This document shows positions 1 through 28,651 of a DNA stretch of 28,651 nt, one piece after another. Positions within the stretch are counted from its first letter, which is position 1. Each line of letters opens with the position of its first letter. The notes beneath the pieces were generated by a model. That model saw nothing but the letters and a program-made list of their open reading frames with translations, ran no database searches and was not told the DNA's origin. The stretch is from positions 1 to 28,651 of the forward strand of contig JAXHTN010000001.1 in assembly GCA_034190145.1 (NCBI GenBank), in the 5' to 3' direction. Both the position numbers and the translations under genes were made by a program. The DNA comes from Halobacteriota archaeon (lineage in GTDB: Archaea; Halobacteriota; Syntropharchaeia; DAOWMC01).

Positions 1-809
1 GTCGCCGCAAGTGTGCTTCCGGGGTTGAAACCGAACCACCCGAACCAGAGTATGAAGACACCAAGTATCGCCAGGTTCAGATTGTGACCCGGAATCGGGT
101 TTGGTGTACCATCCTTCCTGTATTTTCCGATCCTCGGACCAAGAAGATAAGCACCCGCAAGGGCAACGAAACCCCCTACACCGTGGACGACGCCGGATCC
201 TGCGAAATCGAGTGCACCATACCCACCACCAAGGTTTACCATAAACTCTGATGAGCTGAGCCAACCGCCACCCCATATCCAGTGCCCGTAAATCGGATAT
301 ATCAGTGCGCTGATCAGTATACTGTATATCAGATATGTCCGAAACTTCGTCCTCTCAGCCATCGCACCTGATACAATTGTAGCTGCGGTTGCACAGAAGA
401 CCATCTGGAAGAACCAGAGCATAGATGTGTCAACATCATAGGCATCCCCACCCAAGAAGAAGCCATCAGTCCCATATAAGCCATAAGATGTCGTACCAAA
501 CATTAGTGCGAAACCAATTGCCCAGTAGACAAGTGCACCGGCAGAGAAGTCCATCATATTCTTCATCAGAATGTTTGCCGCATTCTTTGCTCTTGTAAGA
601 CCGGTCTCTACCATGGCAAAACCCGCTTGCATAAACATTACAAGCGCTGCACAGAGGAGCACCCATACATAATTAACAGGAGCATCCGGATTCTCCGCGA
701 GTGTCTCTGCACCACTAGGATCGCCCGCAAGTACGCTGGGTAAAAGGCATAATAACGTACCCAGCACTACCATCACAGTGATCGCAATTTTCGTATTAAC
801 ATTTGTCAT
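1..809 (-). CDS. amt: Ammonium transporter (Amt/Mep/Rh family), 3' end runs off the window
   Basis: Missed by the ORF track. Manual translation from ATG 809: MTNVNTKIAITVMVVLG...VMFMQAGFAMVETGLTRAKNAANILMKN...FFQMVFCATAATIVSGAMAER...HWIWGGGWL...LDFAGSGVVH...ILWFGWFGFNPGS. These are canonical Amt motifs. The frame is open to base 1, and GGTGA SD lies upstream. Confidence 0.96.
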   Translation of the reverse strand, partial: MTNVNTKIAITVMVVLGTLLCLLPSVLAGDPSGAETLAENPDAPVNYVWVLLCAALVMFMQAGFAMVETGLTRAKNAANILMKNMMDFSAGALVYWAIGFALMFGTTSYGLYGTDGFFLGGDAYDVDTSMLWFFQMVFCATAATIVSGAMAERTKFRTYLIYSILISALIYPIYGHWIWGGGWLSSSEFMVNLGGGYGALDFAGSGVVHGVGGFVALAGAYLLGPRIGKYRKDGTPNPIPGHNLNLAILGVFILWFGWFGFNPGSTLAA

Positions 810-819
810 TTTCCAATTC

Positions 820-851
820 ACCAACTATAGGTATCACATTAAACATATAAA
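820..851 (-). promoter_or_regulatory. amt promoter: TATA-like TTTATATG (844-851) and ACC-N7-GGT palindrome (820-832), candidate NrpR-type operator
   Basis: ACC AACTATA GGT lies between the TATA-like box and the start codon. It matches the NrpRI motif as I recall it from Methanosarcina mazei. The motif is short and could be chance. Confidence 0.4.
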
Positions 852-990
852 ACAATATTTGAGATATACTCATAATTATTAAGAAATATTATGAAAAACA
901 GTAATTTTTTAATTTTATTTTGAAACATATGTGAGGATTTTTATTGGCCTGAAGGAGAAAGATGTAGTAAGAAAGATGGTATTAAGACAG

Positions 991-1006
991 AAATTTAAAA
1001 AATAAA
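991..1006 (-). terminator. T-rich tract after tRNA-Ser
   Basis: Minus strand TTTATTTTTTAAATTT directly follows the discriminator base. Confidence 0.4.
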
Positions 1007-1093
1007 CGTCGGGAGGGGGATTCGAACCCCCGTTCCCCCAAGGGGAAACGGTTTAGCAAACCGTCGCCTTAGACCGGGCTGGGCCATCCCGAC
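1007..1093 (-). tRNA. tRNA-Ser(GCT)
   Basis: Acceptor GTCGGGA/TCCCGAC, anticodon arm ACGGT-TTGCTAA-ACCGT, long variable arm TTCCCC-TT-GGGGGAA, GGTTCGAATCC T arm, G73. No encoded CCA. Confidence 0.97.
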
Positions 1094-1094
1094 A

Positions 1095-1121
1095 CAACCT
1101 TATTTTGAAGGCTGGAGAAAC
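1095..1121 (-). repeat. Probable fragment of the tRNA-Thr intron-like element (terminal hairpin)
   Basis: Minus strand GTTTCTC-CAGCCTT-CAAAAT-AAGGTTG versus intron CAACCTT-CAAA-AAGGTTG. It ends 1 nt before the tRNA-Ser 5' end. Confidence 0.4.
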
Positions 1122-1159
1122 ATACGACCACTCTACCGAGGTTAGCCGGTTTAAGAATC

Positions 1160-1537
1160 TTAGTTGAGGACTTTTAGTCCAAGTTCGTTTGCTCTCTTGA
1201 CAATTTCATTCTTCTTCTTAGCGCCAACGGTACCGGATACCCTAACTGCTTGTGTCTTTGGGTCCAAGCCAGTAGTTACCTCCTTGGGGTTTGTTACAAG
1301 CACTTCACTCAATCCACAGGGATGCAGTCCTTTTACTGCTTTTGGACTTCCATACCCTGACTTCACGAGTGCGCCTTTCGCTGAAACATGCCTTCTAAAC
1401 TTGCTCTGAAGACCCCTTGGTCTGCGCCATTTATCATCAAGTTTCTTCTTCTTGTGTGAATCAGTACGTTTGAATGTAGGTTTTTTGCTCTTCTGACGCT
1501 CCCTCACCTTAAGGAGCTTTTTCGTCTCAGAATCCAT
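1160..1537 (-). CDS. rpl32e: 50S ribosomal protein L32e (eL32)
   Basis: KKPTFKRTDSHKKKKLDDKWRRPRGLQSK...GYGSPKAVKGLHPCG motifs; start overlaps the rpl6 stop. Confidence 0.97.
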   Translation of the reverse strand: MDSETKKLLKVRERQKSKKPTFKRTDSHKKKKLDDKWRRPRGLQSKFRRHVSAKGALVKSGYGSPKAVKGLHPCGLSEVLVTNPKEVTTGLDPKTQAVRVSGTVGAKKKNEIVKRANELGLKVLN

Positions 1538-2072
1538 CTCGCGCCCCCTTGCTAACTATATATATCCCATCCTGGAAAACTCTTGGGTCTAGCTTACGAA
1601 TCTTGGTCTTCTGTTCAATGTTAGCTGCTGTCTGACCAACCTCTTCGATATTTACGCCGTAAACTACTACCTCATCACCATCGAGTTCTACTTTTACATC
1701 ACCCATAATCTTGGCATACCGATTCTTCCTCTCCCCAAGGAAGTTTGCAATAGACACTTTCTCATCTGATATCTTGATCTGGATAGGAAAGTGAGCATAA
1801 ACTACCTTTAACCTATACTCGAATCCACACGAGACACCAGTAACCATATTCTGAATGTGAGAAGCATAAGTGCCAACCATGGCTTTAGCCCTCTTTCTGG
1901 TAGACTTTGCGTCGACCTTTACCTGCGAGTCCTCTTTCTCAAGCATGATATCAGGATGCCACAGCCTCCTCTCAATCTTACCCATAGGACCGGAAACTAG
2001 CACCATCCCGCTCTTGAAATCCACGTCCACACCATCAGGGATATCAATGTATTTTGTAATTTCTTTGGGCAT
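1527..2072 (-). CDS. rpl6: 50S ribosomal protein L6 (uL6)
   Basis: VSGPMGKIERRL, YAHFPI, NFLGERKNR, KLDPRVFQDGIY (archaeal L6). Confidence 0.97.
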   Translation of the reverse strand: MPKEITKYIDIPDGVDVDFKSGMVLVSGPMGKIERRLWHPDIMLEKEDSQVKVDAKSTRKRAKAMVGTYASHIQNMVTGVSCGFEYRLKVVYAHFPIQIKISDEKVSIANFLGERKNRYAKIMGDVKVELDGDEVVVYGVNIEEVGQTAANIEQKTKIRKLDPRVFQDGIYIVSKGARDGF

Positions 2073-2082
2073 TTATTCTCTC

Positions 2083-2472
2083 CTAATAGACGAAAGCTAA
2101 CAACCTTCCACCTATTCCTCTCTTTCTTGCTTCATTGTGGGGTATCACGCCTTCGGAGGTGGTAAGGATAAGAACTCCAAAATCTCTAGCCGGTAAAAAC
2201 CTCTTCTCCCATTTCTCATACTCAGTATTAGCTACTGTAGACCTTGGTTTAATAACTCCGCATCTGTTGATTCTACCTATTAATTCAACATTGAATTCGC
2301 CAGCTTTCCCATCTTCGACAAACTCAAACTCTCCTATATACCCACGATCCTGCATAACTTTTAAAACATTCCCTATCAGTTTAGAGGCAGGAACAATCGT
2401 ACACATGGACTTTCCGACACTCTCTGCATTCTTAATCGATGACATAGCGTTTGCAAGGGGATCAAGTAACAT
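2083..2472 (-). CDS. rps8: 30S ribosomal protein S8 (uS8)
   Basis: [17 protein letters not shown]...[21 protein letters not shown]...[13 protein letters not shown]...GGRLLAFVY. Start set at ATG 2472 after a GAGGTG SD. Confidence 0.97.
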
Positions 2473-2496
2473 ATCAATAACACCTCTCAAATAATT

Positions 2497-2655
2497 TCAA
2501 CTATATTTTTCAAATCCCATATCTTTGGCCATCTCTCTGAAGCATTGCCTGCATAGATACAGATCGTACTTCCTGATCAGCCCGTGTTTCCTTCCACACC
2601 TTCTACAAGCGTTTGCTTCGTGCCCGTATCTTATCTTACTCTTCTTCTCGGTCAT
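2497..2655 (-). CDS. rps14: 30S ribosomal protein S14 (uS14, zinc type), 52 aa
   Basis: Missed by the track. [52 protein letters not shown] has CxxC...CxxC. ATGA overlap with the rpl5 stop. Confidence 0.96.
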
Positions 2656-3164
2656 TCTTTAACCACAACACCATATTCTTCACTCATAAATTCAATTGCA
2701 TCGTCCTTTGTAAGTTTATGACCACTTGGCACCTTTCTACTTTGTATCTTTCTATCTTTAATTCTGTATCCGGGCCTCTTTAGAGATACACACACATCCA
2801 TCCCAAATATCCCAACGTTCGGATCATACTTCATTCCGGCAAAATCGGTATGCTCTTCAATGCCAAATGAAAAACTTCCATTCTTATCGAAATTGGACGG
2901 TTTCAAACTCTTATGATTTATCTCAAGAGCATCTCTTAAAAACTTATCCCCTTTAGCACGCATGAGTGTGACTTTACATCCGATAGCCTCGCCTTTTCTC
3001 ACATCAAAAGCCGTCTTCTTAGCGTAGGTTCTCACTGGCTTCTGCTCAACGATAGACTCCAGTATTGTTTCGGCATTAGCAAGCCTTAGACCTGCTTCAC
3101 CGATACCCATATTAATAACAACTTTATCCAACTTCGGCCATCTCATCGGGTTCTCGTCTTTCAC
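2652..3164 (-). CDS. rpl5: 50S ribosomal protein L5 (uL5)
   Basis: [21 protein letters not shown]...[15 protein letters not shown]...FSFGIEEH...GIFGMDVCV. Likely start is GTG 3164 behind GGTGGAG. The track's TTG 3215 adds non-homologous residues. Confidence 0.95.
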
Positions 3165-3284
3165 TTTCTCCACCACAAACTTTAATACAAAGGTTTGATC
3201 AAAACACCTCACCAATTCCTGGAGAGGATTTGACGTATGGCTCTACCATACGCCGTGTAAATGATAAAACTCTTTCAAGTTTTA
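3165..3284 (-). repeat. Diverged copy of the tRNA-Thr(CGT) intron element upstream of rpl5 (putative 5' leader)
   Basis: 3231-3263 matches 15970-16002 at 28/33 nt. 3165-3205 resembles 15891-15929. Hairpin order and the outer stem are retained. Confidence 0.85.
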
Positions 3285-3290
3285 GTACAT

Positions 3291-3306
3291 ACTTTTATAT
3301 AAAAGT
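3291..3306 (-). promoter_or_regulatory. Perfect 16-bp palindrome ACTTTTATATAAAAGT containing a TATA box; likely promoter of the rpl5 block
   Basis: TTTATATA box directly after the pcn stop, about 130 nt upstream of the rpl5 start. Confidence 0.55.
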
Positions 3307-3309
3307 TTT

Positions 3310-4038
3310 TTATTCTGCTTCTATTCTTGGTGCAAGCAAATACTCGACATTACCTGCATCCCCTGCGATCTTAAATTTTATCTTTACAGGGAAATCCTTA
3401 CCAAGATCTATTATTGCTTCATCTGCTTTTGATATCGGTTTGCTCATATCTTTTAGATATTCAAGAGAGTACAAAGAACGTGCAGGGGCCGATTTTAGAC
3501 TAATGAGTTTGTCTTTGGGTAATTCTAACCTCACCTTGTCAAGATCTCCCTTGGCCTCCATATAGAACATATCTCCTTCAACACCAAGAGCTATATGATC
3601 TGATATCTTCTCTGCCGCACGTACGGCTCTTCTGAACTCATCGCCACTCAGAATAACTTGAGCAGGAAGTTCAAGAGCAGGAATCTTTGGGTCCTTTCTC
3701 AGAGAGGACGGATCAAGAAGAGATATTGCGTAAGTGAGATTAAGGAATCTTACGAGAAGTTTCCCATCATCAGTTTCTATAGAAACATCGTTAGAACCGC
3801 TCATACTTATAATATCATTCAGTTTTACAAGATCAACACCAATTTCTCCATCAGATGCCTCGAAAGAGTTAAAAGCCTCTGAACTTATCTCAAAAGATAC
3901 CATTGCAACATTTGCAGGGTCAACTGCCCTTATAATTATTCCATCGTCTTTGAGCTTGAATCGGGCTTCATCAACAAGTGTTGAAACCACCTCAATCAAC
4001 TCCTTTAATATTCCTGCACTTATTACAGCCTTTAGCAT
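3310..4038 (-). CDS. pcn: DNA polymerase sliding clamp PCNA
   Basis: MLKAVISA..LKELIEVVSTLVDEARF...RAVDPANVAMV...YSLEYLKDM...LGKDFPVKI...YLLAPRIE. Start ATG 4038 preferred; alternative 4053. Confidence 0.97.
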   Translation of the reverse strand: MLKAVISAGILKELIEVVSTLVDEARFKLKDDGIIIRAVDPANVAMVSFEISSEAFNSFEASDGEIGVDLVKLNDIISMSGSNDVSIETDDGKLLVRFLNLTYAISLLDPSSLRKDPKIPALELPAQVILSGDEFRRAVRAAEKISDHIALGVEGDMFYMEAKGDLDKVRLELPKDKLISLKSAPARSLYSLEYLKDMSKPISKADEAIIDLGKDFPVKIKFKIAGDAGNVEYLLAPRIEAE

Positions 4039-4245
4039 ATACTTCCCCACCATGTAAGGAGTGCTTCAACCCCACATATATTTTTCTCATCATCTATCAG
4101 TGACCTCAGAGAAAGTAACCGAGATTAATTATTACAATATAGGATCCATTTAGATAAATAAAGGAAGGAATAGACAGCGAATAATTTCACTTTCACCCCG
4201 CACATGGCAAATTCGTAAGTACTGGAAGATATAGCTTATAATTGA

Positions 4246-4294
4246 GATGTGGTAAGTTCCCTGCTATTTTGTTTCGGGCAACAATCACCACATC
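4246..4294. other. Unexplained intergenic stem-loop
   Basis: GATGTGGT/ACCACATC 8-bp perfect inverted repeat, extended on the minus strand by G-T and A-T pairs and GTT(G)CCC/GGGAAC; 14-nt loop. Confidence 0.35.
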
Positions 4295-4412
4295 CCATTC
4301 CCTCAATTTTACATTACTCCAACGCCAAAATTTTAATGTTTACAAGACAACTAGTATAGATAATATGTAAGAAGGGATGACAACAAGATAAGAATAATCG
4401 GATGGTGAATAC

Positions 4413-5162
4413 ATGGATTTTATAACGATATTATACGAAAAAGAAGATCGGATGGTAAAGATTATCTTTAATAGGCCTGAGAAATTGAACGCTTTGAATG
4501 GGACGATGTGGAAGGAGATCAGATCTGCAATAGAAGATGCCAATGAAGATAAAGATATCGTCGCCATCGTTATCACAGGTTCAGGCAGGGCTTTCTCTGC
4601 AGGAAATGATATCTCAGATTTTGAAGGTTCCATAGGCGACGGATCGGCAGAGAAACTGATCCAAGCAATAGTGAACTCAAAAAAACCTGTGATATCCGCA
4701 GTCAATGGACTTGCTTTTGGTGGTGGATTTGAGATTGTACTGGCCTGTGATATCTCTATTGCATCAGAGAGTTCATCATTCTCATTTCCTGAGCCCAAGC
4801 TTGGTATATTCCCACCATTCGGAATTTGGCTTCTTCCACAGTTGATAGGGGCAAAGAAGGCAAAATATCTTATGCTAACTTCTGATGTGATAGACGGAAA
4901 AGAGGCTGAAAGGCTGGGTCTTGTGAGTTTAGTTGTTCCAGATAACCAATTGGAGACAGCTACAAGAGATATAGTTGAAAAGATAAAGAGGATTGCTCCG
5001 CTTGCAATTGGTGAGATAAAATCCGGAATTGATAGAAATTTAAGTAGTGATGAACTTTCAAAGGCCATTTCATCGGTGGAAAGGCTCTTAGACAGTAAAG
5101 ATTTTAAAGAAGGATCTGAAGCTTTCTTTGACAAGAGAAGCCCTAAATTTAAAGGAGTATAA
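4413..5162 (+). CDS. Enoyl-CoA hydratase/isomerase (crotonase) family protein
   Basis: FNRPEKLNAL, AFSAGNDI, NGLAFGGGFEIVLACD, FPEPKLGIFP. Both catalytic Glu positions are present. Confidence 0.93.
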   Translation: MDFITILYEKEDRMVKIIFNRPEKLNALNGTMWKEIRSAIEDANEDKDIVAIVITGSGRAFSAGNDISDFEGSIGDGSAEKLIQAIVNSKKPVISAVNGLAFGGGFEIVLACDISIASESSSFSFPEPKLGIFPPFGIWLLPQLIGAKKAKYLMLTSDVIDGKEAERLGLVSLVVPDNQLETATRDIVEKIKRIAPLAIGEIKSGIDRNLSSDELSKAISSVERLLDSKDFKEGSEAFFDKRSPKFKGV

Positions 5163-5199
5163 TAGGTAGACCTAACCAGACTTAAAATTCAATCAGAAC

Positions 5200-5448
5200 T
5201 CACTCATCTGGCAGATCACAGATTTTCGATCCAAAGTTTTGTAGCCTAATCTTTCCTTTTCCGGGATCTATCTGGATTAGGTCAAATTCTATCATAAAAT
5301 CGAGAATCTGAGCACTTATCTCATCCGAGATTTCAATATCCTCGATCAATTCTTCCTGACTCGTCCCCTCATCATCCCCTTCTTTGAGGGATTCGAGTAT
5401 TATGTCACAGACATTGCCCAGATTTATTATTTTATTCATTTCGTTCAA
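5200..5448 (-). CDS. Small acidic winged-helix-like protein
   Basis: 82 aa. Helix-turn-helix pattern (SQEELIEDIEISDEISAQILDFMIEFDLI) then a wing (IQIDPGKGKIRLQNFG). GGTGGTG SD upstream. Confidence 0.65.
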   Translation of the reverse strand: MNEMNKIINLGNVCDIILESLKEGDDEGTSQEELIEDIEISDEISAQILDFMIEFDLIQIDPGKGKIRLQNFGSKICDLPDE

Positions 5449-5749
5449 TTATACACCACCTCAATATATTTTAAAGATATCCTCCGGAAGGATCCAATCC
5501 CTCGGATTTGAATAAATTTGCACCCTATCAAACACGCCCTCAAGTATTTTTATATCTTTTTCCAAGCAATACACCAGTATAAACACTTGCAATACCATAC
5601 TTAAATATCATATGATCACTTAATTGATATTTATGTCCATGTAACATAAAATTGATCTCGTTTTTTGACGGTAAAATTTATATTTTTATGGTGTATTATA
5701 CTATAATATAAATGAGTCGCACATTTTTATATGTGGGATCTGGAGTTTT

Positions 5750-5980
5750 ATGTCTCAAAGCAGAATAGAAATTATGATTAAGATACTTGAAGTGGCATTA
5801 AATGAAGCTACCAAAACCAAGATAGCACTTACTGCAAATCTGCGAGAGGAGATGGTTCAGATGTATTTAGGACTTCTGCAGGATGAAGGTTTGTTAGAGT
5901 TTTGGCCGATCAACAACACATATAAAACAACAGATAAAGGAAGGCGCTTGATAAGGAAGGCTCAAAAGGTATTTTCATAA
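5750..5980 (+). CDS. Small winged-helix regulator (HTH_45/ArnR1-like)
   Basis: SRIEIMIKILEVA...ATKTKI...ANL...YLGLLQDEGLL...YKTTDKGRRL pattern typical of this archaeal family. Confidence 0.85.
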   Translation: MSQSRIEIMIKILEVALNEATKTKIALTANLREEMVQMYLGLLQDEGLLEFWPINNTYKTTDKGRRLIRKAQKVFS

Positions 5981-6061
5981 TCCTTTTACTTGACCCCAAC
6001 GACCATTACAAAATGATTTTATATATTGTGATTAAACTAGGCCTAACAAGGAGGGACCAAT

Positions 6062-6856
6062 ATGGATTGGGGAATGAATAATCGTATGTCACGACTGATC
6101 AAATCAAATGGAAGATGCCTCTTTTTACCGATCGATCATGGATACTTTCAAGGGCCAACAAGAAAACTGGAAAAGCCGGGTAAGACGATCGAACCACTCT
6201 TGCCCTACTGTGATGCTTTGTTTGTCACTCGAGGTGTTCTTAGATCCTCGATTGATCCGGTAGATAGTAAACCAATTATTCTTAGAGTCTCAGGTGGGAC
6301 CAGCATGGTAGGAGAAGATCTTGCAAATGAAGGCCTAACCACCTCGATACAGGAGGCTATCAGGCTCAATGTATCTGCTGTGGGAATGTCGATATTTGTT
6401 GGTACAAAATATGAAAAAGAATCTCTACTAAACCTCTCCGAGCTTGTCAACTGGGGTGAGGACTACGGAATACCGGTGATGGCAGTGACTGCCGTTGGTA
6501 AAGAACTTGAAAAGAGAGACGCCAGATATCTTGCACTCTGTAGCAGAATCGCAGCAGAGCTCGGTGCACGTGTTGTCAAGACATATTGGTGCGAGAACTT
6601 TGACAAAGTAGTGGATGGATGTCCTGTTCCGGTAGTGATGGCAGGAGGACCGAAGGTTGATACTGAAAAAGAGGTCTTCGACTTTGTCTTCGACGGCATC
6701 TCAAAGGGTGCAGTCGGCGTAAATCTAGGTAGAAACATATGGCAGAATAAACATCCAGTGCCCATGATTAAAGCCCTCAGAGCCATAATCCATGAAGATG
6801 CCACATCTGATGAGGCAAATGACATCTTTGAGGAGCTCAAGAAGGGTCAAGAGTAA
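6062..6856 (+). CDS. lsrF: LsrF-like 3-hydroxy-5-phosphonooxypentane-2,4-dione thiolase (class I aldolase fold)
   Basis: MDWGM..RMSRL, IDHGYFQGPT, TRGVLRS, LRVSGG, RIAAELGA.VVKTY (catalytic Lys), GCPVPVVMAGG, GVNLGRNIWQ are co-linear with enterobacterial LsrF. AGGAGG SD; TTTTATATAT box upstream. Confidence 0.9.
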   Translation: MDWGMNNRMSRLIKSNGRCLFLPIDHGYFQGPTRKLEKPGKTIEPLLPYCDALFVTRGVLRSSIDPVDSKPIILRVSGGTSMVGEDLANEGLTTSIQEAIRLNVSAVGMSIFVGTKYEKESLLNLSELVNWGEDYGIPVMAVTAVGKELEKRDARYLALCSRIAAELGARVVKTYWCENFDKVVDGCPVPVVMAGGPKVDTEKEVFDFVFDGISKGAVGVNLGRNIWQNKHPVPMIKALRAIIHEDATSDEANDIFEELKKGQE

Positions 6857-6879
6857 ATCTTCTCATTTGAGTGCTACCG

Positions 6880-7539
6880 ATGTCTATTCTGAATAAAGAA
6901 CCGGGTATTATTGTCGCATTTGATATGGAAGATCCTTCCTTTGCAAGGAGTCTAGCACGTGAGTTGAGAGGTGCAAAAGGTAACTTTGCTATAAAGATCG
7001 GAAGGCCACTCGAGATGCAGGTTGGGATCGGTATTACAAGAGAGATTAAGGAGATCTCGGGACTACCGATCATATATGACGGGAAGATTGCGGATATCCC
7101 CTATATAAGTAAGAGGATAGCCGAAAATGCATACGATGCCGGCGCAGATGTCGTTATTGTACACTCATTCGTTGGTAGTGATACCGTAAAAGAACTGATA
7201 GACATCGGTAGAGGCGATGTGATAGTGGTTGTCGAGATGTCACATCCCGGCGCATCAGAATATATGGCAAAGGTCTCGGAAGAGCTGGCAGAAATGGTCC
7301 AAAAGCTTGGTGCTGATGGCGTAGTCCTTCCTGCGACGAGGCCCGAGAGGGTGAAGAGATTATCATCCATCTTCACCGATGCTTATGTGATCTCTCCCGG
7401 TGTAAAGGCACAGGGAGCAAAGGTTGGAGATGCAATAGCAAATGGGGCGGACTACGAGGTTATTGGTAGGGCAATCTATGAAGCCAATGAACCAAAAGAT
7501 GCTGCGGAAGAATTTTACGAGGAGATATCAGAGATATAG
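6880..7539 (+). CDS. pyrF: Orotidine 5'-phosphate decarboxylase
   Basis: IIVAFD, IKIG, DGKIADIP (DxKxxD), VVEMSHPG, PATRPER, SPGVKAQG, VIGRAIY. Start 6880 or 6871. Confidence 0.95.
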   Translation: MSILNKEPGIIVAFDMEDPSFARSLARELRGAKGNFAIKIGRPLEMQVGIGITREIKEISGLPIIYDGKIADIPYISKRIAENAYDAGADVVIVHSFVGSDTVKELIDIGRGDVIVVVEMSHPGASEYMAKVSEELAEMVQKLGADGVVLPATRPERVKRLSSIFTDAYVISPGVKAQGAKVGDAIANGADYEVIGRAIYEANEPKDAAEEFYEEISEI

Positions 7540-7562
7540 ATAAAAGGCAGCATGGTGAAGAG

Positions 7563-8858
7563 ATGCTTACAAGAGAAGAGGTTTCAAAGATTTTGCTTGA
7601 AGTCGGTGCGGTAAGCTTCAACTTGAGAAATCCGTTCAAGTATTCATCAGGAATTTTGACTCCGATACAGATCGATTGCAGCTTCTTGGAATCTTTTCCC
7701 GAAGAGAGAAGTAGAATCATAAATACAACTCTCGGATTTATCGAGGATATTAATGAGGAGATCGATGTAATTGTTGGATGTGGTCCGTCCGCAATTCCAC
7801 TTGCAACGCACATTGCATCACATCTCAAGTTAAAGATGGTATATGTAAGGGCCTCAAAGAAGGAGTATGGTAAGGAGAAGCAGATAGAAGGAACCATACC
7901 TGAGAATAGCTCTGTCTTACTCGTATGTGACGAAGTGTCTGCAAGAGATGACATTCCGATAAGTATCGAAGCACTAAAGGGACGCAATGCAAGGATAGTC
8001 CACTGCCTCACAATATTCAACTACAATCTTGGAATTCAAGAAAAGCTTCTTGAGCAAGAGAGAATTTCTCTACACAGCCTGACAGACCTTGAGACACTTC
8101 TTGACGTTGCTTATAAAGAAGAAAAGATCTCAGATGGCGATCTAAAGGACGTGAAAAAGTGGGTGAAGGGGCCTGAAGAATGGAGCAAGAACTGGAAAGA
8201 AAATAGAACGCCCATCATCTTAAAGAGTAGTGGTAGGGATGTAGCAGAGATACTCCTCGGAATAAAAGCAGTGACTCTCAGCCCTGATGAACCTTACAGG
8301 TATGCCTCGGGGATGCTGAGTCCGATCTATACGGACAACAGGCTCCTTATGTCAAATCCCAAGGAATGGGAATATGTCATCAACTCGTTTGCTGAAGTAG
8401 TTGAGGGTGTTATTGGAAGGGGCGAGATCGATCTCATTGCAGGCACTGCCACTTCCGGTATATCTCATGCCGCTTATCTTGCTGAAATTCTGGGACTGCC
8501 GATGGTATATGTCAAATCTTCACCTGAAGAGCACGGCAAGCGTAACAGAATAGAGGGTAAAATAACCAGCGGTGATAGAGTACTTGTAATAGAAGATCTG
8601 ATAAGTACAGGGACCTCAGCCATCTCTGCTGCAAGAGCTCTCAGAGAATCCGGTGGGATAGTAGATTGGTGCCTTGCAATATTCTCATATCAGATGGAGG
8701 CCTCAAAATCGGCATTTGAAGAAGAGATGATAAACCTCATAACACTCACGGATCTAGCTACATTGATCGATGTCGCAGTTGATAGGGATTACATCAAGTC
8801 TTCGGAGAGAGAGATCATCCTAAACTGGGCAAAAAATCCGAAAGATTGGAAAAAATGA
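7563..8858 (+). CDS. pyrE: Orotate phosphoribosyltransferase, tandem two-domain fusion
   Basis: Two OPRT-like repeats (about aa 1-224 and 225-431). The C domain has YASGMLSPIYTDNR and VLVIEDLISTGTS. The N domain has KYSSG and YVRASKKEYG but a degenerate PRPP motif. Confidence 0.92.
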   Translation: MLTREEVSKILLEVGAVSFNLRNPFKYSSGILTPIQIDCSFLESFPEERSRIINTTLGFIEDINEEIDVIVGCGPSAIPLATHIASHLKLKMVYVRASKKEYGKEKQIEGTIPENSSVLLVCDEVSARDDIPISIEALKGRNARIVHCLTIFNYNLGIQEKLLEQERISLHSLTDLETLLDVAYKEEKISDGDLKDVKKWVKGPEEWSKNWKENRTPIILKSSGRDVAEILLGIKAVTLSPDEPYRYASGMLSPIYTDNRLLMSNPKEWEYVINSFAEVVEGVIGRGEIDLIAGTATSGISHAAYLAEILGLPMVYVKSSPEEHGKRNRIEGKITSGDRVLVIEDLISTGTSAISAARALRESGGIVDWCLAIFSYQMEASKSAFEEEMINLITLTDLATLIDVAVDRDYIKSSEREIILNWAKNPKDWKK

Positions 8859-8875
8859 GCGTATAAAACTCTTTT

Positions 8876-9025
8876 TTACCTATCCACCGATATCTTGACG
8901 TTCTTAAAATCGGGATCTACACCACTGAGTGGACCGATTGCACCGACGAGACCGCCTCCGAGCATCGCCTGTACAAATGCATTCAGTGGAATATTCTCAC
9001 CATCTATTGTAACCTCAACCTTCAA
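8876..9025 (-). CDS. Small protein (49 aa) resembling the C-terminal extension of archaeal MobB
   Basis: Missed by the track. MKVEVTIDGENIPLNAFVQAMLGGGLVGAIGPLSGVDPDFKNVKISVDR. TTG start 5 nt after the moaA stop, with GGTGAGG SD overlapping that stop. The family call is from memory of the V..dG..IPLN.FV motif. Confidence 0.75.
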   Translation of the reverse strand: MKVEVTIDGENIPLNAFVQAMLGGGLVGAIGPLSGVDPDFKNVKISVDR

Positions 9026-9030
9026 TACCC

Positions 9031-9930
9031 TCACCCCTTACAGAATGGTTCTCTATTACTTACAGCCAGTTTAAGCGCATCACGCATCTCAATAAGCGAG
9101 AGTCCATTGACATCAACAAGACCTTCATTACTCAAGAGACACGGTTTCAACTTTCCATCGGACGTCAACCTGAGACGAGTGCAGTTTGCACAGAACTCCG
9201 AGTTGTCCACTGGTCTTACAATCTCAACCTCGGCACCATCCACGAAATATTTTTTCCTATGGTGCATCTCCCTTACAACCACGGAATCGGACTGTGACTT
9301 CAGCACATCCTCTATCTGTACCATATCGAATTGATATTCAGGTATGTTCTTGAAGTCCATGAGTTCGATGATCTGCAAGATCAGGGGCCTTGCCTTAACA
9401 AAGTCTATCATATCCGCTATCTCCGAGTCGTTTATCCCTCGTAAGATGACCATATTCAACTTGACAGGCGTAAGATCAGAATCGATTGCACACTCTATAC
9501 CCTCAAGTACCTTCGATAAAACGCCCTTTTGGGACCCAGTTATGAATTTGTACTTCTCTTCATTTAAAGTATCCATACTGATATTTACTCTATCAAGTCC
9601 TGCATCAGAAAGCCTTGCAGCATAATCGGAAAGCATTGTCCCATTTGTTGTAGCAGAGATCTCGCCAATGGGGGGAAGAGAAGAGATAATATCAACAAAA
9701 TCCTTACGCAAGAGCGGCTCTCCACCAGAAAACTTAACTTTACTGACGCCGAATGAAGAAGCAGCGGTAACAACACGGGAGATGGTATCACTATCCACTT
9801 CAGAACTCCCACCCCTACCTACTTCACCCTCATTATGACAGTAGATGCAGTTCTGATTACATCTGTTTGTTACAGAAATTCTTAGACTTTTGATAGCTCG
9901 GCCGTAGTTGTCTATAAGTCTATCACTCAT
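9031..9930 (-). CDS. moaA: GTP 3',8-cyclase MoaA
   Basis: LIDNYGRAIKSLRISVTNRCNQNCIYCH (CxxxCxxC), GGEPLLR, TTNG, RVNISMDTL, FCANCTRLRLTSDGKLKPCL. Confidence 0.96.
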   Translation of the reverse strand: MSDRLIDNYGRAIKSLRISVTNRCNQNCIYCHNEGEVGRGGSSEVDSDTISRVVTAASSFGVSKVKFSGGEPLLRKDFVDIISSLPPIGEISATTNGTMLSDYAARLSDAGLDRVNISMDTLNEEKYKFITGSQKGVLSKVLEGIECAIDSDLTPVKLNMVILRGINDSEIADMIDFVKARPLILQIIELMDFKNIPEYQFDMVQIEDVLKSQSDSVVVREMHHRKKYFVDGAEVEIVRPVDNSEFCANCTRLRLTSDGKLKPCLLSNEGLVDVNGLSLIEMRDALKLAVSNREPFCKG

Positions 9931-9940
9931 AGCGACAACT

Positions 9941-10084
9941 TCAGACTTCTCTTCTTCTTATTTCTCTTTTTTTATTCCTACTCAGTAGGGCCAAGTAGAT
10001 AAAATAAAGAGCCATCGCTAACCCAAGATATAAAACTACAAAAACAGCTCTATCCGAGACATACAAAATATCCAAGAATTCCAT
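9941..10084 (-). CDS. Putative small single-pass membrane protein (47 aa)
   Basis: Missed by the track. MEFLDILYVSDRAVFVVLYLGLAMALYFIYLALLSRNKKREIRRREV has one hydrophobic helix and a basic tail. It fills the gap between the two neighbours with 10-11 nt spacers. Confidence 0.6.
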   Translation of the reverse strand: MEFLDILYVSDRAVFVVLYLGLAMALYFIYLALLSRNKKREIRRREV

Positions 10085-10095
10085 TAATAGTCCAT

Positions 10096-11316
10096 TCAAT
10101 ATATTGACTTTAGATAGTCCAACTCCTTCTTAAAGATATCTGTTTGTTCCGTCAGGTTCTTCTCGGTCTCTTCTATTCCAAGATCTTTTGTATCTTGTAC
10201 GAAACTTGATACTCTTGCCATCCAGACAGTTCTGAGACTGTCAACAGCCTGAATCTTCCCGTAACCGTTCTTTGGATGTTTGTAGTCTGATGCAATGTTA
10301 TAAACAATTTTTGCCCAAAGTTCCGGCTCTATGTAAGTAAGATTTTCTTTAGTCGCCTTCTCCAGCTGCTCGTACAACTCTTTTTCAAGCATTTTTTGGA
10401 AATATGACCTATAATCCCTGTACCCGGCTCTGAATCCGTTATCAAATTTCTTTATATCGACACCCACAGGAGTTGGCATCTGACCATGATACTTGGCCTT
10501 TACTTTCTTTACACTCAGAGGATGTTGATTCTTCTTCCACTCCATTTCATAATAGTCCATGAGTTCAAACATCGTTCCGACTACCTGCCTGAACATGGGA
10601 ACAAGATGCTTCTCAGGAGCAAGATAGTTAGTTGTGGACTCATGCATCTTTAGACCAAGTAGAGTCTGTTGAATCACGTACTTGTTTACAGCAGCAAAAG
10701 TGGTTATAAATATATCTATCCCAAAATCACCGGGAAATAACGGGTGCTCAAGAAGTTCTCTTACACATTCTATCGAGAGACCATACTCACCGCAGATAGG
10801 CTGTCTAACACCAACACTGTGTAGCGATTCGGTGAGTGGATAGGCTATATGATTTGTTATACTACCATCGTTTTTATCCCGAACATAGTATGGAACTACA
10901 AGATCCGAGATCCCATACAAAGGTGGTTTTCCGAGGTGTTCAATCCATTCAGGATGGATACTGAGCAGATCCCCATCGATAAGAACAACAGAAGAAGCAT
11001 CTACTTCTGATGCTATCTCAAATATGGTCCTAATACCGTTGCCTTTACCTGGACCTTTCATCTGTTCTGTTACTATTTTTGGCACTTCCTTTGGCAGTTC
11101 AAACATCTCTGCAAGTTGGATCGTCCTATCGGTCGAAAAACCGTCTGATACAACCACAAGCCCATTATAATCAGGAAAATACTCCGTAAGGGCATTGCCT
11201 GCCGTATTGAGTACGTGAACTATCGTTGTACTCACATTCTTCGTGGATATACCAACAACAATATCCACAGGTTTTATCCTATCAACTTTATGTTGAAGTG
11301 TTTGTGTTAGCGCCAT
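10096..11316 (-). CDS. Glucosylglycerate synthase-like GT-A glycosyltransferase, paralogue 1
   Basis: VDIVVGI, VVSDG.STDRT, PGKGNG, IDGDL (DxD), VPYY.R...DGSITNH, VRQPICGE, FGIDIFITT, MFRQVVGT match the Ggs/Mgs-like family. The substrate is not established. Confidence 0.8.
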   Translation of the reverse strand: MALTQTLQHKVDRIKPVDIVVGISTKNVSTTIVHVLNTAGNALTEYFPDYNGLVVVSDGFSTDRTIQLAEMFELPKEVPKIVTEQMKGPGKGNGIRTIFEIASEVDASSVVLIDGDLLSIHPEWIEHLGKPPLYGISDLVVPYYVRDKNDGSITNHIAYPLTESLHSVGVRQPICGEYGLSIECVRELLEHPLFPGDFGIDIFITTFAAVNKYVIQQTLLGLKMHESTTNYLAPEKHLVPMFRQVVGTMFELMDYYEMEWKKNQHPLSVKKVKAKYHGQMPTPVGVDIKKFDNGFRAGYRDYRSYFQKMLEKELYEQLEKATKENLTYIEPELWAKIVYNIASDYKHPKNGYGKIQAVDSLRTVWMARVSSFVQDTKDLGIEETEKNLTEQTDIFKKELDYLKSIY

Positions 11317-11348
11317 GAATAAATCATCCCCTCATTTTTTTTTCAGCC

Positions 11349-11441
11349 ACCATTCAGATGGTAAGATCAATCATTTTTGATCTTAAGCGATCATTATTAT
11401 GAACACTTATTAAAGATTTGTGACCACGTTTATGGTCATAA
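11349..11441. promoter_or_regulatory. Cluster of palindromes in the divergent GT1/ppdK region
   Basis: ACCA-N6-TGGT at 11349-11362 and at 11423-11436; TAAGATCAA-N6-TTGATCTTA at 11362-11385. Confidence 0.45.
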
Positions 11442-11620
11442 CTAACACACAATATATAAACTTATGGCTGACGCAGGCTTATAATATTTTTTTCAGATTC
11501 CCCTGGTATCGTTTTGGTAAAATCGTATAGAGGCTCGAGAACTTACCCAAATACCTACGGGTTGCACAAACATTTAAATATATGGAAGGATACAGAGCTA
11601 AGATTAGGGGGGTTTCATAT

Positions 11621-14428
11621 ATGCAAGAAACTATAAAGGTACCAAAATTTTCATATAAATTCAGCGAAGGGGATAGCTCAAGAAGGGATTTGCTTGGGGG
11701 AAAAGGTGCGGGCCTCTGCGACATGACACAGATAGGACTTCCGGTACCACCTGGTTTTGTAATTACAACTGAGACCTGTCTTAAATACTATGAGAATGAT
11801 AAGAAACTTCCGAAGGAACTGATCGACGAAGTTAAAGAGAATATGAAAGCTCTTGAAGAGACGACTGGTAAGACCTTCGGTGGCAAGAAGAACCCTCTAT
11901 TGGTATCCGTAAGATCCGGAGCTGCCATATCTATGCCTGGGATGATGGATACGATCTTGAATTTGGGACTCAACGATCAAACGGTAAACGGTCTTGCAAA
12001 AGCCACGGGTGATGAACGTTTTGCACTTGACGCTTACAGGAGGTTTATGGCCCTATTTTGTAAAATTTCATTAGGGCTTGACGATAAACCGTTCGATGAG
12101 CTTCTTGAAGATGCCAAGAAGAATAAGGGAGTAAAATATGATCATGAACTTGATGTGAATTCCCTAAAAAGATTAGTTAGCCAATACAAAGACATATGCA
12201 GGAGCAAAACTGGTAAAGATTTCCCTTCAGATGTATTCGAACAATTAGAATTATCAATCAAAGCTGTTTTTGATTCTTGGAACGGAAAGAGAGCTATTGA
12301 CTATAGAAGAGAGTTTTGTATCACAAAAGAGATGGCCAATGGGACTGCTGTAAACATTGTCTCGATGGTCTTTGGTAATATGGGAAACACTTCAGCAACC
12401 GGTGTGTTATTCACAAGAGACCCTGCAACAGGAGAGAATGTATTATATGGGGAGTATTTAGCTAACGCTCAAGGTGAGGACGTAGTTGCAGGAGTGAGGA
12501 CACCGAATCCTATAATCGACCTTAAAGACGAAATGCCAAAGCTATACGACGAACTTATGGAAGTTCGAGGAATACTGGAGAAACGGTATTCTGAAGTGCA
12601 GGATTTTGAGTTCACAATCGAGAAAGGGAAGCTGTACATACTGCAGACAAGAAATGGGAAAATGGGGCCCAATGCACTAGTTAAGACTTCAGTTGATATG
12701 GCAGAAGAAGGTATACTTACAAAAGAACAGGCGATTCTAAGAGTTAAACCGGAAGTAATAGAGCAGTTGATGCACAGTCGTATTGATCCGAATAATAAGT
12801 TGGAACCAATTGCTTTCGGTATTGCTGCTTCCCCTGGTGCTGCAACAGGCCATGCGGTCTTCGATGCTGATGAAGCAGAACGTAGGGGAAAACTCGCTCA
12901 GGATATCATACTTACCAGGATAGAAACAAAGCCTGAAGACATTCATGGATTCTTTACCGCAAGGGGCATTCTTACCAGTCGTGGTGGGAAGACAAGTCAT
13001 GCAGCAGTAGTTGCAAGAGCTATGGGAAAACCATGTGTTTGTGGTGCCGAAGAGTTGACAATAGATGAGAATGCAAAAATTGCGACTGTTGGAGATCTAA
13101 AGATAATGGAGAATGATCTTATCACAATCGATGGGAGTACCGGTAACATATACATCGGCGACGTCAGTAAGATAGAGCCGGAGATCTCAGAGGAACTATT
13201 TACTCTCCTTGATTGGGCGGATAATATCAGGACTCTCGGTGTAAGAGTAAACGCCGATACAGCTGATGACGCAAAGGTTGCTTTAAACTTCGGTGCAGAG
13301 GGCATTGGACTATGTAGGACTGAGAGAATGTTTAATCTACCTGACAGGCTACCGGTTATGCAACAATTGGTAATGGCAACCACAAAAGAAGAAAGGGAAG
13401 TCGCAATTAAAAAGTTGCTCCCAATGCAGAAGAGTGATTTCAAGGAGATATTCAGGGTCATGCAGAACCGTCCCGTGACGATCAGACTTCTTGATCCGCC
13501 ACTTCATGAGTTCTTGCCAAGAAGCGAAGAGATTTCAAGAGAGCTTGAGACACTCAAAGAGCTTAAAGCGGTAATAACGAAAATTGAGACGACACCAAAC
13601 ATCACTAAGGTCATGGATGAGAAGATACTTGAACATCTGTCCAAAGTTGACAAGCTGCTCGAGGATGTCAAGAGTGTTGGTAGGGGCAAGCATATTGACG
13701 AACTTATTAAATCAAAGATTGAAGGCCTTGAGAGGATAAGTACATTCTCAGAAGTTAACCCAATGCTGGGTCATAGGGGCGTCAGGATAGGTATAACATA
13801 TCCCGAGATATACGAGATGCAGATAAAAGCGATTTTAGAGGCCGTTGCAGAAGTATCATCTGAAGGAATAAACATCCACCCGGAGATTATGGTTCCGCAG
13901 GTATGTACTGGACAGGAGCTTAAATGGGTATATGATATTGCAAAGAAGACCAGTAAAGAGATCGAAGCCCAGCTTGGAGTGAAGGTGAAGTATAAATTTG
14001 GGACGATGATGGAGGTCGTTAGAGCGTGCATGAGAGCAGGAAGGTTAGCGGAGATTGCTAGCTTCTTCTCCTTTGGTACAAATGATCTGACTCAGGCAAC
14101 ATTTTCATTCTCAAGAGAAGATGCCGAGAACAAGTTCTTGCCACTTTATAACGAAAGGAAGATACTGCAGGATAATCCCTTCGAGATACTCGATGTCAAA
14201 GGCGTAGGTAGGTTGATGTTAATTGCAATTAGGTGGGGCAGAAAGACCAGAGAGAATCTTAAGATAGGTATCTGTGGGGAGCATGCGGGCGAACCCAGGT
14301 CGATCAAGTTCTGTAACAGTGCAGGCATTGATTACGTTAGTTGTTCACCATACAGGGTTCCGATTGCAAGACTTGCCGCTGCACATGCAGTAATTGAGGG
14401 TGATACCTTCGATCTACTCTACGATTAG
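11621..14428 (+). CDS. ppdK: Pyruvate, phosphate dikinase
   Basis: LLGGKGAGL, PLLVSVRSGA..SMPGMMDT, GGKTSHAAVVAR (phospho-His), GIGLCRTE, FSFGTNDLTQ, GICGEH. Start ATG 11621 after a GGGGGT SD and TTTAAATA box; the track uses 11582. Confidence 0.97.
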   Translation: MQETIKVPKFSYKFSEGDSSRRDLLGGKGAGLCDMTQIGLPVPPGFVITTETCLKYYENDKKLPKELIDEVKENMKALEETTGKTFGGKKNPLLVSVRSGAAISMPGMMDTILNLGLNDQTVNGLAKATGDERFALDAYRRFMALFCKISLGLDDKPFDELLEDAKKNKGVKYDHELDVNSLKRLVSQYKDICRSKTGKDFPSDVFEQLELSIKAVFDSWNGKRAIDYRREFCITKEMANGTAVNIVSMVFGNMGNTSATGVLFTRDPATGENVLYGEYLANAQGEDVVAGVRTPNPIIDLKDEMPKLYDELMEVRGILEKRYSEVQDFEFTIEKGKLYILQTRNGKMGPNALVKTSVDMAEEGILTKEQAILRVKPEVIEQLMHSRIDPNNKLEPIAFGIAASPGAATGHAVFDADEAERRGKLAQDIILTRIETKPEDIHGFFTARGILTSRGGKTSHAAVVARAMGKPCVCGAEELTIDENAKIATVGDLKIMENDLITIDGSTGNIYIGDVSKIEPEISEELFTLLDWADNIRTLGVRVNADTADDAKVALNFGAEGIGLCRTERMFNLPDRLPVMQQLVMATTKEEREVAIKKLLPMQKSDFKEIFRVMQNRPVTIRLLDPPLHEFLPRSEEISRELETLKELKAVITKIETTPNITKVMDEKILEHLSKVDKLLEDVKSVGRGKHIDELIKSKIEGLERISTFSEVNPMLGHRGVRIGITYPEIYEMQIKAILEAVAEVSSEGINIHPEIMVPQVCTGQELKWVYDIAKKTSKEIEAQLGVKVKYKFGTMMEVVRACMRAGRLAEIASFFSFGTNDLTQATFSFSREDAENKFLPLYNERKILQDNPFEILDVKGVGRLMLIAIRWGRKTRENLKIGICGEHAGEPRSIKFCNSAGIDYVSCSPYRVPIARLAAAHAVIEGDTFDLLYD

Positions 14429-14460
14429 ACGAAGGTGTACAGCGGGCCTTGCAATACGAA

Positions 14461-15681
14461 TCAGTAAATAGACTTCAGATGGTCGATCTCTGTTCTGAAA
14501 ATCTCTGCCTGTTTCGTTAATATATTCTCGGCCTCTTCAACCTCAAGACCACTTGTGTCTTCGACATAACTGGAGACTCTGGCCATCCATAGAGTTCTCA
14601 GGCAATCAATTGCTCGTTGTTTCCCTTCATCGTCTTCAGAGTATTTATAGGCAGTTGCCAATTTGTAGATGCTCTTTGCCCATAGTTCGGGTTCTATGTA
14701 AGCCATCTCTTCTCTTGTTGCATCCTCAAGTCTACAACATAAATCTTCATCGAGAAGTCTGTTGAACTCAGTTTTGTATTGCTCATACCCTGACTTGAAG
14801 CCGTAATCAAACTTTTTGGAATCCACTGATACCGGAGTTGGTATCTGACCCTTGTACTTTGCTTTTGCCCTCTTTGCAACTATAGAATGATCATTACCTC
14901 TCCATTCATCCTCATAGTAGTTCATAAGTTCAAACATCATTCCCACAACCTGTCTGAACATAGGAACTAGATGCTTCTCAGGCGCTAGATATTTTGTAGT
15001 CGACTCATGGAGTTTGAGACCAAGCAACGTCTGATGAATTACATATTTTTGTGCAGCAACAAAAGTAGTTATGAATATGTCAATTCCGAAGTCTCCAGGG
15101 ATTAAAGGATGATTCAATAGCTCCCTAACGCACTCGATAGAGAGCCCGTACTCACCACATATCGGTTGTCTTACCCCGATGCCATGAAGAGACTCTGTAA
15201 GAGGATACGCTATGTGATTTGTGATAACACCGTCATTTTTATCCCTAATGTAGTATGGAACCACAAGATCAGATATCCCATATAAAGGCGGTTTTCCAAG
15301 ATGCTCTATCCACTCAGGACGTATACTTAAAAGATCCCCGTCTACCAGGACAACAGAAGATGCGTCAACTGCAGAAGCGATCTCAAAGATTGTCTTTATA
15401 CCATTACCTTTTCCGGGCCCACCCATCTGTTCAGTTACTATCTTGGGGATCTTTGAAGGTAACTCGAACATCTCAGCAAGCTGGATTGTTCTATCGGTAG
15501 AAAAACCATCAGAAACAACCAAAAGTCCGTTATATCCTGAAAAGTATTTGGTTAAACCGGTTGCCACAACATTCATTACATGGACTATTGTCGTGTCAAC
15601 GTCTTTTGTTGATATTCCAACAACAATATCAATCGGGCCTAATTTATCAATTTTTTCCTGTAGTTCTGGTTTAAGTGTCAT
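14461..15681 (-). CDS. Glucosylglycerate synthase-like GT-A glycosyltransferase, paralogue 2
   Basis: Same motifs as 10096-11316, with long identical peptide blocks. ATG 15681 follows GAGGG. Confidence 0.8.
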   Translation of the reverse strand: MTLKPELQEKIDKLGPIDIVVGISTKDVDTTIVHVMNVVATGLTKYFSGYNGLLVVSDGFSTDRTIQLAEMFELPSKIPKIVTEQMGGPGKGNGIKTIFEIASAVDASSVVLVDGDLLSIRPEWIEHLGKPPLYGISDLVVPYYIRDKNDGVITNHIAYPLTESLHGIGVRQPICGEYGLSIECVRELLNHPLIPGDFGIDIFITTFVAAQKYVIHQTLLGLKLHESTTKYLAPEKHLVPMFRQVVGMMFELMNYYEDEWRGNDHSIVAKRAKAKYKGQIPTPVSVDSKKFDYGFKSGYEQYKTEFNRLLDEDLCCRLEDATREEMAYIEPELWAKSIYKLATAYKYSEDDEGKQRAIDCLRTLWMARVSSYVEDTSGLEVEEAENILTKQAEIFRTEIDHLKSIY

Positions 15682-15854
15682 ATTTTCCCTCAGCAAATTA
15701 ACACATTTATTATTTAATTAGTAATATATTGTTATTTTATTGTATATAAATATATCTTTTTGTTATACTAAAATTTGCATTAGAAGATACCGTCCGAATC
15801 ACCCTCTCAGAAAAAGCTAACTAGAGAAAACAGAAAAAAACAGATATTTAACAA

Positions 15855-16061
15855 AGCCGCTGATGGGATTCGAACCCACGATCTGCTGATTTTCCGCACC
15901 AAATTTTTAAATAAAAGGTTGAACAAAACGTCCACCTTCGTTTGGACTAATCCCGACGGAGTCGGTATATGACGTATAGCTTTGCCATACGTCGTGCAAA
16001 TGTTCAACCTTTTTGAAGGTTGTTACGAATCAGCCGCTTTACCGAGCTAAGCCACAGCGGC
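15855..16061 (-). tRNA. tRNA-Thr(CGT) with a 133-nt intron at canonical position 37/38
   Basis: 5' exon 16061-16024 GCCGCTGTGGCTTAGCTCGGTAAAGCGGCTGATTCGTA; 3' exon 15890-15855 ATCAGCAGATCGTGGGTTCGAATCCCATCAGCGGCT. Acceptor GCCGCTG/CAGCGGC, anticodon stem GCTGA/TCAGC, U73, 74-nt mature form. Confidence 0.95.
15891..16023 (-). other. Archaeal tRNA intron (BHB type), highly structured
   Basis: BHB central helix UUCG(32-35)/CGGA with bulges UA^A and AA^A. A 13-bp perfect internal stem encloses three hairpins. Confidence 0.92.
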
Positions 16062-16069
16062 ATCAAAGA

Positions 16070-17089
16070 TCATCTGGCGATCTTTTCTATCCGAGCATCT
16101 ATTACAATGTTATACTGATGAGGTGCATAAGACCTTATCTTTCTTTTGTTATCTATTCGAACAATGTAGTTCCCGGCAGCATCTTTTATCGCATTGGTTG
16201 CATCCAAGAAGAGATCATCTTCATGGCAGATATCGTAATAATGTAGGGTGCCTTTCTCTTTCAGCATCATTATCGCATCAGTTAAAAATTCTTGAGCAGT
16301 ATGCGGCAGGTTCATTATCACCCTATCCGCAATGCCTGTAAGTTTTAAGGAAAACACTCTGGAATCACCTTCGAATACTGTTGCGTTATCGATCCTATTC
16401 AACTCAATATTTCTTCGCATGTACTTTATCGCATCAGGGTTAATATCGATTGCAAAAACCTTTTTTACCTTCTTTGCAACAGGAATCACAAAAGACCCGA
16501 CTCCTGCAAACATATCTACAACCACATCATCTTGATTTATCAGACTTGCAATCCTGGATCTCTCGGTCGAGAGGCGGGGACTGAAATAAACAGTCTGAAG
16601 ATCAAGGGCATAAGAACATCCATATTCCCTGTGGATGGTCTCAGTCCTCGCCTCTCCTGAAATAACCTCATAATTCTTCACCCGAAACTCACCCTGGACC
16701 GGTGTAAGTGGTTTGAGAACCACTTTTATATTTTTATGTACTTCAAGTATCGCCTCTGCTGATGATATGGGATCAATTCCCTCTTCGGAATTTAAAATTG
16801 CAATATCGCCCACCACTTCATAAGAGGGTGAAAATCCAAGTAAGTCCTCAAGCGTCAGCCTCCCGACTACAGGTTCAAAATCCGTTATTGAAAAATCTAC
16901 AAGGGCTCCCTTAAGATTCATAGCATCAATCTCATGATATTCAGGAAAACTCTTCACAGGTATGTACAAGAACTTACCATCCGGATCGGGTGCAATCTTA
17001 AGCCCGATATCGAGGAGGTTCGCATCAATTAATCGCCTCCGTACCAATTCCCCGTACCTTTTTGCTACTTTAACAGATGGTGATTTCAT
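16070..17089 (-). CDS. trm5: Trm5-family tRNA (guanine37-N1) methyltransferase
   Basis: SYEVVGDIAI, HREYGC.YALD...YFSPRLSTER, VDMFAGVG, AIDINP.A, DRVIMNLP, plus the N-terminal D1-like domain. The Trm5a/b/c subtype cannot be resolved. Confidence 0.9.
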   Translation of the reverse strand: MKSPSVKVAKRYGELVRRRLIDANLLDIGLKIAPDPDGKFLYIPVKSFPEYHEIDAMNLKGALVDFSITDFEPVVGRLTLEDLLGFSPSYEVVGDIAILNSEEGIDPISSAEAILEVHKNIKVVLKPLTPVQGEFRVKNYEVISGEARTETIHREYGCSYALDLQTVYFSPRLSTERSRIASLINQDDVVVDMFAGVGSFVIPVAKKVKKVFAIDINPDAIKYMRRNIELNRIDNATVFEGDSRVFSLKLTGIADRVIMNLPHTAQEFLTDAIMMLKEKGTLHYYDICHEDDLFLDATNAIKDAAGNYIVRIDNKRKIRSYAPHQYNIVIDARIEKIAR

Positions 17090-17192
17090 GGCTTAAATCT
17101 CATAAGGTATTTACGTTATAGTGGTATAAACCCCTCATATTTCATCCGATTCTCCCCAAAGTATATAACTTTCTATACATCATGTAGTTATA

Positions 17193-18965
17193 ATGATCAG
17201 GAGGATTCTGACGGTAGCCAAGTGGGAGATGCTCAAGTCCAGATCCACACTTAGTCCAAAGTCAATTGCTGTCTCTATCATTTTAATTATTATTCTCTTA
17301 CTTGCTTCTGTTGCCACTTCAGAGTATGGTTTACAGATGGATGAAGGAATCTATGTTGTGGCGATATCAGGGGATATTCTTGTACCTGTTCTTGAAAGTG
17401 ACCATAGATTCAACATAGTTACAGTTACTGAGGAAGATGGAAGGCGTCTTCTCCAGTCCGGAAAAGTAGATCTCTTTATTTCGGAAGATACAGTCTTTTC
17501 AAGAAATACAAGAAAGTCAAATTCCGCTCTGAATGCCCTCGAGAGCACCACAAAGAAGTACCGTGAGCGTGAGCTATGGATTCAGAGCGATGCAGATAAC
17601 TTTTATGATGCTTTTCCCGTATGGGTAGAGACCCAGTATATAGTAAGAGAACAGACCTTCTTTATGCTGGGTGAGCAGGAAAGAAGAGAAAGAGACCTCG
17701 AAGATGATGAGGAATATGGAGCTGAAGGCATAGCAGAATCAGATGTTTCACTCCCTTCAAGAAAGGATAATCCAATGGTATTCAGAAGAACCGGAGTGGC
17801 AGATATTTTTGTTCCCCCGGAAAACATAACAACCCCATCGCAATTGTCGCCACCTATTCCATTTGAATCTGTGCTTCTCTCATTCATGTTCATATTTCCC
17901 ATGTATTTCGTAACCCAGTTCTACTCAGCAAGTATAATGAGTGAGAGGGTGAATAGAAGGTGTGAGCTTCTTCTTGCTTCACCGGTACGTAGAAGTGAGA
18001 TAGTTATCGGCAAGATGCTCCCATATCTTGCAATTACGCTTTTAACTGTCAGCGGAATCTCTCTATTTTTGAGTGATTTGGTTACCACGTTGAATATTCT
18101 CACACTCCTATTTCCAGTGACTTTGTTCTTCTTAGCTATAGCATTCTTCACGGCGATACTTGCAAGAAGTTTTAAGGAACTCACATTTGTATCCGTATTC
18201 TTTGCTACCGCGATGTCATCTTATCTATTCCTTCCAGCTATGTTTATGAACGTTCCCACGATCAGTGCAATCTCACCGATGACCTTTGTTGTCAAACTCC
18301 TCGAAGGTGAAGAATTTGCAACAATTGAGTATCTCTTCTCAACAGTTCCATTTTACCTTACAGCAATAGCACTAATTGCGTTTTCTACATTCATATTTAG
18401 GGAAGAAGACCTATTTACTCAAAAACCAGTGATATCAAAGACAATGGACGTGATTGAAGCATCCTTGTCAAAGAGACACCCGTATATATCTATATTTGTC
18501 CTCAGTATAGTCTTCATACCCTTTGCTTTCATGGCTGAACTTATGATGTTGACCCTCTTCTTTAACGTCCCGCTTCCATATTCATTAATCTTGTTTATGC
18601 TATTCATTGCGCTGATAGAAGAGATGCTTAAATCAATAGGGATAGTCGCACTATTCTCACGAAAGTTAATCGAACCCACAACAAAGAACGCGCTTATACT
18701 TGCTTTTCTTTCAGCTTTGGGATTTTTCATTGGTGAGAAGGGACTGATCATAGTCACACTCGTACCACTCCTCGCATCTCCTTTTGGGTTGATAATGTTC
18801 GGAAGGCTGCTATTTCCACTCATTCTGCATACAGTTACCGTAATAATTCCTGCCGTTGGGATGCGATACTACGGAGTCAGAAGATATCCAATCTTCCTTA
18901 TTATTTCAGTACTTGTCCACAGCGCATACAACCTTATAATATCATGGGGGGTTCTATTTGGCTAG
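17193..18965 (+). CDS. ABC-2 type permease fused to a C-terminal PrsW-like intramembrane glutamic protease domain
   Basis: AKWEMLK N-terminus, SIMSERVNRRCELLLASPV....IVIGKMLPY (ABC-2). C-terminal IEEMLK, FFIGEK, LHTV and VHSAYN match PrsW/CPBP motifs. Confidence 0.8.
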   Translation: MIRRILTVAKWEMLKSRSTLSPKSIAVSIILIIILLLASVATSEYGLQMDEGIYVVAISGDILVPVLESDHRFNIVTVTEEDGRRLLQSGKVDLFISEDTVFSRNTRKSNSALNALESTTKKYRERELWIQSDADNFYDAFPVWVETQYIVREQTFFMLGEQERRERDLEDDEEYGAEGIAESDVSLPSRKDNPMVFRRTGVADIFVPPENITTPSQLSPPIPFESVLLSFMFIFPMYFVTQFYSASIMSERVNRRCELLLASPVRRSEIVIGKMLPYLAITLLTVSGISLFLSDLVTTLNILTLLFPVTLFFLAIAFFTAILARSFKELTFVSVFFATAMSSYLFLPAMFMNVPTISAISPMTFVVKLLEGEEFATIEYLFSTVPFYLTAIALIAFSTFIFREEDLFTQKPVISKTMDVIEASLSKRHPYISIFVLSIVFIPFAFMAELMMLTLFFNVPLPYSLILFMLFIALIEEMLKSIGIVALFSRKLIEPTTKNALILAFLSALGFFIGEKGLIIVTLVPLLASPFGLIMFGRLLFPLILHTVTVIIPAVGMRYYGVRRYPIFLIISVLVHSAYNLIISWGVLFG

Positions 18966-20019
18966 TAAAGTGTTAATTATTGCGAGAAAAGAGTTGAGAA
19001 GTCTTATAAATGAGAAGACACTCGTCCTTGCGATCCTTATCCAGCTATTTATAGCTTCATTTTCTTCATTTCTTGTGATCGGTCTTACCTCGTTTTATGA
19101 TCCGGAATCAATAGGTGCAGATATTGGCAATGTCAATCTGGGAGTTTATGGAGACAGGGAGAATGGGCTTGTGAAGATGCTCGAGGAAGATAGAAGGGTA
19201 AAATTGAGATACTACACGTCTTTTAGTGATGCAAAAGATCAATTTATGGATAATAGGATAGATGGGATACTTGTAGTTCCAAATATGCCTGAAAATAGCT
19301 CTGATGCTATAAAAATAGATATATTCTTACCTGAAAATGATTTAAAATCTACATTGATAACAGTTCATCTTAAAGAACCATTTGAGGAGTTTGAACAACA
19401 GTTAAGACTGGATGATATAGAAAAATTACCTCCTGTGGCAAAATTGAACGTTGAAGGTGCAAAATCTACCTCAAGTTACTTCGAGTTCATATATGGACTA
19501 TTGATACCGCTTCTGATGTTCACACCAGCATTTATATCAGGCGGACTTATAATTGACCTTATAACTGAGGAGTTTGACCACAAGACGATCGATCTACTCA
19601 GAATCGCACCGATAACAACTAGCGAGATTATTCAAGGTAAGCTCTTACTTTCGACCATAATTTCTCCTGTTCAAGCTTTTGCTTGGGTAGCCCTGCTTAC
19701 ACTGAACGGGATTGCTATATATAATGTTACAGCCTTACTGATACTAGTCACAGCCATAACAGGTCTTCTCGTCTTTTTTGGTGCCATACTATCACTACAA
19801 TTTAAAGAGAGAGGTCAAGTCCATTTCATGTACTCAATTCTGCTTCTTCTTTTGTTCACAATATCATCACTCATGCCAAATTCACCATTCAATCTCACGG
19901 CAAAACTCTCAGTTGGTAGCGTAGACATGAGTGGCTTTATGATGCTTGGTTTTTATATCGTTATTCTCATTCCATTGTACCTGGTGATGAGAAGATCGAT
20001 ATATTCTCTTGAGGGTTGA
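18958..20019 (+). CDS. ABC-2 type permease
   Basis: IARKELRSL, LITEEFDHKTIDLLRIAPIT..EIIQGK, multiple TM helices. Overlaps the upstream stop by 8 nt. Confidence 0.85.
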   Translation: MASKVLIIARKELRSLINEKTLVLAILIQLFIASFSSFLVIGLTSFYDPESIGADIGNVNLGVYGDRENGLVKMLEEDRRVKLRYYTSFSDAKDQFMDNRIDGILVVPNMPENSSDAIKIDIFLPENDLKSTLITVHLKEPFEEFEQQLRLDDIEKLPPVAKLNVEGAKSTSSYFEFIYGLLIPLLMFTPAFISGGLIIDLITEEFDHKTIDLLRIAPITTSEIIQGKLLLSTIISPVQAFAWVALLTLNGIAIYNVTALLILVTAITGLLVFFGAILSLQFKERGQVHFMYSILLLLLFTISSLMPNSPFNLTAKLSVGSVDMSGFMMLGFYIVILIPLYLVMRRSIYSLEG

Positions 20020-20022
20020 GAA

Positions 20023-20643
20023 GTGAGACTAGTGGTCAAGATAGGGGGAAGCCTTAGGGATAGGGGTAGAGAGGTGATTGAGATACTTATTAAGCTTTCA
20101 CACGATTCTGAGGCAAAGATAGTGGTCGTCCCGGGTGGAGGGGTTTTTGCAGATCTCGTGAGGGAGCATTCAAAAGAGATATCTCAAGATACAGCCCACT
20201 GGATGGCAATCCATGCAATGGATCAATATGGTCTTTACCTTGCTGATGGTTCATCTGTTCAGCTCTTCGAGGATCTCGGCAAGATAGGGGATTCTAAAGG
20301 GACTTTTATACTTTTACCTTATATGATAATGAGGCAGCTCGATCCTCTCCCTCATAGTTGGGATGTGACATCAGATACTATTGCGGCATGGGTGGCAAAT
20401 GAGATTGGTGCCGAGTTCATAAAACTGACTGATGTTGATGGAATATTCTTGTGCGGATCACTTCAAGAAGAGATTAAGGCTGAAGAGTTGATAGGTAAGA
20501 GAACATGCATTGATAGAGAGCTACCGAAGTTTCTTATGGACAATGCAATGAACTGCACAGTCTTAAATGGAAAATATCCAGAAAGGATTACCGATGCAAT
20601 TATAAAAAGGGAGTTTATTGGCACCGTGATATTAGGTAACTGA
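20023..20643 (+). CDS. mfnE: Amino-acid-kinase family protein, MfnE-like (methanofuran biosynthesis kinase)
   Basis: VVKIGGSL, VPGGGVFADLVR, AHWMAIHAMDQYG, LPHSWDVTSD, LTDVDGI. Confidence 0.75.
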   Translation: MRLVVKIGGSLRDRGREVIEILIKLSHDSEAKIVVVPGGGVFADLVREHSKEISQDTAHWMAIHAMDQYGLYLADGSSVQLFEDLGKIGDSKGTFILLPYMIMRQLDPLPHSWDVTSDTIAAWVANEIGAEFIKLTDVDGIFLCGSLQEEIKAEELIGKRTCIDRELPKFLMDNAMNCTVLNGKYPERITDAIIKREFIGTVILGN

Positions 20644-20656
20644 GGGCCGTCAGGTA

Positions 20657-21523
20657 TCAAACAAGCATGTAGTCAACAACATCATTTATTGTAAAGACTT
20701 CTACGACCTCCATATCACTCTCGTTTAGATAATCATTCAGATCGACTATCTTCGAATCATATCGGACTCGTTCGATCGTGAAGAATAAGATCCTCTCTTC
20801 TTCAATTACTTTCTCATTCAACCTCACAAGAGATCCTCCATGTGGCACAAGAAATGTGCTTGCACCATCATCAGTTGCGGCTTGAGCCTTCTCAAGTACA
20901 CCATTTACAGACCCCACCCATCCTGAAGGTTCGATAGTTCCAGTAACGAGAACATCATCTCTCAGATCTCTATCTTCGATTGCGGCAATCGCTACTGTAG
21001 TCATAATTGCACCGGCGGACGGTCCACCAAGCATTATTGTGTCATTGAGATCAAAGGTAATTATGACATCATTTTGCAAAAGACTCTTTCCGGTAAAGTT
21101 TTGTGCAACTTCGACAGCAATTTTCGCCGAAAGTTGTGTATCAGCTTCAATAAAGGGGTTTGTATTTATGAGGACTCTCCCCTGACCCTCTACTATCTCT
21201 ACTGAAACTTCTCCCAGAGTACCAGTATTATCCGACCCGTTAACGGCAACAAGTTTACCTCTCTTTATCCTTCCCCCTCCGTCAAGCGGCACTGCCGCCT
21301 CATTCATGCAAGTGAAATTGACCTCCTCGTTGCGTGTATACTTCAGTTTTGAAATTAGAACCTCTTGCTCTGTTACCTTATTATGAAGTTCATCTATTAT
21401 AGAATCCTGAAAGCTGATTACCATAAAAAGGCCTACTGAGGCCACAGTCATAACAATAAGTAATAGTCCGAGAATTACGATGAGCCATGATCTGCGATGC
21501 ATTGTAGAATATCTTGTTTTCAA
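20657..21523 (-). CDS. Membrane-anchored Lon-like S16 serine protease domain protein (no AAA+ module)
   Basis: N-terminal TM helix and coiled segment, GRVLINT, GGPSAGA (Ser), VTGTI...GSVNGVLEKA (Lys). Start 21523 or 21502. Confidence 0.85.
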   Translation of the reverse strand: MKTRYSTMHRRSWLIVILGLLLIVMTVASVGLFMVISFQDSIIDELHNKVTEQEVLISKLKYTRNEEVNFTCMNEAAVPLDGGGRIKRGKLVAVNGSDNTGTLGEVSVEIVEGQGRVLINTNPFIEADTQLSAKIAVEVAQNFTGKSLLQNDVIITFDLNDTIMLGGPSAGAIMTTVAIAAIEDRDLRDDVLVTGTIEPSGWVGSVNGVLEKAQAATDDGASTFLVPHGGSLVRLNEKVIEEERILFFTIERVRYDSKIVDLNDYLNESDMEVVEVFTINDVVDYMLV

Positions 21524-21570
21524 GACCTTTTTAAGGTTTTGTTAAATGATATTTTTTGAAATTAATACCT

Positions 21571-23277
21571 CTACAGATCCGGAATAGAGAATTTATCACT
21601 GATAACATACCTGTAACCCTGTTCTGTAAGGAATATCTGCCTCTTTGCGGAGTAGTCCTGATCCCTTGTATCCTTTGTCACAATGGAATAGAAGTAAGCA
21701 ACAGAACCATCTTTTTTTGGCCTGAGTATCCTTCCCAAACGTTGCGCCTCTTCCTGCCTTGAACCAAATGTCCCGGATATCTGAACGGCCACATTGGCAT
21801 CCGGAAGATCAATTGCAAAATTTGCAACCTTCGACACCACGAGGATATCTATCTTACCTTCTCTGAACATATCATAAAGTTCAATTCTCTCTTTGTTTGG
21901 AGTTTTTCCTGTGAGTAGTGGAGCTTTAAGCAGTTCGGATATCTCAGTAAGCTGATCGATGTACATCCCTATAATTAATATCTTATCCCCCCTATCTCCA
22001 TGATATTTGACAATATCCTTCAGTGGCTCCACCTTTTTAGGGTTCTCTGCCGAAATCCTATACTTTTGCCTATCTTTTGCCATCGCATACTTCATCCTAA
22101 GCTCTTCTGGCATAGGTATTCTAATCTCGGCACACACAGCCTTAGCTATCCATCCCTGCTTCTCAAGATCCTTCCATGGAGCATCATACTTCTTGGGACC
22201 TATAAGCGAGAAGACTTCATCCTCCTTTCCGTCCTCCCTTACGAGTGTTGCGGTCAGCCCCAGACGCCTCATCGACTGTATCTCTGCTGTGATTCTAAAT
22301 ATTGGCGCGGGAAGTAAGTGAACTTCATCATATACTATAAGACCCCAATTCCGCTCTTTGAAGAGACTGAGATGGGGGAATTCTTCGTTTTTGGTTCTGT
22401 GAGATAGTATCTGATACGTAGCTATCGTTACTGGTTTAATCTCTTTTATTTCGCCTGAGTACTCTCCGATATCATCTCTTGATAAAGTCGTTTTGTCATA
22501 GAGTTCCTCTATCCATTGCCTTGAAGCAATTGTGCTAGGAGTTATAATTAGGGTATGACAATTGAGTTTTGACATAATGCCGATTCCAACTATCGTCTTT
22601 CCTGCACCACAGGGTAAAACGACAGTCCCGCTTCCGCCAAAGATACTACCACCAGCATAAAATGAACCGATTGCATCATTCTGGTACTGACGTAAAACAA
22701 AAGACTTGCCCACATTAGTCTCTTCGAGCAGGTCAATTGATATGTGATCACCTGTTATGTATCCTGCAATATCCTCTGCTGGAAAACCAAGTTCTATAAG
22801 GGCATGTTTAATATGGCCCCGCATACCCGGGTCAATCTCTAATGTCCCTTTATCAATCTGACTTTTGAGGTATCTGTTCACACGATTATTGTTCCACACC
22901 TCAGAGATCAATGTGGCATCATCACTTACCAGAACCAATAATTCCCCGTCCTTCTTCAGTTTTATGCGCCCATATCGTGAAACATAGTCAATTATATCTG
23001 CACGGACGTTTTCAGGGACATCGTATTTACTGCACTCTTCGAGAGCATCTAAGATCATGTCTGAACTCATACCAGAAGCAGCTGCATTCCATAAGGATAG
23101 ATTAGTAATCTTGTAAGTATGAATATGTTCAGGACTTTTTACAAGCTCGGCAAAAAGCCCAAGTCTATCACGCGCATTTTCATAACAAGGATTGTTCACC
23201 TCCAGAAGAACAGTCCTATCACTCTGGACAATCAGTGGCTTCTTTTGTGTATCATTATAGGATGCATTGGATATCAT
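21571..23277 (-). CDS. xpb: XPB/Ssl2/Rad25 DNA repair helicase
   Basis: PLIVQSDRTVLLE, AELVKSPEHIHTY, VLPCGAGKT, DEVH, LGLTATLVRED, GSRQEEAQRLGRILRPK. Confidence 0.93.
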   Translation of the reverse strand: MISNASYNDTQKKPLIVQSDRTVLLEVNNPCYENARDRLGLFAELVKSPEHIHTYKITNLSLWNAAASGMSSDMILDALEECSKYDVPENVRADIIDYVSRYGRIKLKKDGELLVLVSDDATLISEVWNNNRVNRYLKSQIDKGTLEIDPGMRGHIKHALIELGFPAEDIAGYITGDHISIDLLEETNVGKSFVLRQYQNDAIGSFYAGGSIFGGSGTVVLPCGAGKTIVGIGIMSKLNCHTLIITPSTIASRQWIEELYDKTTLSRDDIGEYSGEIKEIKPVTIATYQILSHRTKNEEFPHLSLFKERNWGLIVYDEVHLLPAPIFRITAEIQSMRRLGLTATLVREDGKEDEVFSLIGPKKYDAPWKDLEKQGWIAKAVCAEIRIPMPEELRMKYAMAKDRQKYRISAENPKKVEPLKDIVKYHGDRGDKILIIGMYIDQLTEISELLKAPLLTGKTPNKERIELYDMFREGKIDILVVSKVANFAIDLPDANVAVQISGTFGSRQEEAQRLGRILRPKKDGSVAYFYSIVTKDTRDQDYSAKRQIFLTEQGYRYVISDKFSIPDL

Positions 23278-23458
23278 ATACCATCCCCATCAATCTCCCA
23301 ATCTAAACAAAGTAGTTAATTGTATGTAATCAACTTAAATGTTGTCCGACGCACCCTCCAATTATATAGAATAAATCAGAAGATTTAATAAATAGTGGGG
23401 GATAAATTTAATTAGATAGTGAAGTTTCTGATCCTAATTTTTACTGAGGGAGATAGTT

Positions 23459-24727
23459 TTGATTAAAATTGAAAAAGACGGATTAATTGAGAACTATAAT
23501 GTGCTAGAAGAGTCCAAAACTGAATTTCTTCCAGAAGAGGTTTGGATATGGGATGAAACCCTCAGAGATGGCGAACAAACTCCGGGAGTTTTTCTCACAA
23601 TAGATGAAAAGATAGAGCTTGCAAAACTTATGGACGAGATGGGAGTTGCCGTAATTGCTGCAGGATTTCCTGCAGTCTCCCAAAGCGAGAAAGATACAAT
23701 TAAAAAGATTTCAAGTGAGAATCTTAGTCTTTCTGTTGCAGCCCCTGCAAGAGCAATGAGATCGGATATTGATGCTTGTCTCGATTGTGAGGTTGACGAG
23801 GTACCGATCTTCATCGCTTCAAGTGACCTACACCTCAAGTACAAATTGAGAATGTCAAAAGAAGAGGTAATGGAGGCTGTTTCTGATTCTATCAGTTACG
23901 CAAAGAATCATGGTGTTGTTGTTGATTTTATAACAGAAGATTCCTCAAGAACCCAGATCGATTTCTTGATAGAACTTCATAAAGTTGCTATCGAAGCAGG
24001 CGTTGATAAAATATGTGCTTGCGATACAGTGGGTTTTCTAAGGCCCCTTTCTATGAAATATCTGATGAGAAGAATCAGAGAAGAGGTATTGAAGGTGAGA
24101 AAGGTCCCTCTTGCCGTACACTGCCATGACGATTTCGGTCTAGCAACATCGAATACACTAGCAGGGATAGAAGAGGGAGTTACATACCCACTCACCTGCA
24201 TAAATGGTTATGGTGAGAGGGCGGGAAATGCACCACTCGAAGAGGTTGTTATGGCTCTAGAAGTCCTTTATGGCATCAACACACACATCAAGACCGAGAA
24301 GTTGTATGAGCTTTCAACTCTCACTGAGAAATATTTCACCGTTCCAATGCCGGTTCATAAGGCTATTGTAGGTGAGAATGCATTCAGCCACGAATCCGGG
24401 ATTCACATCCATGGAGAGATGGAGCATCATAGGGCATACGAACCTATATCACCAAGTTCCATAGGACGAGAACGAAGATTCTTCCTGGGAAAGTTTACAG
24501 GAGCTCATGCGATCAGGCACGAGCTTGAGAAGAAGGGGATAGATGCCACAGATGAAGAGGTAGCAATCATCGTTGATAGGATTAAAGATTTACAGGAAAG
24601 GATAGGCAAAGACGATATGCGCAGAGCATTTAATGATGTTAAGAGAATAATGTCGGAGATGCATAAGGGAGTGACCGAAGAAGAACTTTGGAAGATCACA
24701 AAAGAGATCACCGGCAAGGATATATAA
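23459..24727 (+). CDS. DRE-TIM acyl-CoA condensing enzyme, homocitrate synthase (AksA/NifV)-like, without LeuA regulatory domain
   Basis: DETLRDGEQTPG, HCHDDFGLA, NGYGERAGNA, AFSHESGIH, YEP. Substrate uncertain. Confidence 0.85.
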   Translation: MIKIEKDGLIENYNVLEESKTEFLPEEVWIWDETLRDGEQTPGVFLTIDEKIELAKLMDEMGVAVIAAGFPAVSQSEKDTIKKISSENLSLSVAAPARAMRSDIDACLDCEVDEVPIFIASSDLHLKYKLRMSKEEVMEAVSDSISYAKNHGVVVDFITEDSSRTQIDFLIELHKVAIEAGVDKICACDTVGFLRPLSMKYLMRRIREEVLKVRKVPLAVHCHDDFGLATSNTLAGIEEGVTYPLTCINGYGERAGNAPLEEVVMALEVLYGINTHIKTEKLYELSTLTEKYFTVPMPVHKAIVGENAFSHESGIHIHGEMEHHRAYEPISPSSIGRERRFFLGKFTGAHAIRHELEKKGIDATDEEVAIIVDRIKDLQERIGKDDMRRAFNDVKRIMSEMHKGVTEEELWKITKEITGKDI

Positions 24728-24783
24728 CTTCAAAAAAGAATGATATTCCTATAAAGGTTAAAATTTGTAAGAAGGCACCCTCA

Positions 24784-25893
24784 ATGAGTGATTTTAAGAG
24801 GCTTTTTTCTCAAGGTAATATCGGGAATGTCACAGTAAAGAATAGGATTATACGATCTGCAACATATGAGAGCATGGCAGATGAGAGGGGACACATCACC
24901 GACGAAATGGTAGGTCTTTACTCTGATCTTGCTGGCGGTGGTATAGGACTGATAATTACCGGTTTTACATCAGTTGATCCTGAAGGTATGGTTGGACCAA
25001 AGACAACCGGCCTTTATGATGACTCATGCTTGTCAGGACATAAACGTTTAGTTGACGCAGTTCATGAGTGCGATGGTGCCAAGATTGCATCTCAACTTGC
25101 GCATTGCGGTAGGCAGATACTGATCCCGGGGATAATCCCAGTGGCACCTTCACCAATTCCCGATAAGATGATAAACCGAGTACCGCGTGAGCTTAGTACA
25201 GATGAGGTTGGGAAGACTATTAAAAAGTTCGTTTATGCCGGACGTAGGGCTTACGAATCCGGTTATGACGCAGTTCAGATTCATGCCGCTCATGGGTATC
25301 TACTCAGTTCATTCTTATCGCCATATTCCAACAAGCGAAGTGATGAATTCGGTGGGGATACAAGGGGCCGCACAAAGATACTCCTTGACATCTGTGAAGG
25401 AATTCATGATGAGGTGGGGATTCAATTTCCGATAATTGTTAAGATGCAGTCCCAGGATGGAATCTCCGAAGGTCTTTGCGTTGAAGAAGCAAAGGTTATT
25501 GCCAGACTGCTCGTTCATGCAGGATACAGTGCCATTGAACCAAGTGGTGGTATCTACGAAGGGAGACTCAGAAATAAAAGTGCACTACCTATGAAGCTCA
25601 TAAAATCGCAAGAAGATGAAGCATATCTATTACCTACTGCCAGGGAGCTCAAACCCACCATGGGAAATTGTCCGTTGATTCTGATCGGCGGGATGAGAGA
25701 TCCTGTGATGGCAGACGGTATACTTGAGAGTAAGATCGCCGATTTTATCTCCCTCTCACGCCCACTCATCTGTGAGCCGGATCTCCCGAATAGATGGAGT
25801 GAGGGAGATCTCAGTCCTGTCAAATGTAAGAGTTGTAACAGATGTTATTTCAACATGGGACGGGAACCACTGCATTGCTATAACAAAAAATGA
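24784..25893 (+). CDS. NADH:flavin oxidoreductase (Old Yellow Enzyme family) with C-terminal Cys cluster
   Basis: VKNRIIRSATYE, SQLAHCGR, GYDAVQIHAAHGYLLSSFLSP..NKRSDEFGG, SRPLICEP.LP, CKSCNRC...C. Real start is ATG 24784. Confidence 0.92.
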   Translation: MSDFKRLFSQGNIGNVTVKNRIIRSATYESMADERGHITDEMVGLYSDLAGGGIGLIITGFTSVDPEGMVGPKTTGLYDDSCLSGHKRLVDAVHECDGAKIASQLAHCGRQILIPGIIPVAPSPIPDKMINRVPRELSTDEVGKTIKKFVYAGRRAYESGYDAVQIHAAHGYLLSSFLSPYSNKRSDEFGGDTRGRTKILLDICEGIHDEVGIQFPIIVKMQSQDGISEGLCVEEAKVIARLLVHAGYSAIEPSGGIYEGRLRNKSALPMKLIKSQEDEAYLLPTARELKPTMGNCPLILIGGMRDPVMADGILESKIADFISLSRPLICEPDLPNRWSEGDLSPVKCKSCNRCYFNMGREPLHCYNKK

Positions 25894-25914
25894 TGCGGGC
25901 GGCACTTTTGCAGG

Positions 25915-26682
25915 TCAAGGAAGATGCCTTCCTAAAAAGTTTGATATTGTATCATTAACCTCGGACGGTTTCTCGAGGGTATAAAGAAAATCACCACTGA
26001 ATATCTTAAGCTCGGAATCCTTAATATTTCCATGCAGAAACTCTGACCAGAACAATGGATGCACCTTGTCATCATCTGCTCCGATTATGAGTGTCGGACT
26101 CTCAATATCCGTTATCTTGTCTCTTATGTCAAATCTGTTACATGCCTCAAAATCAGCAACACCAACATCCGGGTCACACAAAAGAGATGCCTCTTTTACC
26201 TCTTTTAGCAACTTCGGATCAATTCTTTTGGCGGACCTAGTTTCATACTCATTCTCAATTGCTCTTTTGAAGTCGGATCTAAGTATAGAGAATAGAACCG
26301 GGCTCACTCCAAGCTTTGCTCCGGTGCTTACAAGAACGAGACATTCCACATTTTGCGGATACTCAAGAGCGTACTGCATCGAGATCGCACCTCCCATCGA
26401 ATGTCCTATGAGTGTTGCTTTATTAATACCCATGACCTCAAGAAAACGCTTCAATATCCTTGAGTACCATTCGATGGAGATCTTTTTAGTATCTTTGGGA
26501 ATGCCCGATCTACCATGTCCCGGTAAATCAATAGCCACTACGTGATATTTATCCCCAAGAAGATCAAACTGCGGCTTGAAGTTCATATGGGAGTTTCCTG
26601 CTCCGTGGATTAATATAAGGGAAGAACCGGAACCTTTCGATTCATAGTGTATCTTCAGTCCGTCAAGATCAATTTCAGGCAA
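25915..26682 (-). CDS. Alpha/beta hydrolase fold protein
   Basis: LIHGAG, DLPGHGRS, GHSMGG nucleophile elbow. TTG start 8 nt after AGGAG. Canonical catalytic His absent. Confidence 0.9.
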   Translation of the reverse strand: MPEIDLDGLKIHYESKGSGSSLILIHGAGNSHMNFKPQFDLLGDKYHVVAIDLPGHGRSGIPKDTKKISIEWYSRILKRFLEVMGINKATLIGHSMGGAISMQYALEYPQNVECLVLVSTGAKLGVSPVLFSILRSDFKRAIENEYETRSAKRIDPKLLKEVKEASLLCDPDVGVADFEACNRFDIRDKITDIESPTLIIGADDDKVHPLFWSEFLHGNIKDSELKIFSGDFLYTLEKPSEVNDTISNFLGRHLP

Positions 26683-26712
26683 ATGGCATTCTCCTAAAAA
26701 TTAAACACTTTT

Positions 26713-28651
26713 TTAAGTTAATTTAAGCAGTTCCTGCAAAACAATTATGTCTGCATCCATAACTTCTGATTCGAGCCGAGTTATACCTTTGGATACCTTT
26801 TCTCCGGTTATCTTAAATAAAGCTTGGTAAAATATCCCCCTTAAAGTATCATCTTCAATCTGCATCTTCTTCATTTCAGAAATCACATCCTTATCGGACT
26901 TCAGAAGTAATAAGGCAATTCCACTATATATCACGTCATAATTAACAATCTTATCTCTCAGATCATAACATGAAGCAAAAGACTCGATAGATTCATCCCT
27001 CTTTGCTGAACAGATATATTGAACTCCTGATCGCTTAAGATCGGAAGTTGAGAGAGCATAATCTCCCAATTCCTTATATAACATACCTCTACTTCTAAAA
27101 GTCCTTGCATCGCCAGGAATAATAGTAATTACCTTATCATAATCTAAAATGGCATGATCCGGTTTGCCTGAACCCTCATATGCAAGGGCCCTATTGTAGA
27201 GAGCTTCGGCGTTATTGGGTTCGACCTTGAGTACAAAATCGAGGTCCCACAATGCAAGGTTGTTTTTACCAAGATTTAAGTGTGCTAAAGCTCGGTTGTA
27301 ATGAGATTCGGAAGAATTAGGTTCCACTTCAATTGAAGAATCGAAGTCCTTAACTGCAAGATCATACTTTCCCAGTTTAAAGTGAGCAATACCCCGGTTG
27401 TAGTAGACTCCCTTAAGATCTGGATCAATTTTGATTGCTAAATTAAAATCATCTACTGCGAGGTCATAATTACATAGGTTAAAGTGAGCAATACCCCGGT
27501 TGTAGTAGACTCCCTTAAGATCTGGATCAATTTTGATTGCTAAATTAAAATCATCTACTGCGAGGTCATACTTGCCTAGTTTGGAGTAAGAGATGCCGCG
27601 AGAATATAGACTCTTTGCTGATTCGCCATCCGCTTCAATTGCCCTGTTGAAGTCCCCTATGGCAAGATCTTCATTCCCCAGAGCTAAAAGTGCAATACCA
27701 CGATTGTGATATGCACTGGAAAGATCGGAATTGAGGTACAATGCCATATCAAAGTCCTCTATTGCACGATAATAATTCCTTTGCTCGTTATTGGATAAAC
27801 CACGATTATAGTATGCGTCTGCCATAAAAGGTTCCTGCTCTATTGCCCTTCCGAAGTCCTCGATCGCATTTTCATGCATCAGTAGCCTTGAGTGAGCAAG
27901 TCCGATGTTATAGTAGGCCCGTCCCAAATCGCTACCCCCCTCTATGACCTTCTCGAAGTTGTTTGTCGCCTTGTCGTATTCACCCAATGACAAAAGAGTG
28001 ATACCCCTACCTATATACGCCTCAGTATTATCCGGATCAAGTTCGATTGCAATTCCAAAGTCCTTCAAAGCAAGATCGTTTTTATCAAGCTTTGTTTCGG
28101 CAAGCCCTCTATGATAATAAGCATCTTTAAGGTTACAACCCAGTTCGATTGCCCTGTCAAGATCCTTTATTGCAAGTTCATATTCTGATGTATTTAAGTG
28201 AGCAACTCCTCTTTCGTAAAATGCATCCTTTATTCCAGGATCCATCTCGATTACCCTACTTAAGTCCTCAATCGCGTTTTCATACTCCTCGAGTTTGTTA
28301 TAAACGAGAGCTCGGTCAAAGCATACCCTGGCAGTATAAGAACCTAGTTCTATTGCCTTTCCAAAGTCCTCCATTGCGAGATCGTACTGTCCCAACTCCT
28401 TGTATGCAACCCCTCTTTTGTAATATAAATCCGATTGATCAGGCTCAGATATTAATGACACGCTCAAGTCCTCAATCACCTGAATCCACTCTTTAAGCTC
28501 GAGACTGATTAAACCACGCAAAAGGTAAGCTTCAGTACGGCTAGGATCAAGCTCAATTGCTCTTCCGAAGTCTTCTATTGCGAGGTCGTACCTCTTAAGT
28601 TCAATGAAGGATAGGCCGCGGTTGTAGAATGCATCGATATCTTCGGAATCG
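26713..28651 (-). CDS. Large tetratricopeptide repeat protein, 5' end outside the window
   Basis: About 15 or more 34-aa TPR units (AYYNRG...A..DF..AI..DP). The frame stays open from the track's 28521 start to the window edge (DSEDIDAFYNRGLSF...). Confidence 0.92.
   Translation of the reverse strand, partial: DSEDIDAFYNRGLSFIELKRYDLAIEDFGRAIELDPSRTEAYLLRGLISLELKEWIQVIEDLSVSLISEPDQSDLYYKRGVAYKELGQYDLAMEDFGKAIELGSYTARVCFDRALVYNKLEEYENAIEDLSRVIEMDPGIKDAFYERGVAHLNTSEYELAIKDLDRAIELGCNLKDAYYHRGLAETKLDKNDLALKDFGIAIELDPDNTEAYIGRGITLLSLGEYDKATNNFEKVIEGGSDLGRAYYNIGLAHSRLLMHENAIEDFGRAIEQEPFMADAYYNRGLSNNEQRNYYRAIEDFDMALYLNSDLSSAYHNRGIALLALGNEDLAIGDFNRAIEADGESAKSLYSRGISYSKLGKYDLAVDDFNLAIKIDPDLKGVYYNRGIAHFNLCNYDLAVDDFNLAIKIDPDLKGVYYNRGIAHFKLGKYDLAVKDFDSSIEVEPNSSESHYNRALAHLNLGKNNLALWDLDFVLKVEPNNAEALYNRALAYEGSGKPDHAILDYDKVITIIPGDARTFRSRGMLYKELGDYALSTSDLKRSGVQYICSAKRDESIESFASCYDLRDKIVNYDVIYSGIALLLLKSDKDVISEMKKMQIEDDTLRGIFYQALFKITGEKVSKGITRLESEVMDADIIVLQELLKLT
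27377..27570. repeat. Near-tandem exact 92-bp duplication, period 102 nt (one TPR unit)
   Basis: 27377-27468 is identical to 27479-27570. Confidence 0.95.

Follow-up and report, generated by a model that had tools for sequence, protein, structure and literature searches.

A short hairpin-rich DNA repeat probably underlies both a tRNA-Thr(CGU) intron and the region upstream of rpl5 in one family of archaea

Why should the region immediately upstream of the ribosomal-protein gene rpl5 (uL5) and the intron of a tRNA-Thr(CGU) gene 12.7 kb away resemble one another in sequence and in potential to fold? The question arises in a 28,651-nucleotide stretch of archaeal DNA (hereafter, the window), which belongs to a 2.1-Mb, 345-contig MAG (G000). 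A sequence-only reading of the window had noted the resemblance and had offered two explanations for it: that is, a MITE/REP-like mobile unit, or an RNA motif that one shared factor recognises, with the ribosomal protein uS8 as candidate ligand. The answer that we favour, with a probability of roughly 0.78, is that both stretches are copies of a short, non-coding, hairpin-rich repeat that is confined to a single family of archaea (f1) and that moves or rearranges at the level of DNA.

The two stretches are related beyond what shuffled sequences yield. Local alignment of the rpl5 copy with the tRNA-Thr intron scores 57, as compared to 16.3 +/- 2.4 for 1000 dinucleotide shuffles (z = 16.6), and the 12-mer CACGRCGTATGG occurs at these two sites only, with 0.03 occurrences expected. 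The 28/33 identity previously reported for two 33-mers, with all differences being transitions, is borne out by direct reading, which yields five transitions; likewise, the statements that changes in stems are compatible with pairing and that the outer stem carries an A-T/T-A swap agree with RNAalifold, which finds 28 pairs shared by the two copies, five of them with compensatory changes. The hairpins that had been named are present, with CAACCTT/AAGGTTG and CCGAC-TCC-GTCGG in the intron as counterparts of the second 5' hairpin and hairpin 3 of the rpl5 copy (Table 1), and a third hairpin is, as had been claimed, largely missing from the rpl5 copy. The extent that had been given for the rpl5-upstream stretch, 3165-3284, holds at the end that abuts the likely GTG start codon and falls short at the other end, where the unit reaches further upstream, to the left palindrome.

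Table 1. Repeat copies, their parts and neighbouring genes in the window.
Feature	Positions	Strand	Description
rpl5-upstream copy of repeat	3165-3306	-	fills spacer between PCNA gene and rpl5
Left palindrome, rpl5 copy	3291-3306	-	perfect 16-nt ACTTTTATATAAAAGT containing TTTATATA; begins 4 nt past PCNA stop codon (3310-3312)
Second 5' hairpin, rpl5 copy	3265-3284	-	TAAAACT/AGTTTTA
Hairpin 2, rpl5 copy	3232-3254	-	GGCGTATGG-TAGAG-CCATACGTC; best conserved module of the repeat family
Hairpin 3, rpl5 copy	3217-3228	-	TCCT-CTCC-AGGA; shortened form of the CCGCC-TTCG-GGCGG hairpin of the repeat family
Right end, rpl5 copy	3176-3205	-	GTTTTGATC (3197-3205) and right palindrome CAAACCTTT-GTATT-AAAGTTTG (3176-3197)
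Purine-rich tail, rpl5 copy	3165-3175	-	contains SD (GGTGGAG); followed by rpl5 start GTG (3164-3162)
rpl5 (uL5)	2652-3164	-	Pfam Ribosomal_L5 and L5_C; heads rpl5-rps14-rps8-rpl6-rpl32e block
PCNA gene (pcn)	3310-4053		directly upstream of rpl5 spacer
tRNA-Thr(CGU) gene	15855-16061	-	133-nt intron at 37/38; exons parsed manually
Intron, one full repeat copy	15891-16023	-	78.9 bits with covariance model R2
Left palindrome, intron	16005-16022	-	
Hairpin 2, intron	15971-15993	-	
Hairpin 3, intron	15953-15965	-	
Hairpin 4, intron	15930-15947	-	
GTTTTGTTC, intron	15921-15929	-	
Right palindrome, intron	15899-15921	-	
Tail TGCGGAAA, intron	15891-15898	-	its CGGA pairs with U32-G35
Solo palindrome	1095-1114	-	CAGCCTT-CAAAAT-AAGGTTG; 1 nt before tRNA-Ser(GCU), downstream of rpl32e

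The unit of which both stretches are copies is non-coding, is about 110-200 nt long, and has its parts in the order: palindrome (AAMCTTTT-N3-5-AAAAGKTT; TATA-like), GATCAAAAC, two to four hairpins, GTTTTGATC, and the palindrome again. Because the same palindrome and paired motifs stand at both ends, the ends of the unit are inverted repeats; the left end, AAGGTTGAxCA..., pairs with the right end, ...TGxTCAACCTT, over 13-14 bp, a pattern that holds family-wide, and the right end of the rpl5 copy is likewise an inverted repeat of its left end. Hairpin 2 comes in two subfamilies (CGTATGG/CCATACG vs. CCTATGG/CCATAGG), hairpin 3 has the form CCGCC-TTCG-GGCGG or variants of it, and any further hairpins are variable. 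The doubled 5' hairpin of the rpl5 copy is present also in the tRNA-Thr intron of a second f1 genome (G003), and G-rich tails like that of the rpl5 copy follow the right palindrome in other copies upstream of start codons. The palindrome occurs on its own as well: the solo palindrome of the window is similar to the one at the left end of the intron copy and is too close to tRNA-Ser(GCU) to be its promoter.

A BLAST search of the source genome with the rpl5 copy failed to recover even the intron, and profile methods (nhmmer and covariance models) were required to define the distribution of the repeat. A covariance model built from the two window copies gives strong matches in the other three genomes of f1, a family that is probably Syntropharchaeales-like. 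A covariance model of the 5' module (R2; E <= 0.01) finds 5, 9, 4, and 27 copies in G000, G001, G002, and G003, respectively, for a total of 45 copies, numbers that are lower bounds because the f1 genomes are fragmented MAGs (64-91% complete; misassembly at repeats possible). With the same model, 57 genomes of five sister families (f2-f6) contain no copies at E <= 0.001, and a strict hairpin-2 pattern is found in only three MAGs among 185,579 species genomes. The 3' part of the unit (GTTTTGATYAAMCTTTT-loop-AAAAGKTT; nhmmer) is found at about ten sites in the source MAG, with GC-rich hairpins before each. Searches against Rfam, at gathering and at permissive thresholds, returned nothing relevant to the element, and no copies were found in viral contigs, phage records, or plasmid records. 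The sequence-only reading had proposed that further copies be sought across genomes, and the counts in the four f1 genomes, set beside their absence from the sister families, uphold its suggestion of a MITE/REP-like mobile unit. A simpler palindrome unit with the same core, sometimes in tandem, is present in a large sister family, and a related unit is spread across the class.

The copies occupy sites of several kinds: tRNA introns, in either orientation; gene 3' ends; positions directly 3' of tRNA-Pro and tRNA-Ala; positions inside or beside copies of an IS200-type transposase gene; and sites, at least seven in number and all in the same orientation, at which the copy ends 8-15 nt before an SD and start codon. 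According to the hypothesis that the element is a conserved structured RNA, the element would bind a common protein (uS8, uL5, or L7Ae) in both the tRNA intron and the rpl5 leader and would be kept for its fold. Consistent with this hypothesis, 88% of hairpin-2 cells are paired in a comparison of 20 copies, a level reached by 0 of 500 shuffles (slid controls, 22-44%), and hairpin 2 contains one covarying pair (CG in eight copies, GC in seven); the conservation of the rpl5 spacer, taken up below, points in the same direction. However, the 45 copies are scattered over sites unrelated to one another, among them the 3' ends of genes and remnants of transposase genes, and the element in tRNA introns is in sense orientation in three cases and antisense to the tRNA in the other two. 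Moreover, G.T and A.C mismatches in hairpin 2 are equally common across the family (11 vs. 12), as would fit a decaying DNA palindrome rather than an RNA helix under selection. The orthologue of the rpl5 copy in G001 has lost hairpin 3, and no Rfam family, C/D box, or K-turn is recognised in the element: the window intron (15891-16023) contains neither box C (RUGAUGA) nor box D (CUGA) and matches no snoRNA family at threshold. We consider it very unlikely that a structured RNA with a common ligand explains the resemblance. Taken together, the intron orientations, the balance of mismatches, and the copies located at 3' ends of genes and in what remains of transposase genes give no support to the suggestion of an RNA motif with a shared ligand such as uS8. 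The bacterial spc-operon leader, with uS8 acting at the start of rplE, likewise lies immediately upstream of the gene for uL5 and has a stable hairpin; unlike that leader, the repeat is not specific to r-protein operons, being present in 45 unrelated places, and has no Rfam leader match and no identified rRNA mimicry. We know of no case in archaea in which uS8-type leader regulation at rpl5 has been shown.

Orthologous tRNA genes make it possible to compare sites with and without the repeat. The gene for tRNA-Thr(CGU) is intronless in 16 of 16 outgroup genomes examined (families f2-f5) and carries an intron at 37/38 in f1 (133 nt in G000, 134 nt in G001, 154 nt in G003). Since tRNA-Thr(CGU) lacks an intron outside f1, the element would have made the intron, a polarity that presupposes that the intron was not instead lost once in a group comprising all other families, with f1 as its sister. 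The gene for tRNA-Arg(CCG) is intronless in the f3 and f4 genomes examined; in f1 it has identical exons and an intron of 31 nt in G000, 117 nt in G001, and 197 nt in G003. The 31-nt intron is a single palindrome plus short flanks, the 117-nt intron is two palindromes enclosing hairpin cargo, and the 197-nt intron has a different cargo, with the 5' module in antisense orientation. In the tRNA-Thr intron of G001, the whole unit is inverted, with the last intron nucleotides, that is, the BHB tail, unchanged. The 3' flank of tRNA-Pro(CGG) contains a solo palindrome in G000, whereas the corresponding flank in G003 contains a 200-nt filled unit. Finally, one contig of the source metagenome, representing a related population, has the same tRNA-Thr intron ends with a 39-nt interior in place of 118 nt (a single contig). 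Orthologous sites are thus found in palindrome-only, filled, different-cargo, and inverted states, which further favours a MITE/REP-like unit. We conclude that insertion of the repeat appears to have created new tRNA introns, predicted to be spliceable. The earlier description, that one element is used as a tRNA intron at one site and as an r-protein mRNA leader at another, was right as to the sites but missed that tRNA-Thr(CGU) is intronless outside f1. The palindrome is absent from the other introns of the source genome (Tyr, Leu, Ser, Met), although a diverged palindrome may be present in the intron of tRNA-Gly(UCC). As a practical matter, tRNA finders mis-assign the intron-carrying genes, with Thr called Leu (tRNA-Thr(CGU) is miscalled as Leu(CAA) by ARAGORN) and Arg called Trp.

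In all of the pre-tRNAs compared (6/6; Thr and Arg in G000, G001, and G003), the BHB core is intact, with an h of 5 bp, an H of 4 bp, two bulges of 3 nt, and an h' of at least 2 bp. The central helix of the BHB is formed by positions 32-35 and by CGGA, GGGG, or GGAG of the purine-rich tail that follows the right palindrome. The source genome encodes EndA (G000:C112), with PF01974 matched twice in one 399-aa open frame, that is, with two catalytic domains. According to the mechanism that we propose, the repeat would insert into the anticodon loop at 37/38, and its purine-rich 3' tail would pair with the pyrimidine-rich 5' half of the loop; the insertion would be tolerated because this pairing creates a BHB; and, with the BHB formed, EndA and RtcB would remove the repeat from the RNA. 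The repeat would then be an archaeal 'introner', giving birth to a BHB intron in the anticodon loop in one step by means of an SD-like tail, with the rpl5 copy being co-opted for another use; to this fuller account we give even odds. At the rpl5 copy no BHB can be formed, because the A/T-rich 5' flank has no pyrimidine tract that complements the GGAG tail, in agreement with what the sequence-only reading had stated; the MFE fold lacks two 3-nt bulges.

We infer movement of the repeat from genome comparison only. The empty site of tRNA-Thr is known (CGTA^ATCAG) and leaves room for a duplication of no more than 1 nt (A); no target-site duplication (TSD) larger than 1 nt is visible at this site, and neither a transposition intermediate nor recent identical copies were seen. 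The flanking palindromes themselves may be the duplicated target. A different route would be mobility at the level of RNA, in which an excised BHB intron, often circular, would be reverse-spliced or reverse-transcribed into new sites, with the tRNA intron as source and the other copies descended from it. Related introns in two different tRNAs, as here, recall the 'intron transposition' of Thermoproteales (bioRxiv 10.64898/2026.10.13.758758), and circularisation is known for archaeal introns (PMC12558985). However, the majority of copies lie outside tRNAs and have no BHB, both orientations occur at one and the same intron site, and the occurrence of palindrome-only and filled states points to DNA recombination at palindromes. 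We accordingly regard RNA-level mobility as extremely improbable.

At rpl5, the repeat coincides with a change in gene order. In families f2-f5, the gene immediately preceding rpl5 is rps4e, and the two are separated by -4 to 68 nt. The genomes G000, G001, and G003 have pcn in this position, and the 137-164-nt spacer between pcn and rpl5 is the repeat element, in the same place in each; the remaining f1 genome, G002, has yet another arrangement at rpl5, without the element. The pcn-rpl5 arrangement is seen only in the family that carries the repeat, and no empty-site allele at rpl5 was found among DNA contigs of the source metagenome. From these gene orders we infer that the insertion at rpl5 is of older date and lies where family f1 broke the rps4e-rpl5 operon, so that pcn is now upstream.

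Conservation across the three genomes is informative as to what the rpl5 copy may do. Around the left palindrome, which matches the 5' palindrome of the repeat family, 27/29 positions are identical in G000, G001, and G003, and the PCNA stop codon and TTTATATA are nearly invariant; the likely GTG start of rpl5 aligns with the ATG of one relative. Between genera, the rpl5 spacer aligns at z = 17, as compared to z = 5.7 for the spacer upstream of pcn. In G003 hairpin 2 survives with three of its pairs as G.U, and in G001 with a single C.A mismatch; the sense strand forms the more stable hairpin in each of the three rpl5 spacers, a weak preference. Because the 5' half of the rpl5 copy is conserved across genera, it probably supplies a promoter and a 5' UTR. 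The left palindrome would, with its TTTATATA, probably be the TATA box of the rpl5 operon; the TSS is predicted, from TATA spacing alone, at about 3270-3280, in or near the loop of the second 5' hairpin; and the remainder of the copy would probably be a 5' UTR of roughly 105 nt ending in the SD. The conservation of the spacer across genera, together with changes in hairpin 2 that are confined to G.U pairs, leaves room for an RNA-level function at this site, and hairpin 2 is possibly retained as an RNA hairpin in the rpl5 5' UTR. The pattern is consistent with an old insertion that entered upstream of rpl5, where the operon was broken and rearranged, and that would have been co-opted as promoter and structured 5' UTR.

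A promoter at rpl5 raises the further possibility that the repeat as a whole is a selected terminator-promoter/RBS cassette, which would end upstream transcription at a hairpin with its T-run, restart it from the TATA-like palindrome with an SD-like tail, and for this reason spread by recombination, with the copies in tRNA introns being accidental. The recurrence of a GC-rich hairpin, followed by TTGTTTTG, followed by the TATA-like palindrome, is compatible with a cassette of this kind, as are the copies that end shortly before an SD and start codon and the perfect TTTATATA of the left palindrome at rpl5. Four observations argue otherwise: tRNA promoters in the source genome look like AAAnnATATATA, which is non-palindromic; the right palindrome is followed by the SD and then by the start codon, a distance too short for it to be the promoter of an SD-led mRNA; the TATA of the right palindrome is altered in the G001 rpl5 copy, which has TATGGAAG in its place; and solo palindromes abut tRNA ends at 1-3 nt. 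We consider a selected cassette unlikely. A variant in which the right palindrome is a generic promoter and rpl5 is leaderless was rejected on the position of the SD, on the non-palindromic regions upstream of tRNAs, and on the altered G001 orthologue.

If the repeat moves as DNA, as we favour, a candidate mover is at hand in f1. An IS200-type TnpA is encoded in these genomes (NF033573, 125 bits; PF01797 matches in G000 and G003), and modules of the repeat lie around its gene. The 5' module is found upstream of tnpA, at distances from about 40-50 nt (G000:C306) to about 260 nt (G003:C261), and a module comprising hairpins, GTTTTGAT, and palindrome is found between the tnpA stop codon and the IS end (G000:C296 and C96; G003:C1 and C286). 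Of the about ten sites with the right-end motif in G000, three are no more than 100-300 bp away from tnpA or a remnant of it, as compared to an estimated 0.02 or so expected by chance, and right-end motif sites in G003 likewise lie near tnpA or remnants. A clean IS200 copy (G000:C44), however, lacks both repeat modules, and the IS termini (...GGGGTATAGTGACTT; from G000:C44, C306, and G003:C1) are absent from both window copies; the window copies thus did not arise from the IS by simple deletion. On the same grounds we rejected the possibility that the element consists of the left and right ends of an IS200-type element, as in a PATE. The modules are best read as insertions into the IS or as optional parts of it, and, by hypothesis, the IS200-type Y1 transposase is the best candidate mover, a link that is drawn from co-location only. 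TTGAT-like words flank the cargo (GGTTGAT|CAAAAC; GTTTTGAT|CAACC), with boundaries that are not sharply definable. A RAYT/REP system was rejected on the score of the REP_Tyr_transpos model (22 bits vs. a cut-off of 80) and on the presence of the transposase in multiple copies with remnants.

As compared with known systems, the element is in behaviour like a MITE or REP-type repeat. As with MITEs, the repeat is short, non-coding, multi-copy, intergenic, and lineage-restricted, has inverted-repeat ends, and differs in presence and absence at orthologous sites. In contrast to MITEs, it has no clear TSD, its palindromic ends also occur alone, its cargo is modular and variable, and no autonomous element with its termini was identified. 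It resembles the IS200/IS605 elements and the PATEs of Haloquadratum (PMC3119063) in being rich in hairpins and in lacking a classical TSD, and the Y1 transposase is multi-copy in f1 genomes with hairpin modules of the repeat in its flanks; what sets it apart is the clean IS without modules and the window copies without IS termini. With REP/BIME/REPIN sequences it shares small palindromic units, solo or in inverted pairs, variable inner motifs, and an intergenic location often at transcript boundaries, but the f1 transposase fits an IS200 model and is multi-copy with pseudogenes, unlike RAYT, a single domesticated gene.

The f1 introns themselves share with other archaeal BHB tRNA introns the canonical 37/38 position, the hBHBh' motif, and the presence of EndA. 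They differ from the usual BHB introns in that their sequence is a genome-wide DNA repeat, mostly outside tRNAs and in either orientation, in that they are much longer (117-197 nt) and have no C/D box guide, and in that the time of their gain can be placed within a single family belonging to a Euryarchaeota-type lineage. The nearest concepts are the 'intron transposition' of Thermoproteales, in which, as in f1, related intron sequences occur in two different tRNAs, and the introners of eukaryotes (PMC11282704), in which mobile DNA gives rise to new introns, tolerated since host splicing removes it, as is proposed here. Unlike introners, the splicing at issue is protein-only BHB splicing in tRNA, and not spliceosomal splicing in mRNA, and the host genes are two only.

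These comparisons bear on the origin of the protein-spliced tRNA introns of archaea. When a recent survey of Asgard tRNA genes tested copying from tRNA to tRNA, mobile elements, and reverse transcription, none of them emerged as a general route (bioRxiv 10.64898/2026.10.13.758758). The case of f1 offers a known empty state and a recognisable genome-wide repeat, together with intermediates (palindrome-only, different-cargo, and inverted), and the BHB is intact every time. What is new, as a variant on these precedents, is a DNA repeat restricted to one family that would explain how two tRNAs gained introns, and whose sites are seen empty, solo, filled, and inverted. The proposition that mobile DNA enters the anticodon loop and survives if a BHB forms becomes directly testable and, if true, would show concretely how an event at the level of DNA can give rise to tRNA introns in archaea. 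The case also indicates that a striking resemblance of the 'structure-conserved' kind, here of a tRNA intron to an mRNA leader, can result simply from the common descent of repeat copies. As to the organisms, a tar-patty study describes alkane-oxidising Syntropharchaeales MAGs (bioRxiv 10.1101/2023.07.16.546273), and the source genome of the window encodes a divergent MCR-alpha.

The rps4e-rpl5 junction is conserved in the archaeal spc-like cluster, and its break is confined to f1, the family of four genomes that carries the hairpin-rich mobile repeat (window 2652-4053 and relatives at loci L072-L095). The gene upstream of rpl5 is pcn in the archaeon's own genome, G000, and in its relatives G001 and G003, and the fourth genome, G002, has a third gene arrangement at this junction. 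The excised block is flanked at each end by repeat units (window 3176-3306 and 1095-1114).

The same 36-44-nt insertion occurs in the 3' coding part of several remnants of tnpA, the IS200-type Y1 transposase gene. The insertion includes palindrome AAAACTTTTAGGAAAAGTTTT, and its opposite strand has the head GCGAAGCATTTTTGAT. The presence of AAAACTTTTAGGAAAAGTTTT within the coding part of these remnants shows that the palindrome unit lands in a protein gene too.

Insertions in tnpA remnants of G000 and its relative G003
Genome	Contig	Position	Locus
G000	C296	~405-455	L011
G000	C96	~1150-1200 (in locus)	L012
G003	C286	~1712-1755 (in locus)	L070

With intron search on, ARAGORN miscalls tRNA-Thr(CGU) (window 15855-16061) as Leu(CAA) and tRNA-Arg(CCG) (G000:C2:75-177) as Trp(CCA); without intron search, it detects neither of these repeat-bearing tRNAs. 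Both isoacceptors would go missing under standard annotation. In tRNA-Gly(UCC) (G000:C223:7791-7893), the 29-nt intron has the sequence CAAAC...GTTTG followed by GAAGAG; this may represent a similar palindrome-plus-purine-tail unit that has diverged. The rRNA operon holds a palindrome copy, AAACTTTTATTTGAAAGTTT, in its 16S-tRNA-Ala spacer (G000:C292:2208-2227).

In X1, a sequencing run of the source metagenome, contig depth over window 15905-15952, the right-end part of the tRNA-Thr intron, is ~500 vs. ~45 elsewhere, with loose contig ends on both sides of the high-depth part. The source community contains many further copies of this right-end module.

Genomes of the large sister family (G027, G028, G031, G044, G048, and G050; loci L023-L029 and L044) repeatedly carry a simpler unit, (GCGAAGCA)TTTTGATCAAACTTTT-loop-AAAAGTTTG, at times in tandem, two in a row. 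This unit is a class-wide REP-like palindrome without the family-specific hairpin cargo.

Elsewhere in G000, MCR_alpha is matched only weakly (40.9 bits; C120:2854-3267), as could be expected of a divergent alkyl-coenzyme M reductase like that described for tar-patty Syntropharchaeales (bioRxiv 10.1101/2023.07.16.546273).

What the first reader, a model, noticed from the sequence alone, without database searches (positions are those of the whole stretch)
7563..8858. Tandem OPRT fusion with complementary degeneration: a natural single-chain heterodimer
Known: OPRT is a dimer with shared active sites. The flexible loop (R-x-x-x-K-x-H/Y-G; Arg99/Lys103 in Salmonella) of one subunit closes over the PRPP loop (acidic pair plus TG(G/T)S) of the other. 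Seen: the N domain keeps the loop (YVRASKKEYG) but has lost the PRPP motif (LVCDEVSARDD) and the YxDxR motif (QIDCS). The C domain keeps VIEDLISTGTS and IYTDNR but has lost the loop residues (YVKSSPEEHG; R to K, K to E). Inference: exactly one composite site remains (N loop over C pocket), and the dead pocket may be free for allosteric nucleotide binding.
Basis: partly seen in the sequence, partly recalled or inferred. Interest (0 to 1): 0.72.

Follow-up and report, generated by a model that had tools for sequence, protein, structure and literature searches.

The report
Fused double OPRT, one working site
The genome's only gene for the pyrimidine enzyme OPRT joins two copies in one chain, each having lost the opposite half of the shared active site, and over 100 uncultured archaea and bacteria carry the same undescribed design.

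Summary
ORF 7563..8858 (+) encodes 431 aa made of two full-length Bacillus-type OPRT domains that are 36% identical to each other.

- **N domain:** keeps the flexible-loop Arg and Lys (R96, K100; E. coli R99, K103). Its PRPP loop is degenerate (CDEVSARDD).
- **C domain:** keeps the hood (SPIYTDNR) and PRPP loop (EDLISTGTS). Its loop has K318 and E322 in place of Arg and Lys.
- **Family:** about 90-105 fused homologues show the same pattern. Loop Arg/Lys is 100%/100% in N halves and 2%/0% in C halves. The first PRPP acidic residue is 0% in N halves and 100% in C halves.
- **Origin:** N halves and C halves each form one clade, so the fusion arose once. It then spread patchily through archaea (Methanoperedens, DPANN, Bathyarchaeota and Helarchaeota MAGs) and bacteria (Spirochaetia, Pirellulales).
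- **Role:** it is the only OPRT in this 90%-complete genome and sits 23 nt after pyrF, so it is the working PyrE.
- **Geometry:** a complex model places the two halves on the canonical OPRT dimer interface. This may reflect memory of solved dimers. Intra-chain pairing is not proven (AF2 pTM 0.62).
unsupported. Acidic residues replace the phosphate-binding loop of the dead pocket.

I found no paper or solved structure of this design. It is a new variant of a known enzyme. The scan has not reported it on other DNA.

The parts
6871..7539 (+). pyrF (OMP decarboxylase), 222 aa, ending 23 nt before the tandem pyrE; probable operon partner
   Evidence: PF00215 at E 5e-34. A GGTGA Shine-Dalgarno-like motif lies between its stop and the pyrE ATG.
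7563..8858 (+). Tandem OPRT-OPRT gene (431 aa plus stop), the only OPRT of the genome
   Evidence: Whole protein scores 317 bits on NF001729 (cut-off 245).
7563..8189 (+). N-terminal OPRT domain (aa 1-209): loop donor with a dead PRPP pocket
   Evidence: NF001729 147 bits. TIGR00336 78.8 bits, below its cut-off of 106.8. Best PDB match 4ohc.
7644..7682 (+). N hood motif SSGILTPIQIDCS (aa 28-40). Tyr to Gln and Arg to Ser here; most homologues keep SPIYTDCR
7842..7892 (+). N flexible loop YVRASKKEYGKEKQIEG (aa 94-110). R96 and K100 correspond to E. coli R99 and K103. R96, K100, G103, E109 and G110 are invariant in 87 N halves
   Evidence: Loop length is 16 in 90 of 90 N halves.
7914..7958 (+). 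N degenerate PRPP loop VLLVCDEVSARDDIP (aa 118-132). First acidic residue lost; the TGGS phosphate loop is replaced by ARDD
   Evidence: In N halves: position 124 is Ser 67% / Thr 16%, position 130 is Glu 68%, position 132 is Asp 73%.
8190..8231 (+). Junction NWKENRTPIILKSS (aa 210-223). No added linker: the C-terminal tail of copy 1 runs straight into the N-terminal head of copy 2
   Evidence: Alignment. AF2 pLDDT is 65 for the block aa 211-220. Unitigs cross this stretch without indels.
8232..8855 (+). C-terminal OPRT domain (aa 224-431): catalytic pocket with a degenerate loop
   Evidence: NF001729 174 bits. TIGR00336 110.2 bits, above its cut-off of 106.8. Best PDB matches 3dez, 3m3h and 2aee at E 1e-46 to 1e-49.
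8304..8342 (+). C hood motif ASGMLSPIYTDNR (aa 248-260), canonical
   Evidence: Tyr, Asp and Arg are each 100% in 92 C halves.
8508..8558 (+). C degenerate loop YVKSSPEEHGKRNRIEG (aa 316-332). K318 replaces the Arg and E322 replaces the Lys
   Evidence: C halves have Lys 81% / Arg 2% at position 99 and Lys 0% at position 103. Loop length varies in 12 of 92 C halves.
8580..8624 (+). C PRPP loop VLVIEDLISTGTSAI (aa 340-354), canonical
   Evidence: E344 100%, D345 100%, G350 95% and S352 100% in C halves.

Best explanation
This is the organism's working orotate phosphoribosyltransferase (PyrE), built as a fused pseudo-heterodimer. Ordinary OPRT is a homodimer with two shared sites. Each site is a PRPP/orotate pocket of one subunit, closed by the Arg/Lys-bearing flexible loop of the other subunit. 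Here two Bacillus-type OPRT copies are joined head to tail. The C copy keeps the pocket (hood SPIYTDNR, PRPP loop EDLISTGTS) but its own loop has lost the catalytic Arg and Lys. The N copy keeps a perfect loop (R96, K100, Y102, G103, IEG) but its pocket is dead. One composite site therefore remains: the N loop closing over the C pocket. The reciprocal site (C loop over N pocket) has decayed. The likely history is one duplication and fusion, then decay of one of the two shared sites. That loss may have been tolerated because homodimeric OPRT is reported to show half-of-sites behaviour. The fused gene then moved horizontally among archaea and bacteria and replaced the native pyrE. Shown: the architecture, the reciprocal residue pattern and its family-wide conservation, the single origin, sole-copy status, and the pyrF neighbourhood. 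Inferred: catalytic competence, one site per chain, and intra-chain rather than inter-chain pairing.
For: - **Two complete OPRT domains.**
- **Residue pattern in 90 N halves, 92 C halves and 100 single-domain OPRTs.** Arg99: 100% / 2% / 97%. Lys103: 100% / 0% / 98%. First PRPP acidic residue: 0% / 100% / 99%. Gly130: 8% / 95% / 90%. Ser132: 3% / 100% / 98%. Tyr in the E. coli-156 column: rare (not among the four commonest N residues) / 95% / 97%.
- **Invariant columns in 105 fused proteins.** They are R96, E109 and G110 (N loop) and P254 and D345 (C pocket).
- **The loop survives when the rest decays.** Even the most eroded N halves (Spirochaetia, P0089-P0097, and the triple fusion P0079) keep R...K.HG...IEG while their hood and PRPP loops are unrecognisable.
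- **Loop length.** N-loop length is fixed in 90 of 90. C-loop length varies in 12 of 92.
- **Single origin.** N halves form one clade (97*) and C halves form one clade (95*) nested among single-domain OPRTs. N-N and C-C pairwise identities correlate with r = 0.79.
- **No free-standing N-like protein.** The one candidate, P0263, is followed by an overlapping second PRT gene.
- **Sole OPRT.** It is the only OPRT hit in this 90%-complete genome, which has pyrB, pyrD and an adjacent pyrF. It is also the sole strong OPRT hit in Methanoperedens BLZ2, an Iainarchaeum MAG and two complete Spirochaetia chromosomes.
- **Purifying selection on both halves.** dN/dS is 0.185 (N) and 0.10 (C), with pyrF at 0.073.
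- **Modelled interface.** The complex model of N plus C gives ipSAE 0.88 against a best control of 0.51. That mark was reached by 58 of 80 solved complexes and 2 of 110 mismatched pairs. Runs agree in at least 95% of contacts and the partner pLDDT is at least 88. The interface is pseudo-two-fold. By the alignment, N 43-46 against C 312-315 corresponds to E. coli residues 40-43 against 93-96. That lies next to the R44C-D92C inter-subunit disulfide engineered in E. coli OPRT (bioRxiv 10.1101/2025.01.14.632917).
- **Literature.** The loop acts on the adjacent subunit and K103 is essential (PMC10087573).
Against: There are no biochemical data for any member. The single-chain AF2 model has high pLDDT (93.5) but pTM of only 0.62, so the relative placement of the two domains within one chain is not confidently predicted. 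The complex model may score high from memory of solved OPRT homodimers, and one control reached 0.51. The N pocket is not random decay. Its replacement residues (Ser124, Asp125 at 98%, Glu130, Asp132, Asn in the 156 column) are themselves conserved, which could mean a retained non-catalytic role. The genome is 90% complete, so a second pyrE on unassembled DNA cannot be fully excluded.
Confidence: 0.8

Rival explanations
1. The chemistry is the same, but pairing is between chains. Two polypeptides form a domain-swapped dimer (N of chain A with C of chain B, and the reverse), giving two composite sites per dimer of chains rather than an intra-chain pseudo-dimer.
For: AF2 pTM is only 0.62 despite pLDDT of 93.5. 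The junction is just the concatenated termini with no added linker, and AF2 models it as two helices separated by about 2 residues. That could be too short to reach across a canonical dimer. Burkholderia OPRT entries 4ohc and 9e5g list four or more chains.
Against: No geometry could be extracted to show that the junction cannot span the distance. The fusion is strictly conserved with little length variation at the junction, as expected if the chain itself fixes the pairing.
Confidence: 0.2
2. One reading: the dead N pocket, with the degenerate C loop, has become a regulatory or ligand-binding site that modulates the single active site.
For: The N pocket is conserved in its altered form: Ser/Thr124, Asp125 at 98%, Glu130 at 68%, Asp132 at 73%, Asn at 67% in the 156 column. 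Most N halves still keep the hood Tyr, Asp and Arg. dN/dS of the N half is 0.185, which is purifying.
Against: The glycine-rich 5'-phosphate loop is replaced by acidic side chains, which disfavours nucleotide or PRPP binding. In this window's protein the N hood has decayed further (Q36, S40). In Spirochaetia and other distant members the whole N pocket is unrecognisable while the loop persists. Conservation is equally explained by folding and interface constraints: hood residues 38-46 lie in the modelled interface.
Confidence: 0.1
3. The protein is not an enzyme but a PRT-fold regulator (like PyrR, PurR or GfcR), or both sites are dead.
For: PRT-fold regulators exist. There are weak NCBIfam hits to GfcR and PurR models (E 3e-5 and 1e-5, far below their cut-offs).
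Against: The C half passes the pyrE TIGR00336 cut-off and keeps every residue that is conserved in single-domain OPRTs apart from its own loop. No DNA-binding domain is present. The gene is the sole OPRT beside pyrF in a genome that has pyrB and pyrD.
Confidence: 0.03

Closest known systems
Homodimeric Bacillus/Streptococcus-type OPRT (PyrE; PDB 2aee, 3dez, 3m3h/4rv4)
   Same: Each half has the same fold (TM 0.91-0.95 by target, rmsd 1.3-1.9 A). The C half is 36-40% identical and carries the same hood, PRPP loop and C-terminal W..P..W tail. The modelled N:C interface uses the same elements as a two-fold dimer.
   Different: One chain holds two diverged copies. Only one of the two shared sites keeps its catalytic residues. 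No PDB chain covers both domains (TM by query at most 0.47).
Engineered complementing OPRT heterodimers of Salmonella/E. coli (Ozturk et al. 1995, as cited in bioRxiv 10.1101/2025.01.14.632917; K103 role in PMC10087573)
   Same: The logic is the same: a subunit with a defective loop and a subunit with a defective pocket together rebuild one active shared site.
   Different: Those are laboratory point mutants of a homodimer mixed in vitro. Here the two defects are natural, fixed in a covalent fusion, and conserved across more than 100 lineages.
UMP synthase fusions (human OPRT-OMPDC 2wns; Leishmania OMPDC-OPRT 3qw4)
   Same: OPRT is fused with a pathway neighbour. One relative, P0079 (701 aa), is OMPDC-OPRT-OPRT, and the window has pyrF immediately upstream.
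   Different: UMP synthases carry a single OPRT domain that still homodimerises. None has a second, degenerate OPRT copy.
PRPP synthetase (two tandem type-I-PRT-like domains per subunit; from my own knowledge, Eriksen et al. 2000)
   Same: It shows an ancient duplication and fusion of a PRT-like fold within one chain, with only one domain keeping the PRPP-type loop.
   Different: The reaction and the domain arrangement differ. The model does not superpose on PRPP synthetase over both domains (3mbi TM 0.24 / 0.35).
Monomeric herpesvirus dUTPase and trypanosomatid 'prozyme' heteromers (from my own knowledge, not tested here)
   Same: The evolutionary principle is the same: an oligomer with shared sites duplicates, and complementary motif loss leaves a live partner and a dead partner with fewer sites.
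   Different: These are unrelated folds and chemistry. Prozymes are separate genes, not fusions.

Membership tests
Orotate phosphoribosyltransferase (PyrE, EC 2.4.2.10; TIGR00336 / NF001729) | Score above the curated family cut-off | tested here: met
   The whole protein scores 316.8 bits on NF001729 (cut-off 245). The C half alone scores 110.2 bits on TIGR00336 (cut-off 106.8). The N half alone scores 78.8 bits, below that cut-off.
Orotate phosphoribosyltransferase (PyrE, EC 2.4.2.10; TIGR00336 / NF001729) | PRPP-binding loop: acidic pair followed by the S/T-T/A-G-x-S/T phosphate loop | tested here: met
   Met in the C half (E344-D345-LISTGTS). Not met in the N half (C122-D123-EVSARDD).
Orotate phosphoribosyltransferase (PyrE, EC 2.4.2.10; TIGR00336 / NF001729) | Flexible catalytic loop with Arg99, Lys103 and His/Tyr105-Gly106 (E. 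coli numbering) | tested here: met
   Met in the N half (R96, K100, Y102, G103). Not met in the C half (K318, E322). The protein as a whole has one good copy of each element.
Orotate phosphoribosyltransferase (PyrE, EC 2.4.2.10; TIGR00336 / NF001729) | Hood residues of the orotate pocket (S-P-I-Y-x-D-x-R in Bacillus-type enzymes) | tested here: met
   The C half has SPIYTDNR. These residues are 100% conserved in C halves and in single-domain OPRTs. The N half has TPIQIDCS.
Orotate phosphoribosyltransferase (PyrE, EC 2.4.2.10; TIGR00336 / NF001729) | Pathway context and necessity | tested here: met
   The gene lies next to pyrF. pyrB and pyrD are present in the genome. No other OPRT was found in the genome.
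Orotate phosphoribosyltransferase (PyrE, EC 2.4.2.10; TIGR00336 / NF001729) | Catalysis of orotate + PRPP to OMP + PPi | not testable with these tools
   Needs an enzyme assay or complementation.
OPRT-type two-fold dimer with trans-acting loops | The two PRT domains pack through helix 3 and the hood, so that each loop reaches the partner's pocket | tested here: inconclusive
   The complex model gives ipSAE 0.88 against a best control of 0.51, with a symmetric interface that maps beside the E. coli 44/92 inter-subunit contact. The pass may come from memory of solved dimers. The single-chain AF2 pTM is 0.62 and no coordinates were available to measure loop-to-pocket distances.

The most novel reading that the evidence does not exclude
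The fused enzyme is an obligate one-site OPRT. Its decayed second site (N pocket plus C loop), which is conserved in altered, acidic form, would then have been repurposed. It could act as a static latch or as a small-ligand or metal sensing site that tunes the live site. That would make this a naturally evolved allosteric OPRT. It would also be a direct natural test of whether the alternating-site (half-of-sites) mechanism proposed for homodimeric OPRT is needed for efficient catalysis.
Probability: 0.12. Interest if true: 0.75.

Novelty: new variant of a known kind. Interest (0 to 1): 0.58.

Why it matters
OPRT is a textbook shared-active-site enzyme and a drug target. Its loop-in-trans mechanism was established with artificial complementing mutants, and half-of-sites or alternating-site catalysis has been proposed for the yeast homodimer (McClard 2006, reference listed in PMC9978035). 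This family is nature's version of the complementation experiment. It is a covalent live/dead pair with exactly one intact site per N:C pair, and it is the sole PyrE in many archaea and bacteria. It offers three things:

- A clean system for asking whether one site alone supports normal turnover.
- A well-resolved example of complementary degeneration after duplication and fusion, with graded decay of the dead site across lineages.
- An annotation lesson: these genes are labelled simply 'OPRT', 'PRT family protein' or even 'UMP synthetase'.

A parallel live/dead tandem design was noted elsewhere in this scan for HisG. This suggests a recurring route in PRPP-using enzymes. I did not check those HisG notes.

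Tried and rejected
- **Structure libraries.** Foldseek against the PDB and the ESM Atlas shape search returned only single-domain OPRT matches.
- **Search with this protein's N half alone.** It found only one distant OPRT because few words were shared. A profile of 87 N halves was needed.
- **Literature searches.** Searches for tandem, duplicated or double OPRT, pseudo-dimer and single-chain terms found nothing relevant. Subscription journals are mostly not covered, so this is not proof that the design is undescribed.
- **Expression.** No RNA holder was listed among public runs, so nothing can be said about expression.
- **Two distinct paralogues rather than a duplication.** I considered that the fusion joined two different OPRT paralogues, because the N half's best PDB hit is the Burkholderia type 4ohc while the C half's is the Firmicutes type. 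The trees place the N clade outside all C and single-domain rows, but on a faster-evolving branch and without a root. This cannot be decided.
- **Assembly chimera or frameshift.** Rejected on the read and unitig evidence and on recurrence in more than 100 assemblies.
- **Another OPRT type hidden in the genome.** Not found. The other PRT-fold genes are two purine-PRT-like proteins, PRPP synthetase and a 481-aa frame that is probably purF.

Full report
**What is there**

The window holds an ORF at 7563..8858 (+) of 431 aa. It starts 23 nt after the stop of pyrF (6871..7539; PF00215, E 5e-34), and a GGTGA ribosome-binding-like motif lies between them. Both halves of the protein match the OPRT equivalog NF001729 over its whole length. 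The N half (aa 1-218) scores 147 bits, the C half (aa 219-431) scores 174 bits, and the whole protein scores 317 bits against a cut-off of 245. On TIGR00336 the C half alone passes the cut-off (110.2 against 106.8) and the N half does not (78.8). The two halves are 36% identical (E 3e-43). Their best solved relatives are Bacillus/Streptococcus-type OPRTs for the C half (3dez, 3m3h, 2aee; E 1e-46 to 1e-49) and Burkholderia 4ohc for the N half.

**Mapping to the known mechanism**

I took E. coli pyrE from NC_000913 and aligned it with 90 N halves, 92 C halves and 100 single-domain relatives.

| E. coli residue | N half (window) | C half (window) |
|---|---|---|
| R99 | R96 | K318 |
| K103 | K100 | E322 |
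| H105 | Y102 | H324 |
| D124 | C122 | E344 |
| D125 | D123 | D345 |
| T128-A132 | SARDD | STGTS |

In OPRT the loop (residues 99-109) closes over the site of the adjacent subunit, and K103 is essential: acetylation lowers kcat 150- to 300-fold (PMC10087573). The two sites are shared 'yin-yang' between subunits, as shown by the complementation experiments of Ozturk et al. 1995 (cited in bioRxiv 10.1101/2025.01.14.632917). The N half therefore has a good loop and a bad pocket, and the C half has a good pocket and a bad loop.

**Family-wide test**

A search of 5.8 billion proteins found about 95 clusters of fused homologues. An exhaustive HMMER search of 1.8 billion representatives added more. 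The reciprocal pattern holds throughout.

| Position (E. coli numbering) | N halves | C halves | Single-domain OPRTs |
|---|---|---|---|
| Arg99 | 100% | 2% (Lys 81%) | 97% |
| Lys103 | 100% | 0% (Glu 38%, Asp 33%) | 98% |
| First PRPP acidic residue (124) | 0% (Ser 67%, Thr 16%) | 100% | 99% |
| Gly130 | 8% (Glu 68%) | 95% | 90% |
| Ser132 | 3% (Asp 73%) | 100% | 98% |

- In an alignment of 105 fused proteins the only invariant columns are R96, E109 and G110 (N loop) and P254 and D345 (C pocket).
- The N-loop segment is 16 residues in 90 of 90 N halves. The C-loop segment varies in length in 12 of 92 C halves.
- In the most eroded N halves the hood and PRPP loop are unrecognisable, yet R...K.HG...IEG survives. 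These are the Spirochaetia members, P0089-P0097 and the triple fusion P0079. This is what one expects if the N half is retained to supply the loop.
The QIDCS version is specific to this lineage.

**Origin and spread**

In FastTree and IQ-TREE trees the N halves form one clade (97*). The C halves form one clade (95*) nested among single-domain Bacillus-type OPRTs. The only 'single' rows that fell inside these clades are truncated fragments of fused proteins (P0149, P0160). N-N and C-C pairwise identities correlate (r = 0.79), and the N half is the more divergent in 72% of pairs. So the fusion arose once and the two halves have travelled together since.

A profile of 87 N halves found no free-standing N-like family. 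The single candidate, P0263, is followed by an overlapping second PRT gene, so it is a split or frameshifted copy.

By record titles, carriers include a Halobacteriota MAG from a tar biofilm (91% identical), Candidatus Methanoperedens BLZ2, DPANN lineages, Bathyarchaeota and Helarchaeota MAGs, Spirochaetia and a Pirellulales MAG. Among 40 relatives of the window's genome only the same-genus genome has the fused form. The two same-family genomes show only weak hits of another OPRT type. This points to horizontal acquisition and displacement of the native pyrE.

**Is it the working enzyme?**

The 90%-complete genome has no other OPRT hit. Its other PRT-fold genes are two purine-PRT-like proteins, PRPP synthetase and a probable purF. 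pyrB and pyrD are present. The fused gene is also the sole strong OPRT hit in Methanoperedens BLZ2, an Iainarchaeum MAG and two complete Spirochaetia chromosomes. Against the 91% relative, dN/dS is 0.185 for the N half, 0.10 for the C half and 0.073 for pyrF. Both halves are under purifying selection, and the N half is somewhat relaxed. Public unitigs cross the junction, and no insertions or deletions were seen, including in strain variants.

**Geometry**

AF2 with the family alignment gives pLDDT 93.5 but pTM 0.62. Each domain superposes on solved OPRTs (TM 0.91-0.95 by target), and no PDB chain covers both domains.

A complex model of the two halves as separate chains scored ipSAE 0.88 against a best control of 0.51. 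That mark was reached by 58 of 80 solved complexes and 2 of 110 mismatched pairs. The runs agree in at least 95% of contacts, and the partner pLDDT is at least 88. This pass may come from memory of solved OPRT dimers, so it shows likeness rather than binding.

The interface is pseudo-two-fold:
- N residues 38-53, 69-96 and 109-112.
- C residues 258-273, 291-316 and 331-334.

By the alignment, the contact of N 43-46 with C 312-315 corresponds to E. coli residues 40-43 against 93-96. That lies next to the R44C-D92C inter-subunit disulfide engineered in E. coli OPRT (bioRxiv 10.1101/2025.01.14.632917). The halves are therefore modelled in the canonical dimer orientation, with the bases of both loops at the interface. 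Whether pairing is within one chain or between two chains is not settled. The junction is only the concatenated termini, with no added linker.

**Interpretation**

The best explanation (about 0.8) is a single-origin fused pseudo-heterodimeric PyrE with one composite site, N loop over C pocket. Half-of-sites behaviour reported for the yeast homodimer may have made loss of one site nearly neutral once the two copies were tied together. That report is McClard 2006, which I verified only as a listed reference in PMC9978035. This step is inference.

The phosphate-binding loop is replaced by conserved acidic residues, and the pocket decays further in this lineage and in distant members. A non-nucleotide role cannot be excluded, because the altered residues are themselves conserved (about 0.1).

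**Novelty**

No paper in the searchable library and no PDB entry describes a tandem OPRT. Database names are generic. The principle, complementary loss after duplication of a shared-site oligomer, is known from other enzymes. I therefore rate this a new variant of a known kind, of solid interest to enzymologists. This scan has not reported the design on other DNA. It has noted an analogous live/dead tandem in HisG, which I did not check.

Noticed in passing
P0079 (701 aa, metagenomic): A triple fusion OMP decarboxylase-OPRT(N-like)-OPRT(C-like). It mirrors the window's pyrF then pyrE order and keeps the same reciprocal pattern: the N loop keeps R...K and the N PRPP loop is 'THMFTADD'; the C loop is 'YAYTKASEQG' and the C PRPP loop is EDLISTGGS.
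   Followed up: partly
P0263 and the next gene on its 5.9-kb Logan contig: The only stand-alone N-like protein found (218 aa, SDIMSTEKDIP, intact loop). The next gene is a 236-aa PRT gene that overlaps it by 17 nt, with pyrF nearby. It is either a genuine two-gene split form or a frameshifted tandem. No DNA could be fetched.
   Followed up: partly
G002, G003 (same family) versus G000, G001: Only the window's genus carries the fused OPRT. Same-family relatives show just weak hits of another OPRT type, and genus g4 in the same class has a single-domain Bacillus-type OPRT. This suggests horizontal replacement of pyrE.
   Followed up: partly
L022 (Pirellulales MAG, 2.6-Mb contig): The N half of this tandem copy is split over two frames with a TAG stop. 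The same genome has an extra short OPRT-like hit (187 aa, E 2e-10). The tandem copy may be a decaying pseudogene, or this may be a long-read sequencing error.
   Followed up: no
L023, L024, L028, L034, L049, L054, L059, L076 (Spirochaetia, several from rumen): The N halves are extremely diverged (about 25% identity, 50-77 bits) while the C halves stay at 42-51% identity. This is the far end of the decay series.
   Followed up: partly
L011:2390-3028 (-): An additional, divergent OPRT-like gene (25% identity to both halves) sits about 1 kb upstream of a tandem OPRT on the opposite strand in an uncultured archaeon.
   Followed up: no
P0282 (325 aa): An OPRT-like protein carries an insert of roughly 110 residues that looks like a partial internal duplication of the helix-3 and loop region. 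It has no Pfam hit at E 0.001.
   Followed up: no
P0155 (1007 aa), P0180 (647 aa), P0157 (1438 aa): Other OPRT fusions turned up in the exhaustive search: dihydroorotase-DHODH-OPRT, dihydroorotase-OPRT, and a multi-GAF histidine kinase with a C-terminal OPRT-like domain.
   Followed up: no
window 6062-6856 (+) and 9031-9930 (-): A DeoC/LacD-family (class I aldolase-like) gene ends 14 nt before pyrF, possibly in the same transcription unit. A MoaA radical-SAM gene converges on the 3' end of the tandem pyrE.
   Followed up: no

Follow-up and report, generated by a model that had tools for sequence, protein, structure and literature searches.

How introns arrive in archaeal tRNA genes is an open question, and the mechanism of their transposition was called unknown in a 2014 review (PMC4090602). 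This question is raised by a tRNA-Thr(CGT) gene of an uncultivated archaeon that cycles methane or alkanes. The gene is located on the minus strand (16061-15855) of a contiguous stretch of 28,651 nucleotides, hereafter the window, and is interrupted by an intron of 133 nt. The original prediction for this locus was that the intron derives from a small inverted-repeat element, the 3′ end of which pairs with the anticodon loop, or, alternatively, that it is an intron that spreads. In this Halobacteriota class, the putative donor family can be seen side by side with the genes that received it, with sister alleles free of the intron, with long as well as collapsed forms and with a covarying splice helix, which makes the question of intron origin testable.

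The tRNA-Thr(CGT) gene and its predicted splicing

The gene, whose parts are all given on the minus strand, is composed of a 5′ exon (16024-16061; positions 1-37, ending in ...GCUGA UU CGU A), the intron (15891-16023) at the canonical position 37/38, and a 3′ exon (15855-15890) that runs from position 38 to the discriminator U73. The exons were delimited from the sequence and by ARAGORN, and the intron also by folds and by orthologues at the same site. Both a default ARAGORN run and the Rfam tRNA model failed to find the gene, and intron-enabled ARAGORN reported it as c[15855,16061], assigned 133 nt to the intron, slid the junction and named the isotype Leu(caa). Cutting at 37/38 yields a 74-nt tRNA that ARAGORN calls Thr(cgt); it has a normal cloverleaf in which the loop UUCGUAA counts 7 nt, the variable loop is short and position 73 is U. 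The orthologue in genome G003 is directly reported as Thr(cgt) i(38,154). The size, position and isotype that had been predicted for this intron are thus confirmed. The isotypes Leu(caa) and Trp(cca), the latter given by ARAGORN to a tRNA-Arg(CCG) gene through the same sliding of the junction, were rejected in favor of Thr(CGU) and Arg(CCG) on the basis of the bulge-helix-bulge (BHB) register, class I shape, discriminator base and outgroup homologues. Both cases are a warning for annotation, as long introns conceal tRNA genes from default searches and junction sliding misnames isotypes (Thr as Leu, Arg(CCG) as Trp).

Orthologous introns of 134 and 154 nt occupy the same site in genomes G001 and G003, respectively. 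Relative to the source genome (G000), the exons are 100% identical in G001 and 95% identical in G003, with stem changes that preserve pairing, and the interior of the G001 intron has been replaced. The 200 nt upstream of the gene are 84-85% identical in both genomes, which also keep the synteny with the gene directly upstream, coding for a Trm5/TYW2-type tRNA methyltransferase (16070-17089, minus strand; Pfam PF02475, E = 2.3e-51). The same allele was recovered on a DNA contig from an independent study (run X4). A tRNA-Thr(TGT) gene was found in the genome, and searches of G000, G001 and G003 revealed no second tRNA-Thr(CGT) that could point to the interrupted gene being a pseudo-tRNA; as the genomes are all incomplete metagenome-assembled genomes (MAGs), a second, intron-less copy is possible.

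The predicted BHB at the exon-intron junctions also held. Its central helix is formed by anticodon-loop positions 32-35, UUCG (16026-16029), and by intron positions 128-131, CGGA (15893-15896), which pair in 4 of 4 positions and leave two 3-nt bulges, UA|A and AA|A, with 2 nt of the 3′ bulge following the CGGA within the intron. The helix and both bulges are kept in G000, G001 and G003, where only bulge nucleotides vary. Of the flanking helices, h corresponds to the 5 bp of the anticodon stem, and the outer one, h′, is weak, with two contiguous pairs (C-G and A-U) and two more C-G pairs across a 1-nt bulge, so that each side has the 2 bp or more expected of a BHB intron, h′ minimally. Left unconstrained, the pre-tRNA has a minimum-energy fold that lies 3.7 kcal/mol below the one with cloverleaf and BHB. 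As for the enzymes, domain PF01974 occurs twice in one 399-aa frame on contig C112 (98.7 and 91.8 bits), which by its sequence is a tandem-domain, α′2-type EndA with two catalytic-type domains, and RtcB is found on contig C282 (452 bits). From this conserved architecture we infer that the intron is spliced, and the locus is probably a functional tRNA-Thr(CGU) gene interrupted by a palindrome-bounded repeat, predicted to be processed by BHB splicing with EndA and RtcB.

Anatomy of the intron and its repeat family

The folding energy of the intron is -44 kcal/mol (z = -5.1 relative to shuffles). Inverted repeats built on the palindrome AAMCTTTT-loop-AAAAGKTT bound it. The repeat search found an inverted repeat that is perfect over 13 of 13 positions (15913-15925 and 16001-16013) and extends imperfectly to about 22-27 nt when both intron ends are compared. 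The left terminal repeat (16001-16022, minus strand) contains the palindrome CAACCTT-CAAA-AAGGTTG followed by AACA, aligns with the left ends of copies outside tRNAs, and includes one arm of the 13-bp inverted repeat at intron positions 11-23. Its inverted counterpart, the right terminal repeat TGTTCAACCTTTTATTTAAAAATTTGG (15899-15925, minus strand), was also found by the repeat search and consists of GTTTTGWTYAA plus the palindrome. Three hairpin modules lie in between, all on the minus strand. The 10-nt hairpin GACGTATGGC-AAA-GCTATACGTC (15971-15993) was detected by the repeat search and is conserved in eight copies. The modules CCGAC-TCC-GTCGG (15953-15965) and GTCCA-AACGAAGG-TGGAC (15930-15947) have stems shorter than the seed length of that search; they were read from the sequence and are seen in the constrained fold. 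Copies in G003 carry CTCGCC/GGCGAG as the equivalent of CCGAC/GTCGG, and the GTCCA/TGGAC module is variable, being replaced or expanded in other copies. RNAalifold identified three pairs changed on both sides, across two predicted helices (the GACGTATGGC/GCTATACGTC hairpin and the 5′ hairpin).

The 13-bp stem and hairpins of the original prediction are therefore real, but the four-way junction that they were said to form is seen in pre-tRNA folds only; the minimum-energy fold of the intron alone favors the 5′ hairpin CAACCUU/AAGGUUG, in competition with the 13-bp stem. Inverted terminal repeats placed around hairpin modules would be expected to give such a junction, and a functional cloverleaf is a predicted feature. 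The 133-nt intron contains neither a C box (RUGAUGA) nor a D box (CUGA), and no Rfam snoRNA or sRNA family comes near threshold for it, in agreement with the predicted absence of C/D boxes. It codes for no homing endonuclease, its longest open reading frame being 15 aa, and matches no Rfam family either in a gathering-threshold scan of the window or in a permissive scan of 15800-16120, which speaks against an already catalogued RNA family.

Homologous sequences occur in unrelated contexts in four genomes. The homologue predicted at 3165-3284, outside tRNA genes, was confirmed by blastn within the genome (E = 2.6e-6), shows 78% column identity along the full length and runs further than claimed: alignment and the Pfam assignments of the flanking genes delimit a copy on the minus strand at about 3150-3309, which occupies the entire pcn-rpl5 spacer (pcn stop codon at 3310, rpl5 ATG at 3147-3149), carries palindromes at 3283-3308 and 3177-3195, and is orthologous in G000, G001 and G003. 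A solo palindrome read from the sequence, CAGCCTT-CAAAAT-AAGGTTG (1095-1114, minus strand), ends about 1 nt before tRNA-Ser(GCT) (1006-1094). Other copies lie 3′ of tRNA-Pro and inside IS200-type elements, repeat units form 39-nt tandem arrays, and the intron of G000 matches non-tRNA loci in G003 (E = 1e-24, 80% over 123 nt). The core palindrome is found 7-40 times per genome in f1 and f4, two families of the Halobacteriota class (0-2 with a reversed-pattern control), and the pattern search did not find it in families f2, f3 and f6; the right-terminal motif GTTTTGWTYAA plus palindrome occurs 5, 9, 4 and 18 times in four family genomes (control 0). Whole-intron BLAST matched f1 only, and an exact 26-nt motif only two MAGs named 'Halobacteriota archaeon ... 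tar_biofilm'; a distribution restricted to f1 was rejected because the shorter palindrome pattern finds the family across f4 too. A search of JGI metagenomes with the exon-intron junction pattern returned 11 matches, all of them chance occurrences in coding DNA and none in a tRNA.

The 39-nt arrays and a unit within the frame of an IS200 tnpA gene are typical of DNA repeats. One IS200-type element is found both with the cassette and in a form lacking it, the two differing by a discrete indel whose end is at the palindrome; the stretch of 6-10 nt that separates the right palindrome from the exon and holds the central-helix nucleotides falls outside the unit delimited by this indel. The IS200-type tnpA genes occur in G000 and G003. 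An IS200 Y1 partner was not retained, since the cassettes are insertions into IS ends rather than IS ends themselves and since the phyletic match is imperfect, G001, G002 and G042 giving no Y1 match though they carry 7-31 palindromes (31 in G042). An autonomous IS5/DDE_Tnp_4 partner was not retained either: a 250-nt C-terminal fragment of DDE_Tnp_4, repeated in G001, precedes the motif, but it is only a fragment, and the intact IS5-type gene on contig C301 is without the motif. Among the candidates examined (IS200 Y1 and DDE_Tnp_4/IS5), no transposase shares the ends of the element. The flanks of about 20 copies show no consistent target-site duplication, and their blurred boundaries permit a duplication of 1-3 bp.

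Recurrence in tRNA genes and direction of change

Introns of the same repeat are found in tRNA-Arg(CCG), tRNA-Gly(UCC), tRNA-Arg(CCU) and tRNA-Gly(CCC), where they are canonical and 29-197 nt long. All 23 introns examined in the five tRNA species sit at 37/38, and in each of them the purine tract that follows the palindrome forms all four pairs with loop positions 32-35; the helix covaries (UUCG/CGGA, CUCC/GGGG or GGAG, CUUC/GAAG or GGAG, UUCC/GGAA). The tRNA-Arg(CCG) introns measure 31, 117 and 197 nt, and 30 of 30 outgroup tRNA-Arg(CCG) loci are without intron; judging from its sequence, the 31-nt form is best read as a collapsed long intron. Growth is seen in tRNA-Arg(CCU) of f4, where a 37-nt intron has been enlarged to 76 nt by tandem duplication or to 81 nt by insertion of hairpin modules into the palindrome. 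The most widespread is the tRNA-Gly(UCC) intron, present in f1, in genera g16 and g22 of f4, and in f5, where it lacks the palindrome; in the G000 assembly, which is incomplete, the search returned no further tRNA that could read GGA. The short introns of the class are solo palindromes of the same repeat family. This family accounts for canonical introns in no fewer than four tRNA species besides tRNA-Thr(CGT) and can, when collapsed, leave an ordinary-looking intron some 30 nt in length. A 17-nt insert was also observed at the same site of a Thr-like tRNA in other organisms (runs X6 and X7).

Intron-less alleles of tRNA-Thr(CGT) do exist in sister taxa: none of the 30 outgroup loci fetched from families f3, f4 and f5 has the intron, nor do further contiguous matches in f6, so that the intron is a gain in the source family. 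It belongs to a dispersed repeat family and is derived with respect to the outgroups, its BHB is conserved, and the splicing enzymes are present. In the explanation that we favor, a non-coding repeat element composed of two inverted terminal units flanking GC-rich hairpin modules would have interrupted the anticodon loop of tRNA-Thr(CGU) in the ancestor of the archaeal family. In the transcript, the inverted ends of the element would pair together into the outer helix and the CGGA purine tract just past the right-hand palindrome would pair with UUCG at 32-35, leaving two 3-nt bulges exactly at 37/38, i.e., a canonical BHB substrate. The tandem-domain EndA would then cut and RtcB reseal to give the mature tRNA; as with other archaeal introns, the excised 133 nt would be expected to form a circular RNA. 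We infer an insertion at the DNA level as the origin of the intron, which would be a tolerated passenger; the tRNA-Thr(UGU), present and able to read ACG, may have eased this tolerance. The copies outside tRNAs, the intron-less sisters and the position of CGGA beside the palindrome agree with the predicted birth of the intron from an inverted-repeat element.

The direction from repeat to intron is the likely one on distribution and parsimony, and three other histories were weighed against it. The spreading intron of the original prediction is partly right, in a different sense, insofar as related introns recur in tRNA-Thr(CGT) and four further tRNA species. In an intron-first history, the element would be a mobile intron born in a tRNA gene and carried to other tRNAs and intergenic sites, for example as excised circular RNA or by DNA copying; the intergenic copy on contig C262 of G003 has ends that resemble the tRNA-Arg(CCG) intron (AGTAAYCTT... 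/ ...GGAGAT-AG), and the tRNA-Gly(UCC) intron, with its wide distribution, could be old. As the source of the family, such an intron is nonetheless very unlikely: non-tRNA palindromes exceed intron copies by more than 10 to 1, the copies outside tRNAs have only weak BHB matches at shuffle level, and both facts point from repeat to intron. Palindromes are also present in f4 genomes with intron-less Thr(CGT) and Arg(CCG) genes, the tandem arrays and the unit in tnpA are as for DNA repeats, and the f5 Gly intron has no palindrome. A self-contained mobile intron was rejected on the same lack of BHBs above shuffle level. A history in two steps, in which a short intron unrelated to the repeat came first at 37/38 and the element landed inside it later, would make the BHB strands older than the element. 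It could explain why the central-helix nucleotides lie outside the palindrome unit, and it has parallels in the growth of tRNA-Arg(CCU) introns and in the 17-nt insert of runs X6 and X7. Against it, the outgroup loci of f3 to f6 are all intron-less, and the left end of the family (CAACC...) begins at intron nucleotide 2, as in non-tRNA copies. The short introns of the class being solo palindromes of the family, a two-step history would also begin with the repeat, and we consider an unrelated first intron unlikely.

Finally, the element could have killed the gene, leaving an unspliced pseudogene and ACG to be decoded by tRNA-Thr(UGU). The presence of tRNA-Thr(TGT) could make the C34 isoacceptor dispensable, and h′ is weak. 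This reading has very little probability in view of the conservation described above: the exons have been kept with their pairing while the interior of the G001 intron was replaced, only the bulge nucleotides of the BHB have changed in three genomes, and the exact geometry recurs in 23/23 introns of five tRNA species, including tRNA-Gly(UCC). Insertion of a repeat into a functional gene is thus retained as the preferred explanation. We also lean, with rather less assurance, toward a more general proposal, according to which the REP/MITE-like palindrome family acts as an archaeal 'introner': on landing at 37/38 of a tRNA gene in which 32-35 is complementary to the purine tract flanking its palindrome, a copy would make a BHB substrate, and subsequent collapse between its two terminal palindromes would leave a short intron, about 30 nt long and ordinary in appearance. 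Should this hold generally, it would be a concrete DNA-level route to archaeal tRNA introns, including short ones of no longer recognizable origin.

Comparison with known systems

The canonical BHB introns of archaeal tRNAs, e.g., those of tRNA-Trp and tRNA-Met in Haloferax and Halobacterium, are cut by EndA and joined by RtcB (PMC4090602, PMC12558985). The tRNA-Thr(CGT) intron shares with them the position at 37/38, the 3-4-3 BHB made half by the anticodon arm and half by the intron, the α′2-type EndA and RtcB, as well as release as a circle, which is here only expected by analogy (PMC4090602, PMC12558985). It differs in that its 133 nt contain no C/D-box guide, belong to a dispersed repeat family and are missing from the same tRNA in sister families; long introns of the tRNA-Trp type, unlike this one, bear C/D boxes. 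In Thermoproteales, related introns recur across the tRNA genes of one lineage, often at non-canonical positions and with a broad-specificity EndA, and the available summaries of this transposition name no donor outside tRNA genes (Fujishima et al., 2010; PMC4090602; bioRxiv 10.64898/2026.10.13.758758). As far as those summaries allow a comparison, the likeness lies in related introns across isotypes, here Thr(CGU), Arg(CCG), Gly(UCC), Arg(CCU) and Gly(CCC) with a common palindrome family, and suggests spread at the DNA level limited by the BHB requirement. What sets the present family apart from the summarized cases is the position of all 23 introns at 37/38, the tandem-domain EndA of this Halobacteriota class, and the abundance of the repeat outside tRNAs.

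On the side of the repeat, bacterial REP elements are mobilized by RAYT Y1 transposases (PMC2817692). Like REP/REPIN, BIME and the PATEs of IS200/IS605, the family is a short non-coding palindrome in tens of copies, with inverted doublets around a spacer and tandem arrays, and IS200-type Y1 tnpA genes co-occur with it in G000 and G003. In contrast to these systems, no RAYT-like partner came to light, the cassettes are inserted into IS200 ends and do not form them, and G042 combines 31 palindromes with no Y1 match. To our knowledge, REPs do not form introns. MITEs share with the element its terminal inverted repeats (13/13), small size (133 nt), lack of coding capacity and dispersed multicopy state. 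The introners of eukaryotes are MITE-like DNA transposons that create spliceosomal introns: the ends of a non-autonomous repeat help create the splice signals, the insertion is tolerated as a new intron, and the gains are repeated up to thousands of copies. The family described here resembles introners in that the ends of the repeat would contribute splice signals, the insertion would be tolerated and the gains are repeated. It differs from them in that the shape of the RNA would be read by EndA and not by a spliceosome, that the hosts are tRNA genes, and that the copies number a handful.

The tRNA-Thr(CGT) gene and its intron

The tRNA-Thr(CGT) gene lies on the minus strand at 16061-15855 and reads GCCGCUG...GCUGA-UU-CGU-A, followed by 133 nt of intron and then by A-UCAGC...CAGCGGC-U. 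It was recovered neither by ARAGORN without intron search nor by the Rfam tRNA model; with introns enabled, ARAGORN returned c[15855,16061] with a 133-nt intron, under the name Leu(caa) i(36,133), which was rejected because the junction had slid by two bases. The canonical 37/38 cut yields a 74-nt class I tRNA that the same program names Thr(cgt); for the orthologue in G003, a relative in the same family (f1), it gave Thr(cgt) i(38,154) outright. All genomes considered here are metagenome-assembled (MAGs), and all tRNA calls combine ARAGORN with manual reading of the bulge-helix-bulge (BHB). A true tRNA-Trp was not found in the assembly of G000, the window's own genome.

The original prediction of a 37/38 BHB (UUCG/CGGA) holds, and the register is canonical. 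Helix h is the anticodon stem; the 4-bp central helix joins U32-U33-C34-G35 to C128-G129-G130-A131 of the intron; the bulges are U36-A37|A1 on the 5′ side and A-A|A on the 3′ side; and the outer helix from the intron ends (h′) is short, comprising C-G, A-U and then an interrupted continuation. A repeat search recovered the predicted 13-bp perfect stem (13/13 inverted repeat) and 10-nt hairpin, together with a 5′ hairpin of 7 bp whose formation would compete with that of the long stem; the two shorter hairpins of the prediction are also present in the fold. The intron folds much better than shuffles (z = -5.1). Inspection of the 133 nt confirmed the lack of C/D boxes and revealed no ORF, and no Rfam family matches the intron. 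G000, a 2.1-Mb, 90%-complete MAG of 41.6% GC with a divergent McrA, encodes RtcB and an EndA whose single reading frame holds two catalytic-type domains; its close relatives are titled 'Halobacteriota archaeon ... tar_biofilm'.

When the spliced tRNA was queried across 79 genomes of the class, contiguous, unsplit matches were obtained in the other families, full-length in f6 too, and all 30 loci fetched from f3, f4 and f5 proved to be tRNA-Thr(CGT) without an intron. The split gene occurs only in G000, G001 (same genus) and G003, at the same site and with the Trm5 gene directly upstream in each; no tRNA-Thr(CGT) gene was found in G002, a 64%-complete relative in f1. Judged from these sequence comparisons, the Thr intron is a gain.

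The exons of G001 and G003 are respectively 100% and 95% identical to those of G000, the stem changes in G003 maintain pairing, and the BHB strands of all three are unchanged apart from bulge bases. The intron interior common to G000 and G003 agrees at 88% of aligned bases, with the 5′ hairpin duplicated in G003, and the G001 intron has a different set of hairpin modules, the relatives of which are dispersed in G003. An unspliced pseudo-tRNA accompanied by another functional copy had been considered in the original prediction; no second tRNA-Thr(CGT) was found in the MAG assemblies of G000, G001 or G003, and the same allele is present on a DNA contig of an independent study (run X4). Exon and BHB conservation, the single gene copy found and this independent allele argue against the locus being an assembly artefact or a decaying pseudogene.

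In two other metagenomes (runs X6 and X7), the exons are joined by 17 other bases (plus strand ATATCGGGCCGTTTGCC) that replace the 133-nt intron; a Thr-like tRNA of some other organism must therefore be interrupted, at this site or close to it, by a short insert of unrelated sequence. The Trm5/TYW2 methyltransferase ORF stops 8 nt before the 5′ end of the tRNA (window 16062-16070), an arrangement kept in G001 and G003, and no TATA-like box was seen between the two; the tRNA may share a transcript with the tRNA-modification gene or have its transcription start inside it.

A dispersed, palindrome-bounded repeat family

Within the window, the pcn-rpl5 spacer (about 3150-3309, minus strand) aligns with the whole length of the intron at 78% column identity, in agreement with the homologue outside any tRNA that had been claimed at 3165-3284. 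Queried with the whole intron, the relatives gave matches only in the four genomes of f1, 16 of them in G003. Copies of nearly full length are found there on contig C262 (E = 1e-24), upstream of an unrelated gene, and on contig C312, 2 nt past tRNA-Pro(CGG) on its downstream side. In order, the copies show a left palindrome, CAAMCTT..AAGKTTG, a (G/A)AWCAAAAC-like sequence, GC-rich hairpin modules that differ from copy to copy, GTTTTGWTYAA and the right palindrome; element boundaries are not sharply defined, hence nor is any target duplication. According to RNAalifold, three pairs, divided between the 5′ hairpin and that of GACGTATGGC, have changed on both sides.

Counts of the right-end motif in the four f1 genomes are 5, 9, 4 and 18 (0 for the reversed-pattern control); many copies are at contig ends, as expected since repeats break assemblies. 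For the palindrome-only pattern, each f1 genome has 7-35 matches, and in the large family f4 most genomes have it, with as many as 40 matches (control matches, 0-2 per genome). The pattern is absent from f2, f3 and f6, and in some cases forms tandem arrays with a 39-nt period (G041:C107:20-155 and G037:C221:10600-10696, both f4). These pattern counts show a repeat family much wider than the whole-intron search indicates.

In G000, G001 and G003, the spacer between pcn and rpl5 is taken up by the repeat cassette. There, rpl5 is preceded by pcn, not rps4e (window 3147-4053), the usual rps4e-rpl5 order being found in genomes G040 and G007; the right palindrome of the spacer copy stops some 30 nt short of the rpl5 start, with GGTGGAG after it. 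The cassette might provide the relocated rpl5 operon with both its promoter and its ribosome-binding site. A solo palindrome (CAGCCTT-CAAAAT-AAGGTTG; window 1095-1114, minus strand) ends about 1 nt before tRNA-Ser(GCT), and other copies adjoin genes for tRNA-Pro (fetched locus L008), tRNA-Ala (L098, L069), and tRNA-Val and tRNA-Gln (L079).

As for mobilising enzymes, G001 and G000 have repeated copies of a C-terminal DDE_Tnp_4 fragment of only 250 nt, with a hairpin and the motif after it, and no intact gene for it was found. Both G000 and G003 have IS200-type Y1 tnpA genes, copies of which with and without a cassette in the right or left end (G000:C44, C296, C96, C306; L204, L206, L208) could be compared. 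The cassette (hairpins, GTTTTGATYAA, palindrome) is a discrete right-end insertion in G003:C1, G003:C286, G000:C296 and G000:C96, is absent from G000:C44, and has its right boundary exactly at the palindrome end; a second cassette type occupies the left end of two other copies, and in several copies the tnpA frame is broken by a 37-nt unit (palindrome, ATCAAAAA and TGCTTCGC). The hairpin module GTCCGATCTCC...GGAGATCGGAC is common to the IS200 cassettes and to the Gly and Arg introns of G003. At the sequence level, the cassette is shown to behave as a unit. Y1 is only a candidate transposase for it, and the f4 genome G042, with 31 palindromes and no Y1 match, counts against that role.

Introns from the same repeat in other tRNA genes

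ARAGORN with introns, run over all loci fetched for the repeat, gave the first two additional cases, tRNA-Arg(CCG) and tRNA-Gly(UCC). At G000:C2:75-177, the name Trp(cca) i(36,31), again the product of a slid junction, was rejected on account of the BHB (CUCC/GGGG), the discriminator G and the Arg(ccg) outgroups; the gene is a tRNA-Arg(CCG) with a canonical intron, and 30/30 outgroup homologues have none. In G000 this intron is a single palindrome of 31 nt, in G001 it is a full element of 117 nt, and in G003 it measures 197 nt. An interior segment is common to G001 and G003; the most parsimonious reading is therefore that the long form is ancestral and that the intron of G000 has collapsed to one palindrome. 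A second G000 contig ends inside the intron after an identical 5′ exon (C300:10339-10385), and may reflect either a break that the repeat caused in the assembly or another haplotype whose intron interior differs.

The tRNA-Gly(UCC) intron comprises palindrome termini only in G000 and G001 (29 nt), the palindrome right end only in G002 (67 nt) and a full element in G003 (136 nt). Among f4 genomes, it is a 30-nt solo palindrome in G042 and G037 (genus g16) and measures 32 and 41 nt in G078 and G076 (genus g22; degenerate; palindrome); 30 other f4 loci have no intron. G007, of f5, has a canonical 299-nt intron with no palindrome (L198, G007:C136:9700-10400), the first few and last ten or so nucleotides of which are the same as in the f4 and f1 introns; it may be an older or differently stuffed version.

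A class-wide pattern search linking the right palindrome arm to the T-loop added a tRNA-Arg(CCU) intron in seven f4 genomes of four genera, with forms of 37 nt, 76 nt (tandem duplication of the 39-nt unit, seen in L214 and L216) and 81 nt (hairpin modules inserted into the palindrome); tRNA-Arg(CCT) has no intron in G000. A tRNA-Gly(CCC) intron of 49 nt is found in G020. Canonical register, 3-nt bulges and a 4/4 central helix are common to all 23 introns (23/23), and this helix shows covariation with the loop of its host (UUCG/CGGA, CUCC/GGGG or GGAG, CUUC/GAAG or GGAG, UUCC/GGAA). Such covariation across hosts is the strongest evidence so far obtained for selection on the pairing and, consequently, for the view that the introns are spliced.

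From repeat to intron

We propose a DNA-level insertion of a repeat copy into the region of the anticodon loop. The element ends, being inverted repeats, would pair in the transcript into h′, and the purine tract just beyond the right palindrome (a position held by Shine-Dalgarno-like GGAGG or GGTGG in non-tRNA copies) would form the central helix with the pyrimidine-rich loop positions 32-35. The whole insert would be removed by EndA and the tRNA resealed by RtcB. An insertion without the BHB shape would destroy the function of the tRNA and so be eliminated; this would account for the position of all survivors at 37/38. Among the five hosts, three are C34 isoacceptors (Thr CGU, Arg CCG and Gly CCC), the codons of which are readable by U34 tRNAs under standard wobble decoding, and Thr(UGU) and Arg(UCG) tRNAs are present in G000; speculatively, a U34 backup may have made a first, perhaps inefficient, intron stage tolerable.

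A loose BHB scan recovered the true motif in the tRNA copy and gave only weak, non-conserved matches at shuffle level in non-tRNA copies; the element is therefore without a complete splice signal of its own. Parsimony argues for the direction from repeat to intron, with family relationships as given by the tool, without a root.

The arrival route of archaeal introns is described as unknown in reviews (PMC4090602) and in a 2026 preprint (bioRxiv 10.64898/2026.10.13.758758), and mobile elements did not explain the intron gains of an Asgard test set (bioRxiv 10.64898/2026.10.13.758758). A literature word search of limited extent found no link between archaeal tRNA introns and dispersed palindromic repeats. 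The intron described here shares its mechanism with ordinary archaeal BHB introns and differs from them by its identifiable source.
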